Shown piece by piece: positions 1 through 64,000 of a DNA stretch of 64,000 nt. The DNA is from Chloropicon primus. Lineage: Eukaryota. The position numbers and the translations under genes are program-made. The stretch's first letter is position 1. Each line of letters starts with the position of its first letter. A model generated the notes under the pieces. That model saw nothing but the letters and a program-made list of their open reading frames with translations, had not been told where the DNA came from and did not search any database. The stretch spans positions 620,001-684,000 of the forward strand of contig CP060754.1 in assembly GCA_023205875.1 (NCBI GenBank). The letters are read 5' to 3'.

Positions 1-2211
1 AAAAGGGACGCTCTCTATACGTGTATACAGGCGGTCGCCAGCGGAATAAATGACGTGCTGAATGAACATGAAGGGGAAGACGAAAGAATGGAAGAAGCAT
101 GTGTGGTGCCTAAACGGGTTACTTTGCCGGAGAAAGAAGTCGATGGCAAGTCGACCACTGGGGCTGAGGAGCAAGATCTCCTGAGTCTTCTCTTGGAGAA
201 AGATGAAAAGCAGATCATCTCGTCAAGCAATGCCGGAACCGCTGACGATGGCAAAATGGATTTGAACTTTGTGATCGAAGCCATTCAGCCCCAGTTCAAC
301 ATGGAATCGGAGGGTGCAAATGGTCGATTCCTCTTGTCTGCAGAGAAAGCGATCGTGAAAGGCTACAAGGGTTTTGTCGACGGGGTCTGCTTCCAGCAGA
401 AGAGTGAGATTGCCTTGCAATCGATTCAGATGCACATCTGTCAATTGGATGTCGACCCCAATGCCAAGGTTCAATGGCTGGATGCAGGCCAAGTGAAGTC
501 CGGGACTCTAGTGTCAGCCAACGAGTCTTTGCTGCACTCTGTCTTTGATCCGTGCTCGATTTCTTTGAATTTGTTTCAGAGAGGTCAGTATTTCGAGATC
601 GACATTGATTTGGCCTCCCTAACCCTCGCGCTTGATTCCAGGGAGTTTCAAATTACTTCTGACGTGGTGAGCAGGATTGCCCTTTCCCCCTTCCCAAAGA
701 TGTCGGAAAAGGTAAGCTTGTCCCTGCTTGGCTCCGACATGCTACAGATCACGAAACTGGGCATGTTCGCCTCACCAGAGCAACTGGATAGTTTCCAATC
801 TTTGAATAGAGCAGCCTACGAGGATCTGCAGAACATCGTGTACGCCCAGCAAATCTCAAAACGAGCTGTGGAAGAAGTGATTGAAAAGCCGGGAATCCGG
901 TGCCCAGATGCCTCGTACTTGAAGGAGAGGTTGGGCGAAAACATGAGGTACACTTTGCAGGAGAAGAAGGACCTTGTGAAGACATTGCTGCAGGCCGAGA
1001 AAAAGGCTAAAGCCTTGTCCAGCACAAACCACAAGCACACGAAGGTTTCTTTGAAGGTCAACGAGGTGAAGTGGTCTCTCTGCAAAGACAGAAAGGTCTT
1101 TATGGAGGCGACCTTGAAGAAGGTCAACTTCTCGAGGGTCCGTTACGAGGACTTTTCTGGAATAACAAGATTTCAGATCGGGGATGTCACCTGCGTCGCA
1201 AGCATTTTGGACGAGAAAGAAAACGTGAACACGTACGAGGTCCTCAGAAATTGGCAGATCAAGGAGTACGACTCTGTCCCTTTCATCCACATCTACATGG
1301 TCGCCAACGGGGAGAGCAATGGGTTGTCCTCCTTTGAGCTTTGTGACATCACCATGCATCCGATTGAAATATCCATGGCGCAAAAGACGGCCTCGGAGAT
1401 TCAAAAGTACTTTTTCCACAAGACCCTTAGCCCTGAGGAGAGGCAAAAGTTGTGGTCCCACGTCAGCAGCAGCTCTCCAGCGCCCCCAAGGAAAAGTGCG
1501 AACTTGGCCGAGAAGCCAGGGAAAGATGAATCGGGAGAGCAAAGCCCGGGGAGCTCTAGTCGGAGCCACCACAAGTCAACCCGCTCTCTGGATCTCAGTG
1601 CCCGCTCCATGGAGTCCGCGCTGTCTTCCCAATCCCAGGAGGTGTCCCACGTCCGAGCAAAATCGTTCGCGATGAGCGCGACGGACTACCTGCTCGAGGA
1701 CGAGGACATGGACGAGAACTTGTCTATGCTTGATCTCCTGAATGGGGGCTTCCCCCTGTCCCCATCGGACAGGAAGCTCATCCGCCAGGACAGCATGAAG
1801 CAGGAAAGGGGAATCCTCCTGAACAAAGTCAGGTTCAACGAGTTGGGCATCAAAGTCAGTTTCGAGAGCATCGTCCTGAACGTTTCGGACATGAAGGTGT
1901 ATCTGGACACCTTCAACTATCTTTACTACAAGGGGACGTGGAAGGACTTGCTGGACAAGGTGAAGTGGAACATCGTCAAATCGGTGGTCAAGAATGTAGC
2001 AGGGTTCCAATTCGGCAAAATCAAGGCGTTCACCAGCAGCCTCACGCCGAGTAAACTGAAACCCATATCGGCGAAGAAAAAATCCATCTTCTCCTGGAAT
2101 CGCGGCGAGTCTCCTCCCGGAAGCTCCGAGAAGAAGGGCGAGAAAGACAAGTCTGAGGACGCCATGCAGAAGAGGAAGCTTCTCTTTGGCGACAAGTACG
2201 TGAAGAAATAG
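1..2211 (+). CDS. 5'-truncated SABRE/KINKY POLLEN (BLTP2/FMP27, Apt1 domain) bridge-like lipid transfer protein, C-terminal part
   Basis: Open frame runs from the window edge. Motifs PQFNMESEGANGRFLL, LDVDPNAKVQWL and C-terminal GTWKDLLDKVKWNIVKSV resemble plant SABRE/KIP. TGTAA at 2264-2268. Confidence 0.75.
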   Translation, partial: KRDALYTCIQAVASGINDVLNEHEGEDERMEEACVVPKRVTLPEKEVDGKSTTGAEEQDLLSLLLEKDEKQIISSSNAGTADDGKMDLNFVIEAIQPQFNMESEGANGRFLLSAEKAIVKGYKGFVDGVCFQQKSEIALQSIQMHICQLDVDPNAKVQWLDAGQVKSGTLVSANESLLHSVFDPCSISLNLFQRGQYFEIDIDLASLTLALDSREFQITSDVVSRIALSPFPKMSEKVSLSLLGSDMLQITKLGMFASPEQLDSFQSLNRAAYEDLQNIVYAQQISKRAVEEVIEKPGIRCPDASYLKERLGENMRYTLQEKKDLVKTLLQAEKKAKALSSTNHKHTKVSLKVNEVKWSLCKDRKVFMEATLKKVNFSRVRYEDFSGITRFQIGDVTCVASILDEKENVNTYEVLRNWQIKEYDSVPFIHIYMVANGESNGLSSFELCDITMHPIEISMAQKTASEIQKYFFHKTLSPEERQKLWSHVSSSSPAPPRKSANLAEKPGKDESGEQSPGSSSRSHHKSTRSLDLSARSMESALSSQSQEVSHVRAKSFAMSATDYLLEDEDMDENLSMLDLLNGGFPLSPSDRKLIRQDSMKQERGILLNKVRFNELGIKVSFESIVLNVSDMKVYLDTFNYLYYKGTWKDLLDKVKWNIVKSVVKNVAGFQFGKIKAFTSSLTPSKLKPISAKKKSIFSWNRGESPPGSSEKKGEKDKSEDAMQKRKLLFGDKYVKK

Positions 2212-2277
2212 AAGAAAGCGAAAGAAAATGTATATATAAAAGAATTGATTGGTATACAAGATGTGTAAGATTAAGGG

Positions 2278-3135
2278 CTACTGTAAGAGTACATCATTGT
2301 AGATAGTTTGCAAGCAGCAAACGTATTCGTTTTCGTGTTCCCTGAGCAAGTTGACGTGTTTGCCCGTTTCCCACTTCTTGGCGAGAGCCACCTTTTTGCC
2401 GCCCTCCTCCTGCCTGCTGATAAACTCCTCGATCGCTCGATACCCGATGACCTTGTCCTCCGCGCTGTACAAGTAGAATTGCTTGGCCTTTTCGAGTGAC
2501 CCAAAGCTGCGAAGCACCGAGGCGTTCCAGTCGCCATATATCATCCGGTCGTAGACTGCCCAGCCATTGTCCCAGAAGGTCTTGAACCACTTCCTGTTGT
2601 AAACGGACAAGGCCGTCTCCTCGTCCTTCGCCTTCAGAACCCCTGTCAGCACACCGACGACCGCATCCTCCCGGGTCAGCCCCAAGCTTGGCCCGCAGTC
2701 GAACACCACCGCAGCCACGGAGTCTTTGATCTCACACTTGAGGTCTTCCTGCAGCACGCTGCCGAAGAAGGTGAACCCGCCTTGGGAGAACAGGTGCCAG
2801 ACCACTTTCCCTTCTGGTTTGGGCAAGTTCTGCAGGAACTTCCTGGCTTCCCGTTCGCAGAACCTCCGCAACAAGATCGCCTTGACGCTCGGGGAGTAGC
2901 AGATCACCCGCTTGACCCCGATCTTCCTCCACGTCTCGCAGTACTTGTCGAGGTGCCTCTGCTGACTCCCAAACCAGCCCACGCAGATGACGCTAACGTC
3001 CTTGGCCCTCGAAACGCTCGGCGCATTCGCACGCTTCCTGAACGACGCCGCCTCCGTGTTCAGCGGCCGACGCGACTGCCCCACCGACCACGCGAGCACC
3101 GGGCTCGCCACCCTCGCCACCCCCCTCCACCGCAT
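2278..3135 (-). CDS. DUF829/TMEM53-family alpha/beta-hydrolase-like protein
   Basis: Motifs VGWFGSQQRHLDKY, HLFSQGG, VFDCGP, LYSAEDKVI, HVNLLREHENEY. Start taken at the first ATG (MRWRG). Confidence 0.8.
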   Translation of the reverse strand: MRWRGVARVASPVLAWSVGQSRRPLNTEAASFRKRANAPSVSRAKDVSVICVGWFGSQQRHLDKYCETWRKIGVKRVICYSPSVKAILLRRFCEREARKFLQNLPKPEGKVVWHLFSQGGFTFFGSVLQEDLKCEIKDSVAAVVFDCGPSLGLTREDAVVGVLTGVLKAKDEETALSVYNRKWFKTFWDNGWAVYDRMIYGDWNASVLRSFGSLEKAKQFYLYSAEDKVIGYRAIEEFISRQEEGGKKVALAKKWETGKHVNLLREHENEYVCCLQTIYNDVLLQ

Positions 3136-3400
3136 CGATAGACGCCTCCTCTTGTCCTCCTCGACCTCGACCTCGACCTCTCCGCTTCCCAGCCACAGCA
3201 ACAGCCCTGTGAGCAATAGCAGAGGGGGAGGAGGGAGGGAGAAGGAGGGAGTGGGAGAAGGAGGAGGGAGGAGGAGGAGTGCGAGGAGCGAGTCAAACCT
3301 AAAACCTAAAAGCAGCGAAGCCCAGGGAGCCCGAGCTGAGGGGTCGTGGTGTCGTCGTGGTGTCGTCGCTTGTCGTGCGGTCTTCCGTGTCGTCAGCACC

Positions 3401-5317
3401 ATGGCGTCGTCGAGCGGGAAGAAGGAGGTGGACAAGTGGACGCTGACGGAGGTGATAGGGCACGGGTCTTTCGCCAAGGTGTGGAAGGCGGTGCACAAGG
3501 AGACGAACCACGTTGCAGCGGTGAAAGAAATAAACACGGAGAGACTCAACAAGAAGCTTTTGGAGAGCCTGGCCTCGGAGATAGCCGTGCTGCAGCGTGT
3601 GAACCACCCGCACATCGTGAACCTTTACGAGACCATAAAGAGGCCGGAGAAGAGCAGGATATACCTCGTCCTCGAGTACTGCCAGGGCGGTGACCTGTCG
3701 CACTTTGTGAAAAAGAACGGCCGTCTCGGGGAGGAGCGGGTGTTGTACTTCATGCGTCAGCTGTGCTCGGGGCTCAAGCACCTCAGGAGCCTGAACCTGA
3801 TGCACAGGGACCTGAAGCCCCAGAACTTGCTGCTGTCCACCTCCAAGGACGAGGAGGGGAAGGTCGTGCTCAAGATAGCGGACTTTGGGTTTGCCAGGGA
3901 CTTGAGCATCCACGGCCTGGCGGACACGCTCTGCGGCTCGCCGCTCTACATGGCGCCCGAGATACTGCAGTACAAGCAGTACGACGTGAAGGCCGACCTG
4001 TGGAGCGTCGGGGCGATCCTTTTCGAGCTAGTCAGCGGGGTCCCGCCGTACACCGGGAGCAACCACATCCAGCTCCTGAAGAGCATAGAGCAGAAGGAGG
4101 CGAGGCTCCCGCTGGACTTGGAGCTTTCTGTTCCCTGCAGGCACCTCATCAAGTGCCTGCTGGAAAAGAACCCGATCCAGAGGCTCTCCTTCGAGGGCCT
4201 GTTCTCGCACCCGTTTATCACGGGGGACACGAAGTCCCTCGAGGTGGACCAACTGTCGAGGCACTTTCAGGGGCACAGCATCAGCCGGAGCATCACGTAC
4301 AAGGCCCAGGCCGTGAGCAGGAGCCAGGGAAGGAGGCATTCCGGGGGGGCGAGCGGAAGGAAAGGCGTCGGCGAGGAGGCCGATCCCACCCAGCCTAAGA
4401 AAAAGGTGTCTCCCGGACTCGCCCCCCCTTCGGAGAGAAGCGCGCAGGGCAACTCTCAGTGCAGCTCGCTGGAGAAGGAGTACGTTCTCATCGAGAGCCC
4501 GGGGCCGAACCAGGCGAGCTCGGCCTCGTCCCAACAGTCGTCGTCGCAGCAGAGCAGACCGAATTCAAGCAGCCTGAGGACGAGGGGTATGAGTCTTGGA
4601 AGCACCGACATGTTCCGTCAGTACGCGGTGAAGTCCACTCTCAAGGGATCTGGTCCGGAATCGGCGCCCTCGACACCGAAAAAGTCGAACTTCAACTTGC
4701 CAATCCACAGGCCCGAGAGCAACCTGGAAAGAATTTTGCTTCTTGAGAAGTGTGCCACGATCATAGACTCCCAGGCAAGCAACCAGGAGGACAACAGCAA
4801 CGCCTTTGCCCTGTACCTTTTCAGCGCAAAGCTTCTGGAGACGTGCTGCAGGTTGATCCAGACGGAGCTGTCCTCGGCATCAGAGAAGGCTCCGGCTGAG
4901 GACGATGAAGGGAACGACATCAATTTTGACGAGTTCCAGAAGAGCACCCTGGTGAAGATGGAGGACCAGCTGGTGAAGGCTCAGACTCTGGCGGAGACCA
5001 GGCTTATCCCAACCGACTCGAGTCACAACAACACGATCCCAGATCCCTTGGATTTGATATACAAGGAGGCCTTGGCGATTGCCAGGAAGGGGGCAGTCGA
5101 AGAGATCATGGGGAACTACGCAAGCGGAGCGGAAAGCTACTTTTGCGCCCTCAACCTGCTTTTCTTCATCTGCACGGAGGCAAAGGAGATCGCCTTCGAC
5201 CCACCCCTGACGCTGGACCAGGCGGAGCAGGCCAGGGTTTACAACTACACCCTGAACATCCAGGAGAGATACACCGCCTGCGCTGCACAGAACTCAGCAC
5301 TATCGCCGCAGGAGTGA
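3401..5317 (+). CDS. ATG1: Serine/threonine kinase ATG1
   Basis: GHGSFAKV, HRDLKPQNLLL, DFGFAR, TLCGSPLYMAPE, AIM-like EYVLI, C-terminal MIT-like helical region. TGTAA at 5365. Confidence 0.9.
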   Translation: MASSSGKKEVDKWTLTEVIGHGSFAKVWKAVHKETNHVAAVKEINTERLNKKLLESLASEIAVLQRVNHPHIVNLYETIKRPEKSRIYLVLEYCQGGDLSHFVKKNGRLGEERVLYFMRQLCSGLKHLRSLNLMHRDLKPQNLLLSTSKDEEGKVVLKIADFGFARDLSIHGLADTLCGSPLYMAPEILQYKQYDVKADLWSVGAILFELVSGVPPYTGSNHIQLLKSIEQKEARLPLDLELSVPCRHLIKCLLEKNPIQRLSFEGLFSHPFITGDTKSLEVDQLSRHFQGHSISRSITYKAQAVSRSQGRRHSGGASGRKGVGEEADPTQPKKKVSPGLAPPSERSAQGNSQCSSLEKEYVLIESPGPNQASSASSQQSSSQQSRPNSSSLRTRGMSLGSTDMFRQYAVKSTLKGSGPESAPSTPKKSNFNLPIHRPESNLERILLLEKCATIIDSQASNQEDNSNAFALYLFSAKLLETCCRLIQTELSSASEKAPAEDDEGNDINFDEFQKSTLVKMEDQLVKAQTLAETRLIPTDSSHNNTIPDPLDLIYKEALAIARKGAVEEIMGNYASGAESYFCALNLLFFICTEAKEIAFDPPLTLDQAEQARVYNYTLNIQERYTACAAQNSALSPQE

Positions 5318-5402
5318 GGCCCCGTCCGTTGAACGGCAGTTTTGTGTTCTGTACAACATCGATATGTAAAACAAAAAGATGATATTATTGTTACAACTAT
5401 AT

Positions 5403-6228
5403 TTACTTGGAGCCCCCAATGAGGGAGAGCACGCCCTTTGAGATTCTGGTCTGTTTCTTGTCCGTCACGGGGTCCGGGCGAGCCTTCTTCTGGGGGAAGA
5501 CCCTCGCGCTCCTCTTCTCCTCAATGCTCCTGAGCATATCCTCGCCGCCAATGTCCCGTTTCCTCTTCTCGATCTCTGAGATGACCTTGGCCTGGTCCAC
5601 CTTGGACAGGTAGAAGTCTCTCTCCTTCCTCGCGGCGGATACCTCGGCAGCAAGCTTCTGGTCCCTCACCCTCCGCCTGTACGCAATGTCCTCGGTGAGG
5701 TTCTCCCACTTGAAGCCGGGGAGGTACTTGAGGTTCCAAAGGTCGTAGTAGTACTTGGAGCGCTTCTTCCTCCCCCCCATGGGCTCCCCGTTCAGCAGCC
5801 TCGCCACATGCTTGGCCACCTTCTTGTCCACGAACTCGATCCAGCCCTCGCTGTAGCTCTTCCCCTGCTTCTTGCCGTTCTTCGCCTTGGAGCCCGAGCC
5901 GTGCTCCAGAGCAAGGTACACCCGGTCTATCTTCCCATGGACGGACAGCATCTGCTTCAGCCGCATGGGTTTCAGGTGAGGTGGTATGCGGCTTATGTAC
6001 ACTATACCTGGGAGAAGCAGCCGTACGAGAGCAAACGAGTCACTGTCAGAGGGCCAGCCCAACAAGACGCACAGGCAGGTCTGCAGACTTACCACTCTTT
6101 TTCTTCTTCCCGACCTTTCCCACGGTCCCTTTCAGTATCTCCTCCCTCGTGGGCACCTTGGCAATCCTCTTCTCTCCTACCCTTCCCTCATCCCTCCTCT
6201 CACTCGGTTCGCCCATCGCCTCCTCCAT
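5403..6228 (-). CDS. ESF2: Pre-rRNA processing protein ESF2/ABT1 (2 exons: 6228-6093, 6007-5403)
   Basis: GIVYISRIPP, EGWIEF, YYDLWNLKYLPGFKW. GTAAGT...CAG intron at 6092-6008 restores the frame. Confidence 0.88.
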
Positions 6229-6321
6229 CGCCTCCCTCCTCTCCTCTCTCTCGCCCCTCCTCCCCTCGTCTTGTTTTGAGGGACGGGTTTCAGCCGAAGC
6301 GGATAACGACGGGTAACGAGG

Positions 6322-7956
6322 ATGACGGTGATACCGGAGAAGCACCTGTTGAGCCAGATAGGGCACCTGCTGAACGCCCAGGCGGTGAGGGGACAGGAGG
6401 AGACGAGCCCGTCTTCTCTGGGAGCGGTTGTTCGACGCGTGCCGGGAGAGCCGAGCCCGTTGCCCCAGAAGCAACCGAGTGGGATATCACGATCCGAGCA
6501 GCTGTTGGGTCTCCAGAGGTACTTGAATTTCCCTTTCGTTCCGGCGTATGTGGGCAAGGACGGCGGTGTTGTGCTGGACAGGGTGGTTCACACCCTTGGC
6601 AGCCGGGGGAGCTCGTGGTGGGCGACGATAACCGCGCGGCTGAGGGCACAGAGGGCGTGGTTTCAGCACAAGGAAGGGAAGAGCAGGAAAAACTCCTTGG
6701 TGGACCCCAAAAACTACGCTTTGAGCGTGCAGACGAACAGCAGGGTGTCGAGGCTCCTGTCCGTGTGCGCGAATCTAGAGTTCGATGACTTCAACCAGGT
6801 GGTCTCCTTGGCGAATGGGAGGGAGAGCGAGGTCCCTCTGAGGATGCAGGCCGAGCTCAAGCAGAAGCTGCCCATGCACCAGCTCACGGCGGAGGCCGTC
6901 CTTCACGGGAGGTACAGGAGCTCGAACGAGGGTACCGTCGCCATCCCGAGGGTTCTGTCAGCCGACATTGCCTCTGACAGCAGGAGGAGCGGGCTCAGGT
7001 ACCAGGCTGGCGTCTTCCAGGTGGTCTCCAACAAGGACGCGAAAGATATTTTCGACCAAGACATCTCGGAGCTCCACACCTCCACCTTCCTGCAGTGCGC
7101 GGCCACGATGGAGAAGGACTTCGTGCTGTGGAAGGGGAGGAAATCAAACGACACTCGGAAGCAAAAGGCTCGGGCGCTCAGTCCTTTTGAGCTGGCTTAC
7201 AGCACCAGCAAATTCAGCTCGGAGATTTCCAAGCACCTCAAGCAGCCCAGGGACTCGTCCACGAAACCCAAGGAGAAGGCGGTGTCCTCGCCAAGGAGAA
7301 GGATGCCTTTCAGTGCGCTGCTCCACACCCCCTACCTCAGTTTCGGCGGGGTGGCCGGCGTCCTGGCCCAAGGCAGGCTGAGGACGGAGCCCGCGGGAGA
7401 AGAGAATGCCGGGTTCCTTTCGAGGGTCCCGGGGCTCCTTAGCGTGGGTGACAATTCCTTCTGGACCACAAGGAGGTTCTTCGCCTCCACGGGGCTGAAC
7501 ATGCAGCTGGGCAACTTTTCGAAGCACCTCTTGGATTTTACTTCCCTTTCGGTGAAGCTCGACACGGGAATACCCGTTGCCTCGGAGCACCCCTCCCCCC
7601 TGGATCCGCAGGGGGGAGGGGGCGGCATCACCAAGGTGCCTGGCCTGAAGCACGGCCTGCTGGACCACTACCAGCAGAGGAAGCACATGCTTAGCGCTTC
7701 CGTGGCGCAGCAAGTGTTTGGTCCCCTCAGAGTTCGGGCTGACGCAAGGTGCGAGATCGAGTTGCGGAAACCAAAGGAGAACGCCCCGGTCCTCGAGCAG
7801 CTGAGCTCGGTTGCGTGCTTCCCGGGGGGGGCGCCCAAGCCGGAGATTGTTTACGGTTTGGACTGCCAGCTTCCCTACCTCAACGGTGCCGCGAGGTTTT
7901 CGTTGTGGTACTCGCCCACGAGGAAGGAGGGTCTGGGCGAGATCAGGTTGCTGTGA
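6322..7956 (+). CDS. TGD4: TGD4-like chloroplast outer-envelope lipid transfer protein
   Basis: LLDFTSLSVKLD, QQVFGPLRVRAD and C-terminal WYSPTRKEGLGEIRLL resemble trigalactosyldiacylglycerol 4. Confidence 0.7.
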   Translation: MTVIPEKHLLSQIGHLLNAQAVRGQEETSPSSLGAVVRRVPGEPSPLPQKQPSGISRSEQLLGLQRYLNFPFVPAYVGKDGGVVLDRVVHTLGSRGSSWWATITARLRAQRAWFQHKEGKSRKNSLVDPKNYALSVQTNSRVSRLLSVCANLEFDDFNQVVSLANGRESEVPLRMQAELKQKLPMHQLTAEAVLHGRYRSSNEGTVAIPRVLSADIASDSRRSGLRYQAGVFQVVSNKDAKDIFDQDISELHTSTFLQCAATMEKDFVLWKGRKSNDTRKQKARALSPFELAYSTSKFSSEISKHLKQPRDSSTKPKEKAVSSPRRRMPFSALLHTPYLSFGGVAGVLAQGRLRTEPAGEENAGFLSRVPGLLSVGDNSFWTTRRFFASTGLNMQLGNFSKHLLDFTSLSVKLDTGIPVASEHPSPLDPQGGGGGITKVPGLKHGLLDHYQQRKHMLSASVAQQVFGPLRVRADARCEIELRKPKENAPVLEQLSSVACFPGGAPKPEIVYGLDCQLPYLNGAARFSLWYSPTRKEGLGEIRLL

Positions 7957-8030
7957 CGCAATGCCAACTAATCGTCGTGTTTCACCATACTTGTGTGTTC
8001 TTCAAAGGGTTATTCTTTGTACCAGGCACG

Positions 8031-8283
8031 CTACTCGTCGTCGTCCTCGTCAGAGGAGTCTTCCGGATCACGCTTCCTCTTGCCGAGTTCCCCTTCGCTC
8101 TCCTCCTCTTCGCTAGACTCCTCCCCCTCTTCTTCGGCATCAAAGTCGTTCGTGTCCTTACCAACATCCCCACCCAGCAGGAACGCGGTTCCCGGCTCCT
8201 CATCGTCGTCGTCGTCGTCGTCGTCGTCAGACTCAACCTGAGGCAAGCCTTCCTCCTCCGCTTCGTCCGAATCCGAGTCATCA

Positions 8284-8323
<40 letters not shown>

Positions 8324-8905
8324 TGGGGGCGGGGGGTACAAACGCACGAGTGAAGGAGTCAGTGACAAAGAAAACTCGTCTGCAAGGGCGCACCTGTCGA
8401 ACTCACCTGTCGTCGTCGTCGTCGTCGTCGTCGTCGCTATCGTCGTCGCTATCGTCGTCGCTACCCGACACGTCCTCCTCGTCGTCGTCGTCGTCGTCAC
8501 TGCTCGATCCCTCTATGTCGACCTGCACACGAGAGCGAACGGGACCCGCGTCAGTCGTCGCCGCGCAGCCAAGCGCCCAGGGGCGTTCCCAAAACTACTT
8601 ACCTCCTCAATGTCCTCCTCCTCTACCTCCGACTCCTTCTCCGAGTCGTCCGACTCCTCGTCCTCGCCCGCCTCCGCGTCCTCCTGAACCTGGCCCTCTT
8701 GCTCGCTGTCCTCCTGCACGCCGAAATTGTTGCCCTGGCCCAGGGCCTCCGCCAAAACCGTGGTGGTCGCCTCGCCAGCCACCCCGAGACCTTGGCGCCA
8801 AACTAGGTCTTCACCCGTGGCAGGTGGAAGCCCTTCCTTGCTCACGCCAGCGGGAGCCGCCGCTCGCAAGTACCTCCTCTCCACAATGCTCGCCTTGTCC
8901 GGCAT
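8031..8905 (-). CDS. Highly acidic nuclear protein (3 exons: 8905-8603, 8522-8407, 8322-8031)
   Basis: Two GT-AG introns join into a 236-aa frame with poly-Asp/Glu tracts and a C-terminal KRKR NLS. The (GTC)n tracts are Asp codons. Confidence 0.7.
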
Positions 8906-9029
8906 CTCTCGCCTCTCTCGTCCTCACAACAACAGCAACAACAACCTCTGTCTCTAGTAGGCTCTCCTCCTGTGCTACCGAACCATCCCCATGGCCATTT
9001 CAACTCAACAACTCAACCCTCCTTTGAAA

Positions 9030-9089
9030 AGGCGGGAGCGCGGAAAAACCCTACAGGCGGGGAGCGCGGAAAAACCCTACAAACCCTAA
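9030..9089. promoter_or_regulatory. Duplicated ~25-bp motif with three telo-boxes (AAACCCTA)
   Basis: AGGCGGGAGCGCGGAAAAACCCTAC x2 followed by AAACCCTAA, about 130 bp upstream of the acidic protein start. Confidence 0.6.
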
Positions 9090-9324
9090 TGATCCTTTCA
9101 GGGGCGGGGAAAGAGGGGAAAAGAAAGGATCTCCCCCTCGGACCCAAGGCCATGGCCATGGCTTGGCTTGTCCTCGCGGGGATGGGAAGGAAGGAGGGGT
9201 GGTGTGAGGGCGGTGGTGGCGGTTGCAATTTGTTGCTGGGATCTAAAAAATGTTTGAACCACAAGCAGGGCAGGCCCAGCCTTGCCCGAGTGTTGTTTGC
9301 TTATTCGCCGGTCGTCGCCAGCCC

Positions 9325-10110
9325 TCAAGTGGTGTCGTAGAAATCCAGCTTCTCCGTGATCGGGATCACGGTGACCTTATCCTCGTCGACGAATGTCTCC
9401 CCCGTCGCCCCCGGGCTCTCTCCAGCGGCTTCCCCCTGCGAGGGCACCGTGTAGACCAGGTTGGGTCCGGGCTGCCAGGCCACGATGGCCATCTTCCTGA
9501 CGATGGCCTCGGTCACCGGCTCCGTCACGTCCCCGGACGGCCTGTAGAGCGGGACCAGGCCCTCCGCCGCCTCGTCGTCCTGCTTGGTCCAGTTCTGGTC
9601 CTCCAGGACGACGTACTTGTACTCTATCCTCGCGCCCTCGGGGAAGTTGAGCTCGATGGTCCACCAGTCCCCCTCGGTCCAGTTCAGCGGGTTGCGCGCG
9701 ATGCTCAGGAAGGACCAGCCGAGCGGGGCCATGGAGCCCGCCACGGCGAGCATTTGCCTGCTGTGGCAGCGGTACTGGAGCCTGAACCTGACTCGCACCT
9801 GCTTGGCTTGATTACTGGCGTTCGCGCCGCTCGCGCTGGATTTCCTCTGGTCCCGACCGCTGACGTACTTGCTCACCCCAGCGGAGTCTACAATCGAGTC
9901 TTCTTTCGAGCACCGCGCCGCCAGGTTGTTCGCCCCCCTCCACCCCCTTGCCCTCCTCCGCCTCGCTCCCTCCGCGTGAGCCCACTCGGACGGCGAGGAA
10001 GACATCATCATCCTGCTCGTGCTCGCGCAACCCCCCCCCCTCACCGTCGTCCCCGCGGCGTGGGTCTGCTCCCGCACCGGCATCCCGCGCAGCGCCCCAC
10101 AAACCTTCAT
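9325..10110 (-). CDS. CBM20 starch-binding domain protein, probable plastid transit peptide
   Basis: VRVRFRLQY, GSMAPLGW, LNWTEGDWW, IEYKYVV, WQPGPN. Confidence 0.8.
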   Translation of the reverse strand: MKVCGALRGMPVREQTHAAGTTVRGGGCASTSRMMMSSSPSEWAHAEGARRRRARGWRGANNLAARCSKEDSIVDSAGVSKYVSGRDQRKSSASGANASNQAKQVRVRFRLQYRCHSRQMLAVAGSMAPLGWSFLSIARNPLNWTEGDWWTIELNFPEGARIEYKYVVLEDQNWTKQDDEAAEGLVPLYRPSGDVTEPVTEAIVRKMAIVAWQPGPNLVYTVPSQGEAAGESPGATGETFVDEDKVTVIPITEKLDFYDTT

Positions 10111-10689
10111 CCTCGCCCAAGACTCGCCCTCCCAGGACCCAACTCCAAGCACAAGAAACTTCCAACTCCCCCCTCAACTCCAACTCCCCTCCTTCCCCCT
10201 CTCCTCCGTCCGTTCCTTTCCCACACGACACGAGTTTCGTCTCTCGCCGACAGAGACCGACCGACCTCCTCCTTCATTTTCGCGCCCTAAAGCTGAAGGT
10301 CCGAAAAGAAAGGAGGAAGAGTCTTCGTCTCTCGAGGCGGGCGCAAGGCAAGAGGTCCTGACCCGACCGTGGCGCTGTACGGGTAGTTGAGGTTTTGAGG
10401 ACGAGGGAGGGAGGTCTGGAGGGGTTGGCCGAAGGGATATTTTATCTCGCGACGGAACCCTCGCTCGCTCGCTCACTGTGCGTCGTCCGGCCGGAGGGTG
10501 GTTCTTTGTTTTGTGTTTGCGCGCGAAGGGGACAAGGGGTGGGGGAGGGTAAAGGTTTAGGCTTCCCCAAGGGGTGGGGGAGAAGGTCGCACGGGGTCCT
10601 CTTTTCGCGCGAAAGCGGACGCGAAAAGCGAACCGGAGACGGAGACAACGTGGATAGAGAGGCAGAGAGACAGTGATAGAGAGTGGCAT

Positions 10690-13467
10690 ATGCCGAGCGG
10701 GAGCGGGAAAGTTTCGCAGAGCCCTGCGGGGGCGGACAAGGCGGGGGAGGACCGGTCGAGCGGCGCGGCTCCGAGGCCTCGCTCGTTCCTTGTGCAGGCG
10801 AAGAACGCCTCGAGGCCGCAGAACACGCCGGGGCCGAGGTGCGGGCACACGCTGACCGCGCTGTCCTCGGCGCCGGAGCGATCCCCGGACATCCTGATCC
10901 TGATAGGTGGCGCGACCGCGCTGGAGGGGGGGAGCGATGGGGCGAGCAAGGGAGAAGACTTGACGGCCTCGCCGAGCGGCGGCGGAGGGGGGGGAGGGGG
11001 AGGCATTCGCCTCGCCGGTGCGACCTCGGACGTCCACATCATGCAGGTGGCGACGGGGCTTTGGGAGCGGATAGAGCCGGGCGGCGAGGCGCCCTCCCCG
11101 AGGGCCGCGCACGCCGCCGCGGCGGTGGGCCACATGGTCGTCGTGCAGGGCGGCATAGGCCCCGCGGGCCTGGCGTCAGAGGACCTCCACGTCCTAGACT
11201 TTAGCAACCCGACCGCACCGAGGTGGCACAGGGTGGTCGTCCAGGGGCCCGGGCCGGGAGCCCGTTATGCGCACACGCTCGCCCTCGTTGCCAATAGGTT
11301 CCTGGTCGCGATCGGCGGAAACGACGGGAAGCAGACCCTGTCGGACGCCTGGGCCCTGGACACGTCGGAGAAGCCGTACCAGTGGCGAAAGATAGAGATA
11401 TCGCCCGGAGCTTCGGCGTCGCCCTCGCCCTCCGCGAGGATGTACGCCACCACCTGCACGAGGCAGGACGGCCTTTTGCTGCTCATGGGGGGGAGGGACG
11501 AGACCAACACCCCGATGGCGGACGCCCACGGCCTGGTGAGGCACAGGGACGGGAGGTGGGAGTGGACGCCAGCGCCTGGCATAGCCTCCTCGCCGAGGTA
11601 CCAGCACGGAGCTGTCTTTGTGGGAGGGAGGATGCATGTGATCGGGGGCGCCCTCGGAGGAAACAAGCTCGTCGGATACAACGACTCGGTGTCGCTCCTG
11701 GACACCACGAATGGTGTCTGGTCTTCCATGAGCGAGGATGACATCCTCGCGGCTGGGGACAGCCTGAGGAGGTGCAGACACGCCGTCACCGCGGTGGGTT
11801 CGGTAGTCTTCATTTACGGGGGGCTCAGAGGCGGGCTCCTCCTCGACGACATGCTTGTGTCCTACGACAGCGACAACAGCAAGCCCAGCTTTGCGGACGA
11901 GAACTCCAAGCCGTGGAAGCTGTGGCTTTCGGGTCTCAGCTGCAACAACGCCATTGGGGCGACCGCCCTCATCGAGGCGGCGGAGGCAGAGGCCGCGGCG
12001 GCGATGGAAATTCACAAGAGCAACCAATCGCCCAACCTCCAGTGCCTGGACGAGAGCGAGTCTGACTTGGCCAACGCCGTTACCCCGGACGGGCGGAGAG
12101 GAAGTGGCGTGCCACCGAAATACCCCGGAGCCAAGCGCAGCACGCCAGCAACGGACGTCCGCCTTCACCACCGCGCCGTGGTTGTTGCTGCGGACTCCGA
12201 GTCGGAGGGAGCCTTGGGGGGGCTGGTCAGGCAGCTCAGCATCGACCAGTTTGAGAACGAGTCAAGGAGGGTGAGCGCGGGGAGCATCGAGCAATTCGGT
12301 AATCTGACCCCAGTGCTTCAGAGGAGCGTGTCTTTCCAGGGAGTCCACAAGAGGGTGCTGCAGGAGTTGTTGAGGCCCAACACGTGGAAGGCCCCTGCGG
12401 ACAGGTCTTTCATCTTGAGACCGAGCGAGATCGTTGATCTTTGCGATGCTGCGGAGGCAGTCTTCAGTGAGGAGCCCACGGTCCTCAAAATCCAGGCCCC
12501 GGTGAAGATATTCGGAGACCTTCATGGCCAGTTTGGAGACCTGATGAGGCTGTTCCTGGAGTTTGGTACCCCGATGACAGGAGGCGATATCACTTACATC
12601 GACTACCTATTCCTTGGGGACTATGTCGACAGAGGGTCTCACAGTCTGGAGATCATGTGCTTGCTCCTTGCGCTGAAGATCGAGTACAAGCGCAACATTC
12701 ACCTGATTCGCGGCAATCACGAGGCCGCTGATATCAACGCCCTCTTTGGGTTCCGTCTGGAATGCACGGAGAGGCTCGGGGAGTCCGGGGGAATCTGGAT
12801 CTGGCAAAGAATGAACGAGCTGTTCAATTGGATGCCTCTTGCGGCGACCATTGAAGACAAGATAGTTTGCATGCACGGAGGAATCGGAAAGTCCATCAAC
12901 TCCATCGCGGATATTGAGAGCATCCAACGACCCGTGTCCATGGAGACTGGGGGGCCGTTGCTCATGGATTTGTTGTGGTCCGACCCGACGATGAACGACT
13001 CTGTTGAGGGTGTGCTGCCCAGCCCCAGGGGCCCTGGCCTTGTGACTTTCGGACCCGATAGGGTGAAAGCCTTCTGCCAATCAAACAACTTTCAGATGAT
13101 AATCCGAGCCCACGAGTGCGTCATGGATGGCTTTGAAAGGTTTGCTGGCGGCCAGCTCATAACATTGTTCTCTGCGACCAACTACTGCGGAACCGCGAAC
13201 AACGCAGGAGCTATTCTGGTTGTGGGGAGGGACCTTGTCCTTGTGCCCAAATTGATCCACCCGCTACCTCCTCAGATGATCGATTTGAAGAGCAGGGAGA
13301 GGATCTCCCTAGAAGAGTTCCTGGACGATGGTTCGGCGGGGGCAAGGGTTTACGTCAAGGCGGACCCAGACACCTGGATGCAGTCCATCAATGACGACAG
13401 GCCACCCACTCCACCGAGGGGAAGACCCAACGCCAACATGAACAAGAACAACTTGGCCTACTTTTGA
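10690..13467 (+). CDS. BSL: Kelch-repeat Ser/Thr phosphatase (BSU1/BSL, PPKL family)
   Basis: N-terminal Kelch repeats. PPP motifs GDLHGQ, GDYVDRG, RGNHE, SATNYCG. TGTAA at 13483. Confidence 0.93.
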   Translation: MPSGSGKVSQSPAGADKAGEDRSSGAAPRPRSFLVQAKNASRPQNTPGPRCGHTLTALSSAPERSPDILILIGGATALEGGSDGASKGEDLTASPSGGGGGGGGGIRLAGATSDVHIMQVATGLWERIEPGGEAPSPRAAHAAAAVGHMVVVQGGIGPAGLASEDLHVLDFSNPTAPRWHRVVVQGPGPGARYAHTLALVANRFLVAIGGNDGKQTLSDAWALDTSEKPYQWRKIEISPGASASPSPSARMYATTCTRQDGLLLLMGGRDETNTPMADAHGLVRHRDGRWEWTPAPGIASSPRYQHGAVFVGGRMHVIGGALGGNKLVGYNDSVSLLDTTNGVWSSMSEDDILAAGDSLRRCRHAVTAVGSVVFIYGGLRGGLLLDDMLVSYDSDNSKPSFADENSKPWKLWLSGLSCNNAIGATALIEAAEAEAAAAMEIHKSNQSPNLQCLDESESDLANAVTPDGRRGSGVPPKYPGAKRSTPATDVRLHHRAVVVAADSESEGALGGLVRQLSIDQFENESRRVSAGSIEQFGNLTPVLQRSVSFQGVHKRVLQELLRPNTWKAPADRSFILRPSEIVDLCDAAEAVFSEEPTVLKIQAPVKIFGDLHGQFGDLMRLFLEFGTPMTGGDITYIDYLFLGDYVDRGSHSLEIMCLLLALKIEYKRNIHLIRGNHEAADINALFGFRLECTERLGESGGIWIWQRMNELFNWMPLAATIEDKIVCMHGGIGKSINSIADIESIQRPVSMETGGPLLMDLLWSDPTMNDSVEGVLPSPRGPGLVTFGPDRVKAFCQSNNFQMIIRAHECVMDGFERFAGGQLITLFSATNYCGTANNAGAILVVGRDLVLVPKLIHPLPPQMIDLKSRERISLEEFLDDGSAGARVYVKADPDTWMQSINDDRPPTPPRGRPNANMNKNNLAYF

Positions 13468-13570
13468 CTTTAATATGCCGTCTGTAATATATATATTTTC
13501 CCTTCCGCCTTCGTGGGCACTACCCTACCTTCCCTCCTCTCATTCATTCGGGCTGGAAGGAAGCGCCAAA

Positions 13571-14658
13571 ATGGAGCTGGACTGCCTGGACTGCCTGGAA
13601 CGACAGCTACTCGAGGCCGAGTCGCTCGAAGCGATCTTCGAGGGCGATGAGAGGCTAGCCATCGAGATCACGGGTCTGGCTGAGGCCCGCAACTCAGTCG
13701 AGAAGGGCTCTCTGAAAGAAGAGGGGCGTCGGATGTATGTCGTTGTGATGGTGACCTTCAGCGATGCAGAGGCCCTCCAACTCTCGAGCGTGAGGCTGAC
13801 CTTGCCCGCGATGTACCCGATGCTCGAGGGACCTGACGTAGAACTGGGCTCGCGGTTCTTGCAATCGGCTTGCAAGACAGGGGTGAACGAGATCTTGTCC
13901 TCGGAGCAGGGCAACGAGTGCCTATTCCAGATCATCCAACTGCTTGCAGAGGCTGTTGAAGAAGGCAAGCTGAGAGCTGAGAGGGCTGCTGGCGACGTGA
14001 GCGGCGAAGGGACACCAGGATCGGAGGCGGAGGAAGAAGAGGTGCCTGAACGGCCCCAGAAGGTGGTGCAAATCATTCACTCCGAGCCATACACCGAGCG
14101 GAAATCCACGTTCCAAGCCTTCTGCGCAAGGATAAATTCTGTCGATGAGGTGGACCAAGTGATGGAGCAGCTGCTTTCGATTAAGAAAGTTGCCGCCGCG
14201 ACTCACAACATGGTTGCCTACCGGATAGAAAACTCCAGCGGACATACGACTCAGGACTACGACGATGACGGGGAAACCGCAGCAGGGTCGAGGATGCTAC
14301 ATATGATGATTGCCGCTCGTGCCATGAATTGCATGGTGGTCGTGTCTCGTTGGTAAGTGACCTTCCAGCACCCAATGCGTGCGCCTCGCCCACTCTGTGC
14401 ACTGTCCTGAAACAATATTGACGAGATCGCGCCACTCCACTCGTTTGTTCCCCTGATCAAAGGTACGGAGGCGTCAAACTTGGTCCAAGGTAAGTGGCCG
14501 CGAGAGTGAGCTTGTTTGTGCACGCGCAGTGGAGACTGACACGGGTGCTCGTTCGTGCCCCAAGCCGGTTTGCGATCATCAACAACGTGGCCAGAGACCA
14601 TCTGAAGAGCTGCGGTTTCTTGCCAGAGAAGGAGGAGGGGAAGCAAGCAAAAAAGTAA
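13571..14658 (+). CDS. IMPACT: IMPACT protein (RWD + UPF0029), exons 13571-14352, 14463-14489, 14565-14658
   Basis: ERKSTFQA, ATHNMVAYR, DDDGETAAG. The conserved VSRWYGGVKLGPSRF is completed by a 27-nt exon. Confidence 0.88.
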
Positions 14659-14682
14659 TCGGGTTTGTATTTACATCTATCT

Positions 14683-16707
14683 TTATGCTAGTCTGCTCAT
14701 AATCCTTTGTCTCAAGGTCTCTGAACGGAGTTGAGAAGTGAGGTCCTTACCAGGTAAAGCGAGCCACTCGATGAGGAACAGATCTGATACCATTCCTACG
14801 TTCTTGGCTCTGCACTCTCTAACGAAAGGGTCGTCCCCGTGCTCTGGGTGGGGTACCACTGCAAAGTCAGCTCCACCCGCCGAGTCCACTACTTGGCCAT
14901 CGCCTGCCTTGAAGATGCGGATCAAGGTTTCCCTGCTCGGGGCGTTCTGGGCACAGTTCCCGTGGAAATAAGCTTTCATTCCATGAAAAGCCCTCCTCTT
15001 CGTCTCCTGGTACCGCTGAGCCCAAAGTTCCGCAGCATTTGTGGTGACCAAATTGTCTTGCGCGCTTTTCGCGAAGTAGTCTTTCTCCTGCATGAGCCCT
15101 TTTCGTGATTTGGCGCAGTCTCTGAGCCAGCTCTCTTTCAGAATCCAGGCTCCGGAGGCCATGCCCGCGAGGGTCTTCTCGGAACGCCCAAGCTTTGGAG
15201 TCAAAAGGTGTGTGGTTCCTTCTCTCCACTCCTTCGACTTCACTTCTGCGATCTCGATCCCGCACTTGCCGGCATACTTGAGACACCGTAACCGAACTTT
15301 TGATCGCATGCCACTCAGGGATACGGTCACCTTCGAAGTAGCAAGCTGCACTTGGGCTGAGGACTTGACTTTAGACGCCTTCGCGGCGGTCTTCTTGGTA
15401 ACCTTCTTGCTCTGGAGGTGGAGCTTTGTCACCTCTTTAGCTTTCTGGCCCTGGATTGACTTCTTCTTCCTCGTGCTGTCAGTGAATGGGCTTGCCACCA
15501 AGCGGTCAGGTTGCACCCTCTTCCTCGCCAAGTTCTGAACTTCGCTTGAAAGCTTCTGACCAGGCGGGTACTTTCGGCTCTGGGCATCCCACCCAAAGAG
15601 CTGGAGGCCCTTGAGCTCTCTCGACGCTCTGCTGTTCGCTTTCGGGGGCGTCGCGTCGGCCACAACCGGCGCGTCATTTTCAACGCGGGCCTCCTCCTCC
15701 TGTTGCATTTCTTCCTCCAAGACCTCCTTCTGCCCGCAGGAGAAGCTGTCGTCGTCCTCGAGGTCCTCTTCCGGGTGGTCTATGTGGGCGTCATCAAGAT
15801 CCATGTCCTCGGGCTCCCTGGCGGCATCGTTCGCCCCGCTGCTTTGGACAACGTTTGATGCGGGGGGCGTGGAGTTTGGCTCCTCCTGCCGCTCGGATTT
15901 CACCGTGCCCTTGGGTTCGAACCTTTTGCTGCCTCTGTTGGACGCGTACCTGCTCCTGCACAGCTCAGCCTCCTCTTCCGAGTCGTCTTCCTGGCTCACG
16001 CTGTTCTCGACCTCGAGCTTGACGAGCTCCCTCAACGGTATCTGTGGCTCCTTGTCCGCTTCTTCTCCGCATTTGTCCTCGTAGATCGGCTCAGAAAGGT
16101 AGGTCCACGTTCGGAGGCAGTCCTCCACCCACCGATGGTTGACGATGGAGGGTGATCCGCCCGCTTCTTGCCACTTCCGCGCCGTCTTGTACTTCTCCCC
16201 CTCGTAACGATAGCAGATCAGGTGCGTGCAGTTCCTGTTCAGAGTTCCGCTGTAAAGCGCCCCGGTCCTGCTCACAAGCTCCCTTATCGACAGGCGCCGC
16301 AAGCCCGAGTACCCCGTCACGCAGACCACGCAGTCTTTCATCTCGTCCGAGATTCCGCCCAAGTTCCTCGGAGGCGTGAAAGCGACCTCCGAGTCCAAGG
16401 GCACGAGCTCGTTCTTCTCGATGCAGCGGTCCACCCACCACTCCGTGACAACCTTAGACCTCGACCCGCTCCTCTTCGCCTTCCTGGCCAGGTCCTGCTC
16501 GAGGTGGCACACGATAACGTGCGTCACCTTCTCCGAAGCGAGGTCGGCGACCTCCTTGAGCTTGCCCGCGTCCACTATCCTCCCCCCTCGCTCCGCCACG
16601 TCCCTCTTGATGTCCTCCTCCACCTCCTTGAATGTCTCCCTCTCCTCCTCCTTCCTGTTCTCCACCCCGAGGTCCACCGCAAGCACCACTCCCTCGAACA
16701 CGCCCAT
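14683..16707 (-). CDS. Multi-BRCT domain DNA repair/checkpoint protein
   Basis: BRCT signatures THVIV...VTEWWVDRC, CTHLIC...VNHRWVEDC, TTHLL...RSEKTL...WLRDC. Confidence 0.85.
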   Translation of the reverse strand: MGVFEGVVLAVDLGVENRKEEERETFKEVEEDIKRDVAERGGRIVDAGKLKEVADLASEKVTHVIVCHLEQDLARKAKRSGSRSKVVTEWWVDRCIEKNELVPLDSEVAFTPPRNLGGISDEMKDCVVCVTGYSGLRRLSIRELVSRTGALYSGTLNRNCTHLICYRYEGEKYKTARKWQEAGGSPSIVNHRWVEDCLRTWTYLSEPIYEDKCGEEADKEPQIPLRELVKLEVENSVSQEDDSEEEAELCRSRYASNRGSKRFEPKGTVKSERQEEPNSTPPASNVVQSSGANDAAREPEDMDLDDAHIDHPEEDLEDDDSFSCGQKEVLEEEMQQEEEARVENDAPVVADATPPKANSRASRELKGLQLFGWDAQSRKYPPGQKLSSEVQNLARKRVQPDRLVASPFTDSTRKKKSIQGQKAKEVTKLHLQSKKVTKKTAAKASKVKSSAQVQLATSKVTVSLSGMRSKVRLRCLKYAGKCGIEIAEVKSKEWREGTTHLLTPKLGRSEKTLAGMASGAWILKESWLRDCAKSRKGLMQEKDYFAKSAQDNLVTTNAAELWAQRYQETKRRAFHGMKAYFHGNCAQNAPSRETLIRIFKAGDGQVVDSAGGADFAVVPHPEHGDDPFVRECRAKNVGMVSDLFLIEWLALPGKDLTSQLRSETLRQRIMSRLA

Positions 16708-16866
16708 CCCCCCACTAACGCCCTTCGCCCTTCCCTCCTCCTCCGGCGAAAAGGCAAGCCGGGGTCAAAACCTCTCTCCCGTACCTTGTCCTCCCCCCTG
16801 TGTCCGTGTCGTCTCCGTCGTCGTCTCCCTTCCCCTTCTCTGTCATTTGGTTTGGTTTCGCGCTCT

Positions 16867-16994
16867 TTGGCGGGAATCGGTGTGTGTGTGTGGGGGGGAA
16901 GGTGTAGGGAAAGGTGGGGTCTTGGGTGCACTTGGCGGGAATCGGTGTGTGTGTGGGGGGGGAGGGTGTAGGAAAGGTGGGGTCTTGGGTGCAC
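16867..16994. repeat. Tandem duplication of a ~64-bp G-rich unit
   Basis: TTGGCGGGAATCGG(TG)nG7..GGTGTAGG(G)AAAGGTGGGGTCTTGGGTGCAC at 16867-16931 and 16932-16994. Confidence 0.9.
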
Positions 16995-17108
16995 CAGGCG
17001 GCTGCCAGGACCTCGTTTGGACCTCAGGTCCCTGAGGGTCCCTGGGGGACAGACTTATGAAGCAGCGGGTGGCAACAAAGGTTCTGCTGGGCTAGCGTTT
17101 GGAAGAGG

Positions 17109-18059
17109 ATGAGTGGCAGGGTTGCGCACAGGGACAGGCTGCGCAGGAAGCCCACCGTGGAGCTTGATGAGGTGAGAGAGGAGCCGGATCGTTCACGAAG
17201 GAGAAGGAGGGAGCTGACTTTGCAAATTTGTGCGTTGCTTTTTCGAACCAACTGTCCGGGCTCTTGCTCACGAGCTTTCCAGGCCTTGAGCTCTCCGTCG
17301 GAGGTGCGCAGGGTTCGGAGCACCTCGTACTCGCCGGTGAGGATGGCCTCCTCGCCCCTTCAGGTAAGCGCGACCAGCGAGGCGACACGAAGAAAAGCGC
17401 TGACTCCTTTTGTGGCCCCAACACAAAAAACATCTGCTTTGCTTGCACGCCATCGATGTAGGAGGAGACAAAAATTGCGAGAGACTTCTCGATAGTCACG
17501 CTGGAGGTGGATCCACTCGAGGACACGAGGGCGGGGAATGGGAACGGATCGGATGCCCATTCCGGGTGAGTATTCTTCCGATTCTGTGTGGTTGCGCTGC
17601 ATCCTCCTTGGGTTCCAAGTCACTGAACCTCTCTCTCTCTCTCGCAGGAGCGACCCCAAGTTGTCCGACGAGCTCTTCTCTTGGAGGAATCGGAACGGTG
17701 CTGCCAATGGACCGGGGAACGGGAAGGAAATCGCCCAGAGCTCTGCTGCTTCGGAAGACCTTGTGTCCATGTCCTCCGACATGAGCGACGTCTCTTCCGT
17801 TGTCAGCTCGGAGGGGGGCTCCAGACCTTCGCTCAGCAGGCGCCCCGTGAGCCAGAGGTTAAAGTCTGCCGGTATCAGCAATGGCGTGGCGAGGGATAAA
17901 GAGAGGGATAGCCTGCGGAACGAGTCCATTGCCGTGGGAATCGGGCTCTTGCTGCTGTTCGTTTTCACGTACGTTGTCCAGTACTGCGCCAGGCACGGAT
18001 ACATCAAGATACCGGATCACGAGGACATCGTCGCGAAGACAAGCCACGAGGAGCTGTGA
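17109..18059 (+). CDS. Hypothetical protein with C-terminal transmembrane anchor (4 exons: 17109-17171, 17283-17363, 17462-17565, 17648-18059)
   Basis: Three GT-AG introns give a continuous frame. Hydrophobic helix IAVGIGLLLLFVFTYVVQY near the C-terminus. Confidence 0.6.
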
Positions 18060-18180
18060 GGGGATCCGAAGGCTTGGCGCCGAAGTAAAAGAACAGAAGA
18101 TAAGCTAACTTTACTTTTTGGTACTTTTTGGTACTTTTTGGTACAAGAGTCGCCAGTCAACGAGACAAGGGACTTTTTGG

Positions 18181-19058
18181 TTACGCGGACGCCGTAACCG
18201 CAGTATTCCCGCCGAGGCGAAAGGCCTTCTTTAAGAATTGAGCTGACAGCTTCAATATGCACTTGCCACCCAAGAGGCTGCCCATGCATCCTCCCATGAT
18301 CCACCCCTTCAGCAGCACGAACCCAGAGGCCTGCAAGGCTAACCTCGTGTACGCCGGCAGAAGCTTTCTGCTCACGCAAGCGAGGGCCAAAGTCTGGGCG
18401 GCCTGGGGCTTGACCTCAAGCACCTGGATCACCGCCTGGAGCGGGAGCCCGGGGAAGAGGCAGAGCGGCGACGCCGCGACCTGCAGAGCGGAGCTCGCTG
18501 TCGTCTGGACCCCCCGAAGGCCGCCCAGAAGGAAGCAGCTCGAAAAGTACAGTTTCAGCAGGTGGACGCCATTCGGCACGACAACGCCGTTGTCGTGGAA
18601 GTGGCGAGGGAGCACGTACTTTAGTGGAGAAGACGAGAAAGGGAGAGGGAAAAAATAATCAGCACCGACGAAAGCTTTGACGACCCAGCGCTTCGTGGCT
18701 CGTTCACCGTTACCTTCTCCAAACAGATGGGGCACACCTCGCTCTTTTGAGACACCGCGCACCAGTACAGCAAGCACTTCTCGTGGACGTGCTCATTCGT
18801 GCCCTTGCAGGCGCAGGGCGATATGAAAACGCTCTTGGACTCTCTGTCGACCGCCGCGCGTTTCCTTCTCGAGGGCCGGAGCTTCCTCCTCGCCACGTCC
18901 ATCGCCCTCGTCCACGCCGAATCCATAAGCGTCCAGTCGGGGCTTCGACAGCTACAGCTCGCGAGGCCATCCTCAACGACCTGAGGCACCGAGGTGCCGA
19001 GGCAGAACCTGCAAACCCTCTTTCCGGAACCCTTCGCCTCCTCGACCTTCCCCTCCAT
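18181..19058 (-). CDS. RING-CH (RINGv) E3 ligase-like protein (exons 19058-18714, 18618-18181)
   Basis: CRFC...SPCACKGTNEHVHEKCLLYW...CPIC. Intron 18713-18619. Hydrophobic C-terminal segments. Confidence 0.8.
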
Positions 19059-19237
19059 CGCCGTCGTCAATGACTCCTCCTCGCCCGATATCGATATCCA
19101 TCGGTGGGATTCCAGTGTATACCAGTTTGGTCACACCCAAAGGACAACCCACAAAACGTTTTCTCGTTCTCACTTGCTGGACAAGGCACTGGTAAAAAAA
19201 CTAGCCTCGCGAGAGGAAGGGAGGAGGACGCCGAGTG

Positions 19238-19245
19238 AAACCCTA
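19238..19245 (+). promoter_or_regulatory. Telo-box just upstream of the Fanzor ATG
   Basis: AAACCCTA ending 6 nt before ATG 19252. Confidence 0.4.
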
Positions 19246-19251
19246 GCAGTC

Positions 19252-21420
19252 ATGGCGCGATCAGGGAAGCGCCGTAAGAAAAAGGAGAAGCAGGGGAGTG
19301 GCTCGACGAGTTCCACAAGGAGGTCGCACTCTGGCGAGAGTCATGCTCAGGGCGCTTCGAAGTCGGGGCAGGAGTCTCCGACGACGGAGCCGTTACGTCG
19401 GTTCTGGAATCAGGGCTTGCAGTTGCTCTACTCGTTGTGCCTGCTTCCTATCGCGGACGACCCCGCCTCTGCGGGTGAGGGTTCGAGCACGCCTCGCAAG
19501 AAGCGGGGGCGGAAGCGGAAGGAGAAGCCGCTGGACGACCCCGCCTCTGCTTTCGAGGAGGGTTCGAGCACGCCTCGCAAGAAGCGGGGGGGGAAGCGGA
19601 AGGGGAAGCCGCCGGAGGCGGCTTCCTCTGCGGGTGAGAGTTCGAGCTCGTCAGGCAAGCCTCGCAAGAAGCCTCGCAAGAAGGGCAAGAAGAAGAACAA
19701 GAAGAAGGGTAAGAAGAAGAAGAACAAGAGGGGGAAGAAAGCAGGGAAGCAGCCGGGTGGCTTGGCGGACGACAGCGTGAAGAAGACCTGGTTCTCATCG
19801 ATCAAGAGAGAACTTGAAGAGGTAAAGTGTCCGAAGACGGGATGGAGGTCGTGCTTGAACCTTCCAGAAGATTCTGTGGTATCCGTCGAGACATTGCAGT
19901 CGCCCGCCAAAAGGAAGAGGGGGCAGAAACTGAAGACCTCCAAGCTATTGTCGGAGCGAACGGTGATACGGACGAGGAAGCTGAGGATGCGCTTGAACCC
20001 TGAGCAGGCGAAGTGCCTTTGCAACTGGATGGGAGCTGCGCGTTTCACATACAACAAGTGTTTGGAGGCGGTCAAGAAGGAGGGTTTTCCGCTGGTTTGG
20101 ACCGTCCTGCTGGACAGATTTGTGACGGCCAAACCGCGACGCCCTGAGGTCTTTGAGGGGCTGGAGAAAGAGCTGAAAGAAATCCAATGCTCTCCACGGC
20201 CATGGACAAAACAGGAGGCAGAGCTTTTCGCGGCCAGAGAGAAGAGACTCGAGAGCCAAATTGGAGGCAGACGATTTCGCGCCGAAGTGGCCAAGGACCG
20301 GGACTACGTTAGCGGGGCCTTTGTAAATCAGAAGCATCCTTGGCTGAAGGATACCCCCTGTGCCATCAGACAAGCTGCCGTGCGAAGTCTCATCAAGGCA
20401 TGGGATTCGAACATCGCGAAGCAGGAAGCGATGAAGGAGCGCGGCGAGGAGAAGGGGCACCGCTTCGTTCTCAAGTATCGTCAACGTCAGCAACCGAGCT
20501 CTTGGACCATTGAAATTGATGCAAGAGAGTTAAAGAACGTGGAGACGATCGAAAGGCCAAACACGAGGCACAAGGATGACACCAAGCACAACAAACGACG
20601 CAAGTGGACCAAGCTGGAGGTGTTCAAGAAGAAGATGGCCGGCGGGCCCCTGTACTTGACGGAGGAGATCCCCGGGGGCAAGATCGAGGGTGCCGTGAAG
20701 ATCACAAGAAATCGCCTTGGGCAGTTCCACATGCACATTCCCATCGCGACGCCATGGGATCGCCTGCCACCCCTGAAGCCTGAGAACAAGCGGAAGGTTG
20801 TCGCCCTGGATCCGGGAGTCAGGACCTTTCAGACGTCGTACTCGCCGCAAGAAGGCGTCGGGGAGTATGCCAAGGGCGAGCGAGGCTTCGCGAGGCTGTT
20901 CAACCTCTGCTGGAGGATTGATGAGATCATTTCCGAGCGCAAAGACCCAAAGGTGAAGCTCCCTTACCTCGACCGCCGCGACTTGAAGAGACAGCAATAC
21001 GCCTGCATGGAGAAAATTCGAGGTCTGACGAACGAGCTTCACAAAAAGGTAGCCAACGATCTATGCAGGAGGTTCGACACAATCCTCCTCCCGGAGTTCA
21101 AGTCCCAAGACATGGTGAAGAAGAACAACAACGGGAGACGCCGAGTGATCAGGAAGAAGACGGCTCGCACGCTCTTGACGTTGAGGCACTATGCGTTCAG
21201 AACGTTCTTGGCTTCCAAGGTGCTCTTGCACGGCAGTGAGCTGGCGATCGTGACGGAGGAGTACACCTCCAAGACCTGTGGCAGGTGCGGACACATCAAG
21301 GACAACCTGGGTGGAGCAGAGGTGTACAAGTGCCAGAAGTGTGGCTTCAAGTGCGGTCGGGATGTGAACGGGGCACGCAACGTCCTCCTGAAGCACTTGC
21401 GTCAACCAAAAAGTGTGTAA
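19252..21420 (+). CDS. Fanzor (eukaryotic TnpB, Fanzor2/IS607-type) RNA-guided RuvC endonuclease, 722 aa, intronless
   Basis: OrfB N-terminal motif RKLRMRLNPEQ...GAARFTYN. RuvC-I ALDPGVRTF (D codon 20809). ILLPEF with Pro at the canonical RuvC-II Glu position. Alternative Glu in VTEEYTSKTC (21256). Zn finger CGRC...CQKC. RuvC-III RDVNGARN (D codon 21361). Confidence 0.93.
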   Translation: MARSGKRRKKKEKQGSGSTSSTRRSHSGESHAQGASKSGQESPTTEPLRRFWNQGLQLLYSLCLLPIADDPASAGEGSSTPRKKRGRKRKEKPLDDPASAFEEGSSTPRKKRGGKRKGKPPEAASSAGESSSSSGKPRKKPRKKGKKKNKKKGKKKKNKRGKKAGKQPGGLADDSVKKTWFSSIKRELEEVKCPKTGWRSCLNLPEDSVVSVETLQSPAKRKRGQKLKTSKLLSERTVIRTRKLRMRLNPEQAKCLCNWMGAARFTYNKCLEAVKKEGFPLVWTVLLDRFVTAKPRRPEVFEGLEKELKEIQCSPRPWTKQEAELFAAREKRLESQIGGRRFRAEVAKDRDYVSGAFVNQKHPWLKDTPCAIRQAAVRSLIKAWDSNIAKQEAMKERGEEKGHRFVLKYRQRQQPSSWTIEIDARELKNVETIERPNTRHKDDTKHNKRRKWTKLEVFKKKMAGGPLYLTEEIPGGKIEGAVKITRNRLGQFHMHIPIATPWDRLPPLKPENKRKVVALDPGVRTFQTSYSPQEGVGEYAKGERGFARLFNLCWRIDEIISERKDPKVKLPYLDRRDLKRQQYACMEKIRGLTNELHKKVANDLCRRFDTILLPEFKSQDMVKKNNNGRRRVIRKKTARTLLTLRHYAFRTFLASKVLLHGSELAIVTEEYTSKTCGRCGHIKDNLGGAEVYKCQKCGFKCGRDVNGARNVLLKHLRQPKSV
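19456..19680 (+). repeat. 78-81-nt in-frame tandem repeat (2 copies + 1 degenerate) encoding DDPASA..EGSSTPRKKRG.KRK
   Basis: Units start at 19456, 19534 and 19615. Confidence 0.85.
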
Positions 21421-21448
21421 CTCCTCAGGGTTGCACATACGTTTGTTA

Positions 21449-21600
21449 GTACGGGCTGCCGTGCGTGGGCGGAAGTGTTCGTTCATGTACGGTGGAATGG
21501 TCGTGGTAGGGCTGAATTACCCTGCCGAGAAACTTACAAACTCGGTGAAACGACCTTTGCAGAAAACTAACAGGTAAGTTGTGGCCGGTCTCCTTCTCTC
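21449..21600 (+). ncRNA. Putative Fanzor omegaRNA (scaffold to ~21580, then candidate guide)
   Basis: 18-bp stem 21456-21473/21478-21495 with 7 G-U pairs. Stem 21499-21504/21550-21555 encloses hairpins 21505-21526 and 21525-21545. Loop AACTTAC 21531-21537 is complementary to GTAAGTT 21574-21580. Lies directly 3' of a TnpB-family ORF. Ends are uncertain. Confidence 0.7.
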
Positions 21601-21824
21601 CGTGTTTCTCTCTTTCAGTGGAAAGGAGAACTTGCCTTTGTGCTTCCAGTATTGACTGTGATTTCCCTACCGTCCTTTCGTGACTTTTCTGTGTGCTTTG
21701 CCAGCAAGGACAAAAAAACTTAAGCTCCTCTGTGTGGTGGTAGAAAACCGGCATGAATTACACAAATGAATGGCTTCACAAAAATGACGTGCGTGCACCA
21801 GGAGCGCGACTTGGGTCTTTTCCT

Positions 21825-23232
21825 TCACCAGTCGTCAGGCACCTCGCAACCCTCGTCGTCGTCGTCGGTGCACTGCCAGTCCAAGTCCCCCTCGGGGTTC
21901 GTGGCGCTCCTCAGCCTCCTCGCGGCGAGAATCGCGTCCATGGACTCCCCCTGCATGGGCAGCCGAAGGGCAGAGACTATCTTGTAGGCGATACCCACGA
22001 GGAAGTTCAGCACGGGGAACTCCATGATTTTTTGTATCCACCCCAGGTTTGCGGCGCTGTAGAGCAACTCAAGCGCCTCTGGCCCCCTGAGGATCTCGCT
22101 GCTCTCCTTAATGACGTGAATTGTGTCCATCCCCTCCTCGAAAGTGATCCCCTCGTTCAGCACGGGGTCGTAGTCCGGGTCCCTCAGGTTGACAAAGCAG
22201 ATCTTTCCCTTGTCGTCCCGCCTCTTGAGCATGTTGACCAGAGACATGCAGAGGTTGCAGTCGCCGTCGTAGAGGTACTTGACCTCCCAGTTCTGCGACG
22301 CGAGCGAGGTCGACGGGTCCCCCTCGAAAGGACCAAAGTCCTCCACGCTCGCCAGCGAGTCAAACCCGTCCAGGTCCACAAAAGTGTTGTCCGGGAAGCT
22401 CCCGTTTATCCAAAGACGCCTCTCCGACCCCATGATGGACTCCTTCTTCCTCAGGAGGGGCTGAGCACCGTGGTCGCGCCACGCAAACGAGGAAAAAAAA
22501 GCGTTCGCGCTCGTCAGTCGCCGGTCTTGCACGCCTCTCGCGCGCGGGGAGGGGAGGGGAAGAGTTCGGAGGGAAAATATCGCTCACCTGAAAAATGTCT
22601 GTCCTCGAAACGATCCCCAGCAAGTACCCCGCTTCGTCCACGACGGGCAGGCGGTGGACCTTGTACGCCAGCATGACCCCCGCAGCCTCGCCGATCCTCG
22701 CGTGCGGCCTCACGCAGACGGGAGGAGTGCTCATGTGCTTGCTCGCGACCGTGGTCTGGAGGTACGTCTTGTAGTCCGCCCGCGCCAGAAGGGGCCTGAG
22801 GTCGTGGCGCGATATCACGCCAACCACCTTGTCCCCGTCGTCCACGACGGGAACGCCCTCGACCCTCTTGTCCTGCAGCACCTTCCTCACCTCCTGGAGC
22901 GAGTTGTTGCCCCGTACCTTGGCCAGGGCGGTCGCGGGCGTCATGATGTCCTCCACGACGTCGTCCGGCTCTATCAGCTCTAAGCGGTCGAGGTTCTCGT
23001 TCGAGTAAGCGTCGGAACGCATCTGGGGCCCCTTGTCGTCGCTGCCCCTGCTCTTCTGCGAGTCGCTCTCCAGCTGAGCCCTCGCGAGCACCGGGCCCCT
23101 CTCGCCCCGGATTTTCAAACCGCGCTTCTTCCCATCCAAGGGGCACCGCTGCCTGCGGAGGAGGCTCGCCCGTATCTCCTTCTCATGCCTGCAGCTGGGC
23201 ACCTTGCACCTCGGACCCACCACCGCACGCAT
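21825..23232 (-). CDS. CBS-pair (CBSX-like) + DCC thiol-disulfide oxidoreductase fusion (exons 23232-22588, 22460-21825)
   Basis: CBS motifs VEGVPVVD...VVGVISRHD and VHRLPVVD...LLGIVSRTD. DCC motif YLYDGDCNLC. Phase-0 GTGAGC...CTCAG intron. Confidence 0.8.
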
Positions 23233-23553
23233 GCTGCTGCTCCTAATGTATCCCTCGCCTCGCTTGGCTCACGACCAACCACAGAGAACAACCTCCGCTC
23301 TCGCTTTTGAGGAAGTCCTGTCGAGATCACAAAATATCTGAGGACGATGAGGGACATCTGATGGTGAGGGAGGGGGAGCTTCACTTGGGCCACCTTGCAC
23401 CTCGGCAAAGAGTCGTGTTTAAGAGGTAATACGTATGACAAAGAATTAGCGCTGGCCTTGATCGACTCGACTGTGTCGATCTTGCGACACGAGGGGACGC
23501 TCAAAGATTCAGCAACCCGCGTTATGGCCGTTCCTGTCCCTCTTTCCCCACAT

Positions 23554-26229
23554 CTATTGTTGCTCGTTGATACCATACCGCTCGAGGATGGAGCGAGCCT
23601 CGGCCTCGCTGCAGCCCTTTCGGACAATCTTGTAGACTCCCTCCTGGGTCAGGTCGATTATGGTGGAGCCGGAAGTTCCCGCGTTCAGGCTGCCCCCGTC
23701 GTACACGTTGGCGCACTTGGACCAGATCTCTCGAAAGTGACCCACGGCCGTGCTGCTCTGGCCCCCGCTGATGTTCGCGCTGGTCAGCGCGATGGCGAAA
23801 CCGAGTTGGGACACCACGCCCCGGACGAAGGATGACTCTGGCACCCGGATTCCCACCGTCTTGGTGCCCGGGTTGAGGTTCTTGCTCAGCTCGGAGTCCT
23901 CCTTCCTGTTCAGCAGCAGGGTGTAAGGGCCAGGCAAGAACTCCTCGACCAGGCCCCCTGGGAGGTGGGACGCCTCCCCGTACCTCCCGATCTCCGAGGC
24001 GTGGGCGATGCAGAGAGCGAGAGGGAGGAACGCCGGACGTTGCTTGGCGTCGTAAATTCTGTCGATCCCCTCGTCGCTCGAAGCCGCCGCGGCCACCCCA
24101 TAGATCGTGTCCGTGGGGACTGCTATTATCTTTCCTTGCCTCAGCGCGTCCGCCGCCTTTCCCTCGTTCCACCGGCTCGCGGGGAGAGGCATGACCTCCC
24201 TGTCTTCCGGCGGTGGCCACGCCAAGGGCACGCCCCCCGTGGCCGTGGCGCCAGACGCGTCCAGAAAAGAAAAGTCGGCCACAAGCGACACGTGGTCCGA
24301 GGGGAAGGCCTGGGACGGCAAGTACCCCTGCTTCAGGACCCGGCCTTCGCTGTCCACGTCCTCTTCCCTGCACAAGTCCCTCTCCAGCGGCAACGGCGCA
24401 AAATCTTCCAGCTTCATTCCCTGGGGGTTGAAAAATATGTAGTCCAAAGCCCCGATGTACCCCTTGACGTAGTTTGTGAAGGACGAACGCAGCCCGTCCG
24501 CACTCGTCAGCGGGCCGAATGGATTCTTGAGATAGAACCCGGTGACCGCCTCGCCGCCAAGCGCGCTGCCCGCGTCGAGCTCGTACTTGAGCTCCTCGTC
24601 CTGCTCGAAGCCCGCCTCTTCGTCCCGGCCCTTCCAGGAGAACCTCAAGCAGTCCAGCCACTCGTAGTGCTCCCTAGACACGGAGCCTTTGGCCAAGAGC
24701 TCGATCGCGCCCGTGTCAGGCTCGCTGTTGAGGTCGCCGCAGATCAGGACAACACAGTCTCCCAGGAGCTTGTGGCGGGACAGCAGGTCTGACGCGTACG
24801 CCAGCATCACCGCAACAGACAGGGACCGCACGTGACTTGCACCCGGGTGAAAGTAGAGGTGCGTGTTCGTGACCAGTATCTTCCTCTTTGAGTCGTTCTC
24901 CTCGAGGAGCACGAACTGGGCGGCCGTGGAGATCTTCTTCAAGATCGCAGCGAGATTCGGGTCACTGGCAATGGCGCGCCCCACTCCCACCCCGAGGTGC
25001 TGCTCCAACCACTGCTCGTCCCCAAAGTAGTCGCGGATGTGGATGGATTCCTTGCCGATTGCGCTCAGCCTGCCGGATTTCCAGAACAAGGCGCAACCTT
25101 CCGCTTTGGACGTCTTGGGCCCGAAGAAGCCGGAGTAGCCCATGGATTCGAGACGCGGAGACCAAAACTTGTCGTACAAGTACGTGTCCATCTCCTGCAA
25201 GCAGACCACGTCGCTCGCAAAGCCTCCGATCTCAAAGAGGGAAAGCTGCTGCCTGTAACCGGTATCCAGGTGCTCCGGCGCAATCTCGGGGAACAGGACG
25301 TCCCTGGCATAGTCCGTCTTCGAGTACACGTCCGCGAGAATGTTGTATGTCATGATTCGCAGACTGGTGTCCGGCTTGGATCGTGCCATCCTCTCGTGCC
25401 TAGCTTTCATGAACTCCAGGCGAGGCGCCCCCATCACGGGCTCCACCGAGACGGCTTCCCTCGGCTCCCCCAGCCTGCCCCCGCAGGCCGGCTCGCACTT
25501 GATCTTGATCCTTTTCCCAACGTGCTGCTCGTCGACGGCGAGGTCTGGCTTGCCCTCCGCGACGAGCTCCCACCCCTTCTCGCTCTCCACGTACCAGAGC
25601 CACTTGCAGTCGCCCCGGGAGCAAAACTCCAGCCTCGCGTAAGGGGACGTCACGATGTCCCCCGCCACGACCCTTTTGGGCAGAGATATCTCGCTGCACG
25701 CGGGCAGGTTGGTCTCTATCCTGAGCTTCTTCTCCAGCAGACCGGCGTTCTCTTCCTTGAGGGTGTACTTGAGCTCGAGCGTGTATCCCGTCTGCCACGC
25801 TTCCGAGTTCGTCGTGGTCTCGGGCACGGGCTTCCCAATGCGGTCCAGGATCGTGCAGCTCACGCCGAGATCGGCTGCGACGTCCGACGCCGCGGCCGAG
25901 TGCTCCCCCCTTGACTTCTTCCTCTCTCGACCGCCCTGGTTCCCCAGGCAAGCCGACGAGACCGTCCGCCGAATTCTCTCCAGGGGCTTTGCTATCGCCT
26001 CGTCCTTCTTGCGGCACATGTTCCGCATACGACCCGCCGGCGGAAGCGCCACTTGGATCGTCATCTCGTCCTCTCCATCGGCCTTCCGCACAAGGACGCG
26101 GTCCTCGCAAGTAGCCTGGAGTCCCACAGCACTCGCGAGTGCCCCCCTGTTCACGCCCCCGTTCGGCACCTTTCCCACCATACCTTTCGCTCCTCTCCCG
26201 CTCAGCCGATTGCAGAGTCCAAATAACAT
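23554..26229 (-). CDS. PDE12-like (CCR4/EEP) deadenylase fused to YrdC/Sua5 threonylcarbamoyl-AMP synthase
   Basis: EEP motifs TYNILAD, CLQE, GDLNS, LDYIF, PSDH. YrdC motifs AVPTDTIYG, KQRP, PGPYT, VGIRVP, LTSANISG, GSTIIDL. Confidence 0.88.
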   Translation of the reverse strand: MLFGLCNRLSGRGAKGMVGKVPNGGVNRGALASAVGLQATCEDRVLVRKADGEDEMTIQVALPPAGRMRNMCRKKDEAIAKPLERIRRTVSSACLGNQGGRERKKSRGEHSAAASDVAADLGVSCTILDRIGKPVPETTTNSEAWQTGYTLELKYTLKEENAGLLEKKLRIETNLPACSEISLPKRVVAGDIVTSPYARLEFCSRGDCKWLWYVESEKGWELVAEGKPDLAVDEQHVGKRIKIKCEPACGGRLGEPREAVSVEPVMGAPRLEFMKARHERMARSKPDTSLRIMTYNILADVYSKTDYARDVLFPEIAPEHLDTGYRQQLSLFEIGGFASDVVCLQEMDTYLYDKFWSPRLESMGYSGFFGPKTSKAEGCALFWKSGRLSAIGKESIHIRDYFGDEQWLEQHLGVGVGRAIASDPNLAAILKKISTAAQFVLLEENDSKRKILVTNTHLYFHPGASHVRSLSVAVMLAYASDLLSRHKLLGDCVVLICGDLNSEPDTGAIELLAKGSVSREHYEWLDCLRFSWKGRDEEAGFEQDEELKYELDAGSALGGEAVTGFYLKNPFGPLTSADGLRSSFTNYVKGYIGALDYIFFNPQGMKLEDFAPLPLERDLCREEDVDSEGRVLKQGYLPSQAFPSDHVSLVADFSFLDASGATATGGVPLAWPPPEDREVMPLPASRWNEGKAADALRQGKIIAVPTDTIYGVAAAASSDEGIDRIYDAKQRPAFLPLALCIAHASEIGRYGEASHLPGGLVEEFLPGPYTLLLNRKEDSELSKNLNPGTKTVGIRVPESSFVRGVVSQLGFAIALTSANISGGQSSTAVGHFREIWSKCANVYDGGSLNAGTSGSTIIDLTQEGVYKIVRKGCSEAEARSILERYGINEQQ

Positions 26230-26593
26230 GTGCCGCGCACCCCACGCACGCCCCTTCCCCCCAACCCCCCCTCTCTGCCACCCCTACCCCCCGTCGCCAC
26301 GGCCGGTCGAAGAGAGGTCCTCCCTTCCTTCCCCCTAAGAGCAAGGGCCCTTGGTGAGGCCAAGGCCTGAATGAAATTGGGGAATTGGTTCTTGGTGGGC
26401 GGGTGTCGGCCCCGAAAGGATCGATCGTGATCGTGATCGGCGGGGAGAAGGGGAAGGAGATCTTCCGGACATCGGGCTCGGCAGTGTCCGGTCTCTGTCT
26501 TTGTCCGGAAGCCGCTGTATTGGCGCGTGAATGGCAGGGAATTGATCGAAAGAAGCGGACCAGGTTAGACGAGGCCAAGAGACCCACACGGGG

Positions 26594-29500
26594 ATGGAGA
26601 GGTCAGTTACGAGGACGGAGTGGGTGAGTCTTACGGGGGCGAGTGATCCGGACTCCCCGTTCTGGACGCAGGATAAGGATGGCTGGGAGGATCCGGTGGG
26701 GCAGGAGGTGGTCTTGTTCCTCCAGGGTTTCGAGGAAGTCGCAAAGAGCTTGGACTTGGCACCTCCCTCGACTTTGAGGTGGACCAGCTTCAGGGCGCGC
26801 AGGGCATCGGAGTGCGGGCTCTCGGGCAGGGGAATAAGGGTGGAGAGCACGGCACAATGCGTCGTCAAGGAATGCTGGTACCTCGTGAGAGAAAGGGGCG
26901 AAGAGGAGGGTCGGGAAGTGCCGGTCGGTCCCGCCGAGCCAACTGAAGATGAGCAAGCCAGAGAGCAAGCCGTTGTGGCGGAAGCTGCTGCACTGCTCGA
27001 GGGTTTGGTGGGAGTTCCTAATCCAACTGCCCCGCCCGCCGCCGAAGGAGCCCACACCGCCGAACAAGCTGCCGCGGAGGCCACGGCACTGATCCAAGGG
27101 CTGGGGGCACCTGCTCCGCCAGATGAAGCCCCTGCCGAAGGAGCCCACACCGCCGAACAAGCTGCCGCGGAGGCCACGGCACTGATCCAAGGGCTGGGGG
27201 CGCCTGCTCCGCCAGATGAAGCCGCTGCCCAAGGAGCTGGGGAGCCCCCAAACCCTGCAGAGCAAGCGGAGGCGCCCGAAGCGGGTGCCGGGGTCCATGA
27301 TGATGAGGCCCAGGAGGCAAACGTTAAGGGGGAACCATTCCTGCGGCTCAAACTGAGGAGGCTGACCGTGGACGGCAAAGGAAGCGAATTTTTCCTGGAC
27401 TATCACGTCAACAGCAAGCACGTGGACTGCGGAGAGTATGTGGTCAAAAGATCGAGATACGACCGCGCGATGCGGAAAAGGCTAAAGATCGGTGACAGGG
27501 TAAAAATGTTTTGGAGGGATCCCGTTCAGATTGACATGGGAAACTGGTTCAAGGGCACGGTGCAGAGTACGCACAGATCGGCAAGCTCGTATTCTGACCA
27601 CCTGCTGAAAGACTCAAAGTGGGAGAGCTTGGAAGTCTTGTGGGAGCTTTCGTCCCATTCCCGCGAGCTCTCCCGCGTGAGCCCGTGGGAGATAGAGCTC
27701 CTGCCAAAGTACGACGAGGAAGGGAAGCTTGTGGGAGGGAACAAGGAGGTCGCGTTTAATCCCAGGGAGTATCTTGACCAGGAGTGGATGCCCAAGCACC
27801 GGAACAAGAGGATGAGATTCGCGGCCCCGAACATCCCGGACACCATGGCCAAGGGGCACAACACAAAAACCTTCAACTGGAGTTCCGCGCTGTGCCATGT
27901 CTGCAAGCAGCCAGATAACCTCGTCAAGTGCGGAGGTCAGTGCCTCCGCAGCTTCCACGCGCATTGCATTCCTGACGAGGATGTGGGATCTTCTTCCAGC
28001 AGCAGCACCTGGTTCTGCAGGGACTGCAGAGAAGGCAATGCTTTTTGTGCTATCTGCAACAAAAGCGGCAAGGCTGGTGTGGATGTCCACAAGTGCAGGA
28101 TGGGAGGTTGCGGAAGCTTTTACCATCTCGAGTGTCTGAAGGAGCTCCCCGCGTGGTCTGTCGGCTGGGGCCAGAAGAACGAGAGGAACGAGGGGTCAGC
28201 GGAGCGTCACATCGAACTCTTCCAGAAGGGAGCAGAGCAGAAAGCGGTGTTTGTCTGCCCAGGGCACTTCTGTCACGAGTGCCACCTGAGTGGCGATGCG
28301 CTCAGAATTCTCAGGTGCTCCAATTGCAACATGCACGCGTACCATGCGTCCCACGTCCGGTGGGATCACTGCGTCAAGGTGGCTTCGGAGAAGAACCTAA
28401 TATGCCCCTATTGCACCTACAATGCCTTTCACCCGGAGGGGGCGAGTGCAATGCCACCCTTGCTGACGTACACGCCGACGTTTGAGCCAGGAAGTGTGGT
28501 TGGGAGGGTGAAGAAGATCAGCGGCCAAGCAGCCGAGCTTTTTCTTGTTGGCAAGAAGAGGTTTCTGTTCGGGTCACACACCAAGGGCGGAGGTTGCGAC
28601 TTCGTCTTGAACCTCAAGGGAGTCAAGTTTCACTCGGAAATTGTCGCCGAGAGTCCTGGCAAGTATTACATCAGGTGCAACGCCGGGGGATCAAAGTGCA
28701 AAGCGCCTCTTGTCCTGAACCACGTCGTCATCACCGGCGGAGAGAGGGTCTACCTGAAGGACGGGGATGATTTCGACATCGGAAGCAACAAGTTCGTGTT
28801 TGAAATCTTGAAGCCAGGTGACGAGAGCATTCCGGGGGACAAGAATATGAGGCTGAAGTTTCCAGACGAGATCTCGCTCGAGAGGGCGAAAGCGACTCCG
28901 TCGCACGCGGAGGACCAGCATCACATGAACGCCCTACTCGAGAAGTTCGAGATCTCCAACTACAACTCTGCTTTTTCCAAGCTCAAGAAGGTTCAGCAGA
29001 AGCAAAAGGGAACTCCGAAGGGGCCTGGGCCGCTGCCAGAGTCCTCCACCAAGGCGAAGAGCAACAGATCCCAAAGGGAACGAAAAGCCACCAAGTACTC
29101 GGACATGTGGTATTCGGACGAGGAGGAAATCATCATGGAAGAACCTGACGAGGACGAGGACGAAGATGACACCCAGCTGGACAAGAAGCTCTTCGCCAGC
29201 AATCCCATACTCCCCCCCCCGCTGCCCGACTCGCCGGGGAAGGGGGAGGAGGGGGTGGAGATGGACGACTACCTGGGCCAGGTCAGCATCTTCCAGAGCG
29301 GGGTTTCCGAGACTGCCGAGATCCAGACGCAGACAGAGGCCCGGGCCATGGACACCAGGGGGACTCAGACGGAGGGCCTCTTCGTGGACCCGCCTGCTCC
29401 AAGGCTTGAGGGCACGGCGGTCGTCATCAAGAGGGAACCCTCGAGTGACGAAAACGGGGGCGACGTCGTCATGACAGAGGCACAGCAGCAGGACCAGGAG

Positions 29501-29806
29501 CCCAAGAGGCCTCCCGCGACGATTCCAACCGATGACGCCGTGCAAGAAGGCGTGGATGGCGGTGATATCCACTCCATGATCGAGAAGAAGCGGCTTCATA
29601 TCCTGGAGCTCGAACGCCAGAAAATTCTGGTGCAAGTGAACATGAAACCAGACTTGAGGAAACTGGAGGACTGGGTTGAGAAGAACGGCGGCGAGGAGGC
29701 GATGGCCTCGTCAAAGCTGGACGAGGCCATCTCAAAATTGGATGACGTCCACTGCGGTTTCTCCAAAGAGGCTCTCATCAGGTGGCTGATGCTAAAAAAC
29801 GCCTAA
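26594..29806 (+). CDS. Chromatin-associated protein: BRWD/ARF-ancillary Tudor-like region, NSD-type PHD fingers, FHA-like domain
   Basis: IGDRVKMFW...WFKGTV...WESLEVLW...RVSPWEIE. CHVC...CLRSFHAHC and further Cys/His fingers. FG...CDFVL...HSEI FHA-like segment. Confidence 0.7.
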   Translation: MERSVTRTEWVSLTGASDPDSPFWTQDKDGWEDPVGQEVVLFLQGFEEVAKSLDLAPPSTLRWTSFRARRASECGLSGRGIRVESTAQCVVKECWYLVRERGEEEGREVPVGPAEPTEDEQAREQAVVAEAAALLEGLVGVPNPTAPPAAEGAHTAEQAAAEATALIQGLGAPAPPDEAPAEGAHTAEQAAAEATALIQGLGAPAPPDEAAAQGAGEPPNPAEQAEAPEAGAGVHDDEAQEANVKGEPFLRLKLRRLTVDGKGSEFFLDYHVNSKHVDCGEYVVKRSRYDRAMRKRLKIGDRVKMFWRDPVQIDMGNWFKGTVQSTHRSASSYSDHLLKDSKWESLEVLWELSSHSRELSRVSPWEIELLPKYDEEGKLVGGNKEVAFNPREYLDQEWMPKHRNKRMRFAAPNIPDTMAKGHNTKTFNWSSALCHVCKQPDNLVKCGGQCLRSFHAHCIPDEDVGSSSSSSTWFCRDCREGNAFCAICNKSGKAGVDVHKCRMGGCGSFYHLECLKELPAWSVGWGQKNERNEGSAERHIELFQKGAEQKAVFVCPGHFCHECHLSGDALRILRCSNCNMHAYHASHVRWDHCVKVASEKNLICPYCTYNAFHPEGASAMPPLLTYTPTFEPGSVVGRVKKISGQAAELFLVGKKRFLFGSHTKGGGCDFVLNLKGVKFHSEIVAESPGKYYIRCNAGGSKCKAPLVLNHVVITGGERVYLKDGDDFDIGSNKFVFEILKPGDESIPGDKNMRLKFPDEISLERAKATPSHAEDQHHMNALLEKFEISNYNSAFSKLKKVQQKQKGTPKGPGPLPESSTKAKSNRSQRERKATKYSDMWYSDEEEIIMEEPDEDEDEDDTQLDKKLFASNPILPPPLPDSPGKGEEGVEMDDYLGQVSIFQSGVSETAEIQTQTEARAMDTRGTQTEGLFVDPPAPRLEGTAVVIKREPSSDENGGDVVMTEAQQQDQEPKRPPATIPTDDAVQEGVDGGDIHSMIEKKRLHILELERQKILVQVNMKPDLRKLEDWVEKNGGEEAMASSKLDEAISKLDDVHCGFSKEALIRWLMLKNA
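27041..27226 (+). repeat. 93-nt in-frame tandem duplication
   Basis: AEGAHTAEQAAAEATALIQGLGAPAPPDEA x2, units start at 27041 and 27134. Confidence 0.9.
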
Positions 29807-29858
29807 TTTTTTTTTTAACTTTCTAGGAGATCTCCATCATCTCCTTATCCACAAAAAA

Positions 29859-30944
29859 ATGGTCGTGGCGCTGGGCACCACGACCAGAGCCCCAGCGGGG
29901 AAGGTCCCTAGCAAGAGGTTCCCCGGCGCAACCCGGCGGGTTCGCACTCGCTGCGGGGTGGCGCCTGGGAAGCAGGACGGCTGTACGGCGAGTCGACGGG
30001 ATGCGCTTCGCCTTGGAGCCCTCCTCGCTGCACTTTCCCAAATTGGGTCCCAAGCAGCTTGCGGGAAGGACGCGGCCACGGCCGTCGCGCAGGTTGAAGC
30101 TGAGGCGAACTCGGTGCTGCGGGCGGCAACAAGCAAGGAAGTCGCCGCAATCGCGGACGGGCTCAGCGTGGTCAACAAGGGCAAGGCGCCGGCGCTGCTG
30201 AGACTCGTGTTCCACGATGCGGGTACTTACGAAAGGAGCACCGGCCGGGGCGGGTCGAACGGGTCGGTGAGGTTCGAGCTCGATCGGCCGGAAAGCCGCG
30301 GACTGAAGCGCGGCTTGAACGTCGTCGAGGCCGTCAAGAAGAGGATTCGGGCCAAAAGCAAGGTGGACCTGTCCTACGCGGACCTGATTGTTGTTCTGGG
30401 GGCCTGGGCTGTCAAAGCGTGCGGGGGGCCTGAGATAGAGGTGCTGCTGGGAAGGAGGGACTCCAGCGTGGCGGACGCGGAGAACATGATTCCGGACGAG
30501 AACTTGCCCGTCGTAGGCATCAAGGATGCATTTTCGAGGATGGGCCTCGACACGAGAGACCTCGTTGCCCTCTCGGGCTCTCACGCCCTGGGAGGGAAAG
30601 GATTCGGTGACCCGCTGACTTTTGACAATGAGTATTACAAGACCATCCTCAAGAAACCGTGGCTGAACAAGAAGGATGAGATGGCACAGATGATCGGCAT
30701 CCCCTCCGACCGCGTGTTACCAGGTAAGCCGTGTCCTCGGACTTTGGAAACTGGTTCGCCCTTTGTCTGACTCCGTGGAAATCCTCTTCGTCCCCCACCA
30801 CCACCACCACGCGCACGCGCAGATGACCCGGAATGCAGGAAGATCGTAAAAGAGTTCGCAGACGACGAGCAAAAATTCTTTCAGCAGTTTACGGAGAGTT
30901 ACTCCAAAATGGCGACACTCGGATACAAGCTTGGGGGGGCTTGA
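29859..30944 (+). CDS. Ascorbate peroxidase-related heme peroxidase (APX6/APX-R type), exons 29859-30723, 30823-30944
   Basis: LLRLVFHDAGT, GGSNGS, LSGSHALGGKGFGDPLTFDNEYY. Transit-peptide-like N-terminus. Confidence 0.85.
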
Positions 30945-30960
30945 AAAGGGCTTTCCTCTT

Positions 30961-32964
30961 TCACCCCTCGATGACAGAAATGCACAACGCCCCCTCATCG
31001 GCATTCGCCGTCGCTGTGGTCTCTCCAAGAAGTCTTTTGCGCGGGGCATTCTGGACGGACCTGTAAAATAGCACCCACAAGTCTTGACCTACGAGACTTG
31101 AGAGGTGTGCCGTTCTCCCAGAACGAGCAGACCTCTTGTAATGCACTGGTTCCATCTGAATGATCTTCCGCAGGGCAGGGGCATCTACGGAAGCCAGCAC
31201 AAGGCCATGGTCCGTCTCTACTTCCACGTGGCCCGAGTAGCCCAGAACCACGTCGTCAGCTGAGCAGTCCGTTCTGCAAAAGCTGCACTCGAAAAGCCCT
31301 CCAGATTTGTTTGGTGTCTCTGGCGTCTGGGTGACGGCCGCGGTGCTGGCGGTACAGCATTCCATGTCATTCTCGTCGTCAAAAAAGTCTATCACGACGT
31401 TTTGAACCCTCCTTAAGCACTGCTTGTGGAGTGTCCTCACGGCCACGTTCTTGAACCCGCGCAGGGTGACCTTGTTTGACTTCCGCAAGACCCCACTGCT
31501 GATGCTGCAAGGTGAGCTTTCCTCGGGGACCTCGAAGGTTGTGTGCAACCTAGAGTACATGCCGCTCAGGTTAAACAGCGTGTTCCCATTGGTATTCGCC
31601 CATGTGCACACCACGTGGGAAGAATCCTTCGCGTTCTTGGTGGTGACGCCAGTCAGAGCGATCATGTGCCCTTGCTCTACCAGGCCAGCGTTCCACCTTC
31701 CCCTGAACCCAACTTCGACGGCTGCAGAGCCGTGCTCGTCCTTCAACCCAATTTCGTAGCAAGTGTACTCGCTCGGAAAGTGCTGGCTCTTTTCTACTCC
31801 TCTGACCTGAGTTACAACCCCGATCACTGTTGCTGCGTCTCTGCAACCGCTTGCGATCTTCTCGAGTGTCACGAGTTCCGGACCACATTTGGTCGCGGAA
31901 ATCGACCCACCACTCTTTGTGCCCTTCACCTTGTAAAAAAGAGATCCCCTCGAGCACTTAACCTTGGCTCTGCCCCCTGAATCGCTCCCGTGCTGCACGA
32001 CGGAGCTCTTCCCCACCCCGGGAAGCTCCAAGACCACGTGGTCCCCGCTCTCAAACAGATCTGGAATGGCGCCGTGACACCCGTGCAGATCCAGCTCGGC
32101 CTCCCCCGCTGGAATTGTGGCCTCATTCGAAGTCGAAACCTCCACCGTGACGCTACTGGCCCCTACTTTCGACACCCTACCGCTCACTACAACGCGGCCT
32201 CCCAAGGACCCTGTCGCTGCTTGCTCGAAGTGGATTCCGCCTTCCCCTAGGCTCACCGCCACGCCCAAGCACTCGGCCAGGTACCTGGCATCCTCCTCCC
32301 TTCCAGCTTCGACGAACACGACGACGCTCTCTGTGGGCGACAGGAAGGACTCCTTGCCGACTGTCAGGGCCTTGCACCCCCCAAGGGTCAACAAGCGCCC
32401 CTCGTCCAGAAGTCTGTTGGGCCTCTGCAGTCTCTCCTTCAGGGCAAGAGGGAGGATGAGCCGCACACCCCGGCCCCCTCCGTCCCCTTCCCCCTCCTCC
32501 TCTGGCACGGACCCCTCATCCGATTCGCCGAGGCCCCGCTTCGCCCCCCGCAACTCGATGCACTCGGGCAGCACGCCGCCCTCGTTGCAGTCACCAGCTT
32601 TTGCGTCTTCCACCGTCACGTACCCATAAAACGTGGAGTCCGACGGGCAGCTCTTCTTCAGGGCCACTTCAACGGGGAGACTCCGCTTCCCACCGACTTC
32701 GGTGCCTCCCTCCTTCCCGCCTCCAAGCCACGACAGCTGGAGCTCCGTCAAGAGCACGGGCTGCGTCACGCCTCCCGTGTAGAGGGCGAGCCTCCGAAGG
32801 ACCTGCGTCGCCGTCCAACCGAGCGTCGGTTTCCGCCCCTTTCGGGACACTCCGCCCAAGTAATCCAATAGCTTGGAATGGAGGGCCTCGAACTTGCGGG
32901 CAAGCTCCCCGCACGCGAGCAAGTCATCCACCTCGAGGCCACCATCAGACGACCTGCCCCCCAT
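30961..32964 (-). CDS. OB-fold nucleic-acid-binding protein with C-terminal Zn ribbon (Cdc24-OB-like)
   Basis: LTLGGC...LSPTESVVVFV segment. HKQC...CSFC zinc motif. Family call from memory only. Confidence 0.55.
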   Translation of the reverse strand: MGGRSSDGGLEVDDLLACGELARKFEALHSKLLDYLGGVSRKGRKPTLGWTATQVLRRLALYTGGVTQPVLLTELQLSWLGGGKEGGTEVGGKRSLPVEVALKKSCPSDSTFYGYVTVEDAKAGDCNEGGVLPECIELRGAKRGLGESDEGSVPEEEGEGDGGGRGVRLILPLALKERLQRPNRLLDEGRLLTLGGCKALTVGKESFLSPTESVVVFVEAGREEDARYLAECLGVAVSLGEGGIHFEQAATGSLGGRVVVSGRVSKVGASSVTVEVSTSNEATIPAGEAELDLHGCHGAIPDLFESGDHVVLELPGVGKSSVVQHGSDSGGRAKVKCSRGSLFYKVKGTKSGGSISATKCGPELVTLEKIASGCRDAATVIGVVTQVRGVEKSQHFPSEYTCYEIGLKDEHGSAAVEVGFRGRWNAGLVEQGHMIALTGVTTKNAKDSSHVVCTWANTNGNTLFNLSGMYSRLHTTFEVPEESSPCSISSGVLRKSNKVTLRGFKNVAVRTLHKQCLRRVQNVVIDFFDDENDMECCTASTAAVTQTPETPNKSGGLFECSFCRTDCSADDVVLGYSGHVEVETDHGLVLASVDAPALRKIIQMEPVHYKRSARSGRTAHLSSLVGQDLWVLFYRSVQNAPRKRLLGETTATANADEGALCISVIEG

Positions 32965-33054
32965 GATGGTCTGTTCTGTCCTTTCTGAGCTTTGGAAAAT
33001 GGCGCGAGGACAGAGGGAGAGAGAGAGATCCTTGTTACAATTGAGCTGGGTTTG

Positions 33055-33987
33055 TTATGGTGGGCTTGAAGTTTTCTTTACAGGATACAGAGGGGGCCGG
33101 TCGTTGAGCTTCCAGATCGAAAACACGAGAAAAGAAGCGGTCACGATCCAGACTGCCGAGGGTGCCAACACGAGACCTGCCTTCCGCGAGACCGTGAAGT
33201 AAGCGTAGTCCGCGAGGCACACTGTGGCGACAACGAAAACCATGGTGAGCGTCGCAACACCGTACAGCTTGTCGACGTTATTGATAGAGTTCCAGGTGTC
33301 ACCGACACAGAGGTGGCCGAGGAAGATCATGATGGGTCCGACCAAGAACTTCCCGCCCAGGGCGTTCCAAACGATGAGCGACGACGCGGCTCTCAGGATC
33401 CCGATGGTCGTCCAGATTATTGGGAAGGCGATAGGAGGCGGGCACCAGCTCGGCCTCTTCCTCTCCTGGATTTCCTTGGTTTCCGAACTCAGCGTCGGCC
33501 TGCTGTTGTCCAAGGGCGAGAATACTCTGCTCCTGAATGCCATGAAAAGGAAGAAGAGGAAAACTGTCGTGCTCTTCACCCGCCCCGGCAGCGCAGCCCC
33601 GCCCAGTCCAAGCAGGTTTATCTTCGCCAGAGCATCCCAATGTAGCCTACAGAAAACAAAATCCAACGCCTTCAGCGCGCAAGAGATCAACCCAAACTGC
33701 ACCAAAGTGGCGTAGATGTACCCCCACGCCTGCCCCCAATCGACGTCGTCCGGGAGACCTCGAGGTCTCACCGCGGAGGCTCTCCGAAGCCTGGAGAAGG
33801 CCAGTGGGCTGAGAATTGGCTTCCACGCCTTCATCCGCCTCACCGTCGCCACCCCTGCAACCGTGCCCACATCGCTTCCCCCTCGAACCGCGTAACCGGA
33901 ACCAGAGGTCCTTTGGACCGCCCCAAACCTTCGAGCCACAACGCCGACCGGCGCTGCCGTCGCCGCGACCGTCCACCCGCACCTCAT
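33055..33987 (-). CDS. TspO/MBR tryptophan-rich sensory protein
   Basis: RPSWCPPPIAFPIIWT, GDTWNSI, AGLVLAPSAVW, IWKLN. Confidence 0.85.
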   Translation of the reverse strand: MRCGWTVAATAAPVGVVARRFGAVQRTSGSGYAVRGGSDVGTVAGVATVRRMKAWKPILSPLAFSRLRRASAVRPRGLPDDVDWGQAWGYIYATLVQFGLISCALKALDFVFCRLHWDALAKINLLGLGGAALPGRVKSTTVFLFFLFMAFRSRVFSPLDNSRPTLSSETKEIQERKRPSWCPPPIAFPIIWTTIGILRAASSLIVWNALGGKFLVGPIMIFLGHLCVGDTWNSINNVDKLYGVATLTMVFVVATVCLADYAYFTVSRKAGLVLAPSAVWIVTASFLVFSIWKLNDRPPLYPVKKTSSPP

Positions 33988-34320
33988 CAAGCCAGCCGTC
34001 TGCAGCTGCCGTCTCCTCACTCTGCGCTCACTCAACCTCCCTGCTGAGGCTTCTCCGCCAAGCGTGGGAATTCACGGACAGCTTATATTGGGGTCCTTTG
34101 GGGACTCTCGAGTTGGGTGGTGTGAGTGCGGGAAACGAAGCGCTGACGACAATAAAATGTTGGAAAGGAGGCGTTGACGGTTGGGTGGTGCGAGAGTGAG
34201 ACGGTTTCGGGGAATTTCCTCCCCTTTCTTGGATGTTCTCCCAGCCAAAGGAGTGATGTCGCAAACGTCGTTGAAGGACACGTAGAGCTCGGTCAAGTTT
34301 GGTGAAACTGAGGGGAGAAG

Positions 34321-35579
34321 ATGGGTGAGGACTCGGGCAGGGAGGACCTCAACCCGCTCTTGCCGAACGCTTACTGGTCGTGGGACCATGGAACGAGGTG
34401 AGTCGAAAGCTAGGTCTTTTCGTCTTTTTTCCTTCCTCCCCTCTCGCGCGTCTGTGGGAAAGAAAGGTTTTGCTGACAGCATAATCCCTTTGCAGGGACT
34501 ACCTTCGAATCTCGTTGCACCTCGTCATAGTGACCTGGGTGATCCTGCTGTCCTACTGGTTCTGGAATGTCTTCCTGCGGAAGGGGCAGGTGTTCTTTTC
34601 CGACGAGGTGCCGACGGGAGGGAGAATATCTGCCCCTTCCAAGGTCCAAAGATGCATCACTTTGTTGCCTCTCGTCAAGCTCTTCAGTTGCATCTGCCTC
34701 GCTTCGGCGGTGGGGAGGTACGACTACTGGAAAAATTGCAACCCCACCCTCTCTGTCTTGGTGATGCTGGGCAGCGTGCTGGGGGAAATTGTTGTTCACG
34801 CCATCCTCCTTCGGGTCTCTTACGCTTGGTGCATTCTCGAGAACGAAATTACTGTGAAGCAAAGGCAGAGGTTCAACATGCTTCTAACCCTGCTTTTCGT
34901 GTCCACGGCGGGTTACCACTTCGGGGTCCCATTCCTCTTCACCACCCTCGTCATGGTCTACTGCACGATCCTCACCCTCGAGTTCCACAGCATAGTGTTG
35001 AACCATAGAAAGCTGAGGGAAGCGCTTGGGGAGCAGCTTTCCCTGGCAGCGAGGCGGGGAACAAACGACGTGGCCTCCGCCCTGATCGAGCAGATGAAGG
35101 TGCAGATGAATCTCCTGATTAGCATCCACCGGATGCTCGTGGTGTACTTGACCGCTCAGATCATGATCAATGGCCCGCTCTACCTGTTCATCGGCAGGCA
35201 GGTGGCCGTCTGCATCGCGAGACACGTGATGGATCTCGGCATCTTCACCTACTTCTTGACCTTTTTCAGCGAGTGCCACGTGAACGTGTTTCCCTACGTG
35301 GCGCTGCCCAGGAACCAGCTGGAGTCTGGACGAGACACGAGAAGACGGGAGAACTTGAGCCAGCCGGAGGTTTGGATCTACTATACGAAAGACGTCGTGA
35401 AATCCATCCAACAACTGACGAACGGGGACTTGAGTTTGGGGAGGGCAGTGGGGGGAGAGTCAGAGCGCGAGAGAGAGGAAGTCGACAAGTTTCCCTTGAG
35501 CCTGGTGTCCCATCCCTCCGCCTTCCAGTACCACTATGATGTAAACCACGAGACCAGCGAAGAAGACGAACCTGTGTAA
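34321..35579 (+). CDS. Multi-pass (about 7 TM) membrane protein (exons 34321-34397, 34496-35579)
   Basis: In-frame splice. Several hydrophobic helices. TGTAA overlaps the stop codon. Confidence 0.6.
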
Positions 35580-35676
35580 CAGCCCTGTACTATAGAATTC
35601 CCTACCAGCCTTGAAAGAAATGGGCGGTACGTAGCCACTAAAGAGGGTAAAAAACGAATTAAAATACATAACAACC

Positions 35677-37274
35677 TCAACTTGACATCAAGAAGCTCAA
35701 GACGTCCATAAGGCTTACAATGCCCTCTACGCACTTGCTTTCCGGTTCGATGACCACGATGCGCCTCACCCCTGGAAGGGCCAGGGTCTCCAAGACAGTC
35801 CTCAAGGAATCTTGCCTCGTGCAAACGAAGACCCTTGGGGTCGTCTGCTTCACCCTGTAGCCCGGGCCAAGGGCATCGCTCACGGTGGCGTCCTCAAAGG
35901 AGATGGCGCTGTAGTCCGTGCTTGCCAGTTGGATGATGTCGCTGCGCGCATAAATATCGACGAGGGCCCCGCGGTCATTCACGATCGGAAGGGCGCTGAC
36001 GTTTGCCTCCAGCAGCAGGTTCAGAGCATCCGTGAGCTTGGTGGTAGGTCTGATCGTGTGGACCTTGCTAATTCTCTGCATCTTGTCCCCATTCTTGTTG
36101 TCTTTGGAGACCTGCCAGGTGCCGATCGGCAGGCTGTCGAGGGGCCTGGCCAGCAAAGGAAAGGCCACCATCGAGGACTTGAAGTGCCTCGACAAGAAGG
36201 ACAGGATCCCAGAAAGGGAGACGAGGTGCAAGAGCCTCATGTCGTTCTTGTCGTTCTTGTTCTCCTTGCCTCCCATGGCTATGATTGGGATCAAAGAGCA
36301 GTTGCTCTCCAGGCAGATAAGAGCCACGTTCTTCAGGTTCTCCTCGGGCGAGAGCCAAACGAGCTTCTTTAAGGGAGCCTGCGTGGCTTTCCGGGCACGC
36401 CACGTGGCAATGGTGTGGGCCTCGAGCTCCTGGAAGATCTGAGACTTTGTGCTGCTGACCCGTATTTTGTTGATCGCGTCGATGAAATCGCTCGCGCTAA
36501 TCATCCCGCATATCTGCCTCCTGACAGAGTCCCACAGAGGGGCGGCGGGTATTCCCTGCTCGTACAAGGCGTGGAAGGCCGTCTGAATTTTGAGCTGCGT
36601 GTCCAACACTATTACCTTCCCGCTATCTGGCACCAGCTCGTAGGCGGTGTGGGAGCTCAGAAATTCCGCCACCTTCTGCCTGGTGAAGGAGACCTCATCC
36701 CCGATGATAAGCATCGAGGTCTCCTGAGCGGAGCTCGAGGTCTCCATCTCCATGTCCCCGTCGGGCGCGCTCCTCTTGTGCTCCTCCCCCCTGACCTCGT
36801 TCACCTTCGAAGAGTTCGACATGGGGGTGAAGTTGATGGGAACCTGGACATTCTGGGACTCGACAGACTTCACGAAGATCCAATTGTTCACGTTTCCCAT
36901 TGGATCCGGCAGGCAGGCCTGCGCCTCGTCGTGGCGCCATTCCCCGTCCACAATGAATTTGTACTGGTGGTAACCCGGCGGCAAAGACACGACGCAGCTG
37001 TAAAGGCCCGGAGAGCCCTCCACCGTCTGCATGCGGACCGTGTCCACCCACCGCGTGAACGAGCCGCAAAGGAACACCTGGGGAAGGACACCAGAGCTCG
37101 AGGGTCAGAAGCGCCGAAGGAGAAACACGGCGGAGGTGCCAAAGAGAAGAGAGAGAAGAGAGAGAAGAGAGAGGTTTTTTTCTTTCTTCCTTTTCTTACC
37201 TGGTCGCCCCCGTAGCGCCATATGAACCGCGTCGGTATCAGCTGGGGCGCCGCTTGCTGCTGGTGAAGAAACAT
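35677..37274 (-). CDS. SNF4: SnRK1 beta-gamma subunit (CBM48 + CBS), exons 37274-37200, 37077-35677
   Basis: TRFIWRYGG, GSFTRW, GYHQYKFIVDGEW, SGKVIVLD, AAPLWDS, four CBS motifs. Confidence 0.92.
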
Positions 37275-37897
37275 GGTCCCCGCCTCCCGCCTCCGTCACG
37301 ACCTCGCGCACTCCCGCGCCCGAGCGCCCCTCCCGAACACCACCTTTCGAGCTGTGCAGCCCGGGCCCCTTGTTCCTCTTCTCTCCCCCGTTGTTCTCTT
37401 TTTTTCGCCTGTCCCAAGGAGTGGAAGGAAGCCGCAATTCTCAGGGCGGACGCCTCCACACCCAAATGAGCACGCTCCCCCTCGCAAGGACCTCCCCGCG
37501 TCGCTACCGCCCGGCTTGCTTGAGAGTCAGAACGAACCCTCGCCTCTCTCTGTCTTATCTCATCTCCGGGGGAGAAGGTTGAGGAACATGAATCCGTGGT
37601 TGGGGAGAAGAGGAAGAGGAAGACATGAAAGCTAGTTACTCGGACGACGTGGGCGGACCAGGGGGGCGCTGGTTCACCTCGCGAGCGAGCAAAGTCCTTG
37701 CCCTCGAAAAGGTCCAGGTTTTATGGGAAAGCAGCAGTAGCCCAACAAAACTAACGGAATTAAAATATAATACACTTTTCGGCAGCCACAGCTCGAGCTG
37801 TGGACTCCAGAGCCTTCGATGATGATGATGTTGGTGTTTCGCAATGCACCGAGAGGAAAAAGGCTGAGAGGTCGCCCTTCGACCCACACCTACCCGA

Positions 37898-38474
37898 TCA
37901 CTCGTCTCTTTCCTCCTTGAAGTTGTATTCCTCAATGAGCTCCAGGTTGTCCACCAGGTGGTGGTACTTGTCGCAGTGCGAGCACTGGACGAAGATCGTC
38001 CCCTTGGCGAGGGCGTGAGGGTTGACCTCCCTAATCGTCCTTCCTCCTGCGGGGCGCGAAGGTGTTCGTTCAGAGAGACGAGCAGACAGAGACGCAGGCA
38101 GGCCAGAGTTTAGCTTCAGCACTTTGGGCAAACCGCCGCTCGACGATCCTTCGCGACGGGGTCGCTTTTCCAGACTTACCGCACCTGTCGCAGGTGAACG
38201 CTACCCTGGCGGTCCGCCTGGGGGAACCCGAGCCGGGCTCGAGCGTCTCGCGCTTGAGCTGCTCGTCCGAACTCCTCGTGGAAGTGAATTTTATCCTCCC
38301 CGAGAAGTCGTCGTCGTCGGCCTGCGTTGCTCGGAGGCCGGCGAGCCGGGAGGGTTGGTTCCGGACTTCGATCCTGGCCCTGACCTTCCCAGGGCTGGGC
38401 ACCAGGCGTCCTCTCGCCTCGCACCGCCCAATCCACCTTCGTCCAGCAGGGCCCCTGCACACCACAGTCCACAT
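37898..38474 (-). CDS. DNL zinc-finger Hsp70 escort protein (HEP/Tim15 family), exons 38474-38180, 38046-37898
   Basis: FTCDRCG...VNPHA...GTIFVQCSHC...HHLVDNL. Confidence 0.88.
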
Positions 38475-38906
38475 CGTCGTTTCCGCCCCCTGACCACACG
38501 CCGTTCCCCTCCACGAATACTTCAAACGAAAGACAAGAGAGAGGGAGTGCGCGTGCCCGTGCGCCGTGCGCGAGACAGGCAGAGACAGACAGAGACAGAG
38601 AGACAGAGACAGGAGAGACAGCGCGCACTCTCTCCTCTCTCCCTCTCCTCTCCGGGGGGAAATTTCGCGAGAAAGCGACGTCGAGTCGGACGGACCCTTT
38701 GCAAACCGGGACAAGGGCCCCGTGACAAAGGGCGGGGAAAACGGAGAGTTTTGGGGAGGAGCGAGAACGAGGGAGAGGCCGGGCATCGCCTTAGGCGACC
38801 CTTTCTTTTTCTTTTTTTTCTTTTTATGGAAACTTGCCCTCCTCGTTTTTCTTCTTCAGCCTGTGAAGGGGATGGGTGGTTTTGATTACCGGACCTTAGC
38901 GAACGT

Positions 38907-40913
38907 ATGGAGGAGAGGAGAGAAGTGAGGGTGATGAGAGTGCAGAGGGGGGAGGCGTGGCAGGGTCGGCCGGAGATCGTGCGCTTCACCACGAGGGACC
39001 TGGACGCCATGGACTTCGAGACCCGTGCGCGGTCTCGCCGGGTCCCCGTGGCGCTCCTAACCCTTTTCATCATCTTTTTGACCATGGGCTTCGACCTGGA
39101 GTCGGACTGGTTCGCGGGGCAGAACGGGTCGGCGAGGTACCGTTACTCCCAGCGCCTGCTTTACGACGGGAGCTCCGCGGAGAAGCGCTTTAACGACAAG
39201 CTGGACGAGGTGGAGCGGGCTCACCTGGTGAGAGTGAACGAGAAGAAGGAGAACGCCACGGGCTCCACCGCGGACGGCGTGCCGCCCCCGTTCGAGACGG
39301 ACTTGCAAGTGAACCCGGGCACGTTTGGAGTCGTTGGGGATCCCCGGGAGGCCTCCGGCGGGGCCATTTACCCGCAGAGGGAGGGGGGCGAGCCAGCGAT
39401 CGGAGCGGGAGGGGGCTCGTTCGAGACGCTGGACATAGCCAAGTCGTACAGGGGGAAGTGGTGCTTGGAGACTATAAACAAGGGGACGGAGCTGTACCCG
39501 AACGTGTTCACGTCCGACTGCGGAGCGCTTGCCATGAAGCTCACCACAGGGTCGGGAAGGAGAGAGAACTCGACCTTGACGTACGCCACGGTGGTGCTGC
39601 AGAACAAGGACAGGAGCGGCGAGCTCTCCTTGAAAATGCACGGGGAGTTCAAGACCCACAGGAACTACGTGGTGCTCCTTGGCTCCATGAGAGACATGTT
39701 CATGAAGAACAAGCCCTCGCGGGATGGGAACTCGAAGGCGGGGAGGCAGCCGCCCTATTCTGCCTGCAAAATCAGTTCCTCCTACCAGTTCTCGGACACT
39801 TTGCCGAGGCAAGAGATGGACAGAAACAGCAGCACGCTTGCTTCGGTTGGGTTCTATGACTCCCTGGAGGACGGCCTAGAAGTGGACGAGGAAGACCTGA
39901 ACCTTCTGTTCTTGGACGGCGTCATGCATAGCGAGAACTGCGGTTGGAGGCTCCACATGAACGCGACCTCCATCAACATGGACAAGACCATATCCAAGGT
40001 CACGAATTACTGCTTCATGATGGTCTCCATCGCGATCCTGCAGCTGGTGTGCCTTGTTCACCAAGTGCGGCAAGTTGCAAATCCCGGCGTCTCGCTCTTG
40101 TCCCTCGGCCAGCAGGCAATAATCGATGCGTACTTGTGCCTCATCCACCTCACAGCGGGAATTGTGGCGGACGACATGTTCAGCGCTCTGGCGACCGCAG
40201 CGTTTTGTGAGTTCGTCGTGTTTTCCATGTTCGAAATGCGGTACCTCATTGCCTGCTCACACAGCAGGCTGGGCAACCAAAGCAACTGGTTCGAGGCGCA
40301 AGCGGACATAGGAACTATCTATGGCCGTTTTTACGGCGTTCTTTTGTCGGGCATCATTCTTGTCTACGAGTTCAAAGACCACTATTTGTTCCTGACATTC
40401 CTGGTCTACTCGTTTTGGATACCGCAAATACTGAGGAATGCGATTCACGCCTACCGCCGGCCGTTGAAGCCATTCTTCATCGTGGGAATGTCGGTATGTA
40501 GGCTGATCCTCCCGCTTTACTTTTTTGGGTACCCAAACAACTTCCTCAAGGTGCCGTACAGTCCAAAGATGTGCTTCTCTTTGACGTTTTACGTGGGCGC
40601 ACAGGTGGGTCTCCTGCTTCTGCAGTACTACAAGGGCTCCAGGTGCTTCATTCCAAAAATGTTTCTTCCGGAGCAGTACGACTATCATCGGAAGCTCAAC
40701 ACTTCTCAGAGCTCTGAGCTCTGCACAAAGATTCAGGAAGAAGGGGGGCTTGATTGCGTGATATGTATGTCGTCTGTGGACTTCAAGGACCCAAAGAACA
40801 GAATGGTTACGCCGTGCAACCATTTCTTCCATAAAGAGTGCTTGGAGCGGTGGTTGAAGGTCAAGATGGAGTGCCCGACTTGCCGACGGAAACTGCCACC
40901 CGCAGAGTACTGA
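38907..40913 (+). CDS. Transmembrane RING-H2 E3 ligase (TUL1/FLY1-like)
   Basis: QQAIIDAYLCLIHL, YSFWIPQI, multiple TMs, CVICM...TPCNHFFHKECLERW...CPTCR. Confidence 0.88.
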   Translation: MEERREVRVMRVQRGEAWQGRPEIVRFTTRDLDAMDFETRARSRRVPVALLTLFIIFLTMGFDLESDWFAGQNGSARYRYSQRLLYDGSSAEKRFNDKLDEVERAHLVRVNEKKENATGSTADGVPPPFETDLQVNPGTFGVVGDPREASGGAIYPQREGGEPAIGAGGGSFETLDIAKSYRGKWCLETINKGTELYPNVFTSDCGALAMKLTTGSGRRENSTLTYATVVLQNKDRSGELSLKMHGEFKTHRNYVVLLGSMRDMFMKNKPSRDGNSKAGRQPPYSACKISSSYQFSDTLPRQEMDRNSSTLASVGFYDSLEDGLEVDEEDLNLLFLDGVMHSENCGWRLHMNATSINMDKTISKVTNYCFMMVSIAILQLVCLVHQVRQVANPGVSLLSLGQQAIIDAYLCLIHLTAGIVADDMFSALATAAFCEFVVFSMFEMRYLIACSHSRLGNQSNWFEAQADIGTIYGRFYGVLLSGIILVYEFKDHYLFLTFLVYSFWIPQILRNAIHAYRRPLKPFFIVGMSVCRLILPLYFFGYPNNFLKVPYSPKMCFSLTFYVGAQVGLLLLQYYKGSRCFIPKMFLPEQYDYHRKLNTSQSSELCTKIQEEGGLDCVICMSSVDFKDPKNRMVTPCNHFFHKECLERWLKVKMECPTCRRKLPPAEY

Positions 40914-40992
40914 GATGGGACAGCGCGCTGTGTGATTCAAAATGTTTTGTATGTCAGAGAGAATGTGTATTTTTATTATAGCTTGTTATACA

Positions 40993-42327
40993 TTATTGCC
41001 ACAAGGCGTTCCGTTTTCTCTTCAATTCATTTTTTCTTTGCTTCAGAAGCTCTATCTCCTTCTTGCTCAGTTTCTTGTTCCTTGCTCCTTTCATCTTCGC
41101 CATCTGTTCGTCGAATCTGCTCAGATCCATGTAATGCTCCAGTGCGCTTCCCTTGTACGCACTGCCACCACCATGTGGGTCAGCGCGTGCTCCTGCGCCT
41201 CCTGTGGCCTCCTGGTCTCCGCCATACCATGATGCAGAAGGTATGGCCTCATCGGGTTCGCTCTCACCGTTCAGAGCTCTCTGGTACACCGTGATCGTAG
41301 GGGCAACGCCGTAACCGACGCAGTTCTCAGGCCCACGCTCCTTCTTCCACTCCTCCAGCAGCGGCCCGTAACCGAACAAAACAGCGAACGTGACGGAGCT
41401 GGATTCCCCGACGGGAAGTTTCTGGAGGTCCCAAGACTTGCCCGAACCCTCCCAGAACGTCCTGAGCCCAACCTCCACCTCTTCCCTCTCCCCGTCCCCG
41501 CCGCCGAGTTGGCACCAAACGCGCACGTCCATCGGCATGTAAGAGACCCAGCTGTGAAGCATCGTGAGAGTGAACGGCCCTTGTGTGCAGCGGCTGATGT
41601 CCTCGTAGTACCAGACCTCCCTTTCAGAGGCGGAAGGCACTGGTGCAGCATGATGTGGACTTCCACCCTCTGGCTCAGCTGTTACTCCCTCCCTGGTTGT
41701 CTGCTCGCCAACATTCTGGTACACCGTGATCGTAGGGGCAACGCCGTAACCGACGCAGTTCTCAGGCCCACGCTCCTTCTTCCACTCCTCCAGCAGCGGC
41801 CCGTAACCGAACAAAACAGCGAACGTGACGGAGCTGGATTCCCCGACGGGAAGTTTCTGGAGGTCCCAAGACTTGCCCGAACCCTCCCAGAACGTCCTGA
41901 GCCCAACCTCCACCTCTTCCCTCTCCCCGTCCCCGCCGCCGAGTTGGCACCAAACGCGCACGTCCATCGGCATGTAAGAGACCCAGCTGTGAAGCATCGT
42001 GAGAGTGAACGGCCCTTGTGTGCAGCGGCTGATGTCCTCGTAGTACCAGACCTCCTCCTTCTTGGATGCGTCAGGAGCTCTCGACGCCCCGTGGTCCCCG
42101 GCGGGATCCTGCTCAGCAGGTGCTGAGGCCCCCTGATCAGCAGGTGCTGGCCTCCTCGGGGTCTCGTAGTAATCCAAGAAGGTTCCAAAGTCGAGATTTC
42201 GGGCCCTATCATCCTCTGTCACCTTGTCTTCCACTTTCCAGTGCTTGGCTGCACGGCCTTTCACGGATTCCGCCGCAAGAGCCACGGCTCGCTTTCTCGC
42301 CTCACGATCCTCTCCCCCCATCCCCAT
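40993..42327 (-). CDS. GYF-like domain protein with duplicated domain
   Basis: WYYED...QGPFTLTMLHSW x2. Basic C-terminus. Confidence 0.7.
   Translation of the reverse strand: MGMGGEDREARKRAVALAAESVKGRAAKHWKVEDKVTEDDRARNLDFGTFLDYYETPRRPAPADQGASAPAEQDPAGDHGASRAPDASKKEEVWYYEDISRCTQGPFTLTMLHSWVSYMPMDVRVWCQLGGGDGEREEVEVGLRTFWEGSGKSWDLQKLPVGESSSVTFAVLFGYGPLLEEWKKERGPENCVGYGVAPTITVYQNVGEQTTREGVTAEPEGGSPHHAAPVPSASEREVWYYEDISRCTQGPFTLTMLHSWVSYMPMDVRVWCQLGGGDGEREEVEVGLRTFWEGSGKSWDLQKLPVGESSSVTFAVLFGYGPLLEEWKKERGPENCVGYGVAPTITVYQRALNGESEPDEAIPSASWYGGDQEATGGAGARADPHGGGSAYKGSALEHYMDLSRFDEQMAKMKGARNKKLSKKEIELLKQRKNELKRKRNALWQ
41280..42055. repeat. ~341-bp direct repeat (41280-41620 and 41715-42055)
   Basis: Copies look identical by eye and give identical translations. 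Offset 435 nt, in frame. Confidence 0.93.
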
Positions 42328-42454
42328 CGCACCGAGGCTACGCTGGTCCGTGCAGTGACATCGCCAAGTCGCCGTCCCGTAGTGAAAATTGGGCGAGGCG
42401 CCGCCTGGAGTTTTGGAGGGGAGCAGGAACGAGGGAGGGGAGGGAGGGGAGAGA

Positions 42455-44464
42455 ATGTCGAGAGTAGAGGGAGACTTTGTTTTCGGGAGGCATGTGGATG
42501 TCGTCGGGGTGTCGTGCGGACCGAGCGAGACGGCCTTGGTGACGCTCCACAAGGGTGGGGTGATTCAGCATAGCCTGACGACGCAGGAGCAGGTCCAGAG
42601 TTGGACGCTTGGGGGCTCTGCCTCCCGGAAGATCGTCTCGAACGCGACTTACGTGCGCTCGAAACAGGACGTGGTTCACTTCGCCGCGATCGTGCAGGAA
42701 AGGAAGAGGAACTATTTATGGTTGTGGGACCAAACGAACTCGAGCGTGAACGAAGGAACCAAGCACAGCCTGAACTCCTCGGAGAAGGCGACCGTTTTCG
42801 CAGTCGACGGGGTGAAGAAGACCCCTGAGTTCTTCCTGATCGCGACTTACGACGGAAAGCTGGCCAAGCTCGAGCCGGGCTCGGACTTGTCCTGGTTTCA
42901 GCAAGGCTCGTCGGTCCCGGAAGGGGCCAAGGTGCTGGACATTCAGCTCTCTTATGTCGAGAACGTGCCGTGCCTGTGCTATCTGTACAAGCAGGGAGGG
43001 GACAGGAAGGTGAAGGTTTGCCGGGTCGTGACCTCTGGCAAATCATCGTCCGCTGAAGCGGCTTTCACGCACGGCGGTATCGGGGACGTCCCGGAGTTGG
43101 GAGCTTTCAAGGAGGGGAAAACGTGTGTAGTGAACGCAGATGGGGTTCTGACAATCTTGCAGGGTCAAGGCACCGGGAAGGAAGTCGCCGGGGAGGCTCT
43201 TTGCACGATAAAGGAGTTGGCGGGCACGGCATGTGTGTTCCTGACACCCACTCAGGTGGGAATCGTCGGTCTGTCTCGTGCCAAGGGAGAGTCCGATAGG
43301 ATCTCTCTCACTGTCGTGGACGCGGAGTACAAGTTGGTGTTGCACCAGTACTTCACGAGTGACGACAACTCTTTGGCCAAGGGGGAATATTTGATTGGGG
43401 TACAAGTCTTGAACGAGGACACAATATTGGTCGCAACGAACAAGAAGCAATTTTGCTTCAAAGTAACTCTGGGGGAGATGAACTTCAGCACAGTATTGGG
43501 GGCCCTCAAGAAGAAGGAGAGCCAAAAGAGCCGGTTCGTGGACTTTGGATCGGTGGAAGAGACCGCGCAGCCGCGCCTCACGACTGTTCCGGCTGATTCC
43601 ATGTTCATCAGTCCGCCCCAAAGAAACTCCTACGACATTTGCGAGCGCTTGGAACCCAAGAACTTTGATTTCGCGGATCACACTGACGAAGTGGCGAGCC
43701 TCAAAGACCGCTTTGGGACGAGAGACCTCAGCAACAGCAAGGCCTTCCTGCAGAAGCTCGGTCAGCTTCTAAAGACCGACGGTGGCCTGTTCTCGGAAGG
43801 GTTCATCGCATCGCTGTGGGAGGAGTGCCTGCGGCTCAGCTGCTGGGAAGGCGTGGAGCTTCTCCTGTCTCGTGGCATGGTCAATGGTGGGTCCCACGTG
43901 TGCCTCATCCTGAAGAAGCTGCTCCAGATGTCTCAGTACAAATACTTTGACGCTGTGCTGAGAGTCCCTTCGACTATCTCCGAAAAGGATCTTTACGACA
44001 TCCTCGTCGCTGTGCTGACTTGCGACATGGGCGACGCGGGGGTGCAGTCCTGCTTGATCTCCCTATGTGTATGTGGAAGCGGCAGGTTTAGCAAGGAGTC
44101 GGTGACAAGCGCCGTGAAGAGGCTGAGCATAAAGGAAGTGATCGCCCTGATCAAGACCTTCCACTCGAACTTGAAGGACGAAATCACAAAAGATGAGGAG
44201 AAGGACAACAAGTTAGTGGGCGGGATCGTTGTCTTCGTGTCCTCCATCATTGACGCTCATTTGACGTCCTTGCTGCTGTCGAAAGAGAGCCATGACGTCG
44301 TTGAGAAGCTCCACGAGCTCGTGGGGGTGCAAATCCAGTACGAGAAGACTATGGCAAAGCTTGCGACTTACATCAAGCACCTCCAGAGCGTGGAGCCCCT
44401 GCAGGAGCACACTGCCAGTCACTCCAAGGACTTTGCGGTGGAGATTTTGAACATTAATGTGTAA
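42455..44464 (+). CDS. NOL11/UTP8-like nucleolar protein
   Basis: Beta-rich N-half, helical C-half with IIDAHLTSLLL and terminal VEILNI. TGTAA overlaps the stop codon. Confidence 0.55.
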   Translation: MSRVEGDFVFGRHVDVVGVSCGPSETALVTLHKGGVIQHSLTTQEQVQSWTLGGSASRKIVSNATYVRSKQDVVHFAAIVQERKRNYLWLWDQTNSSVNEGTKHSLNSSEKATVFAVDGVKKTPEFFLIATYDGKLAKLEPGSDLSWFQQGSSVPEGAKVLDIQLSYVENVPCLCYLYKQGGDRKVKVCRVVTSGKSSSAEAAFTHGGIGDVPELGAFKEGKTCVVNADGVLTILQGQGTGKEVAGEALCTIKELAGTACVFLTPTQVGIVGLSRAKGESDRISLTVVDAEYKLVLHQYFTSDDNSLAKGEYLIGVQVLNEDTILVATNKKQFCFKVTLGEMNFSTVLGALKKKESQKSRFVDFGSVEETAQPRLTTVPADSMFISPPQRNSYDICERLEPKNFDFADHTDEVASLKDRFGTRDLSNSKAFLQKLGQLLKTDGGLFSEGFIASLWEECLRLSCWEGVELLLSRGMVNGGSHVCLILKKLLQMSQYKYFDAVLRVPSTISEKDLYDILVAVLTCDMGDAGVQSCLISLCVCGSGRFSKESVTSAVKRLSIKEVIALIKTFHSNLKDEITKDEEKDNKLVGGIVVFVSSIIDAHLTSLLLSKESHDVVEKLHELVGVQIQYEKTMAKLATYIKHLQSVEPLQEHTASHSKDFAVEILNINV

Positions 44465-44527
44465 TTATTATACTTTACGACGAAGAAGACAAGACCTCTT
44501 TTTCGTTTGTAGTGTCGAAAGATGTGC

Positions 44528-44611
44528 AAAGATGTCTGCAAGATGACTAAAGATGTCTGCAAGATGACTAAAGATGTCTGCACGATGACCAAAGATGTCT
44601 GCACGATGTCT
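44528..44611. repeat. 21-bp tandem repeat x4 (AAAGATGTCTGC[A][A/C]GATG[A/T]C[T/C])
   Basis: Units at 44528, 44549, 44570 and 44591. Partial copies flank both sides. Confidence 0.92.
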
Positions 44612-44777
44612 AATCTGTAAAGAGATTGTCTGCACCTTTTTTCCACTGATAATCGAAATCCAAGAATCCAAAGGTCACGTGGTTTTGGTGGTAACGGAAC
44701 GGCGGTGTGCGCTCCCACACACAGAAAAGAAGAACGCCTTGGCGACCAAGACCGACCGAGACCGAGAGAGAAAACAC

Positions 44778-45614
44778 ATGACGAGATCGAGTTCGATAGT
44801 ATTGCTGCTCCTCCTTGCGGGGTCGGCATTCTGTTGTGCAACGATGGTTGCTGCTTCTGCGACTGACGATCACGACGAGGACCACCACAAGTGTGCCTGT
44901 GAGGCGAGGAAGTACGGTGTTTCGATCTCGTGCACCTCGCTGAATGTGATGCTGGTGGAAAAGGCTATCGAGCACCTGCAGCTGCCTTCGAACAATTGCA
45001 ACGCAACGAAGAACGCCTGCCCTGGACACTTCTTCCTGCTCCAAGCTCACCACGATTTCTGCCCTCACGATGTCTTACCAGCAGCGGCGGAGAAACTGAT
45101 TCACGATTACGAGGACAACTACGAGGAGTGCGAGATCGCGAGGCAGTACGACGTGAGCTTGCCAAACTGCGAACCTGTGAGCTGCGCAGACCCTTCCCTT
45201 TTCACGAATGCGGTGACGACGCTTGCCAACAACAACTGCAACACTACTTGCGGATCCCCTGTCTGCAAGGCTGCCATCCAGACCCTCCTCATGGGACACG
45301 ACAGCTGCGACCATGACGAGCTCACAGAAGAAGCTGAGAAGGGTCTCCACGATTACGAGGAAGCCTGCGAGGACTTTTTGTGCAACACGCGCACCAGCTT
45401 GTACGACCCGAGCAAAGAGGTCTGCCCCGGAGATGTGCACGATGATGATCACAGAATTCTCGCTGCAACGAAGAGCGACGACGACGTCAAGCTGGATGTT
45501 GTCATCGGTATTGTGTGTGGTATTGGATTGCTCTTGATCGGAGTCGCGGGCGCCATGGTGTTCTTGATCCAAAGAGAGAAGAAAGGCAAGCCCGTCTTCG
45601 CTGCTTTGGTCTAA
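44778..45614 (+). CDS. His/Cys-rich type I membrane protein, candidate metal-binding surface protein
   Basis: Signal peptide, DDHDEDHH, duplicated H-D-x-C-x-H-D...HDYE module, C-terminal TM and REKKGKPVF tail. Confidence 0.65.
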   Translation: MTRSSSIVLLLLLAGSAFCCATMVAASATDDHDEDHHKCACEARKYGVSISCTSLNVMLVEKAIEHLQLPSNNCNATKNACPGHFFLLQAHHDFCPHDVLPAAAEKLIHDYEDNYEECEIARQYDVSLPNCEPVSCADPSLFTNAVTTLANNNCNTTCGSPVCKAAIQTLLMGHDSCDHDELTEEAEKGLHDYEEACEDFLCNTRTSLYDPSKEVCPGDVHDDDHRILAATKSDDDVKLDVVIGIVCGIGLLLIGVAGAMVFLIQREKKGKPVFAALV

Positions 45615-46166
45615 AATCCAACGACGCCTAAATAATTTTCAGCACCCTGTCGCAAAGTTTCCTTTCTCGCTCCTTCATCGAGTTAAGTTCGTTCCTGCTG
45701 GAAAGGATGCCGAGCCCCAAATCAGTTCTCATCCCCCCCTTGTCCTCTCCATCTTCAAAAATACCCCTCTCCTCAGATCCGATCACCATCGCTCCCGCCA
45801 GTTCTGCGATGGAGGAGGGCGACGACGGGCCGCCCACTTCAACAAGTGCGTTCCTGCCGTACAGACCGCCGACAGCGCCTGATCCGAGCGACCTGTCCGG
45901 GGAATGGAACGGCGGGAGGCGAGGAGGGCGACGGTTCGCACCGCACAGACTCATCCTGCGCTGCACCGCAGGCCTACGGGCTCTGCAGGAGAGGAGGCTC
46001 GAGTCACGAACGCCAGGTGGGTGATTGTGGAGTGGATGATCATATTGCGCGGCCGATGCGAGGGGTCCTTGGCTCCTCTCAGCGCACCCCTTTCGCGCCC
46101 CTCTCTTTCTTCGCACCCCTTTGTTTCTGACCCCAGTGTCTTGCCTGTGCACGGGTCTGCTCTGTT

Positions 46167-47803
46167 GTGGATGACAACAACACAGACTCGAGGTCGAATT
46201 ACTCCACAGGCGACGGTTCGATCGACGCGAAGCAGCTTCTGCCTCTTCTGGCCTCGAGGTACCGGGTGAAGGGTGTGGTCGGGGAGGGGACCTCGGCAAA
46301 GGTAAGCTTGGCCTTGTCAGAGAGAGAGGGAGAGAGAGGGAAAGAGAGTTGGGAGCATCGTGAGGTTTCCAGTATTTGCCCACATTCGAGCTCCAAGCGA
46401 CGGCTGACTCGTCCTTGTTTCAGATCCTTCTTGCAGAGGACGTCTACAGCAAAAGCGGTAATAGGAAGGTTGCCATCAAAGTGTTCAGGAAGAGCTACTA
46501 CGCGGCGGGGCTCTATGAGGCGTCGGTCCTGCGTTATCTGAATTATCTGGATCCGGAGGATTGCTGCAGTTGTGTGAGAGTCTACGACTGCTTCACCTTC
46601 GCGGGCCATGCGTGCGTTGTGATGGAGAAGCTTCAGGGCACTTTGATCGACCTGATGGTCAAACTCTCCGGGATGCGAAAGAGGAAGAGGGCAGGCGTCG
46701 TGAGGAAGGTGGCTGCCCAGGTGCTCGCCCTTCTGGCACTGATGCACTCGCGGGGCCTCGTGCACTCCGACCTCAAGCCGGAGAACATTCTTGTGGAATC
46801 CTACTTCGACGCCGAGGAGGCCGAGGAGGCCGCGGTGAAAGTGAAGGTGGTAGACTTTGGGAATTGCTTCCCCGTGCCCGATGGCAAGGACAAGGGGGGT
46901 TGCAGCGGCACGATTCAGACCTTGCCTTACCGGGCGCCAGAAGTGTTCCAAGGGAGGGAGGCTCGCAGCAGCGTGGACATGTGGTCGCTGGGGTGCATTC
47001 TGGCAGAGGTGTCCCTCCTTTCTCCTCTCTTCCCTGGAGATTCGGAGGAAGCCGTCTACAGGAAGATCGAGAACTTGTTGAGTCTCCGCCCCGGGAGGCA
47101 GGCCGGGGCGGCGGGCATGATGCCAGAGCACCACATCGCGAAACGTTCGACCGCATTTTTTCAACTGTATGATAACCTCGCGAAGACGGACGTTCAGCTC
47201 GCGGACTTTGTGGATCGGCTGCTCAAGATGGACCCAGAGACGCGCCTTGGGGCCAAGTTTGCCTTCGGGCACTCGTTCCTCCAGCCCCTTTTCTCCTTTC
47301 GGACCACCTTTGATTCGGGCCTCGGACGTCCCGGCGCGAGATCGCCAAGAGAGCCAGCTACGGTGTTGCCGAGCGGCGCAGCTCCCACAGAGGGTTGCGA
47401 CGCCCCGGGGGGACGGGGGCACCAACCGCCATTCCCGGACCGCGCAGAAGACCACAATGCCTCTGGAGATGCCTTTTCTTGCAAGAAGAGCGCCAACCTC
47501 CTCGCGAAGGCAAGCGAGGACGACACGGGGATCAAGGTGTTTGACCTGCTGCGTGGGGGCGAGGGGGATGGCAATCTCGCGAGCCCGGTGGACGACTGGA
47601 GTGACGAGGACGAGGACGAAGACTTGGAGTTCGCGAACAGGGGGAACAGGAACCGCAACAGGGAGCAGGTCCTGGACTCCCCGAGGGCCAAGCGCCAGAG
47701 GAGGGGGGTGGAGGGGGGAGACGCCCCCCCCCAGGCAGCCTCGCGGAGGGCCAGAGGCAGGAGGACCAGGACGGGGAGCGGCAAGGAGTGGTGGAAGGCG
47801 TGA
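46167..47803 (+). CDS. CMGC (DYRK-like) protein kinase, intron 46302-46423, true start unresolved
   Basis: GEGTSAK, VAIK, HSDLKPENIL, DFGN, IQTLPYRAPEV, DMWSLGCI. Confidence 0.8.
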
Positions 47804-47983
47804 GGGGTGCTTTTCAGAAAGACAAAAACATGTGATATTTACGATTTATGTACATGTATAACGAGACAGAAAAGATAAAACACAGCATCCACGCAAAATC
47901 GCATACTGGAGGGGGAACCCCCCGAGTACTCTGAAATCTCGTCCCTGGTTGGTTGGTTGGTGCTCAGAGCCCCAGACCGCGTT

Positions 47984-48663
47984 TTAGATCTTGTTGATCT
48001 TCGAGGCCACGACCTTCGGGTTGGCCTTGGCAATACCTTCACGCCCCGCTAGCTTATAGTCGTAAGGACAGTCGTGCTTGTCCGAGTAACGGTGCTCCGA
48101 GCAAAAGATGTACCCGCACTTGCAGGTGAACCCGGTGAGCCCAATCTTTTTCCTGCAAGAGTAGCAGCGGTTTTTGTGCTTCTGGGGCGGTCTGCTGGGC
48201 GACGGGGCCACCGCGGCCTCCGCCTGGGGCTTGGCCTCCGGCTCCTCGGCCGGGACCACCTCGCACTGCGGCTCCGGCTCCAGGGGCTTTGGCACGGCCG
48301 AGGTCCCCGCAGGCACGCAGGTGGTCACCCCGGCGAACGTGTCTCTCTTGACCTGCTGGACCTGCTGGACCTGCTGCGAGGACGACTCCTGCTGCTTGGC
48401 GTTCGCCCTGAAGCAGGAGGAGCACATGTTCAGGTTCGCGGGGTTTCTGTGAGGTCGGGCGCGGGGAGGGGGAAGGCAGGGGGCGAGGTCAGTCAAACGG
48501 GCCGGGGCAAGCGGACAGGCGTTAAAACCGACGAAAGAAAAAACATTTCGGAGCAGCTCCTCCGCGAAAAAACAACTCACCCGAAAAACTCGTTGCACTT
48601 GACGCAAAGCTGCGGCTGCACGGGCTGCACGGCCTTCTCCTGGTTTCCCGAGTGGTCCGTCAT
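47984..48663 (-). CDS. A20/AN1 zinc-finger stress-associated protein (exons 48663-48581, 48446-47984)
   Basis: [21 protein letters not shown] (A20). [29 protein letters not shown] (AN1). Confidence 0.92.
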
Positions 48664-49117
48664 CTCTCTCAAGTCTCTCCCTCTCCGCTCGCTCGGCTCA
48701 CAACCTTCCCTTCTTTTTGAATGAAAATGAAGAAGAAAAAAAACGAACCTGCCGCGCGCACCGCACCGCACCAAAAAATACTAGGGGCAGCGAACAAAAA
48801 AAAAATACAAGAACGACGACGACGCGCTCGCTCTCTCCTTCTCCGCCCGAAACCAACCGTGCGTGCTCGTGCGCTCTCTCTCCCTCGTGGTCTCACGCGT
48901 TCTGTCTCCGTCCTCGTCCTCGTCCTTTTGGGTCCCCTCCTGACCTGACCTTGTCTCACACGAAGGGTGGTGACCAAAAAATCCATGACGCGACAGAGAG
49001 GGGGTCAAGATAACGTTGGTTGGTTGGTAGGACAAGGAGTGTAATTGTTTGCACCTTCAGAGAGAGAGGAGGGAGAGAGCGCGACGTTCGCAGAGTTGTT
49101 GTGAAGAGGGGTTTATC

Positions 49118-49686
49118 ATGGCGACTTCGATGAGCGTGGACGACGTGGAGAGGAAAGAGGAGGAGGAGTTCAGGACGGGTCCACTTTCGGTGCTGACGAC
49201 TTCGGTCAAGACGAACACTCAGGTACGTGAGCGCGGCATTGTGTTTCGCGTGGTCTTTCGCTCTCTTCTTCTTCTTCTTCCACGAACCAAGTTCAAGTTT
49301 CGCGGCTGCTTGGATCCGCGCCCCTCCGAAGGGGCTGCCTGGCCCGGTCACGTCTGACGAGAAGAAAACACGTTGCGATTCTGCTCTCGAACCACCCAGG
49401 TCCTGATCAACTGCAGGAACAACCGCAAGCTCCTCGCGAGGGTGAAGGCCTTCGATCGGCACTTCAACATGGTCCTGGAGAGCGTCAAGGAAATGTGGAC
49501 GGAGGTAAGGGTAACTGGTCCCGCTGCTGACCGCTTCTACGTTCTGACTCCCCGTTTCTCTTCTCCAAGGTTCCGAAGACGGGCCGGGGAAAAGCGGCCT
49601 CCAAGCCCATCAACAAGGAGAGGTTCATCAGCAAGATGTTTCTGAGGGGGGACTCTGTGATTTTGGTCCTGCGGAACCCAAAGTGA
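49118..49686 (+). CDS. SMD2: Small nuclear ribonucleoprotein Sm D2 (3 exons)
   Basis: [55 protein letters not shown]. Confidence 0.95.
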
Positions 49687-49844
49687 TCCGGGCTGCGTTT
49701 TCTTTCGATACAATAACGCAAATAGTATATAAAAACACAAAGTCAACCAGAAACTCTCAAATCCTCGCCCTCGCGTCGTCCCCTCCACCAAGCCCACGAA
49801 AAAAAAACACACACACGGTCGCGCTCGCGTCGCTCGGCTTGCTC

Positions 49845-52151
49845 CTACTCCGGGGCGGCGGAGGCGGGGATCTCGCCCTTCTCGACGAACCGCCTCAGCT
49901 TGGTGCTTATCTTCACACGCCTCAGCTTGTCGGACAGGGGCTTCCCCTGGAGCTTCTCCTGCTCCTCCAGGGTGGAGGCCAGGTCCAGGAACATCTTCGA
50001 GTTCTCCCTCAGAGCGTCCTTGGCCACGAGGAGGGCCCCGTCCAGCAGCTCCTTCACCTCCCTGTCCACCTGCTCGGACAGGGCGCCGCCCTGCTCCCTC
50101 CAGGCGTACCCCCCGTCGTCCTGGCCCCCCGTCGCCAGGGTGGCCACGGAGAGGGGCCCAATGCTCCTCGAGAGGCCCCACTCCGCGACGATCTTGTAGG
50201 CGATGTCCGTGGCCCTCCTGATGTCGTCCATGGCCCCGGTCGTCACGACCCCGTGCTCCACGTCCTCCGCCGCCCTGCCCCCCATGAGCATGGCCAGCCG
50301 ACCCCGGAGCTCCGTCTCGAACATCAGAGCCCGGTCGTCCGTGGGGGGGATGTAGGTGAACCCCAGGGCCCCGCTGGACCTCGGGATGATGCTGAGCTTC
50401 TCCACCTTGGAGGCCAAGTTCGGCATGAGGTGGTTGAGCGCCGTCCCGACGACCGCGTGCCCCGCCTCGTGTACCGCCACGATGTACTTCTCCCTGCCCT
50501 TCAGGAAGGACCTCTTCTTCTCGATCCCAGCGATGTTACGCTCGATAGCCTCCGCGAAGTCGCTGTGCTCGACCCTGTCCTTGCACTTCCTCCCCGCGAG
50601 CAGGGCGGCCTCGTTCACGATGTTCGCGAGGTCCGCGCCGGTGAAGCCGATGGTCTCCGAGGCGATGCTGCCGAGGTCGATGTCCTCGGACATCTCCAGC
50701 TTCTGCCTGTTCACGTGCACCTTGAGGATCTGCTCCCGACCGATCCTGTCAGGCCTCTCCACCGTGATCCTCCTGTCGAACCTCCCCGGGCGAAGGAGGG
50801 CCGCGTCGAGGACGTCGGGCCTGTTGGTCGCCGCCATGCAGATGACCACCGCAGAGTCCTTGCTCGTGTCAAAGCCGTCCAGCTCCGTCAGCAGCTGGTT
50901 CAGGGTCTGCTCCCTCTCGTCGTTGCCCATGGACCGGAGCCTCGAGTCCCTGCCCTTGGCCACCGCGTCGATCTCATCGATGAAGACGATCGCGGGGCTC
51001 TCCTTCCTGGCCTTGGTGAAGAGCTCCCTCACCCTGCTGGCCCCCATGCCGACGTACAGCTCCACAAACTCGCTCGCAGCGATGCTGAAGAAAGGCACGT
51101 TCGCCTCCCCGGCCACCGCCTTGGCGAGAAGAGTTTTGCCGGTCCCCGGGGAGCCGACCAAGAGCAGGCCGGCCGGGGGGCGGGCGCCGAGCTTGGTGAA
51201 CTTCCCCGGGTCCCTGAGGTACTCGACGACCTCCTGGAGCTCCTCCTTGGCCTCGTCCACCCCGGCGACGTCCTTGAACTTTATGTTCTGCCGAATGATC
51301 ATCTTCCTCGGCTTCCTCATGCCCCCCCCCTGCCCCATCCTCCCCGTGAACCGAGAGATGACCGCCAACACGATCCCTATCGCCAGGGCGTGGGACATGA
51401 CCGTCAGAACCTTGTTGAACCTCTTGTCCGGCGCGCCGAACCGCACGTCGTTCTTCAGGAGGGTCTCGTAGGGCGTCTGCATATTGGCCGGCCGCACCGT
51501 CTGATAATTTATCCGCTTGATCTTCTCGAGGCTAAGGACCTTTTGCTTTCCCCCATAGTTGGCAGCCATCCTCCTCAGCTCCGCTCCCTCGTCCTTGATC
51601 CTGTACGTGTGGAAGTTGCCGTCCACCTCCAGGCTCTTCACCTGGTCCCTCTCGACCCTCCGCATGAAGTCGCTGTACGGCACGTTGACCACGATCGTTT
51701 CCATATCCACCACCCCAGAGATGGGCACGACCTTGAACAGGAAGGACAGGATGGACACGTTTATCAACAGCCGGACAATCCTAGCCGGGCTCAGGAAAAT
51801 GTACGCCAAGTACCAGCGTATGCGGTCCCACAGGCCGTTCCCGTTCCCGTTGGGCTTCTGAGGGTCCACTTCGCTAGACTTGCCGTCCTCCTCGCCGCCC
51901 TCCGTTGGCGTGGGCGTGGAAGTCGAGGGGGAGGGCTCCGTCGACGCGCGCCGTGGCTTACAACGCAGGGCCCGTGGTCTCCTCGCGCTTCTTCCAGACT
52001 CCGTCCCCAACCTCCTCGCGCCAGGGCCTCGCGCCGCGGGCAGGGCGGGCCTCGCGGGAAAGGTGCGACGCCCGTGCGCGGTCGCCCGAACCCAAACCCC
52101 CGCCGAGCTCGCCGCAGTCATCCTCGTCCTCGTCCCCCTCCGCGGCGACAT
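49845..52151 (-). CDS. ftsH: FtsH ATP-dependent zinc metalloprotease (FtsH7/9-like), plastid
   Basis: GSPGTGKT, FIDEID, ATNRPDVLD, HEAGH, transit peptide and two TMs. Confidence 0.93.
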   Translation of the reverse strand: MSPRRGTRTRMTAASSAGVWVRATAHGRRTFPARPALPAARGPGARRLGTESGRSARRPRALRCKPRRASTEPSPSTSTPTPTEGGEEDGKSSEVDPQKPNGNGNGLWDRIRWYLAYIFLSPARIVRLLINVSILSFLFKVVPISGVVDMETIVVNVPYSDFMRRVERDQVKSLEVDGNFHTYRIKDEGAELRRMAANYGGKQKVLSLEKIKRINYQTVRPANMQTPYETLLKNDVRFGAPDKRFNKVLTVMSHALAIGIVLAVISRFTGRMGQGGGMRKPRKMIIRQNIKFKDVAGVDEAKEELQEVVEYLRDPGKFTKLGARPPAGLLLVGSPGTGKTLLAKAVAGEANVPFFSIAASEFVELYVGMGASRVRELFTKARKESPAIVFIDEIDAVAKGRDSRLRSMGNDEREQTLNQLLTELDGFDTSKDSAVVICMAATNRPDVLDAALLRPGRFDRRITVERPDRIGREQILKVHVNRQKLEMSEDIDLGSIASETIGFTGADLANIVNEAALLAGRKCKDRVEHSDFAEAIERNIAGIEKKRSFLKGREKYIVAVHEAGHAVVGTALNHLMPNLASKVEKLSIIPRSSGALGFTYIPPTDDRALMFETELRGRLAMLMGGRAAEDVEHGVVTTGAMDDIRRATDIAYKIVAEWGLSRSIGPLSVATLATGGQDDGGYAWREQGGALSEQVDREVKELLDGALLVAKDALRENSKMFLDLASTLEEQEKLQGKPLSDKLRRVKISTKLRRFVEKGEIPASAAPE

Positions 52152-52358
52152 CTCCCTCGTCTCCGTCTGTGCGTGGTGTTCTCTCTCTTGGCCAGGATCT
52201 CACAAGGGAGACAGACACAAGATCGAAACGAACAGAAGGGGGGTGGGGTGCTTGGGTGCTTGGGTGCTTGGTGGTGAGCGGTGATGGATTACAAAATGAG
52301 CACAAGAATGATGAGGGGTCGCTTGCCCTTGGTGGGGAAGGGCTGGTGGAAGGACTCC

Positions 52359-55355
52359 TCAGCGGATGCGCTTGAAAGAGCTTCCGGAGTTGGACCACCA
52401 GATGAAGTAGGAGCCGAAGACCATGCCCATCAGTGGAAACAGGATTCCCCCCGCGAAGTAGGCGGTCAGCGTGAGGAGCCTGTTCAATCGCTGCAGCTCG
52501 GACTTGATCTCTGTGATCTCATACTCGTGCCTCGAAGCCAAGGCAGCGGTGAAGCTCTCGGGGGACTGCTCCGCGACCCTTTGGATGAGCTCGTTGAACT
52601 CCGTCGCAGAGTTGCTTCTGGTGCCGTGCCCAAAGCTGGACATGCTGCTGCTGTTCTCCTCCCTGATCAGCTCCATGAAGGTCTTCGTCGTCGTCTTCGT
52701 TTGGCTGATTCCGAGCTCCTCCGCGGCGTGCTGGACCACCTGCTTGCTTCCGCCCCGGATGATCGTGTACGTTTTCCCTCTCAGCAGCGGGATGTCCTCC
52801 AGCGTCAAATGCAAGGTTTCGCTCTTGTAGTGGACCACGGAAGCCTCGACGAGGGCGACCATCTTGTACCCGAGGCAGATGAGCCCGGCCAGGGTCTTGA
52901 CCCCCACCTCAAAGTCCAAAGTCGGCTGAATGATGAAGCCGCCCTCCCTGAGGGAGTCTCGAAACAGCACGGTGTACCGCCCGCCGCATTGCCTGATCCG
53001 AATCCCGTCCTCTATCTCGTACTTGCCCTTGCCCTCGTCGTTCCGGCCGCCGAAGACGAGGTAGATGTCCGTGTGGTTGTCCTTCCTCGTGGCCTCGAAC
53101 TTCAGCTTCAGCTTCTCCTCGAGGCGCTTCATCTCGGACTCCGGCGGGGCGCTCTCTGACTTCAGGACGTACTTTGGTGTCTGCAGGGAAGTCAAGGGAT
53201 CGAAATGGTTCCTTATCCGAAGGTGGGAGTGCCTCAGGCCCGGCTCGATGTGCTCCCTGAACAGAGGGAAGATTGTGTCGAGAATCTCGTTCTGGGAATA
53301 GGACCTGCCTGCCCTGTCCGCCTCCCTGTGGACTCGCTTCACCAAGTTGAAATGTACGCCGCCAACAACACCAATCCTGAAGTCGAGGAAGGGCCTCACG
53401 TTCTTATGCAACGCGTAGACGCCCTCGACGATCACCACGCCAGACGTGGGGCAGAAACTCCTGTATCCCACCCTCTTCTTCTGAGTCAGGTCGAACTGGG
53501 GCATGGACACCGTTTCCCCCTGTCTCAGGGATTCGAGGTGGGAGCACAGGAGTTTCGTGTCGTGGGACTCGAACTCGTCAAAATTGTCCACGTAGATTTT
53601 GGAGGGGATGCAGTAGTCTTCCATATTCAAAGTCTCGCAGTTGAGGAGCTCCGCCATCTTCTGCGCGAGCCGGCTCTTTCCCGAGCCGCTGGGGCCTCCG
53701 ATCCCCACTATCACAAGCCTCCTGCTGTTGGTGTGCGCCCTGTGCTCTCTCAGCTTTTGCACACCCCTCACCGCCAGCAGCAGGCCTTGGTCGAACGGGA
53801 GCTCCTTGGTTATGGGGACGAGCTCCACGTGCGCCCCCGAGTTGTACAGCGGAGGGGAGATCGACCTGTCGATCTTCTCCAAGTCGGCGTTCACTTGAGT
53901 TGTCTTGGCCGTCACGGCGCAGGCTGCAGCTTGCATCAGCCTCATCGGCAGCGAGGCCTGGGACTTGGGAGGCGACTGCTGGGTCTTCTTCTCGGGGCTG
54001 TCCCTGTTCGCCAGGCAGAGCTCCAAGTTCGATTGCGTGACAAAACTCTTGCGGATTCCCATGGTCTGCGCAGTCGCGATGACGGCTTGGCGGTTTGTGC
54101 CTTTGATGGAGATGTAAGTCTCCTGGAGCTCCTCGACGCGATCGATGCACACGGCCACCCCCTCGTTGTTCTTGAAGATGTCGGACGACCGCTTTACGAT
54201 TATGCCCACGTCGTACCCGAGAGAAAGCAAGCTCTCGAGGGTTTTCCCGCCCGTGGCGAAGATGATTCGGGGGGAGATGATGAAGTCTCCCTCCACGAGC
54301 CGCTCGCAGAACGTGATGGAATAGAACCCCCCGCACTGCCTGATGCGCAGCCAGTCCTTGAGCCTGTTGTTTCCCGGCACCCTGATGTGCGTGTCGACCG
54401 AAGTCTCCGTGGTGTGCTTGAAGTCGTGCGAGCTCAGCAGCACCTGCACAGCGCCAACGTCCGGCTCCCCCCTGGCTTTGAGGATGTACTGGGGCTCCCT
54501 CAGCGAGGCCAGGTAATCAAAGTCGTTTTTGATCCTGATGTGAGCGTCCTTGAGGTGGGGCTCGACGTGCTCCTTGTACGAGGAGAAGATCGACTGCAGG
54601 ACGCTGTTCTCGTCGAAGGTCGTCCCCGGGTCCCGGCTCGGGGCGTTCTTCAGGTCCCTGTGAACTCGCTTCACGACGTTGTGATGAACGCCCCCGACGA
54701 CCGAGAGCCTCATGTCGAGGTACTGGGAGAACTCCTCGTGGAGCGCGAAGGTCCCCTCCACGATCACGACCGAGCAGTCCGAAGACTTCAGAGTCCGGAA
54801 CCCTATCCTCTCCCTTATCTGAAAGTCGAACAGGGGGGTCTCCGTGTCGCGGTCCTGGAGAATGTCCTCAAGGTTAGCCTTGAGCAGGGCCCCGTCGAGG
54901 GACTCGAAGGTCTCGAGGTTCTCGTCGTCCTCCGCCTTGGAGGCGTCCAGGTAGTTCTCCAGCGAGACGACCGCGCAGCCCACCACGCACGCGATCTTGT
55001 GCGCCAGGCTGCTCTTCCCCGACCCGCCCGGACCCCCGATGCCAACGATAACCTTCCTCTCCTTCCTCGCCCTCTTCAGCTTGGCCTGCCTCAGCTCCTG
55101 TATCGCCTTCACCGCCAGGACGAAGCCCTGCTCGAAGGAAAGCGACTTGGATATCGGCGCGAGCCCATCCCTGGTCGCCAACCCCCGCGGGAAGAGCTCC
55201 CGCAGCAGGGAGTCGTCCGCCACGCCAAAGTCGTCTTGAGAGTCCCGATACGCGAACGGCTCCACCACCTGGAAGTCGAGCTCCTGGTCCGACGACTCCT
55301 CCGTCTCCGGACCGAACTGCCACGACGCATTCATCATCGACGACGACGAGTCCAT
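52359..55355 (-). CDS. Tandem (uridine kinase-CYTH)x2 protein with C-terminal TM (TTM-related)
   Basis: Two P-loops GIGGP[G/S]GSGKS, two VGGVH motifs, two IRQCGG...FII.P CYTH segments, hydrophobic tail. Confidence 0.82.
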   Translation of the reverse strand: MDSSSSMMNASWQFGPETEESSDQELDFQVVEPFAYRDSQDDFGVADDSLLRELFPRGLATRDGLAPISKSLSFEQGFVLAVKAIQELRQAKLKRARKERKVIVGIGGPGGSGKSSLAHKIACVVGCAVVSLENYLDASKAEDDENLETFESLDGALLKANLEDILQDRDTETPLFDFQIRERIGFRTLKSSDCSVVIVEGTFALHEEFSQYLDMRLSVVGGVHHNVVKRVHRDLKNAPSRDPGTTFDENSVLQSIFSSYKEHVEPHLKDAHIRIKNDFDYLASLREPQYILKARGEPDVGAVQVLLSSHDFKHTTETSVDTHIRVPGNNRLKDWLRIRQCGGFYSITFCERLVEGDFIISPRIIFATGGKTLESLLSLGYDVGIIVKRSSDIFKNNEGVAVCIDRVEELQETYISIKGTNRQAVIATAQTMGIRKSFVTQSNLELCLANRDSPEKKTQQSPPKSQASLPMRLMQAAACAVTAKTTQVNADLEKIDRSISPPLYNSGAHVELVPITKELPFDQGLLLAVRGVQKLREHRAHTNSRRLVIVGIGGPSGSGKSRLAQKMAELLNCETLNMEDYCIPSKIYVDNFDEFESHDTKLLCSHLESLRQGETVSMPQFDLTQKKRVGYRSFCPTSGVVIVEGVYALHKNVRPFLDFRIGVVGGVHFNLVKRVHREADRAGRSYSQNEILDTIFPLFREHIEPGLRHSHLRIRNHFDPLTSLQTPKYVLKSESAPPESEMKRLEEKLKLKFEATRKDNHTDIYLVFGGRNDEGKGKYEIEDGIRIRQCGGRYTVLFRDSLREGGFIIQPTLDFEVGVKTLAGLICLGYKMVALVEASVVHYKSETLHLTLEDIPLLRGKTYTIIRGGSKQVVQHAAEELGISQTKTTTKTFMELIREENSSSMSSFGHGTRSNSATEFNELIQRVAEQSPESFTAALASRHEYEITEIKSELQRLNRLLTLTAYFAGGILFPLMGMVFGSYFIWWSNSGSSFKRIR

Positions 55356-55821
55356 TGCGGGGCCTCTCCCTCGGCACTACCGAGTCCCGAGTCCTCCCCG
55401 CGCTCCCTCCTCCCCCTCGTCGCTTGGTGCCTCGACCCCTCTGCGCCCGCTCGCGGACAAACTGACCCCGGAGAAGCCTGCGGCGAGTAAACCTCGATAA
55501 GACCCACTCGACCTCGACCTCGGCCTCGGCCTCGAACCTCCTTCTGGTGCGCTCGAGGCAAACAAACAATCGTTCAATCGTTCGCGCTTCGAAACGGTGC
55601 TTGGGAAAGGTGCCCACGTGGCCCCCGGGCTTCGAAATTTCCTTGGAAAAATATTTTAGGCTGATTAATTGGTTTTTTGTGTGGTCAAAGGTTTGAGGAC
55701 GAGTTGTTCTCGTTGTTGTTGTTGTTGTTGTTGTTGTTGTGTCTTTGCTCTTGTGAGAGAGCGAGGCGAGGAGGTTTTGTTGGCGTGGGGGGCGACTCCC
55801 TGCTCTGGTTAGACGACCAGC

Positions 55822-56690
55822 ATGACGCACCCGTTCGCGGACTACAACAAGTACCAGAACCAGGGCGTCCTGGTGGGGAATTGGGTCGAGGAGACGGCAC
55901 TGAAGACTTCGACGGGGACACACAGGTACCAGGTGGGTCATCTTTTCCTTCGTCTTGGGAAGGGTCTTTGCGGTGGCCTTGAGACGGGGCGGGAGGACTG
56001 ACTCTTTCGGTTTTGTCTGGTTCTTTTTCTTCTTTGCGTCTCGTGCTGTGCAGGCATGGGTGGAAGCGGAGCAGAAGAGCGTGTACCCCAAGCACATTAA
56101 GGTCTCCGGCATGGAGACTTTTGGTCGGGTGTTCGAGCACAGCGACAACTTGGTAAGTCCCTGGCCGGGAGCGACGCCGCGCGCCGTGGAGCGAAGCCCT
56201 CGAAGCTGACGAGACCGGGTTCCTTTCTCTTCGCTCGTTTGCCTTTGTCTTCTCCTCTCGTGTTCTCCAATTTTTGTTTTCGTGGAAAAAAACATAGCAA
56301 TCGAAGGACTGGATTACGCACAACCACAGCACGCACAACCATAGCCAAGGAAACTACAGGGAGACCGCGATCCACGGGAAGCGCAGCACGATGATGATGC
56401 AGAAGGCGCTGGAGGAGGCGGTCCAGGAGCCGGAGCAGGAGCCGAAGAAGATGAGCTTCGAGACCAGCCAGAGGGAAGCCTACACGGAGAACGACCTCAC
56501 GGGACTGACCGTAGGAGCTCGGGTCATGAAGACGCAGGACGGCAAGCCGGTGAAGAGGGACCACGTTTTCCTCGCAGAGAGCAAAATAGTAGATAGGTAC
56601 CGCGCGGACTTGGTGCGGGGCAGGGAGTTCAACACCGGCCAACCACCGGAGGCGGCCGTGACAATCTATTCTACGACTAACATCAAGTAA
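55822..56690 (+). CDS. Small axonemal microtubule-inner-protein-like protein (exons 55822-55932, 56054-56152, 56298-56690)
   Basis: N-terminal GVLVGNWVEE motif typical of CFAP107/CFAP68-type proteins. Two phase-0 GT-AG introns. Confidence 0.55.
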
Positions 56691-57019
56691 AAGAGAGAGA
56701 GAAGAAGGAGAAGGCGGTGGCTCGATCAGGGGCTCGCCTCTCGTTTCTTTCATAGATTATTCATTTTCACTATGCCACTTGTTTTGGGCCTCCCTCTCTC
56801 AAAGATTTCCGGCTAAAAAATCGTACAATCAAAGAAAACGGCAGAGCCTCCTGAAAACGGCTAAACATCATGTCGATCTGGTGGGAGGAAATGAGAAGGA
56901 GCGTATGGGTTCCACGGAAGCGAAACGCTTCGCCAGTCCCGGAGCACCTTTGAACAGAGCCACAGGCACCGCGGCCACGAGCGCTGCGGCAGCTCCGGCG
57001 GAAAACAAGTATTGCGGCC

Positions 57020-57844
57020 ATGGCGCCGGGCGAGATCACTTCTGTGGTGAAGATAGACTTCGTCCCTCCGCGCTTTCCGTACTCTTCCGTAGAAGCGGAC
57101 CTGTCGCGCTACAAGGAGGTGTCCAGGATTACTTTGGTCCGCACTCGAATCGTCCGCCATCACCACCACGTTGTAAGGCTTGGTCACGAGTGGCTGAAGA
57201 AGGAGCCCAAAAGTGAAAGCTCGGACACTACTCTGTCTCGGGAGTCCAAGCCCGGCGACAGCGAGGACGTGAGCGTTGAAAGTGAGACACAGGTTACCCC
57301 GTGCAACGACGTGCAACGCGCCGATTCGCTGGCTAGCGACGGCTGGGTCGTTCCCCTGGAATCACACTCGCAAACCAAAACCTGCACATGCAACCAGAAA
57401 AAGCTTGTCGTAAAAAGGGGCAAGTTCACAAAGGCCCTCCCTTGTGCCCGATGCTTGATGAGAATTTTCACCGTTTTCGACAGCAAGAAGGCGGCAAAGG
57501 AATGCGGGCTGTCCCTGTCAACCTTTAAGAAGCTGTTAAGGGAAAAGCACATTCCGGTATATCCCTCGAGGATCCTCAAGTCGATCACCAATTGCATCCA
57601 CCAGCTGGAAAAGCAAGACAAGCCAAGAACGCTTTCGGTCTCCAATGATCTCAGCGTGTGCAGGCTGGAGCTCCAGCGCCAAAAAGAGCGACTCGAAGCC
57701 GCCTGCAGGAGTACCAAGGACAATCCAATCATGGTGGAGGGGGTTTGCAAATTGAGCGGAACGTTCTGCAAGATCAGACACAAACTTTACAAGAGAACTC
57801 ACAGGATGAATTTGAGCAGAAGAAGTGGCTTTGGGTCCAAGTAA
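57020..57844 (+). CDS. Divergent RWP-RK domain transcription factor
   Basis: KKAAKECGLSLSTFKKLLREKHIPVYPSRILKSI follows the RWP-RK pattern, followed by a coiled coil. Start uncertain. Confidence 0.65.
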   Translation: MAPGEITSVVKIDFVPPRFPYSSVEADLSRYKEVSRITLVRTRIVRHHHHVVRLGHEWLKKEPKSESSDTTLSRESKPGDSEDVSVESETQVTPCNDVQRADSLASDGWVVPLESHSQTKTCTCNQKKLVVKRGKFTKALPCARCLMRIFTVFDSKKAAKECGLSLSTFKKLLREKHIPVYPSRILKSITNCIHQLEKQDKPRTLSVSNDLSVCRLELQRQKERLEAACRSTKDNPIMVEGVCKLSGTFCKIRHKLYKRTHRMNLSRRSGFGSK

Positions 57845-57889
57845 ATGGTGGCGCGTTAAAGTACAGCAGTTTAAAGTTACAAAACAAAA

Positions 57890-60313
57890 TCACAATAAGT
57901 CACAAACAGTTTTTCCCACGCTTTTTTCGAGCCACTCCGCTTTCCGATCCAAACCGACATCGCACTTCTCGCTTTCGTCGTTGCAAAATGCAAAATCACT
58001 GCGACCAAGCGCGGCGAGGTGCTCGTTCACTAGCTCTAGAAAGATCCCATCCGCGGAGGAGTTTGACAAAAAAAGTGTTTTCGCAATGTCCACGCTCGTT
58101 GCTTTGCTTGAATTGCAAAACATCTCCCAAAGCCGAAGTTCCCGTAAAACTGGTAAGACGACTCCAAAACAGAGCTCCGCATTCGAGCTGTTGCACTCTC
58201 GAAGAGATTCCAGCTCGCCTGAGAACCGCAGCAAGACCGAGCCATCCACCAAACCATCGTCGACCAAGTGTATCAAATCGTCGACCATCCGAGCCAGCGT
58301 CACGATCGTCTCAGGACCCCCATCCTTTGCCGCCGCGCGCAGCATCTCCCTGTAGTCGCTTAGATTGTGAACAACTCGAAAGTACCCTCGGCCCCCGTAA
58401 TTCAGAATAGTTCCCTCTAAATTGGAGGCAACATTCTCTGGCAAGGGAGTGAAGCTGGAAGAGACGAGGACCATGTCTGTGTTGACGATATTCTTCTCTT
58501 GATCCCAAGATCTCAACGGGAGCATAAAAGCTGTGGGAGGAACCCAGTCTCGGTCCAGGTACCTCGCAATAACCCCGCCTTCCGGCTTTGAGATCACAGG
58601 ATACGAGTCCTCGAAAACCCAGTAATCAGCCAACGCCAGGATCGCAGGGTCGTGCAACTGAAAGGCACACGCGAGCATGTCTCGATACGTAGTTGTCGAA
58701 TACGCTTTCTCGCGAAGACAAGACCTGATCCCTGACTGGAAGCTGCCAGGCGAGAGGGATTCGGCGATCGCTTCGATCATACTCACCACAGCAGCGCCTT
58801 TCGAATAGCTGATTTTGTCAAAGTGGTCCCCAACCAGCGGATGAGCCTTTTCGCCCACATCGTAGGCAAGAGCCTGGCTCCTTGCGCCCGGAAAGTGAAC
58901 GCCCAATTTCCCTGACAAGGGAGTCAGGGCCACCTCGAACAACAAAGAGGAACCAAAGGGTCCAATGCCCAAAGAGCTCAGGCATTTGTATTCCATGAAG
59001 GTCGCGAACCCCTCGTTGAAGGATATATCGTCCCACGAAGCGGCCGTGACCAGATTGCCCATCCATTGATGGGCAATCTCATGACACGTCACATCATAAC
59101 ACTCCAAACGTTCGTAGAAACCATCCGTGACGTTGACCAGGAATCTTCGCTCGTCGAACAGGAGCAGACCCCAATTCTCCATCGCTCCGCCCCGCCCGGG
59201 TACAGCAACCAAGTCGAATTTCTTGAAATCCCTCATCTTCTGGTCGGTCCAACTTGTATAAAACTCCAGGGCCTTCACAGAGGCGTCCAGAGCAACTTCC
59301 AAAGTTTCCAGGTCTTGCTCGGTGGTGCTCCATACTTTCACGAGAGTGCCGTCGTTCATCTCTGAATCCAACGAGTGAAACTCGCCGATCGCCAGAGCCA
59401 GGAGATATGGACTCATGACTGGCGTGGTTTCGAATGTCTTGCTTTGCCGACCGTCCGCCACTCGGGCTTCGGCCACGTCCATGTTCGACAGTGCAACTAA
59501 TTCACTCGGCACGTCTATGGTGATTCTGAAGGTAGCCTTGGATCCCGGCTCATCCACTGATGGGAAAACTTGCCTGGCCCCTTTTGTCTCCAACTGCGTA
59601 ACCGTCACTGCCTCCCGTGGCTTCGAGCTCAGCTGAGCCTTGTACAAGCCGGAACGTTCGCCGAACGAAGCCTGGTACGACGTTTCAAGCAGAATGACCT
59701 CGTCGCCCAAGCCATCGAAGACGCCACTGCCAGGAAGGAAGACCACGGCAGAGGAAGTGTATACCAGCGAAACACCACCCGAGCAGACACCTGCGGTGCA
59801 GGAAACGATCGTACCCCCGCTTTCCCTTCGGACCATCACGTCGTTGAGGGTCATGTTGACTGCATGCAATGCCAGGCACCTTGCAGACGCCTCCGAGGCG
59901 CGAGCCCTCAGCCTCATCTTGCCCCCAAATCCCCCAACAACTTCTGCCGAAGTCGGTTCGGCGATAGTGAGATTGATTTCGTAGTGCTCTGGCCGGACCA
60001 GCAAAGCAGGCAAGTCATCTGGATTCGATCCGCACAGAGAGGCCACGCGTTCGTCCACGGACGCTGACGCGCTCCTCACAGACAAGGATCCCAGGACACC
60101 GATTAGAACGAGCGCTCCAACCGCAACAGCAACAATCCCAAAGGTCCTTTTTCCTTTTCGAGAAGACGTCCTTCCCGTTTCCGGTTCCAGTTGGATCTCA
60201 AGATTCCCCACGTCGACATTGTTGTCGTCCGACTTGACCTCCTCCCCCCTCAGCAGCTTCTCTCCTTCCTCCTCCACACCTTCACCTCCCCTCCCACCAG
60301 TAGCCTCCTCCAT
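57890..60313 (-). CDS. M1 family membrane-anchored aminopeptidase
   Basis: N-terminal TM, ARQVFPSVDEP, GAMENWG, HEIAH..W..NEGFA, YSKG. Confidence 0.9.
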   Translation of the reverse strand: MEEATGGRGGEGVEEEGEKLLRGEEVKSDDNNVDVGNLEIQLEPETGRTSSRKGKRTFGIVAVAVGALVLIGVLGSLSVRSASASVDERVASLCGSNPDDLPALLVRPEHYEINLTIAEPTSAEVVGGFGGKMRLRARASEASARCLALHAVNMTLNDVMVRRESGGTIVSCTAGVCSGGVSLVYTSSAVVFLPGSGVFDGLGDEVILLETSYQASFGERSGLYKAQLSSKPREAVTVTQLETKGARQVFPSVDEPGSKATFRITIDVPSELVALSNMDVAEARVADGRQSKTFETTPVMSPYLLALAIGEFHSLDSEMNDGTLVKVWSTTEQDLETLEVALDASVKALEFYTSWTDQKMRDFKKFDLVAVPGRGGAMENWGLLLFDERRFLVNVTDGFYERLECYDVTCHEIAHQWMGNLVTAASWDDISFNEGFATFMEYKCLSSLGIGPFGSSLLFEVALTPLSGKLGVHFPGARSQALAYDVGEKAHPLVGDHFDKISYSKGAAVVSMIEAIAESLSPGSFQSGIRSCLREKAYSTTTYRDMLACAFQLHDPAILALADYWVFEDSYPVISKPEGGVIARYLDRDWVPPTAFMLPLRSWDQEKNIVNTDMVLVSSSFTPLPENVASNLEGTILNYGGRGYFRVVHNLSDYREMLRAAAKDGGPETIVTLARMVDDLIHLVDDGLVDGSVLLRFSGELESLRECNSSNAELCFGVVLPVLRELRLWEMFCNSSKATSVDIAKTLFLSNSSADGIFLELVNEHLAALGRSDFAFCNDESEKCDVGLDRKAEWLEKSVGKTVCDLL

Positions 60314-60425
60314 CCTTCTCCCTGGAGTTCCTGGAGAACCAGAAGGGGTTCCGCGCGTCGGCGAGGGGGTGGTGAAAGAGAGGAGGAGTTGTTGTTTTGT
60401 TTGGAAGACGAGGAGGGGGGGAAAG

Positions 60426-60896
60426 ATGTCGAGGGAGGTGGTGAAGAAGATCATGTTGAGGATACCTGCGGGGCAAGCGAAGCCGGCGCCGCCCGTGGGA
60501 ACGGCGCTGGGAGGCGCGGGGGTGAATATCATGGGGTTCTGCAAGGACTTTAACGCGCAGACACAGAATTACTTGGACGGCGTTCCCGTCCCCGTGGAGA
60601 TAACTGCGTACAAGGACAGGTCTTTCACTTACACCATGCGGACGCCGCCCGTGTCTTACTTCTTGCTCAAAGCGGCGGGCTTGGACAAGGGCGCGAACAG
60701 CCCGGGGCACGAAGTGGCGGGGTACTTGTCCCTCAAGCACATATACGAGATCGCAAAGGTAAAGCAGTCCGACCCGAGCCTGAAGAGGCACCTCCCCCTC
60801 AAGTCGTGGGTCTCTCAGATCATCGCCTCGTGCAGAAGCATGGGGATCGAAGTCGTGCCGAGGCCGGAGGACATTCCGAAGAAGAAGAAGAAGTAG
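60426..60896 (+). CDS. RPL11: Bacterial-type ribosomal protein uL11 (probably mitochondrial)
   Basis: AGQAKPAPPVGTALG, NIMGFCKDFNA, TPPVSYFL, SMGIEV. Confidence 0.93.
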   Translation: MSREVVKKIMLRIPAGQAKPAPPVGTALGGAGVNIMGFCKDFNAQTQNYLDGVPVPVEITAYKDRSFTYTMRTPPVSYFLLKAAGLDKGANSPGHEVAGYLSLKHIYEIAKVKQSDPSLKRHLPLKSWVSQIIASCRSMGIEVVPRPEDIPKKKKK

Positions 60897-60964
60897 ACTC
60901 CCAAGTAAGACGACCCTGTATACTTTTTGTTTGTGTTATATATGTCTTTATTTTTTTTAGAGTT

Positions 60965-62980
60965 TTATGACGAGCTTAGTTCTGCCGTCATCGACTCCGA
61001 CTGCTTCACGAGGAACTCGCCCAAGAATTGGACGGGGTCCTCTGGCTTCGCCTCCACCAACTTGATGAATCCCTCGCTGATTGCAGGCGCGAGCTCGCTC
61101 GCCAGGTAAGCCTTCACGGGTTTGATCAGGACCTCCAGCTCTTCGAGCTGGCTGACATCGGTGTCTACGGTTTCGGCCTCCTTGAGAGCCTCCTTCTGCT
61201 CTGGTTGGGCTGCTGCCTCCTCCTTCTCGGTGGCCTCACCTGGTTCTTCGGCCTCCTTGGGAGCCTCCTCCTCGGGGTCTCCCTGAGCTTCCTCAGACGA
61301 CTCGTCTGTCTTCCCCTCTATCTTCGCCAAAAGGCTCTCGATGGGCGAGAACTCGGGCTCGGGCTCCTCGGCCTCGGCCTTCTCTCCCTCGGCCTCCTCG
61401 GACTTTTCCCCCTCCTCCGTGGGATCCACAGGCGCGACTTCCTTTCTGTTGTTGTCGAAATCGAAGAACTTGGACCCCATGAAGGCAAAGTAAGCACCAA
61501 GACCGTTGCTTTGTGCGATCTCGTCCACGGCTGCCCTTGTGCTGACCTCCTCCCCGCTCTTCTCAACTCCATCCTGCTCCTTGGCATTCTCGTCAAGCTT
61601 CTTTAGGAGGTCTTGGAACTGCTTCTTGTCCTCGTCCGAGCTCTTCTTGAACGCAGTGTACCTCCCCGTGAAGTCTGCCGCTCCCGATGCCGCAGACCTC
61701 TCCTGCAACACGGGGTCGTCTGCCTTCACGTAAATCGACACGTTAGGATACAGGTGCTTTTTGGTCTCCTCGGCCTCGGCCTCGGGAGATGGCTCCTCTT
61801 CTCCCTCCGAAGACTGGGTTTCCTCCTCCTTTTCCTTTTCCTTTTCCTGGAAGTCGGCATTCGGGAAGAGCTCCAAGGCCTCCTGAATCGTAGCAGGATA
61901 CCCGTCGAGCACATATCCTTTGTTTTCGATGTTCGGTTTGTCCATGATCTCTCTGAACGACGTCAGGAGCTTGTTCTCGTCGTTGCTCTCACCCTCCTCC
62001 TCTTCGGTGCCCTCCTTCTCCTTGGCCATGGCCTCGACCACCTCTTTCGAGACGTACTCCAAGCCAAACTTCTCGCAGAGCGTCTTTGCGAAATACGTCT
62101 TGCCACTTCCCGGGGGGCCGGAGAGAAAGAAGGCGTGGGGCGAATAGCCGAGGGAGGCTGTGTACTCCGCGGAGATGGCCTTCATCTCGCTCGCCAGTCC
62201 TCCAGAAAACTGAAAGACGTAGTCGTCCACCTTTGTGCACTCGGGCTTGAGATTCAGGAAAAGATGGTCCACTTTCTTCTCCTCCAGGAATATTGCATCC
62301 TCTAGGCTTGCTGTTTCCACCTTGGCACCAAAGCTCGCCGCAATCGTTTCGGTCACTTCCTTAAGAGTGTTCTCGACCTCATCCACGACTAGGCAGTACT
62401 TTTTCGTGAGCTTAGAGGCAACAATCAAGTCCAAAAACTGGACAACATCCTTCACGTTCACCAGGGGGATGTTCGCACCTCCTTCGCCGTACAGAGTCAC
62501 GGTCCCTTCGCGGAAAGCCTGGTCGAAAAGGTGCTTCAAGCCCGCGTGGCACTCGCCAGAGCCGTACAGTATCCCGTGGCACAGCACCTGAGAGCACTCG
62601 CAACTCATCAGCAGGCGTTCCAGCTCGAGAAGCTTGAGGGCACCAGGGATCGGTGTGCGCCGGGTCTCGTCCGCATCGGACACTTTCTCTCCCAGGGTTT
62701 GACCCCAAGAGACGACTGAGGTGAGGCCGACAACGACCTTTCCCGCAAACAGTTCCGGTTTCGACCTTTCAAGTCGGACCAAGGCTCTGACGAAGCTTGG
62801 AGCAAGAGCTATGTCGACAACCAGATAGTCCGTGTTTTCGACGACGTTCTGCACCGAAGTCTCGCTCGCTCCCTCCAGCTCCTCCTGACGAATCTCAACC
62901 ACCTCGTACTCCCTGGCCTTGAAGTCCTCCCCTGCCACCTTGAGCACGTGGCTCTCAATTGGGGCCAGACTCACTTTCAT
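60965..62980 (-). CDS. Adenylate kinase 7-like protein (Rossmann-like N-terminus, ADK, Dpy-30 motif)
   Basis: GILYGSGE, GPPGSGKT, GYVLDGYP, C-terminal YL...AP.ISEG...KPEDPVQFLGEFL. Confidence 0.8.
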   Translation of the reverse strand: MKVSLAPIESHVLKVAGEDFKAREYEVVEIRQEELEGASETSVQNVVENTDYLVVDIALAPSFVRALVRLERSKPELFAGKVVVGLTSVVSWGQTLGEKVSDADETRRTPIPGALKLLELERLLMSCECSQVLCHGILYGSGECHAGLKHLFDQAFREGTVTLYGEGGANIPLVNVKDVVQFLDLIVASKLTKKYCLVVDEVENTLKEVTETIAASFGAKVETASLEDAIFLEEKKVDHLFLNLKPECTKVDDYVFQFSGGLASEMKAISAEYTASLGYSPHAFFLSGPPGSGKTYFAKTLCEKFGLEYVSKEVVEAMAKEKEGTEEEEGESNDENKLLTSFREIMDKPNIENKGYVLDGYPATIQEALELFPNADFQEKEKEKEEETQSSEGEEEPSPEAEAEETKKHLYPNVSIYVKADDPVLQERSAASGAADFTGRYTAFKKSSDEDKKQFQDLLKKLDENAKEQDGVEKSGEEVSTRAAVDEIAQSNGLGAYFAFMGSKFFDFDNNRKEVAPVDPTEEGEKSEEAEGEKAEAEEPEPEFSPIESLLAKIEGKTDESSEEAQGDPEEEAPKEAEEPGEATEKEEAAAQPEQKEALKEAETVDTDVSQLEELEVLIKPVKAYLASELAPAISEGFIKLVEAKPEDPVQFLGEFLVKQSESMTAELSSS

Positions 62981-63508
62981 GCCTCTCGTTCACTCTCCGC
63001 CAACGGGCTTTTCCTTTCCTTCCAATATCCTTTTGCTCTCTGGTCCCGCGACGTTGCAGTCGACGAGCCCCTCCTTCCGCCTCCGCACCAAACCAAACCC
63101 CTCTCCTCCAGGTCTAGGTCTCCCTCAAACAGGCACCTCTTTCCCTCACTCCCCTCAAAGGTCACCTTGCCCCTCTCAAAGTCAAACTCCAACACCTTGG
63201 GATCTCGGCTCTGGTGGAGAGAGAGAGAGAGAGCGCGAACATAACGTGTCTGTGTCTGTCTGCGATCGATTCGATTGAGGGGGAGAGAGGGACGAGAACG
63301 AGGGAGGGGACAGGTTGGATGCCAAGCTCGCTTCAAGAGCTCTCGATCACCACCGCGCTTCCATCACCACTGCCTGGTTTGGACGCTTGATTGGGCGGAC
63401 GGAGGTGTTGGTGCACAGGGGAAAAGGTGAGGGGCGAGCGCGTTTTCGATTGTGTTTTTGGTGACGAGAGGGAGGACGCGACGAGGCGTTCGAGCCGCGA
63501 CGACGGAG

Positions 63509-64000
63509 ATGCTTCGATGCTTGAAGATCGCATCGAGGCTGGCCACTTGGCCAAGCTCGGCGGGAGCCGCCCGAACCTTTGCGACGGCGACAACGAGTGG
63601 CGCGAGGGGAGGGTCCACCAAGGGGCTTCGCCTCGCTTTGAGCGTGGGTTTGGGCGGTGGTCTGGCGGTGACGGGGGTCTATCTGAGCGACGAACCGCCG
63701 TACAGCGTGGTTTCCAGGGTCTCTATTCCGCTTTTGCACCTCCTGGACCCCGAGACGTCGCACAACCTGGTGATTGCTGCGGCGAAGTCCGGCCTCGTCC
63801 CGAGGGACGGGAGCCCGTACAGCCCCTCCCTTGAGACGAAGGTGTGGGGCAAGGCCTTCACGAATCCGATTGGCTTGGCCGCAGGCTTCGACAAGAACGC
63901 GGAGACCATGGAATCCATGCTTGGAATCGGTTTTGGCTTCGTTGAAGTGGGTTCCATAACTCCAGAACCGCAGGACGGTAACCCCAGACCACGAGTCTTC
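63509..64000 (+). CDS. PYRD: Class 2 dihydroorotate dehydrogenase, 3'-truncated by the window end
   Basis: Mitochondrial presequence and TM, DPETSH, NPIGLAAGFDKN, GFGFVEVGSITPEPQDGNPRPRVF. Confidence 0.93.
   Translation, partial: MLRCLKIASRLATWPSSAGAARTFATATTSGARGGSTKGLRLALSVGLGGGLAVTGVYLSDEPPYSVVSRVSIPLLHLLDPETSHNLVIAAAKSGLVPRDGSPYSPSLETKVWGKAFTNPIGLAAGFDKNAETMESMLGIGFGFVEVGSITPEPQDGNPRPRVF

Follow-up and report, generated by a model that had tools for sequence, protein, structure and literature searches.

A gap in the history of Fanzors, the eukaryotic RNA-guided nucleases related to TnpB, is how they keep a site-specific guide on moving from IS607 elements to eukaryotic transposons that have other ends. 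This question is raised by a Fanzor locus in the marine green alga Chloropicon primus, for which the window, the whole stretch of 64,000 nt analysed here (contig CP060754.1, positions 620,001 to 684,000), was examined. With about even confidence, we read the locus as a copy of a multicopy transposon without a transposase, which carries an intact Fanzor2 and whose predicted omegaRNA scaffold ends at a splice donor in use, so that splicing likely supplies the guide. The coordinates of all features are compiled in Table 1.

Table 1. Features of the C. primus Fanzor2 locus, with positions counted from the first letter of the window
Feature	Positions	Strand	Remarks
Host RING-variant (RING-CH) gene	18181-19058	-	PF12906; ATG 46 nt from insertion
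GG common to host flank and left end of element	19103-19104	+	19 nt preceding GG in other copies absent here
Whole insertion	19105-21724	+	2620 nt; copy truncated at both ends
Telobox-like motif	19238-19245	+	Shortly upstream of ATG
Fanzor2 ORF	19252-21420	+	722 aa, without stops; D520, P614, E669, zinc finger C676-C697, D704
Lys/Arg-rich N-terminus with 81-nt repeats	19252-19935	+	Repeat spacing 81/78/87 nt; K+R 0.29
Decayed C-terminal part of IS607 TnpA	19755-20141	+	Overlapping frame, with stops; no catalytic N-terminal motif
Predicted omegaRNA scaffold	21415-21573	+	Ends with stem and AG, the ancestral IS607 right end
Spliceosomal GT..AG intron	21574-21704	+	131 nt, 40% T; starts at guide position +1
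Copy-specific tail	21698-21724	+	27 nt in place of the last ~31 nt of the family; contains the acceptor used (21704)
Predicted spliced guide of this copy	21705-21724	+	20 nt, start of exon 2
Host CBS and DCC1-like gene	21825-23232	-	PF00571, PF04134; stop 100 nt from insertion

Fanzor2 reading frame and its motifs

The reading frame at the centre of the locus is an intact Fanzor2 gene, and nuclease activity is predicted for its product from the sequence. The original prediction had described an intronless frame of this length with a rearranged RuvC active site, and all of its motifs were recovered: DPG at 520 (codon of D520 starting at 20809), ILLPEF at 611-616 with Pro in the canonical Glu position, TEEY with E669 (21256), a CxxC pair at 676 and 694, and RDVNGARN with D704 (21361). 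The RuvC-I DPG is given as a defining Fanzor2 motif by Yoon 2023 (PMC10711439). The alternative Glu stands six residues before the zinc finger and aligns with E467 of the mimivirus Fanzor2 ApmFz2 (9b0l).

Pfam assigned the TnpB domains Cas12f1-like_TNB (E 8.6e-18) and HTH_OrfB_IS605 (E 2e-6) to the frame. The top PDB match by sequence was 9b0l with an E value of 8.6e-20, and its catalytic D324/E467/D501 were aligned. The structure model used is that of the near-identical copy P0003 (99% identical, pLDDT 82), which stands in for the window protein, and its best Foldseek match was likewise 9b0l (E 2.5e-12). With the DPG motif, the shifted Glu, the RuvC-III Asp, the CxxC..CxxC finger and a predicted fold nearest to Fanzor2, the Fanzor identity proposed at the outset is confirmed. 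ApmFz2 and the C. primus protein share the DPG/shifted Glu/Asp triad, the fold (TM 0.57) and a basic N-terminal extension, while their lengths differ with 520 and 722 aa, respectively.

An alignment of 26 relatives shows little or no variation in the motifs, whereas the Glu behind P614 is not conserved. All motifs are retained in 17 of the 18 C. primus proteins examined, the remaining one being a 307-aa fragment. The Lys/Arg-rich N-terminal region differs in length between copies and likely provides nuclear localisation signals. GC3 of the window protein is 0.74, compared with 0.72-0.85 in host genes. The short motif upstream of the ATG, which we take to be telobox-like, is a possible promoter element and occurs four times in the window, with the other three at 9046-9081.

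Copy number and published family

The Fanzor family itself is already known and was published as a non-autonomous transposon with degenerate TIRs and a variable 5-nt TSD, for which no autonomous partner was found (Yoon 2023, PMC10711439). In C. primus it numbers some 25 copies or more, nearly identical to one another. Suppl. Data 6 of Lemieux 2019 (PMC6731263) contains 25 annotated copies with RNA-seq depth, and the 90% protein cluster has 46 members, on several chromosomes. Near-identical proteins carry the database name 'putative IS605 transposase [Chloropicon primus]'. The window element belongs to the same family as the Fanzor2* element of Yoon 2023 and Lemieux 2019, with UPR03652, UPR04245 and QDZ25014 agreeing over the part shown, while the window copy differs from the published element by its truncation at both ends and by the lack of a 5-nt TSD. 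The locus had been picked out rightly as to its identity, in a family already in print, but the donor site where the scaffold ends had been overlooked.

No transposase domain was found by Pfam in the 77 long frames and 8 ORFs of the window (ORFs below 200 codons being covered in part), and no DDE partner was among them. The absence of a transposase, as first proposed, holds for these frames, but a decayed trace of an IS607 TnpA lies in the Fanzor N-terminus. The suggestion of a non-autonomous element stands, with many copies and no transposase family in the frames scanned.

Insertion site, alleles and element ends

Four runs were used, of which X1 is DNA and X4, X5 and X7 are RNA-like and come from three studies. 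The empty allele appears in X1 as a joint from 19104 to 21725 in one contig with a depth of 113, in which the letters between the two sides are not given. The filled right junction was found in the same run with a depth of 70.8 at 21724 and two extra letters relative to the window. Flank contigs in X1 have a depth of about 135 and the long element contigs one of 4078-4904. The insertion is heterozygous in this DNA run. The C. primus genome is diploid (Lemieux 2019, PMC6731263), and at least three copies are heterozygous in the published strain according to the records of Lemieux Suppl. Data 8.

The insertion is wider than the 19252-21600 first assigned to the locus, and it sits in the intergenic space, about 146 nt long, that separates the stop of the CBS-DCC gene from the start of the RING-CH gene. 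Both neighbours had been described as intact, which is borne out by their Pfam domains and by RNA-like contigs covering both; the host intron of the RING-variant gene is spliced at 18714 in X4 and X5.

Empty and filled sites share only one G, and no TSD is present. A 19-nt loose end before 19103 in X1 has the same letters as those opening the chromosome 17 insertion in the records of Lemieux Suppl. Data 8. The chromosome 3 and 6 copies in these records have about 31 common nt beyond 21697, which are missing here. The tail of the window copy differs from them beyond 21697, is absent from the empty allele and looks like a repair-mediated insertion. Its last 20 nt have no second copy elsewhere in the window and no exact match in viral contigs, so their interpretation as a viral spacer was dropped as unsupported.

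The three heterozygous insertions in the records of Lemieux Suppl. Data 8 explain the missing TSD of the window copy by its truncation at both ends. Of these, the one on chromosome 17 has 5 extra nt at its opening and those on chromosomes 3 and 6 have 24-25 nt, their far ends lying outside the 400-character records. Degenerate TIRs and the 5-nt TSD are not present at this truncated copy. A search for TIRs and TSDs around the ORF returned chance-level candidates only, and no terminal repeat was found at 19105/21724.

Predicted omegaRNA scaffold and its 3' end

Behind the ORF, a scaffold with a terminal pseudoknot stem is predicted, as is typical of Fanzor2. Structured non-coding sequence had been proposed to follow the ORF; against shuffles this is supported up to 21573 (21415-21573, z -4.81) but not for 21574-21724 (z 0.01). 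The closing stem, of pseudoknot type, pairs 21445-21450 with 21566-21571 and is followed by AG. Compared with five relatives, 36 of 36 cells are paired and 5 of the 6 pairs are compensatory, whereas slid controls pair in 19-64%. On four of five measures 0 of 500 shuffles were as good, counts that are not probabilities because the stem was picked from the alignment. Plain folding loses the stem after 3' sequence is added (P 0.0-0.19), which is expected of a pseudoknot and gives no support. A rule-based search was discarded as support, since it recovered a stem for 18 of 43 sequences and in L005, L009, L022 and L024, among others, settled on different helices. Rfam returned no family above the gathering score.

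Near-identical pairs of relatives diverge directly after the stem plus 2 nt in three of five cases (L053/L057, L066/L069, L068/L069), one base later in L008/L009 and elsewhere in L013/L026. The base next after the scaffold end is T in 8 of 10 relatives, and the boundary is uncertain by one base. In the structure of ApmFz2 as described by Schargel 2024 (PMC11832414), G(-192) of the pseudoknot pairs with C(-2), and +1 is the first guide position. ApmFz2 has the same pseudoknot register at its scaffold end as the window copy, with G21445:C21571 in the place of this pair, which makes 21573 position 0. The guide of ApmFz2 adjoins the scaffold in DNA; the scaffold of the window copy has its 3' end 151 nt inside the insertion. 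The scaffold proposed for Fanzor2* by Yoon 2023 (PMC10711439) includes TIR and TSD, whereas the one predicted here stops about 150 nt before the element end. The same paper reports that the activity of an IS607 TnpB requires the pseudoknot.

Splicing at the scaffold end

The last base of the scaffold is at the same time the exon side of a consensus donor, AG/GTAAGT. Over 128,000 positions we counted the donor 8-mer AGGTAAGT 3 times, and GT[AG]AG has a frequency of 1.4e-3 per position. None of the 10 IS607-type relatives has a donor at the scaffold end. GTAAGT is the same in the window, in the chromosome 3 and 6 copies as far as they are recorded, and in an internally deleted derivative ending in ...ACGG (loose end at 19852 in X4 and X5), with positions +7 and +9 varying.

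A join from 21573 to 21705 over GT..AG was found in one X5 contig with 26 letters on its short side, and no such joint is among those of X1, the DNA run. At 21573 both X4 and X5 have contigs that stop, and X7 leaves the window at 21574. Loose ends of X5 and X7 at 21573/21574 lead into sequence outside the window, and the two loose-end motifs are not present in the window. Since a host intron is seen spliced in X4 and in X5, both hold RNA; they contain unspliced sequence too. The contigs carry no strand and no small-RNA ends.

Acceptors with good scores inside the element, at 21618 and 21649, had no join. A second AG at 21724 is flush with the flank and would give a flank guide, which in the empty allele is preceded by CGG; no join to it was among the joints listed. 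An 'AG-free zone' at 21650-21697 before the acceptor was rejected as not significant (P 0.33). By eye, the last 31 nt of the family are without AG in two noisy reads of the published records, with the first AG at the end or up to 4 nt from it, so full-length copies would take their acceptor from outside.

In the Fanzor and OMEGA literature (figures, Repbase and subscription papers being outside the scope) we found no account of a Fanzor scaffold that ends at a spliceosomal junction. The running text of Yoon 2023 contains neither 'intron' nor 'splic' in its main part and no 'splic' in its supplement, and the parts of Jiang 2023 (PMC10530073) consulted place Fanzor introns in coding regions only. 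The proposed link of splicing to guide formation at a Fanzor scaffold end is apparently new.

IS607 ancestry

Among relatives whose DNA is available, the closest are IS607 elements from metagenomes, in which TnpA was found at 59 of 80 loci and at 5 of the best 6. A quick version of the phylogeny proposed as a check in the original prediction groups the C. primus copies with P0006, L001, L002 and L003 (SH-aLRT 97). In the nearest relatives (L001, L002), the Fanzor N-terminus is overlapped by TnpA, read in a different frame. The TnpA trace in the window reached an E value of 1.6e-13 with a profile of five relatives, which is inflated by the shared Fanzor frame, and of only 0.003 once an independent, trimmed profile was used. 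For a second, weaker trace (19311-19487) the score was -3.8 bits.

The IS607 Fanzor2 elements of marine metagenomes (L001, L002, L004-L006) share 37-56% protein identity, the closing stem and the NG end with the C. primus copy. TnpA is still present in them, although shortened or frameshifted in L001 and L002, whereas C. primus has only the decayed trace, and their scaffolds do not end at a splice donor, whereas that of C. primus does. Unlike an IS607 transposon, the copy itself has no intact TnpA, and its insertion continues 151 nt past 21573. No Chloropicon-named TnpA was among the best 120 of 1410 matches. In viral contigs, the single-protein search found no relative and the alignment search three distant ones. 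Six viral-contig matches to the scaffold-end motif were attributed to chance, having no similarity outside the motif.

Proposed origin of the guide

An IS607 element with its scaffold flush with its end may have lost TnpA, and its remnant may have been enclosed by new, longer ends, so that the scaffold came to be followed by a fixed stretch of about 150 nt. An intron over this stretch would rejoin the scaffold to sequence at or beyond the new right end and would thus restore a site-specific guide. As splicing puts new sequence at guide position +1, it probably makes the guide. The Fanzor protein is predicted to load the spliced RNA and to cut DNA matching exon 2, and repair of the break from the filled homologue would aid persistence of the copy in a diploid alga. 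Exon 2 opens with the 20-nt tail, which is missing in the empty allele; the guide would therefore not cut the empty allele, and this fits the survival of that allele. In the filled allele, too, the target has an acceptor AG upstream of it, and self-cutting therefore needs explaining. With a little less than even confidence, we propose that the host spliceosome assembles the omegaRNA guide, with the right end of the capturing transposon as the intron, the acceptor at or beyond the insertion site and copy-specific guides, which would be the first such OMEGA; splicing would then control what is cut.

Alternative explanations

It is less probable, though to be taken seriously, that the intron merely belongs to the 3' UTR of the Fanzor mRNA and has no guide role, the guide being the fixed sequence after 21573 or none that works; such an intron may tune mRNA decay or remove self-targeting sequence. 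Introns at such a distance behind the stop can trigger nonsense-mediated decay, and the junction here lies 153 nt behind it. Unspliced contigs in X4 and X5 fit this explanation, as does heterozygosity at this site in X1 and at the three or more published copies. It leaves the base-exact match of the donor with the scaffold end unexplained, however, and constancy of +1 to +6 with variation at +7 and +9, as far as the published copies are recorded, is donor-like and not that of a fixed guide. The spliced RNA also retains the whole scaffold, and the active site is kept in 17 of 18 proteins. Against a spliced guide, in turn, the other loose ends could be genomic copies ending at 21573, and a single contig of one run shows the join at this locus.

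That the spliced guide targets the right flank of its own copy, with the right border of the moved or copied DNA set by a Fanzor cut some 20 nt past the acceptor AG, is improbable. New insertions would each carry a short tail and need no dedicated transposase, and all three right junctions, two of them in the published records, have 24, 25 or 27 copy-specific nt ending about 20-23 nt after the first AG, a distance close to the 14-21 nt behind the TAM at which Fanzors cut according to Saito 2023 (PMC10432273). That Yoon 2023 found no autonomous partner, and that the best 120 of 1410 matches include no Chloropicon TnpA, also agrees with it. Two of the three tails, however, come from noisy long reads in the 400-character records and may be duplications or imprecise breakpoints, and the 5-nt TSDs and degenerate TIRs given by Yoon 2023, like the 5 extra nt opening the chromosome 17 insertion, argue against it. 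Still-mobile IS607 behaviour, in which a serine recombinase acting in trans inserts the element at GG without duplication, is very improbable. The IS607 ancestry and a left flank ending in GG, with a single shared G and no TSD, would suit it, but GG is internal to the left end of the family, the IS607 right end at 21573 lies 151 nt inside the insertion, TnpA is decayed, and the matches named above contain none from Chloropicon. A single-copy nuclease domesticated by the host, as the original prediction had considered, or a contaminant is hardly credible. Host-like GC3 and the fact that the family is expressed (Lemieux Suppl. Data 6) might suggest domestication, which by the condition set in the original prediction itself is contradicted by the 46-member cluster at 90%, the 25 annotated copies and the empty allele; contamination is contradicted by junction contigs in DNA and RNA and by the same host-like GC3.

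Comparison with other systems and significance

Splicing and omegaRNA also occur in one transposon transcript in IStrons, as described in PMC13565253. While the self-splicing intron of an IStron removes the whole element and competes with the omegaRNA, the C. primus intron is spliceosomal, lies behind the scaffold and would build the guide. Identity with an IStron was rejected, with no Rfam group I intron match and a GT..AG intron of 131 nt. Replitron-1 of Chlamydomonas inserts behind RG and has copy-specific 'fuzzy' right ends (Craig 2023, PMC10288648, in the part consulted), similar to those here. In contrast, the window has no Rep/HUH transposase, its RG is a microhomology of the truncation, and no terminal direct repeat was seen. 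Identity with a Replitron was likewise rejected, as there is no Rep-Y1 ORF and no terminal repeat at 19105/21724.

Should the splice have no part in guide making, nothing sets the locus apart from the other copies of its published family. The published answer to the question of the guide is that TIR and TSD were absorbed into the scaffold (Yoon 2023), and a spliceosomal intron would, if true, be a different and purely eukaryotic solution. A spliced guide would then be the constructive mirror of IStrons and a natural case of a guide made from mRNA under splicing control. With its filled and empty alleles, this diploid alga is a place to observe the role of a Fanzor in the maintenance of its element.

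Variation among the C. primus Fanzor copies

The copies of the Fanzor element in C. primus differ both in structure and in sequence. In X4 and X5, two RNA-like runs, contig sequence leaves the window within the Fanzor gene and reveals an internally deleted, expressed derivative of the element. Here, the Fanzor N-terminus is joined directly to a diverged scaffold end that has GG ahead of GTAAGT, the identical donor hexamer to that of the window copy. When the window Fanzor2 was compared with P0002-P0134, variant blocks (e.g., GRRFRAEVAKD versus GRAFRIQVGKD) occurred in shuffled combinations across copies, which suggests gene conversion inside the family.

Upstream of the Fanzor ATG, one stretch is strongly unlike the chromosome 17 copy of Lemieux 2019 (PMC6731263), and represents either a variable promoter or a variable 5' UTR. 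An A-run within it is longer in X5. At the downstream insertion edge, X5 and the DNA run X1 carry two additional letters (CT) compared to the window. Either the strains differ at this point or the assembly slipped within a CT repeat.

Positions of features in the window and elsewhere
Feature	Location	Strand
Telobox-like cluster	window 9046-9088	
Divergent upstream stretch	window 19188-19245	
A-run	window 19194	
Fanzor2 ORF	window 19252-21420	+
Loose ends, deleted derivative	window 19852	
CT difference	window 21724/21725	
Deadenylase-Sua5/YrdC ORF	window 23554-26229	-
Fanzor2, giant-virus-like contig	L003:1335-3393	
Heterozygous insertion	chromosome 1:974796	

Fanzor relatives elsewhere

The Fanzor2 of L003 shares 51% identity with that of the window and lies on a giant-virus-like contig also encoding poly(A) polymerase, ABC1 kinase, and WLM. 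It is flanked on both sides by inverted repeats of 78 nt (99%), which are copies of its own scaffold region; TA apparently borders this unit, and direct repeats of 194 nt lie outside it. No TnpA match was found at the locus. Judging from this arrangement, it looks like an independent capture as a TIR element.

Two metagenomic proteins of ~930 aa, P0030 and P0062, have a Fanzor C-terminal part fused to XPG-type nuclease domains (PF00867 and PF00752).

Other features of the window and genome

Elsewhere in the window, three AAACCCTA motifs, which we take to be telobox-like, form a cluster, and a single ORF combines a PDE12-like deadenylase with a Sua5/YrdC domain. On chromosome 1, Lemieux 2019 (PMC6731263, Suppl. 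Data 8) lists a 2531-nt heterozygous insertion unrelated to the Fanzor element, which is a second mobile family of the C. primus genome.
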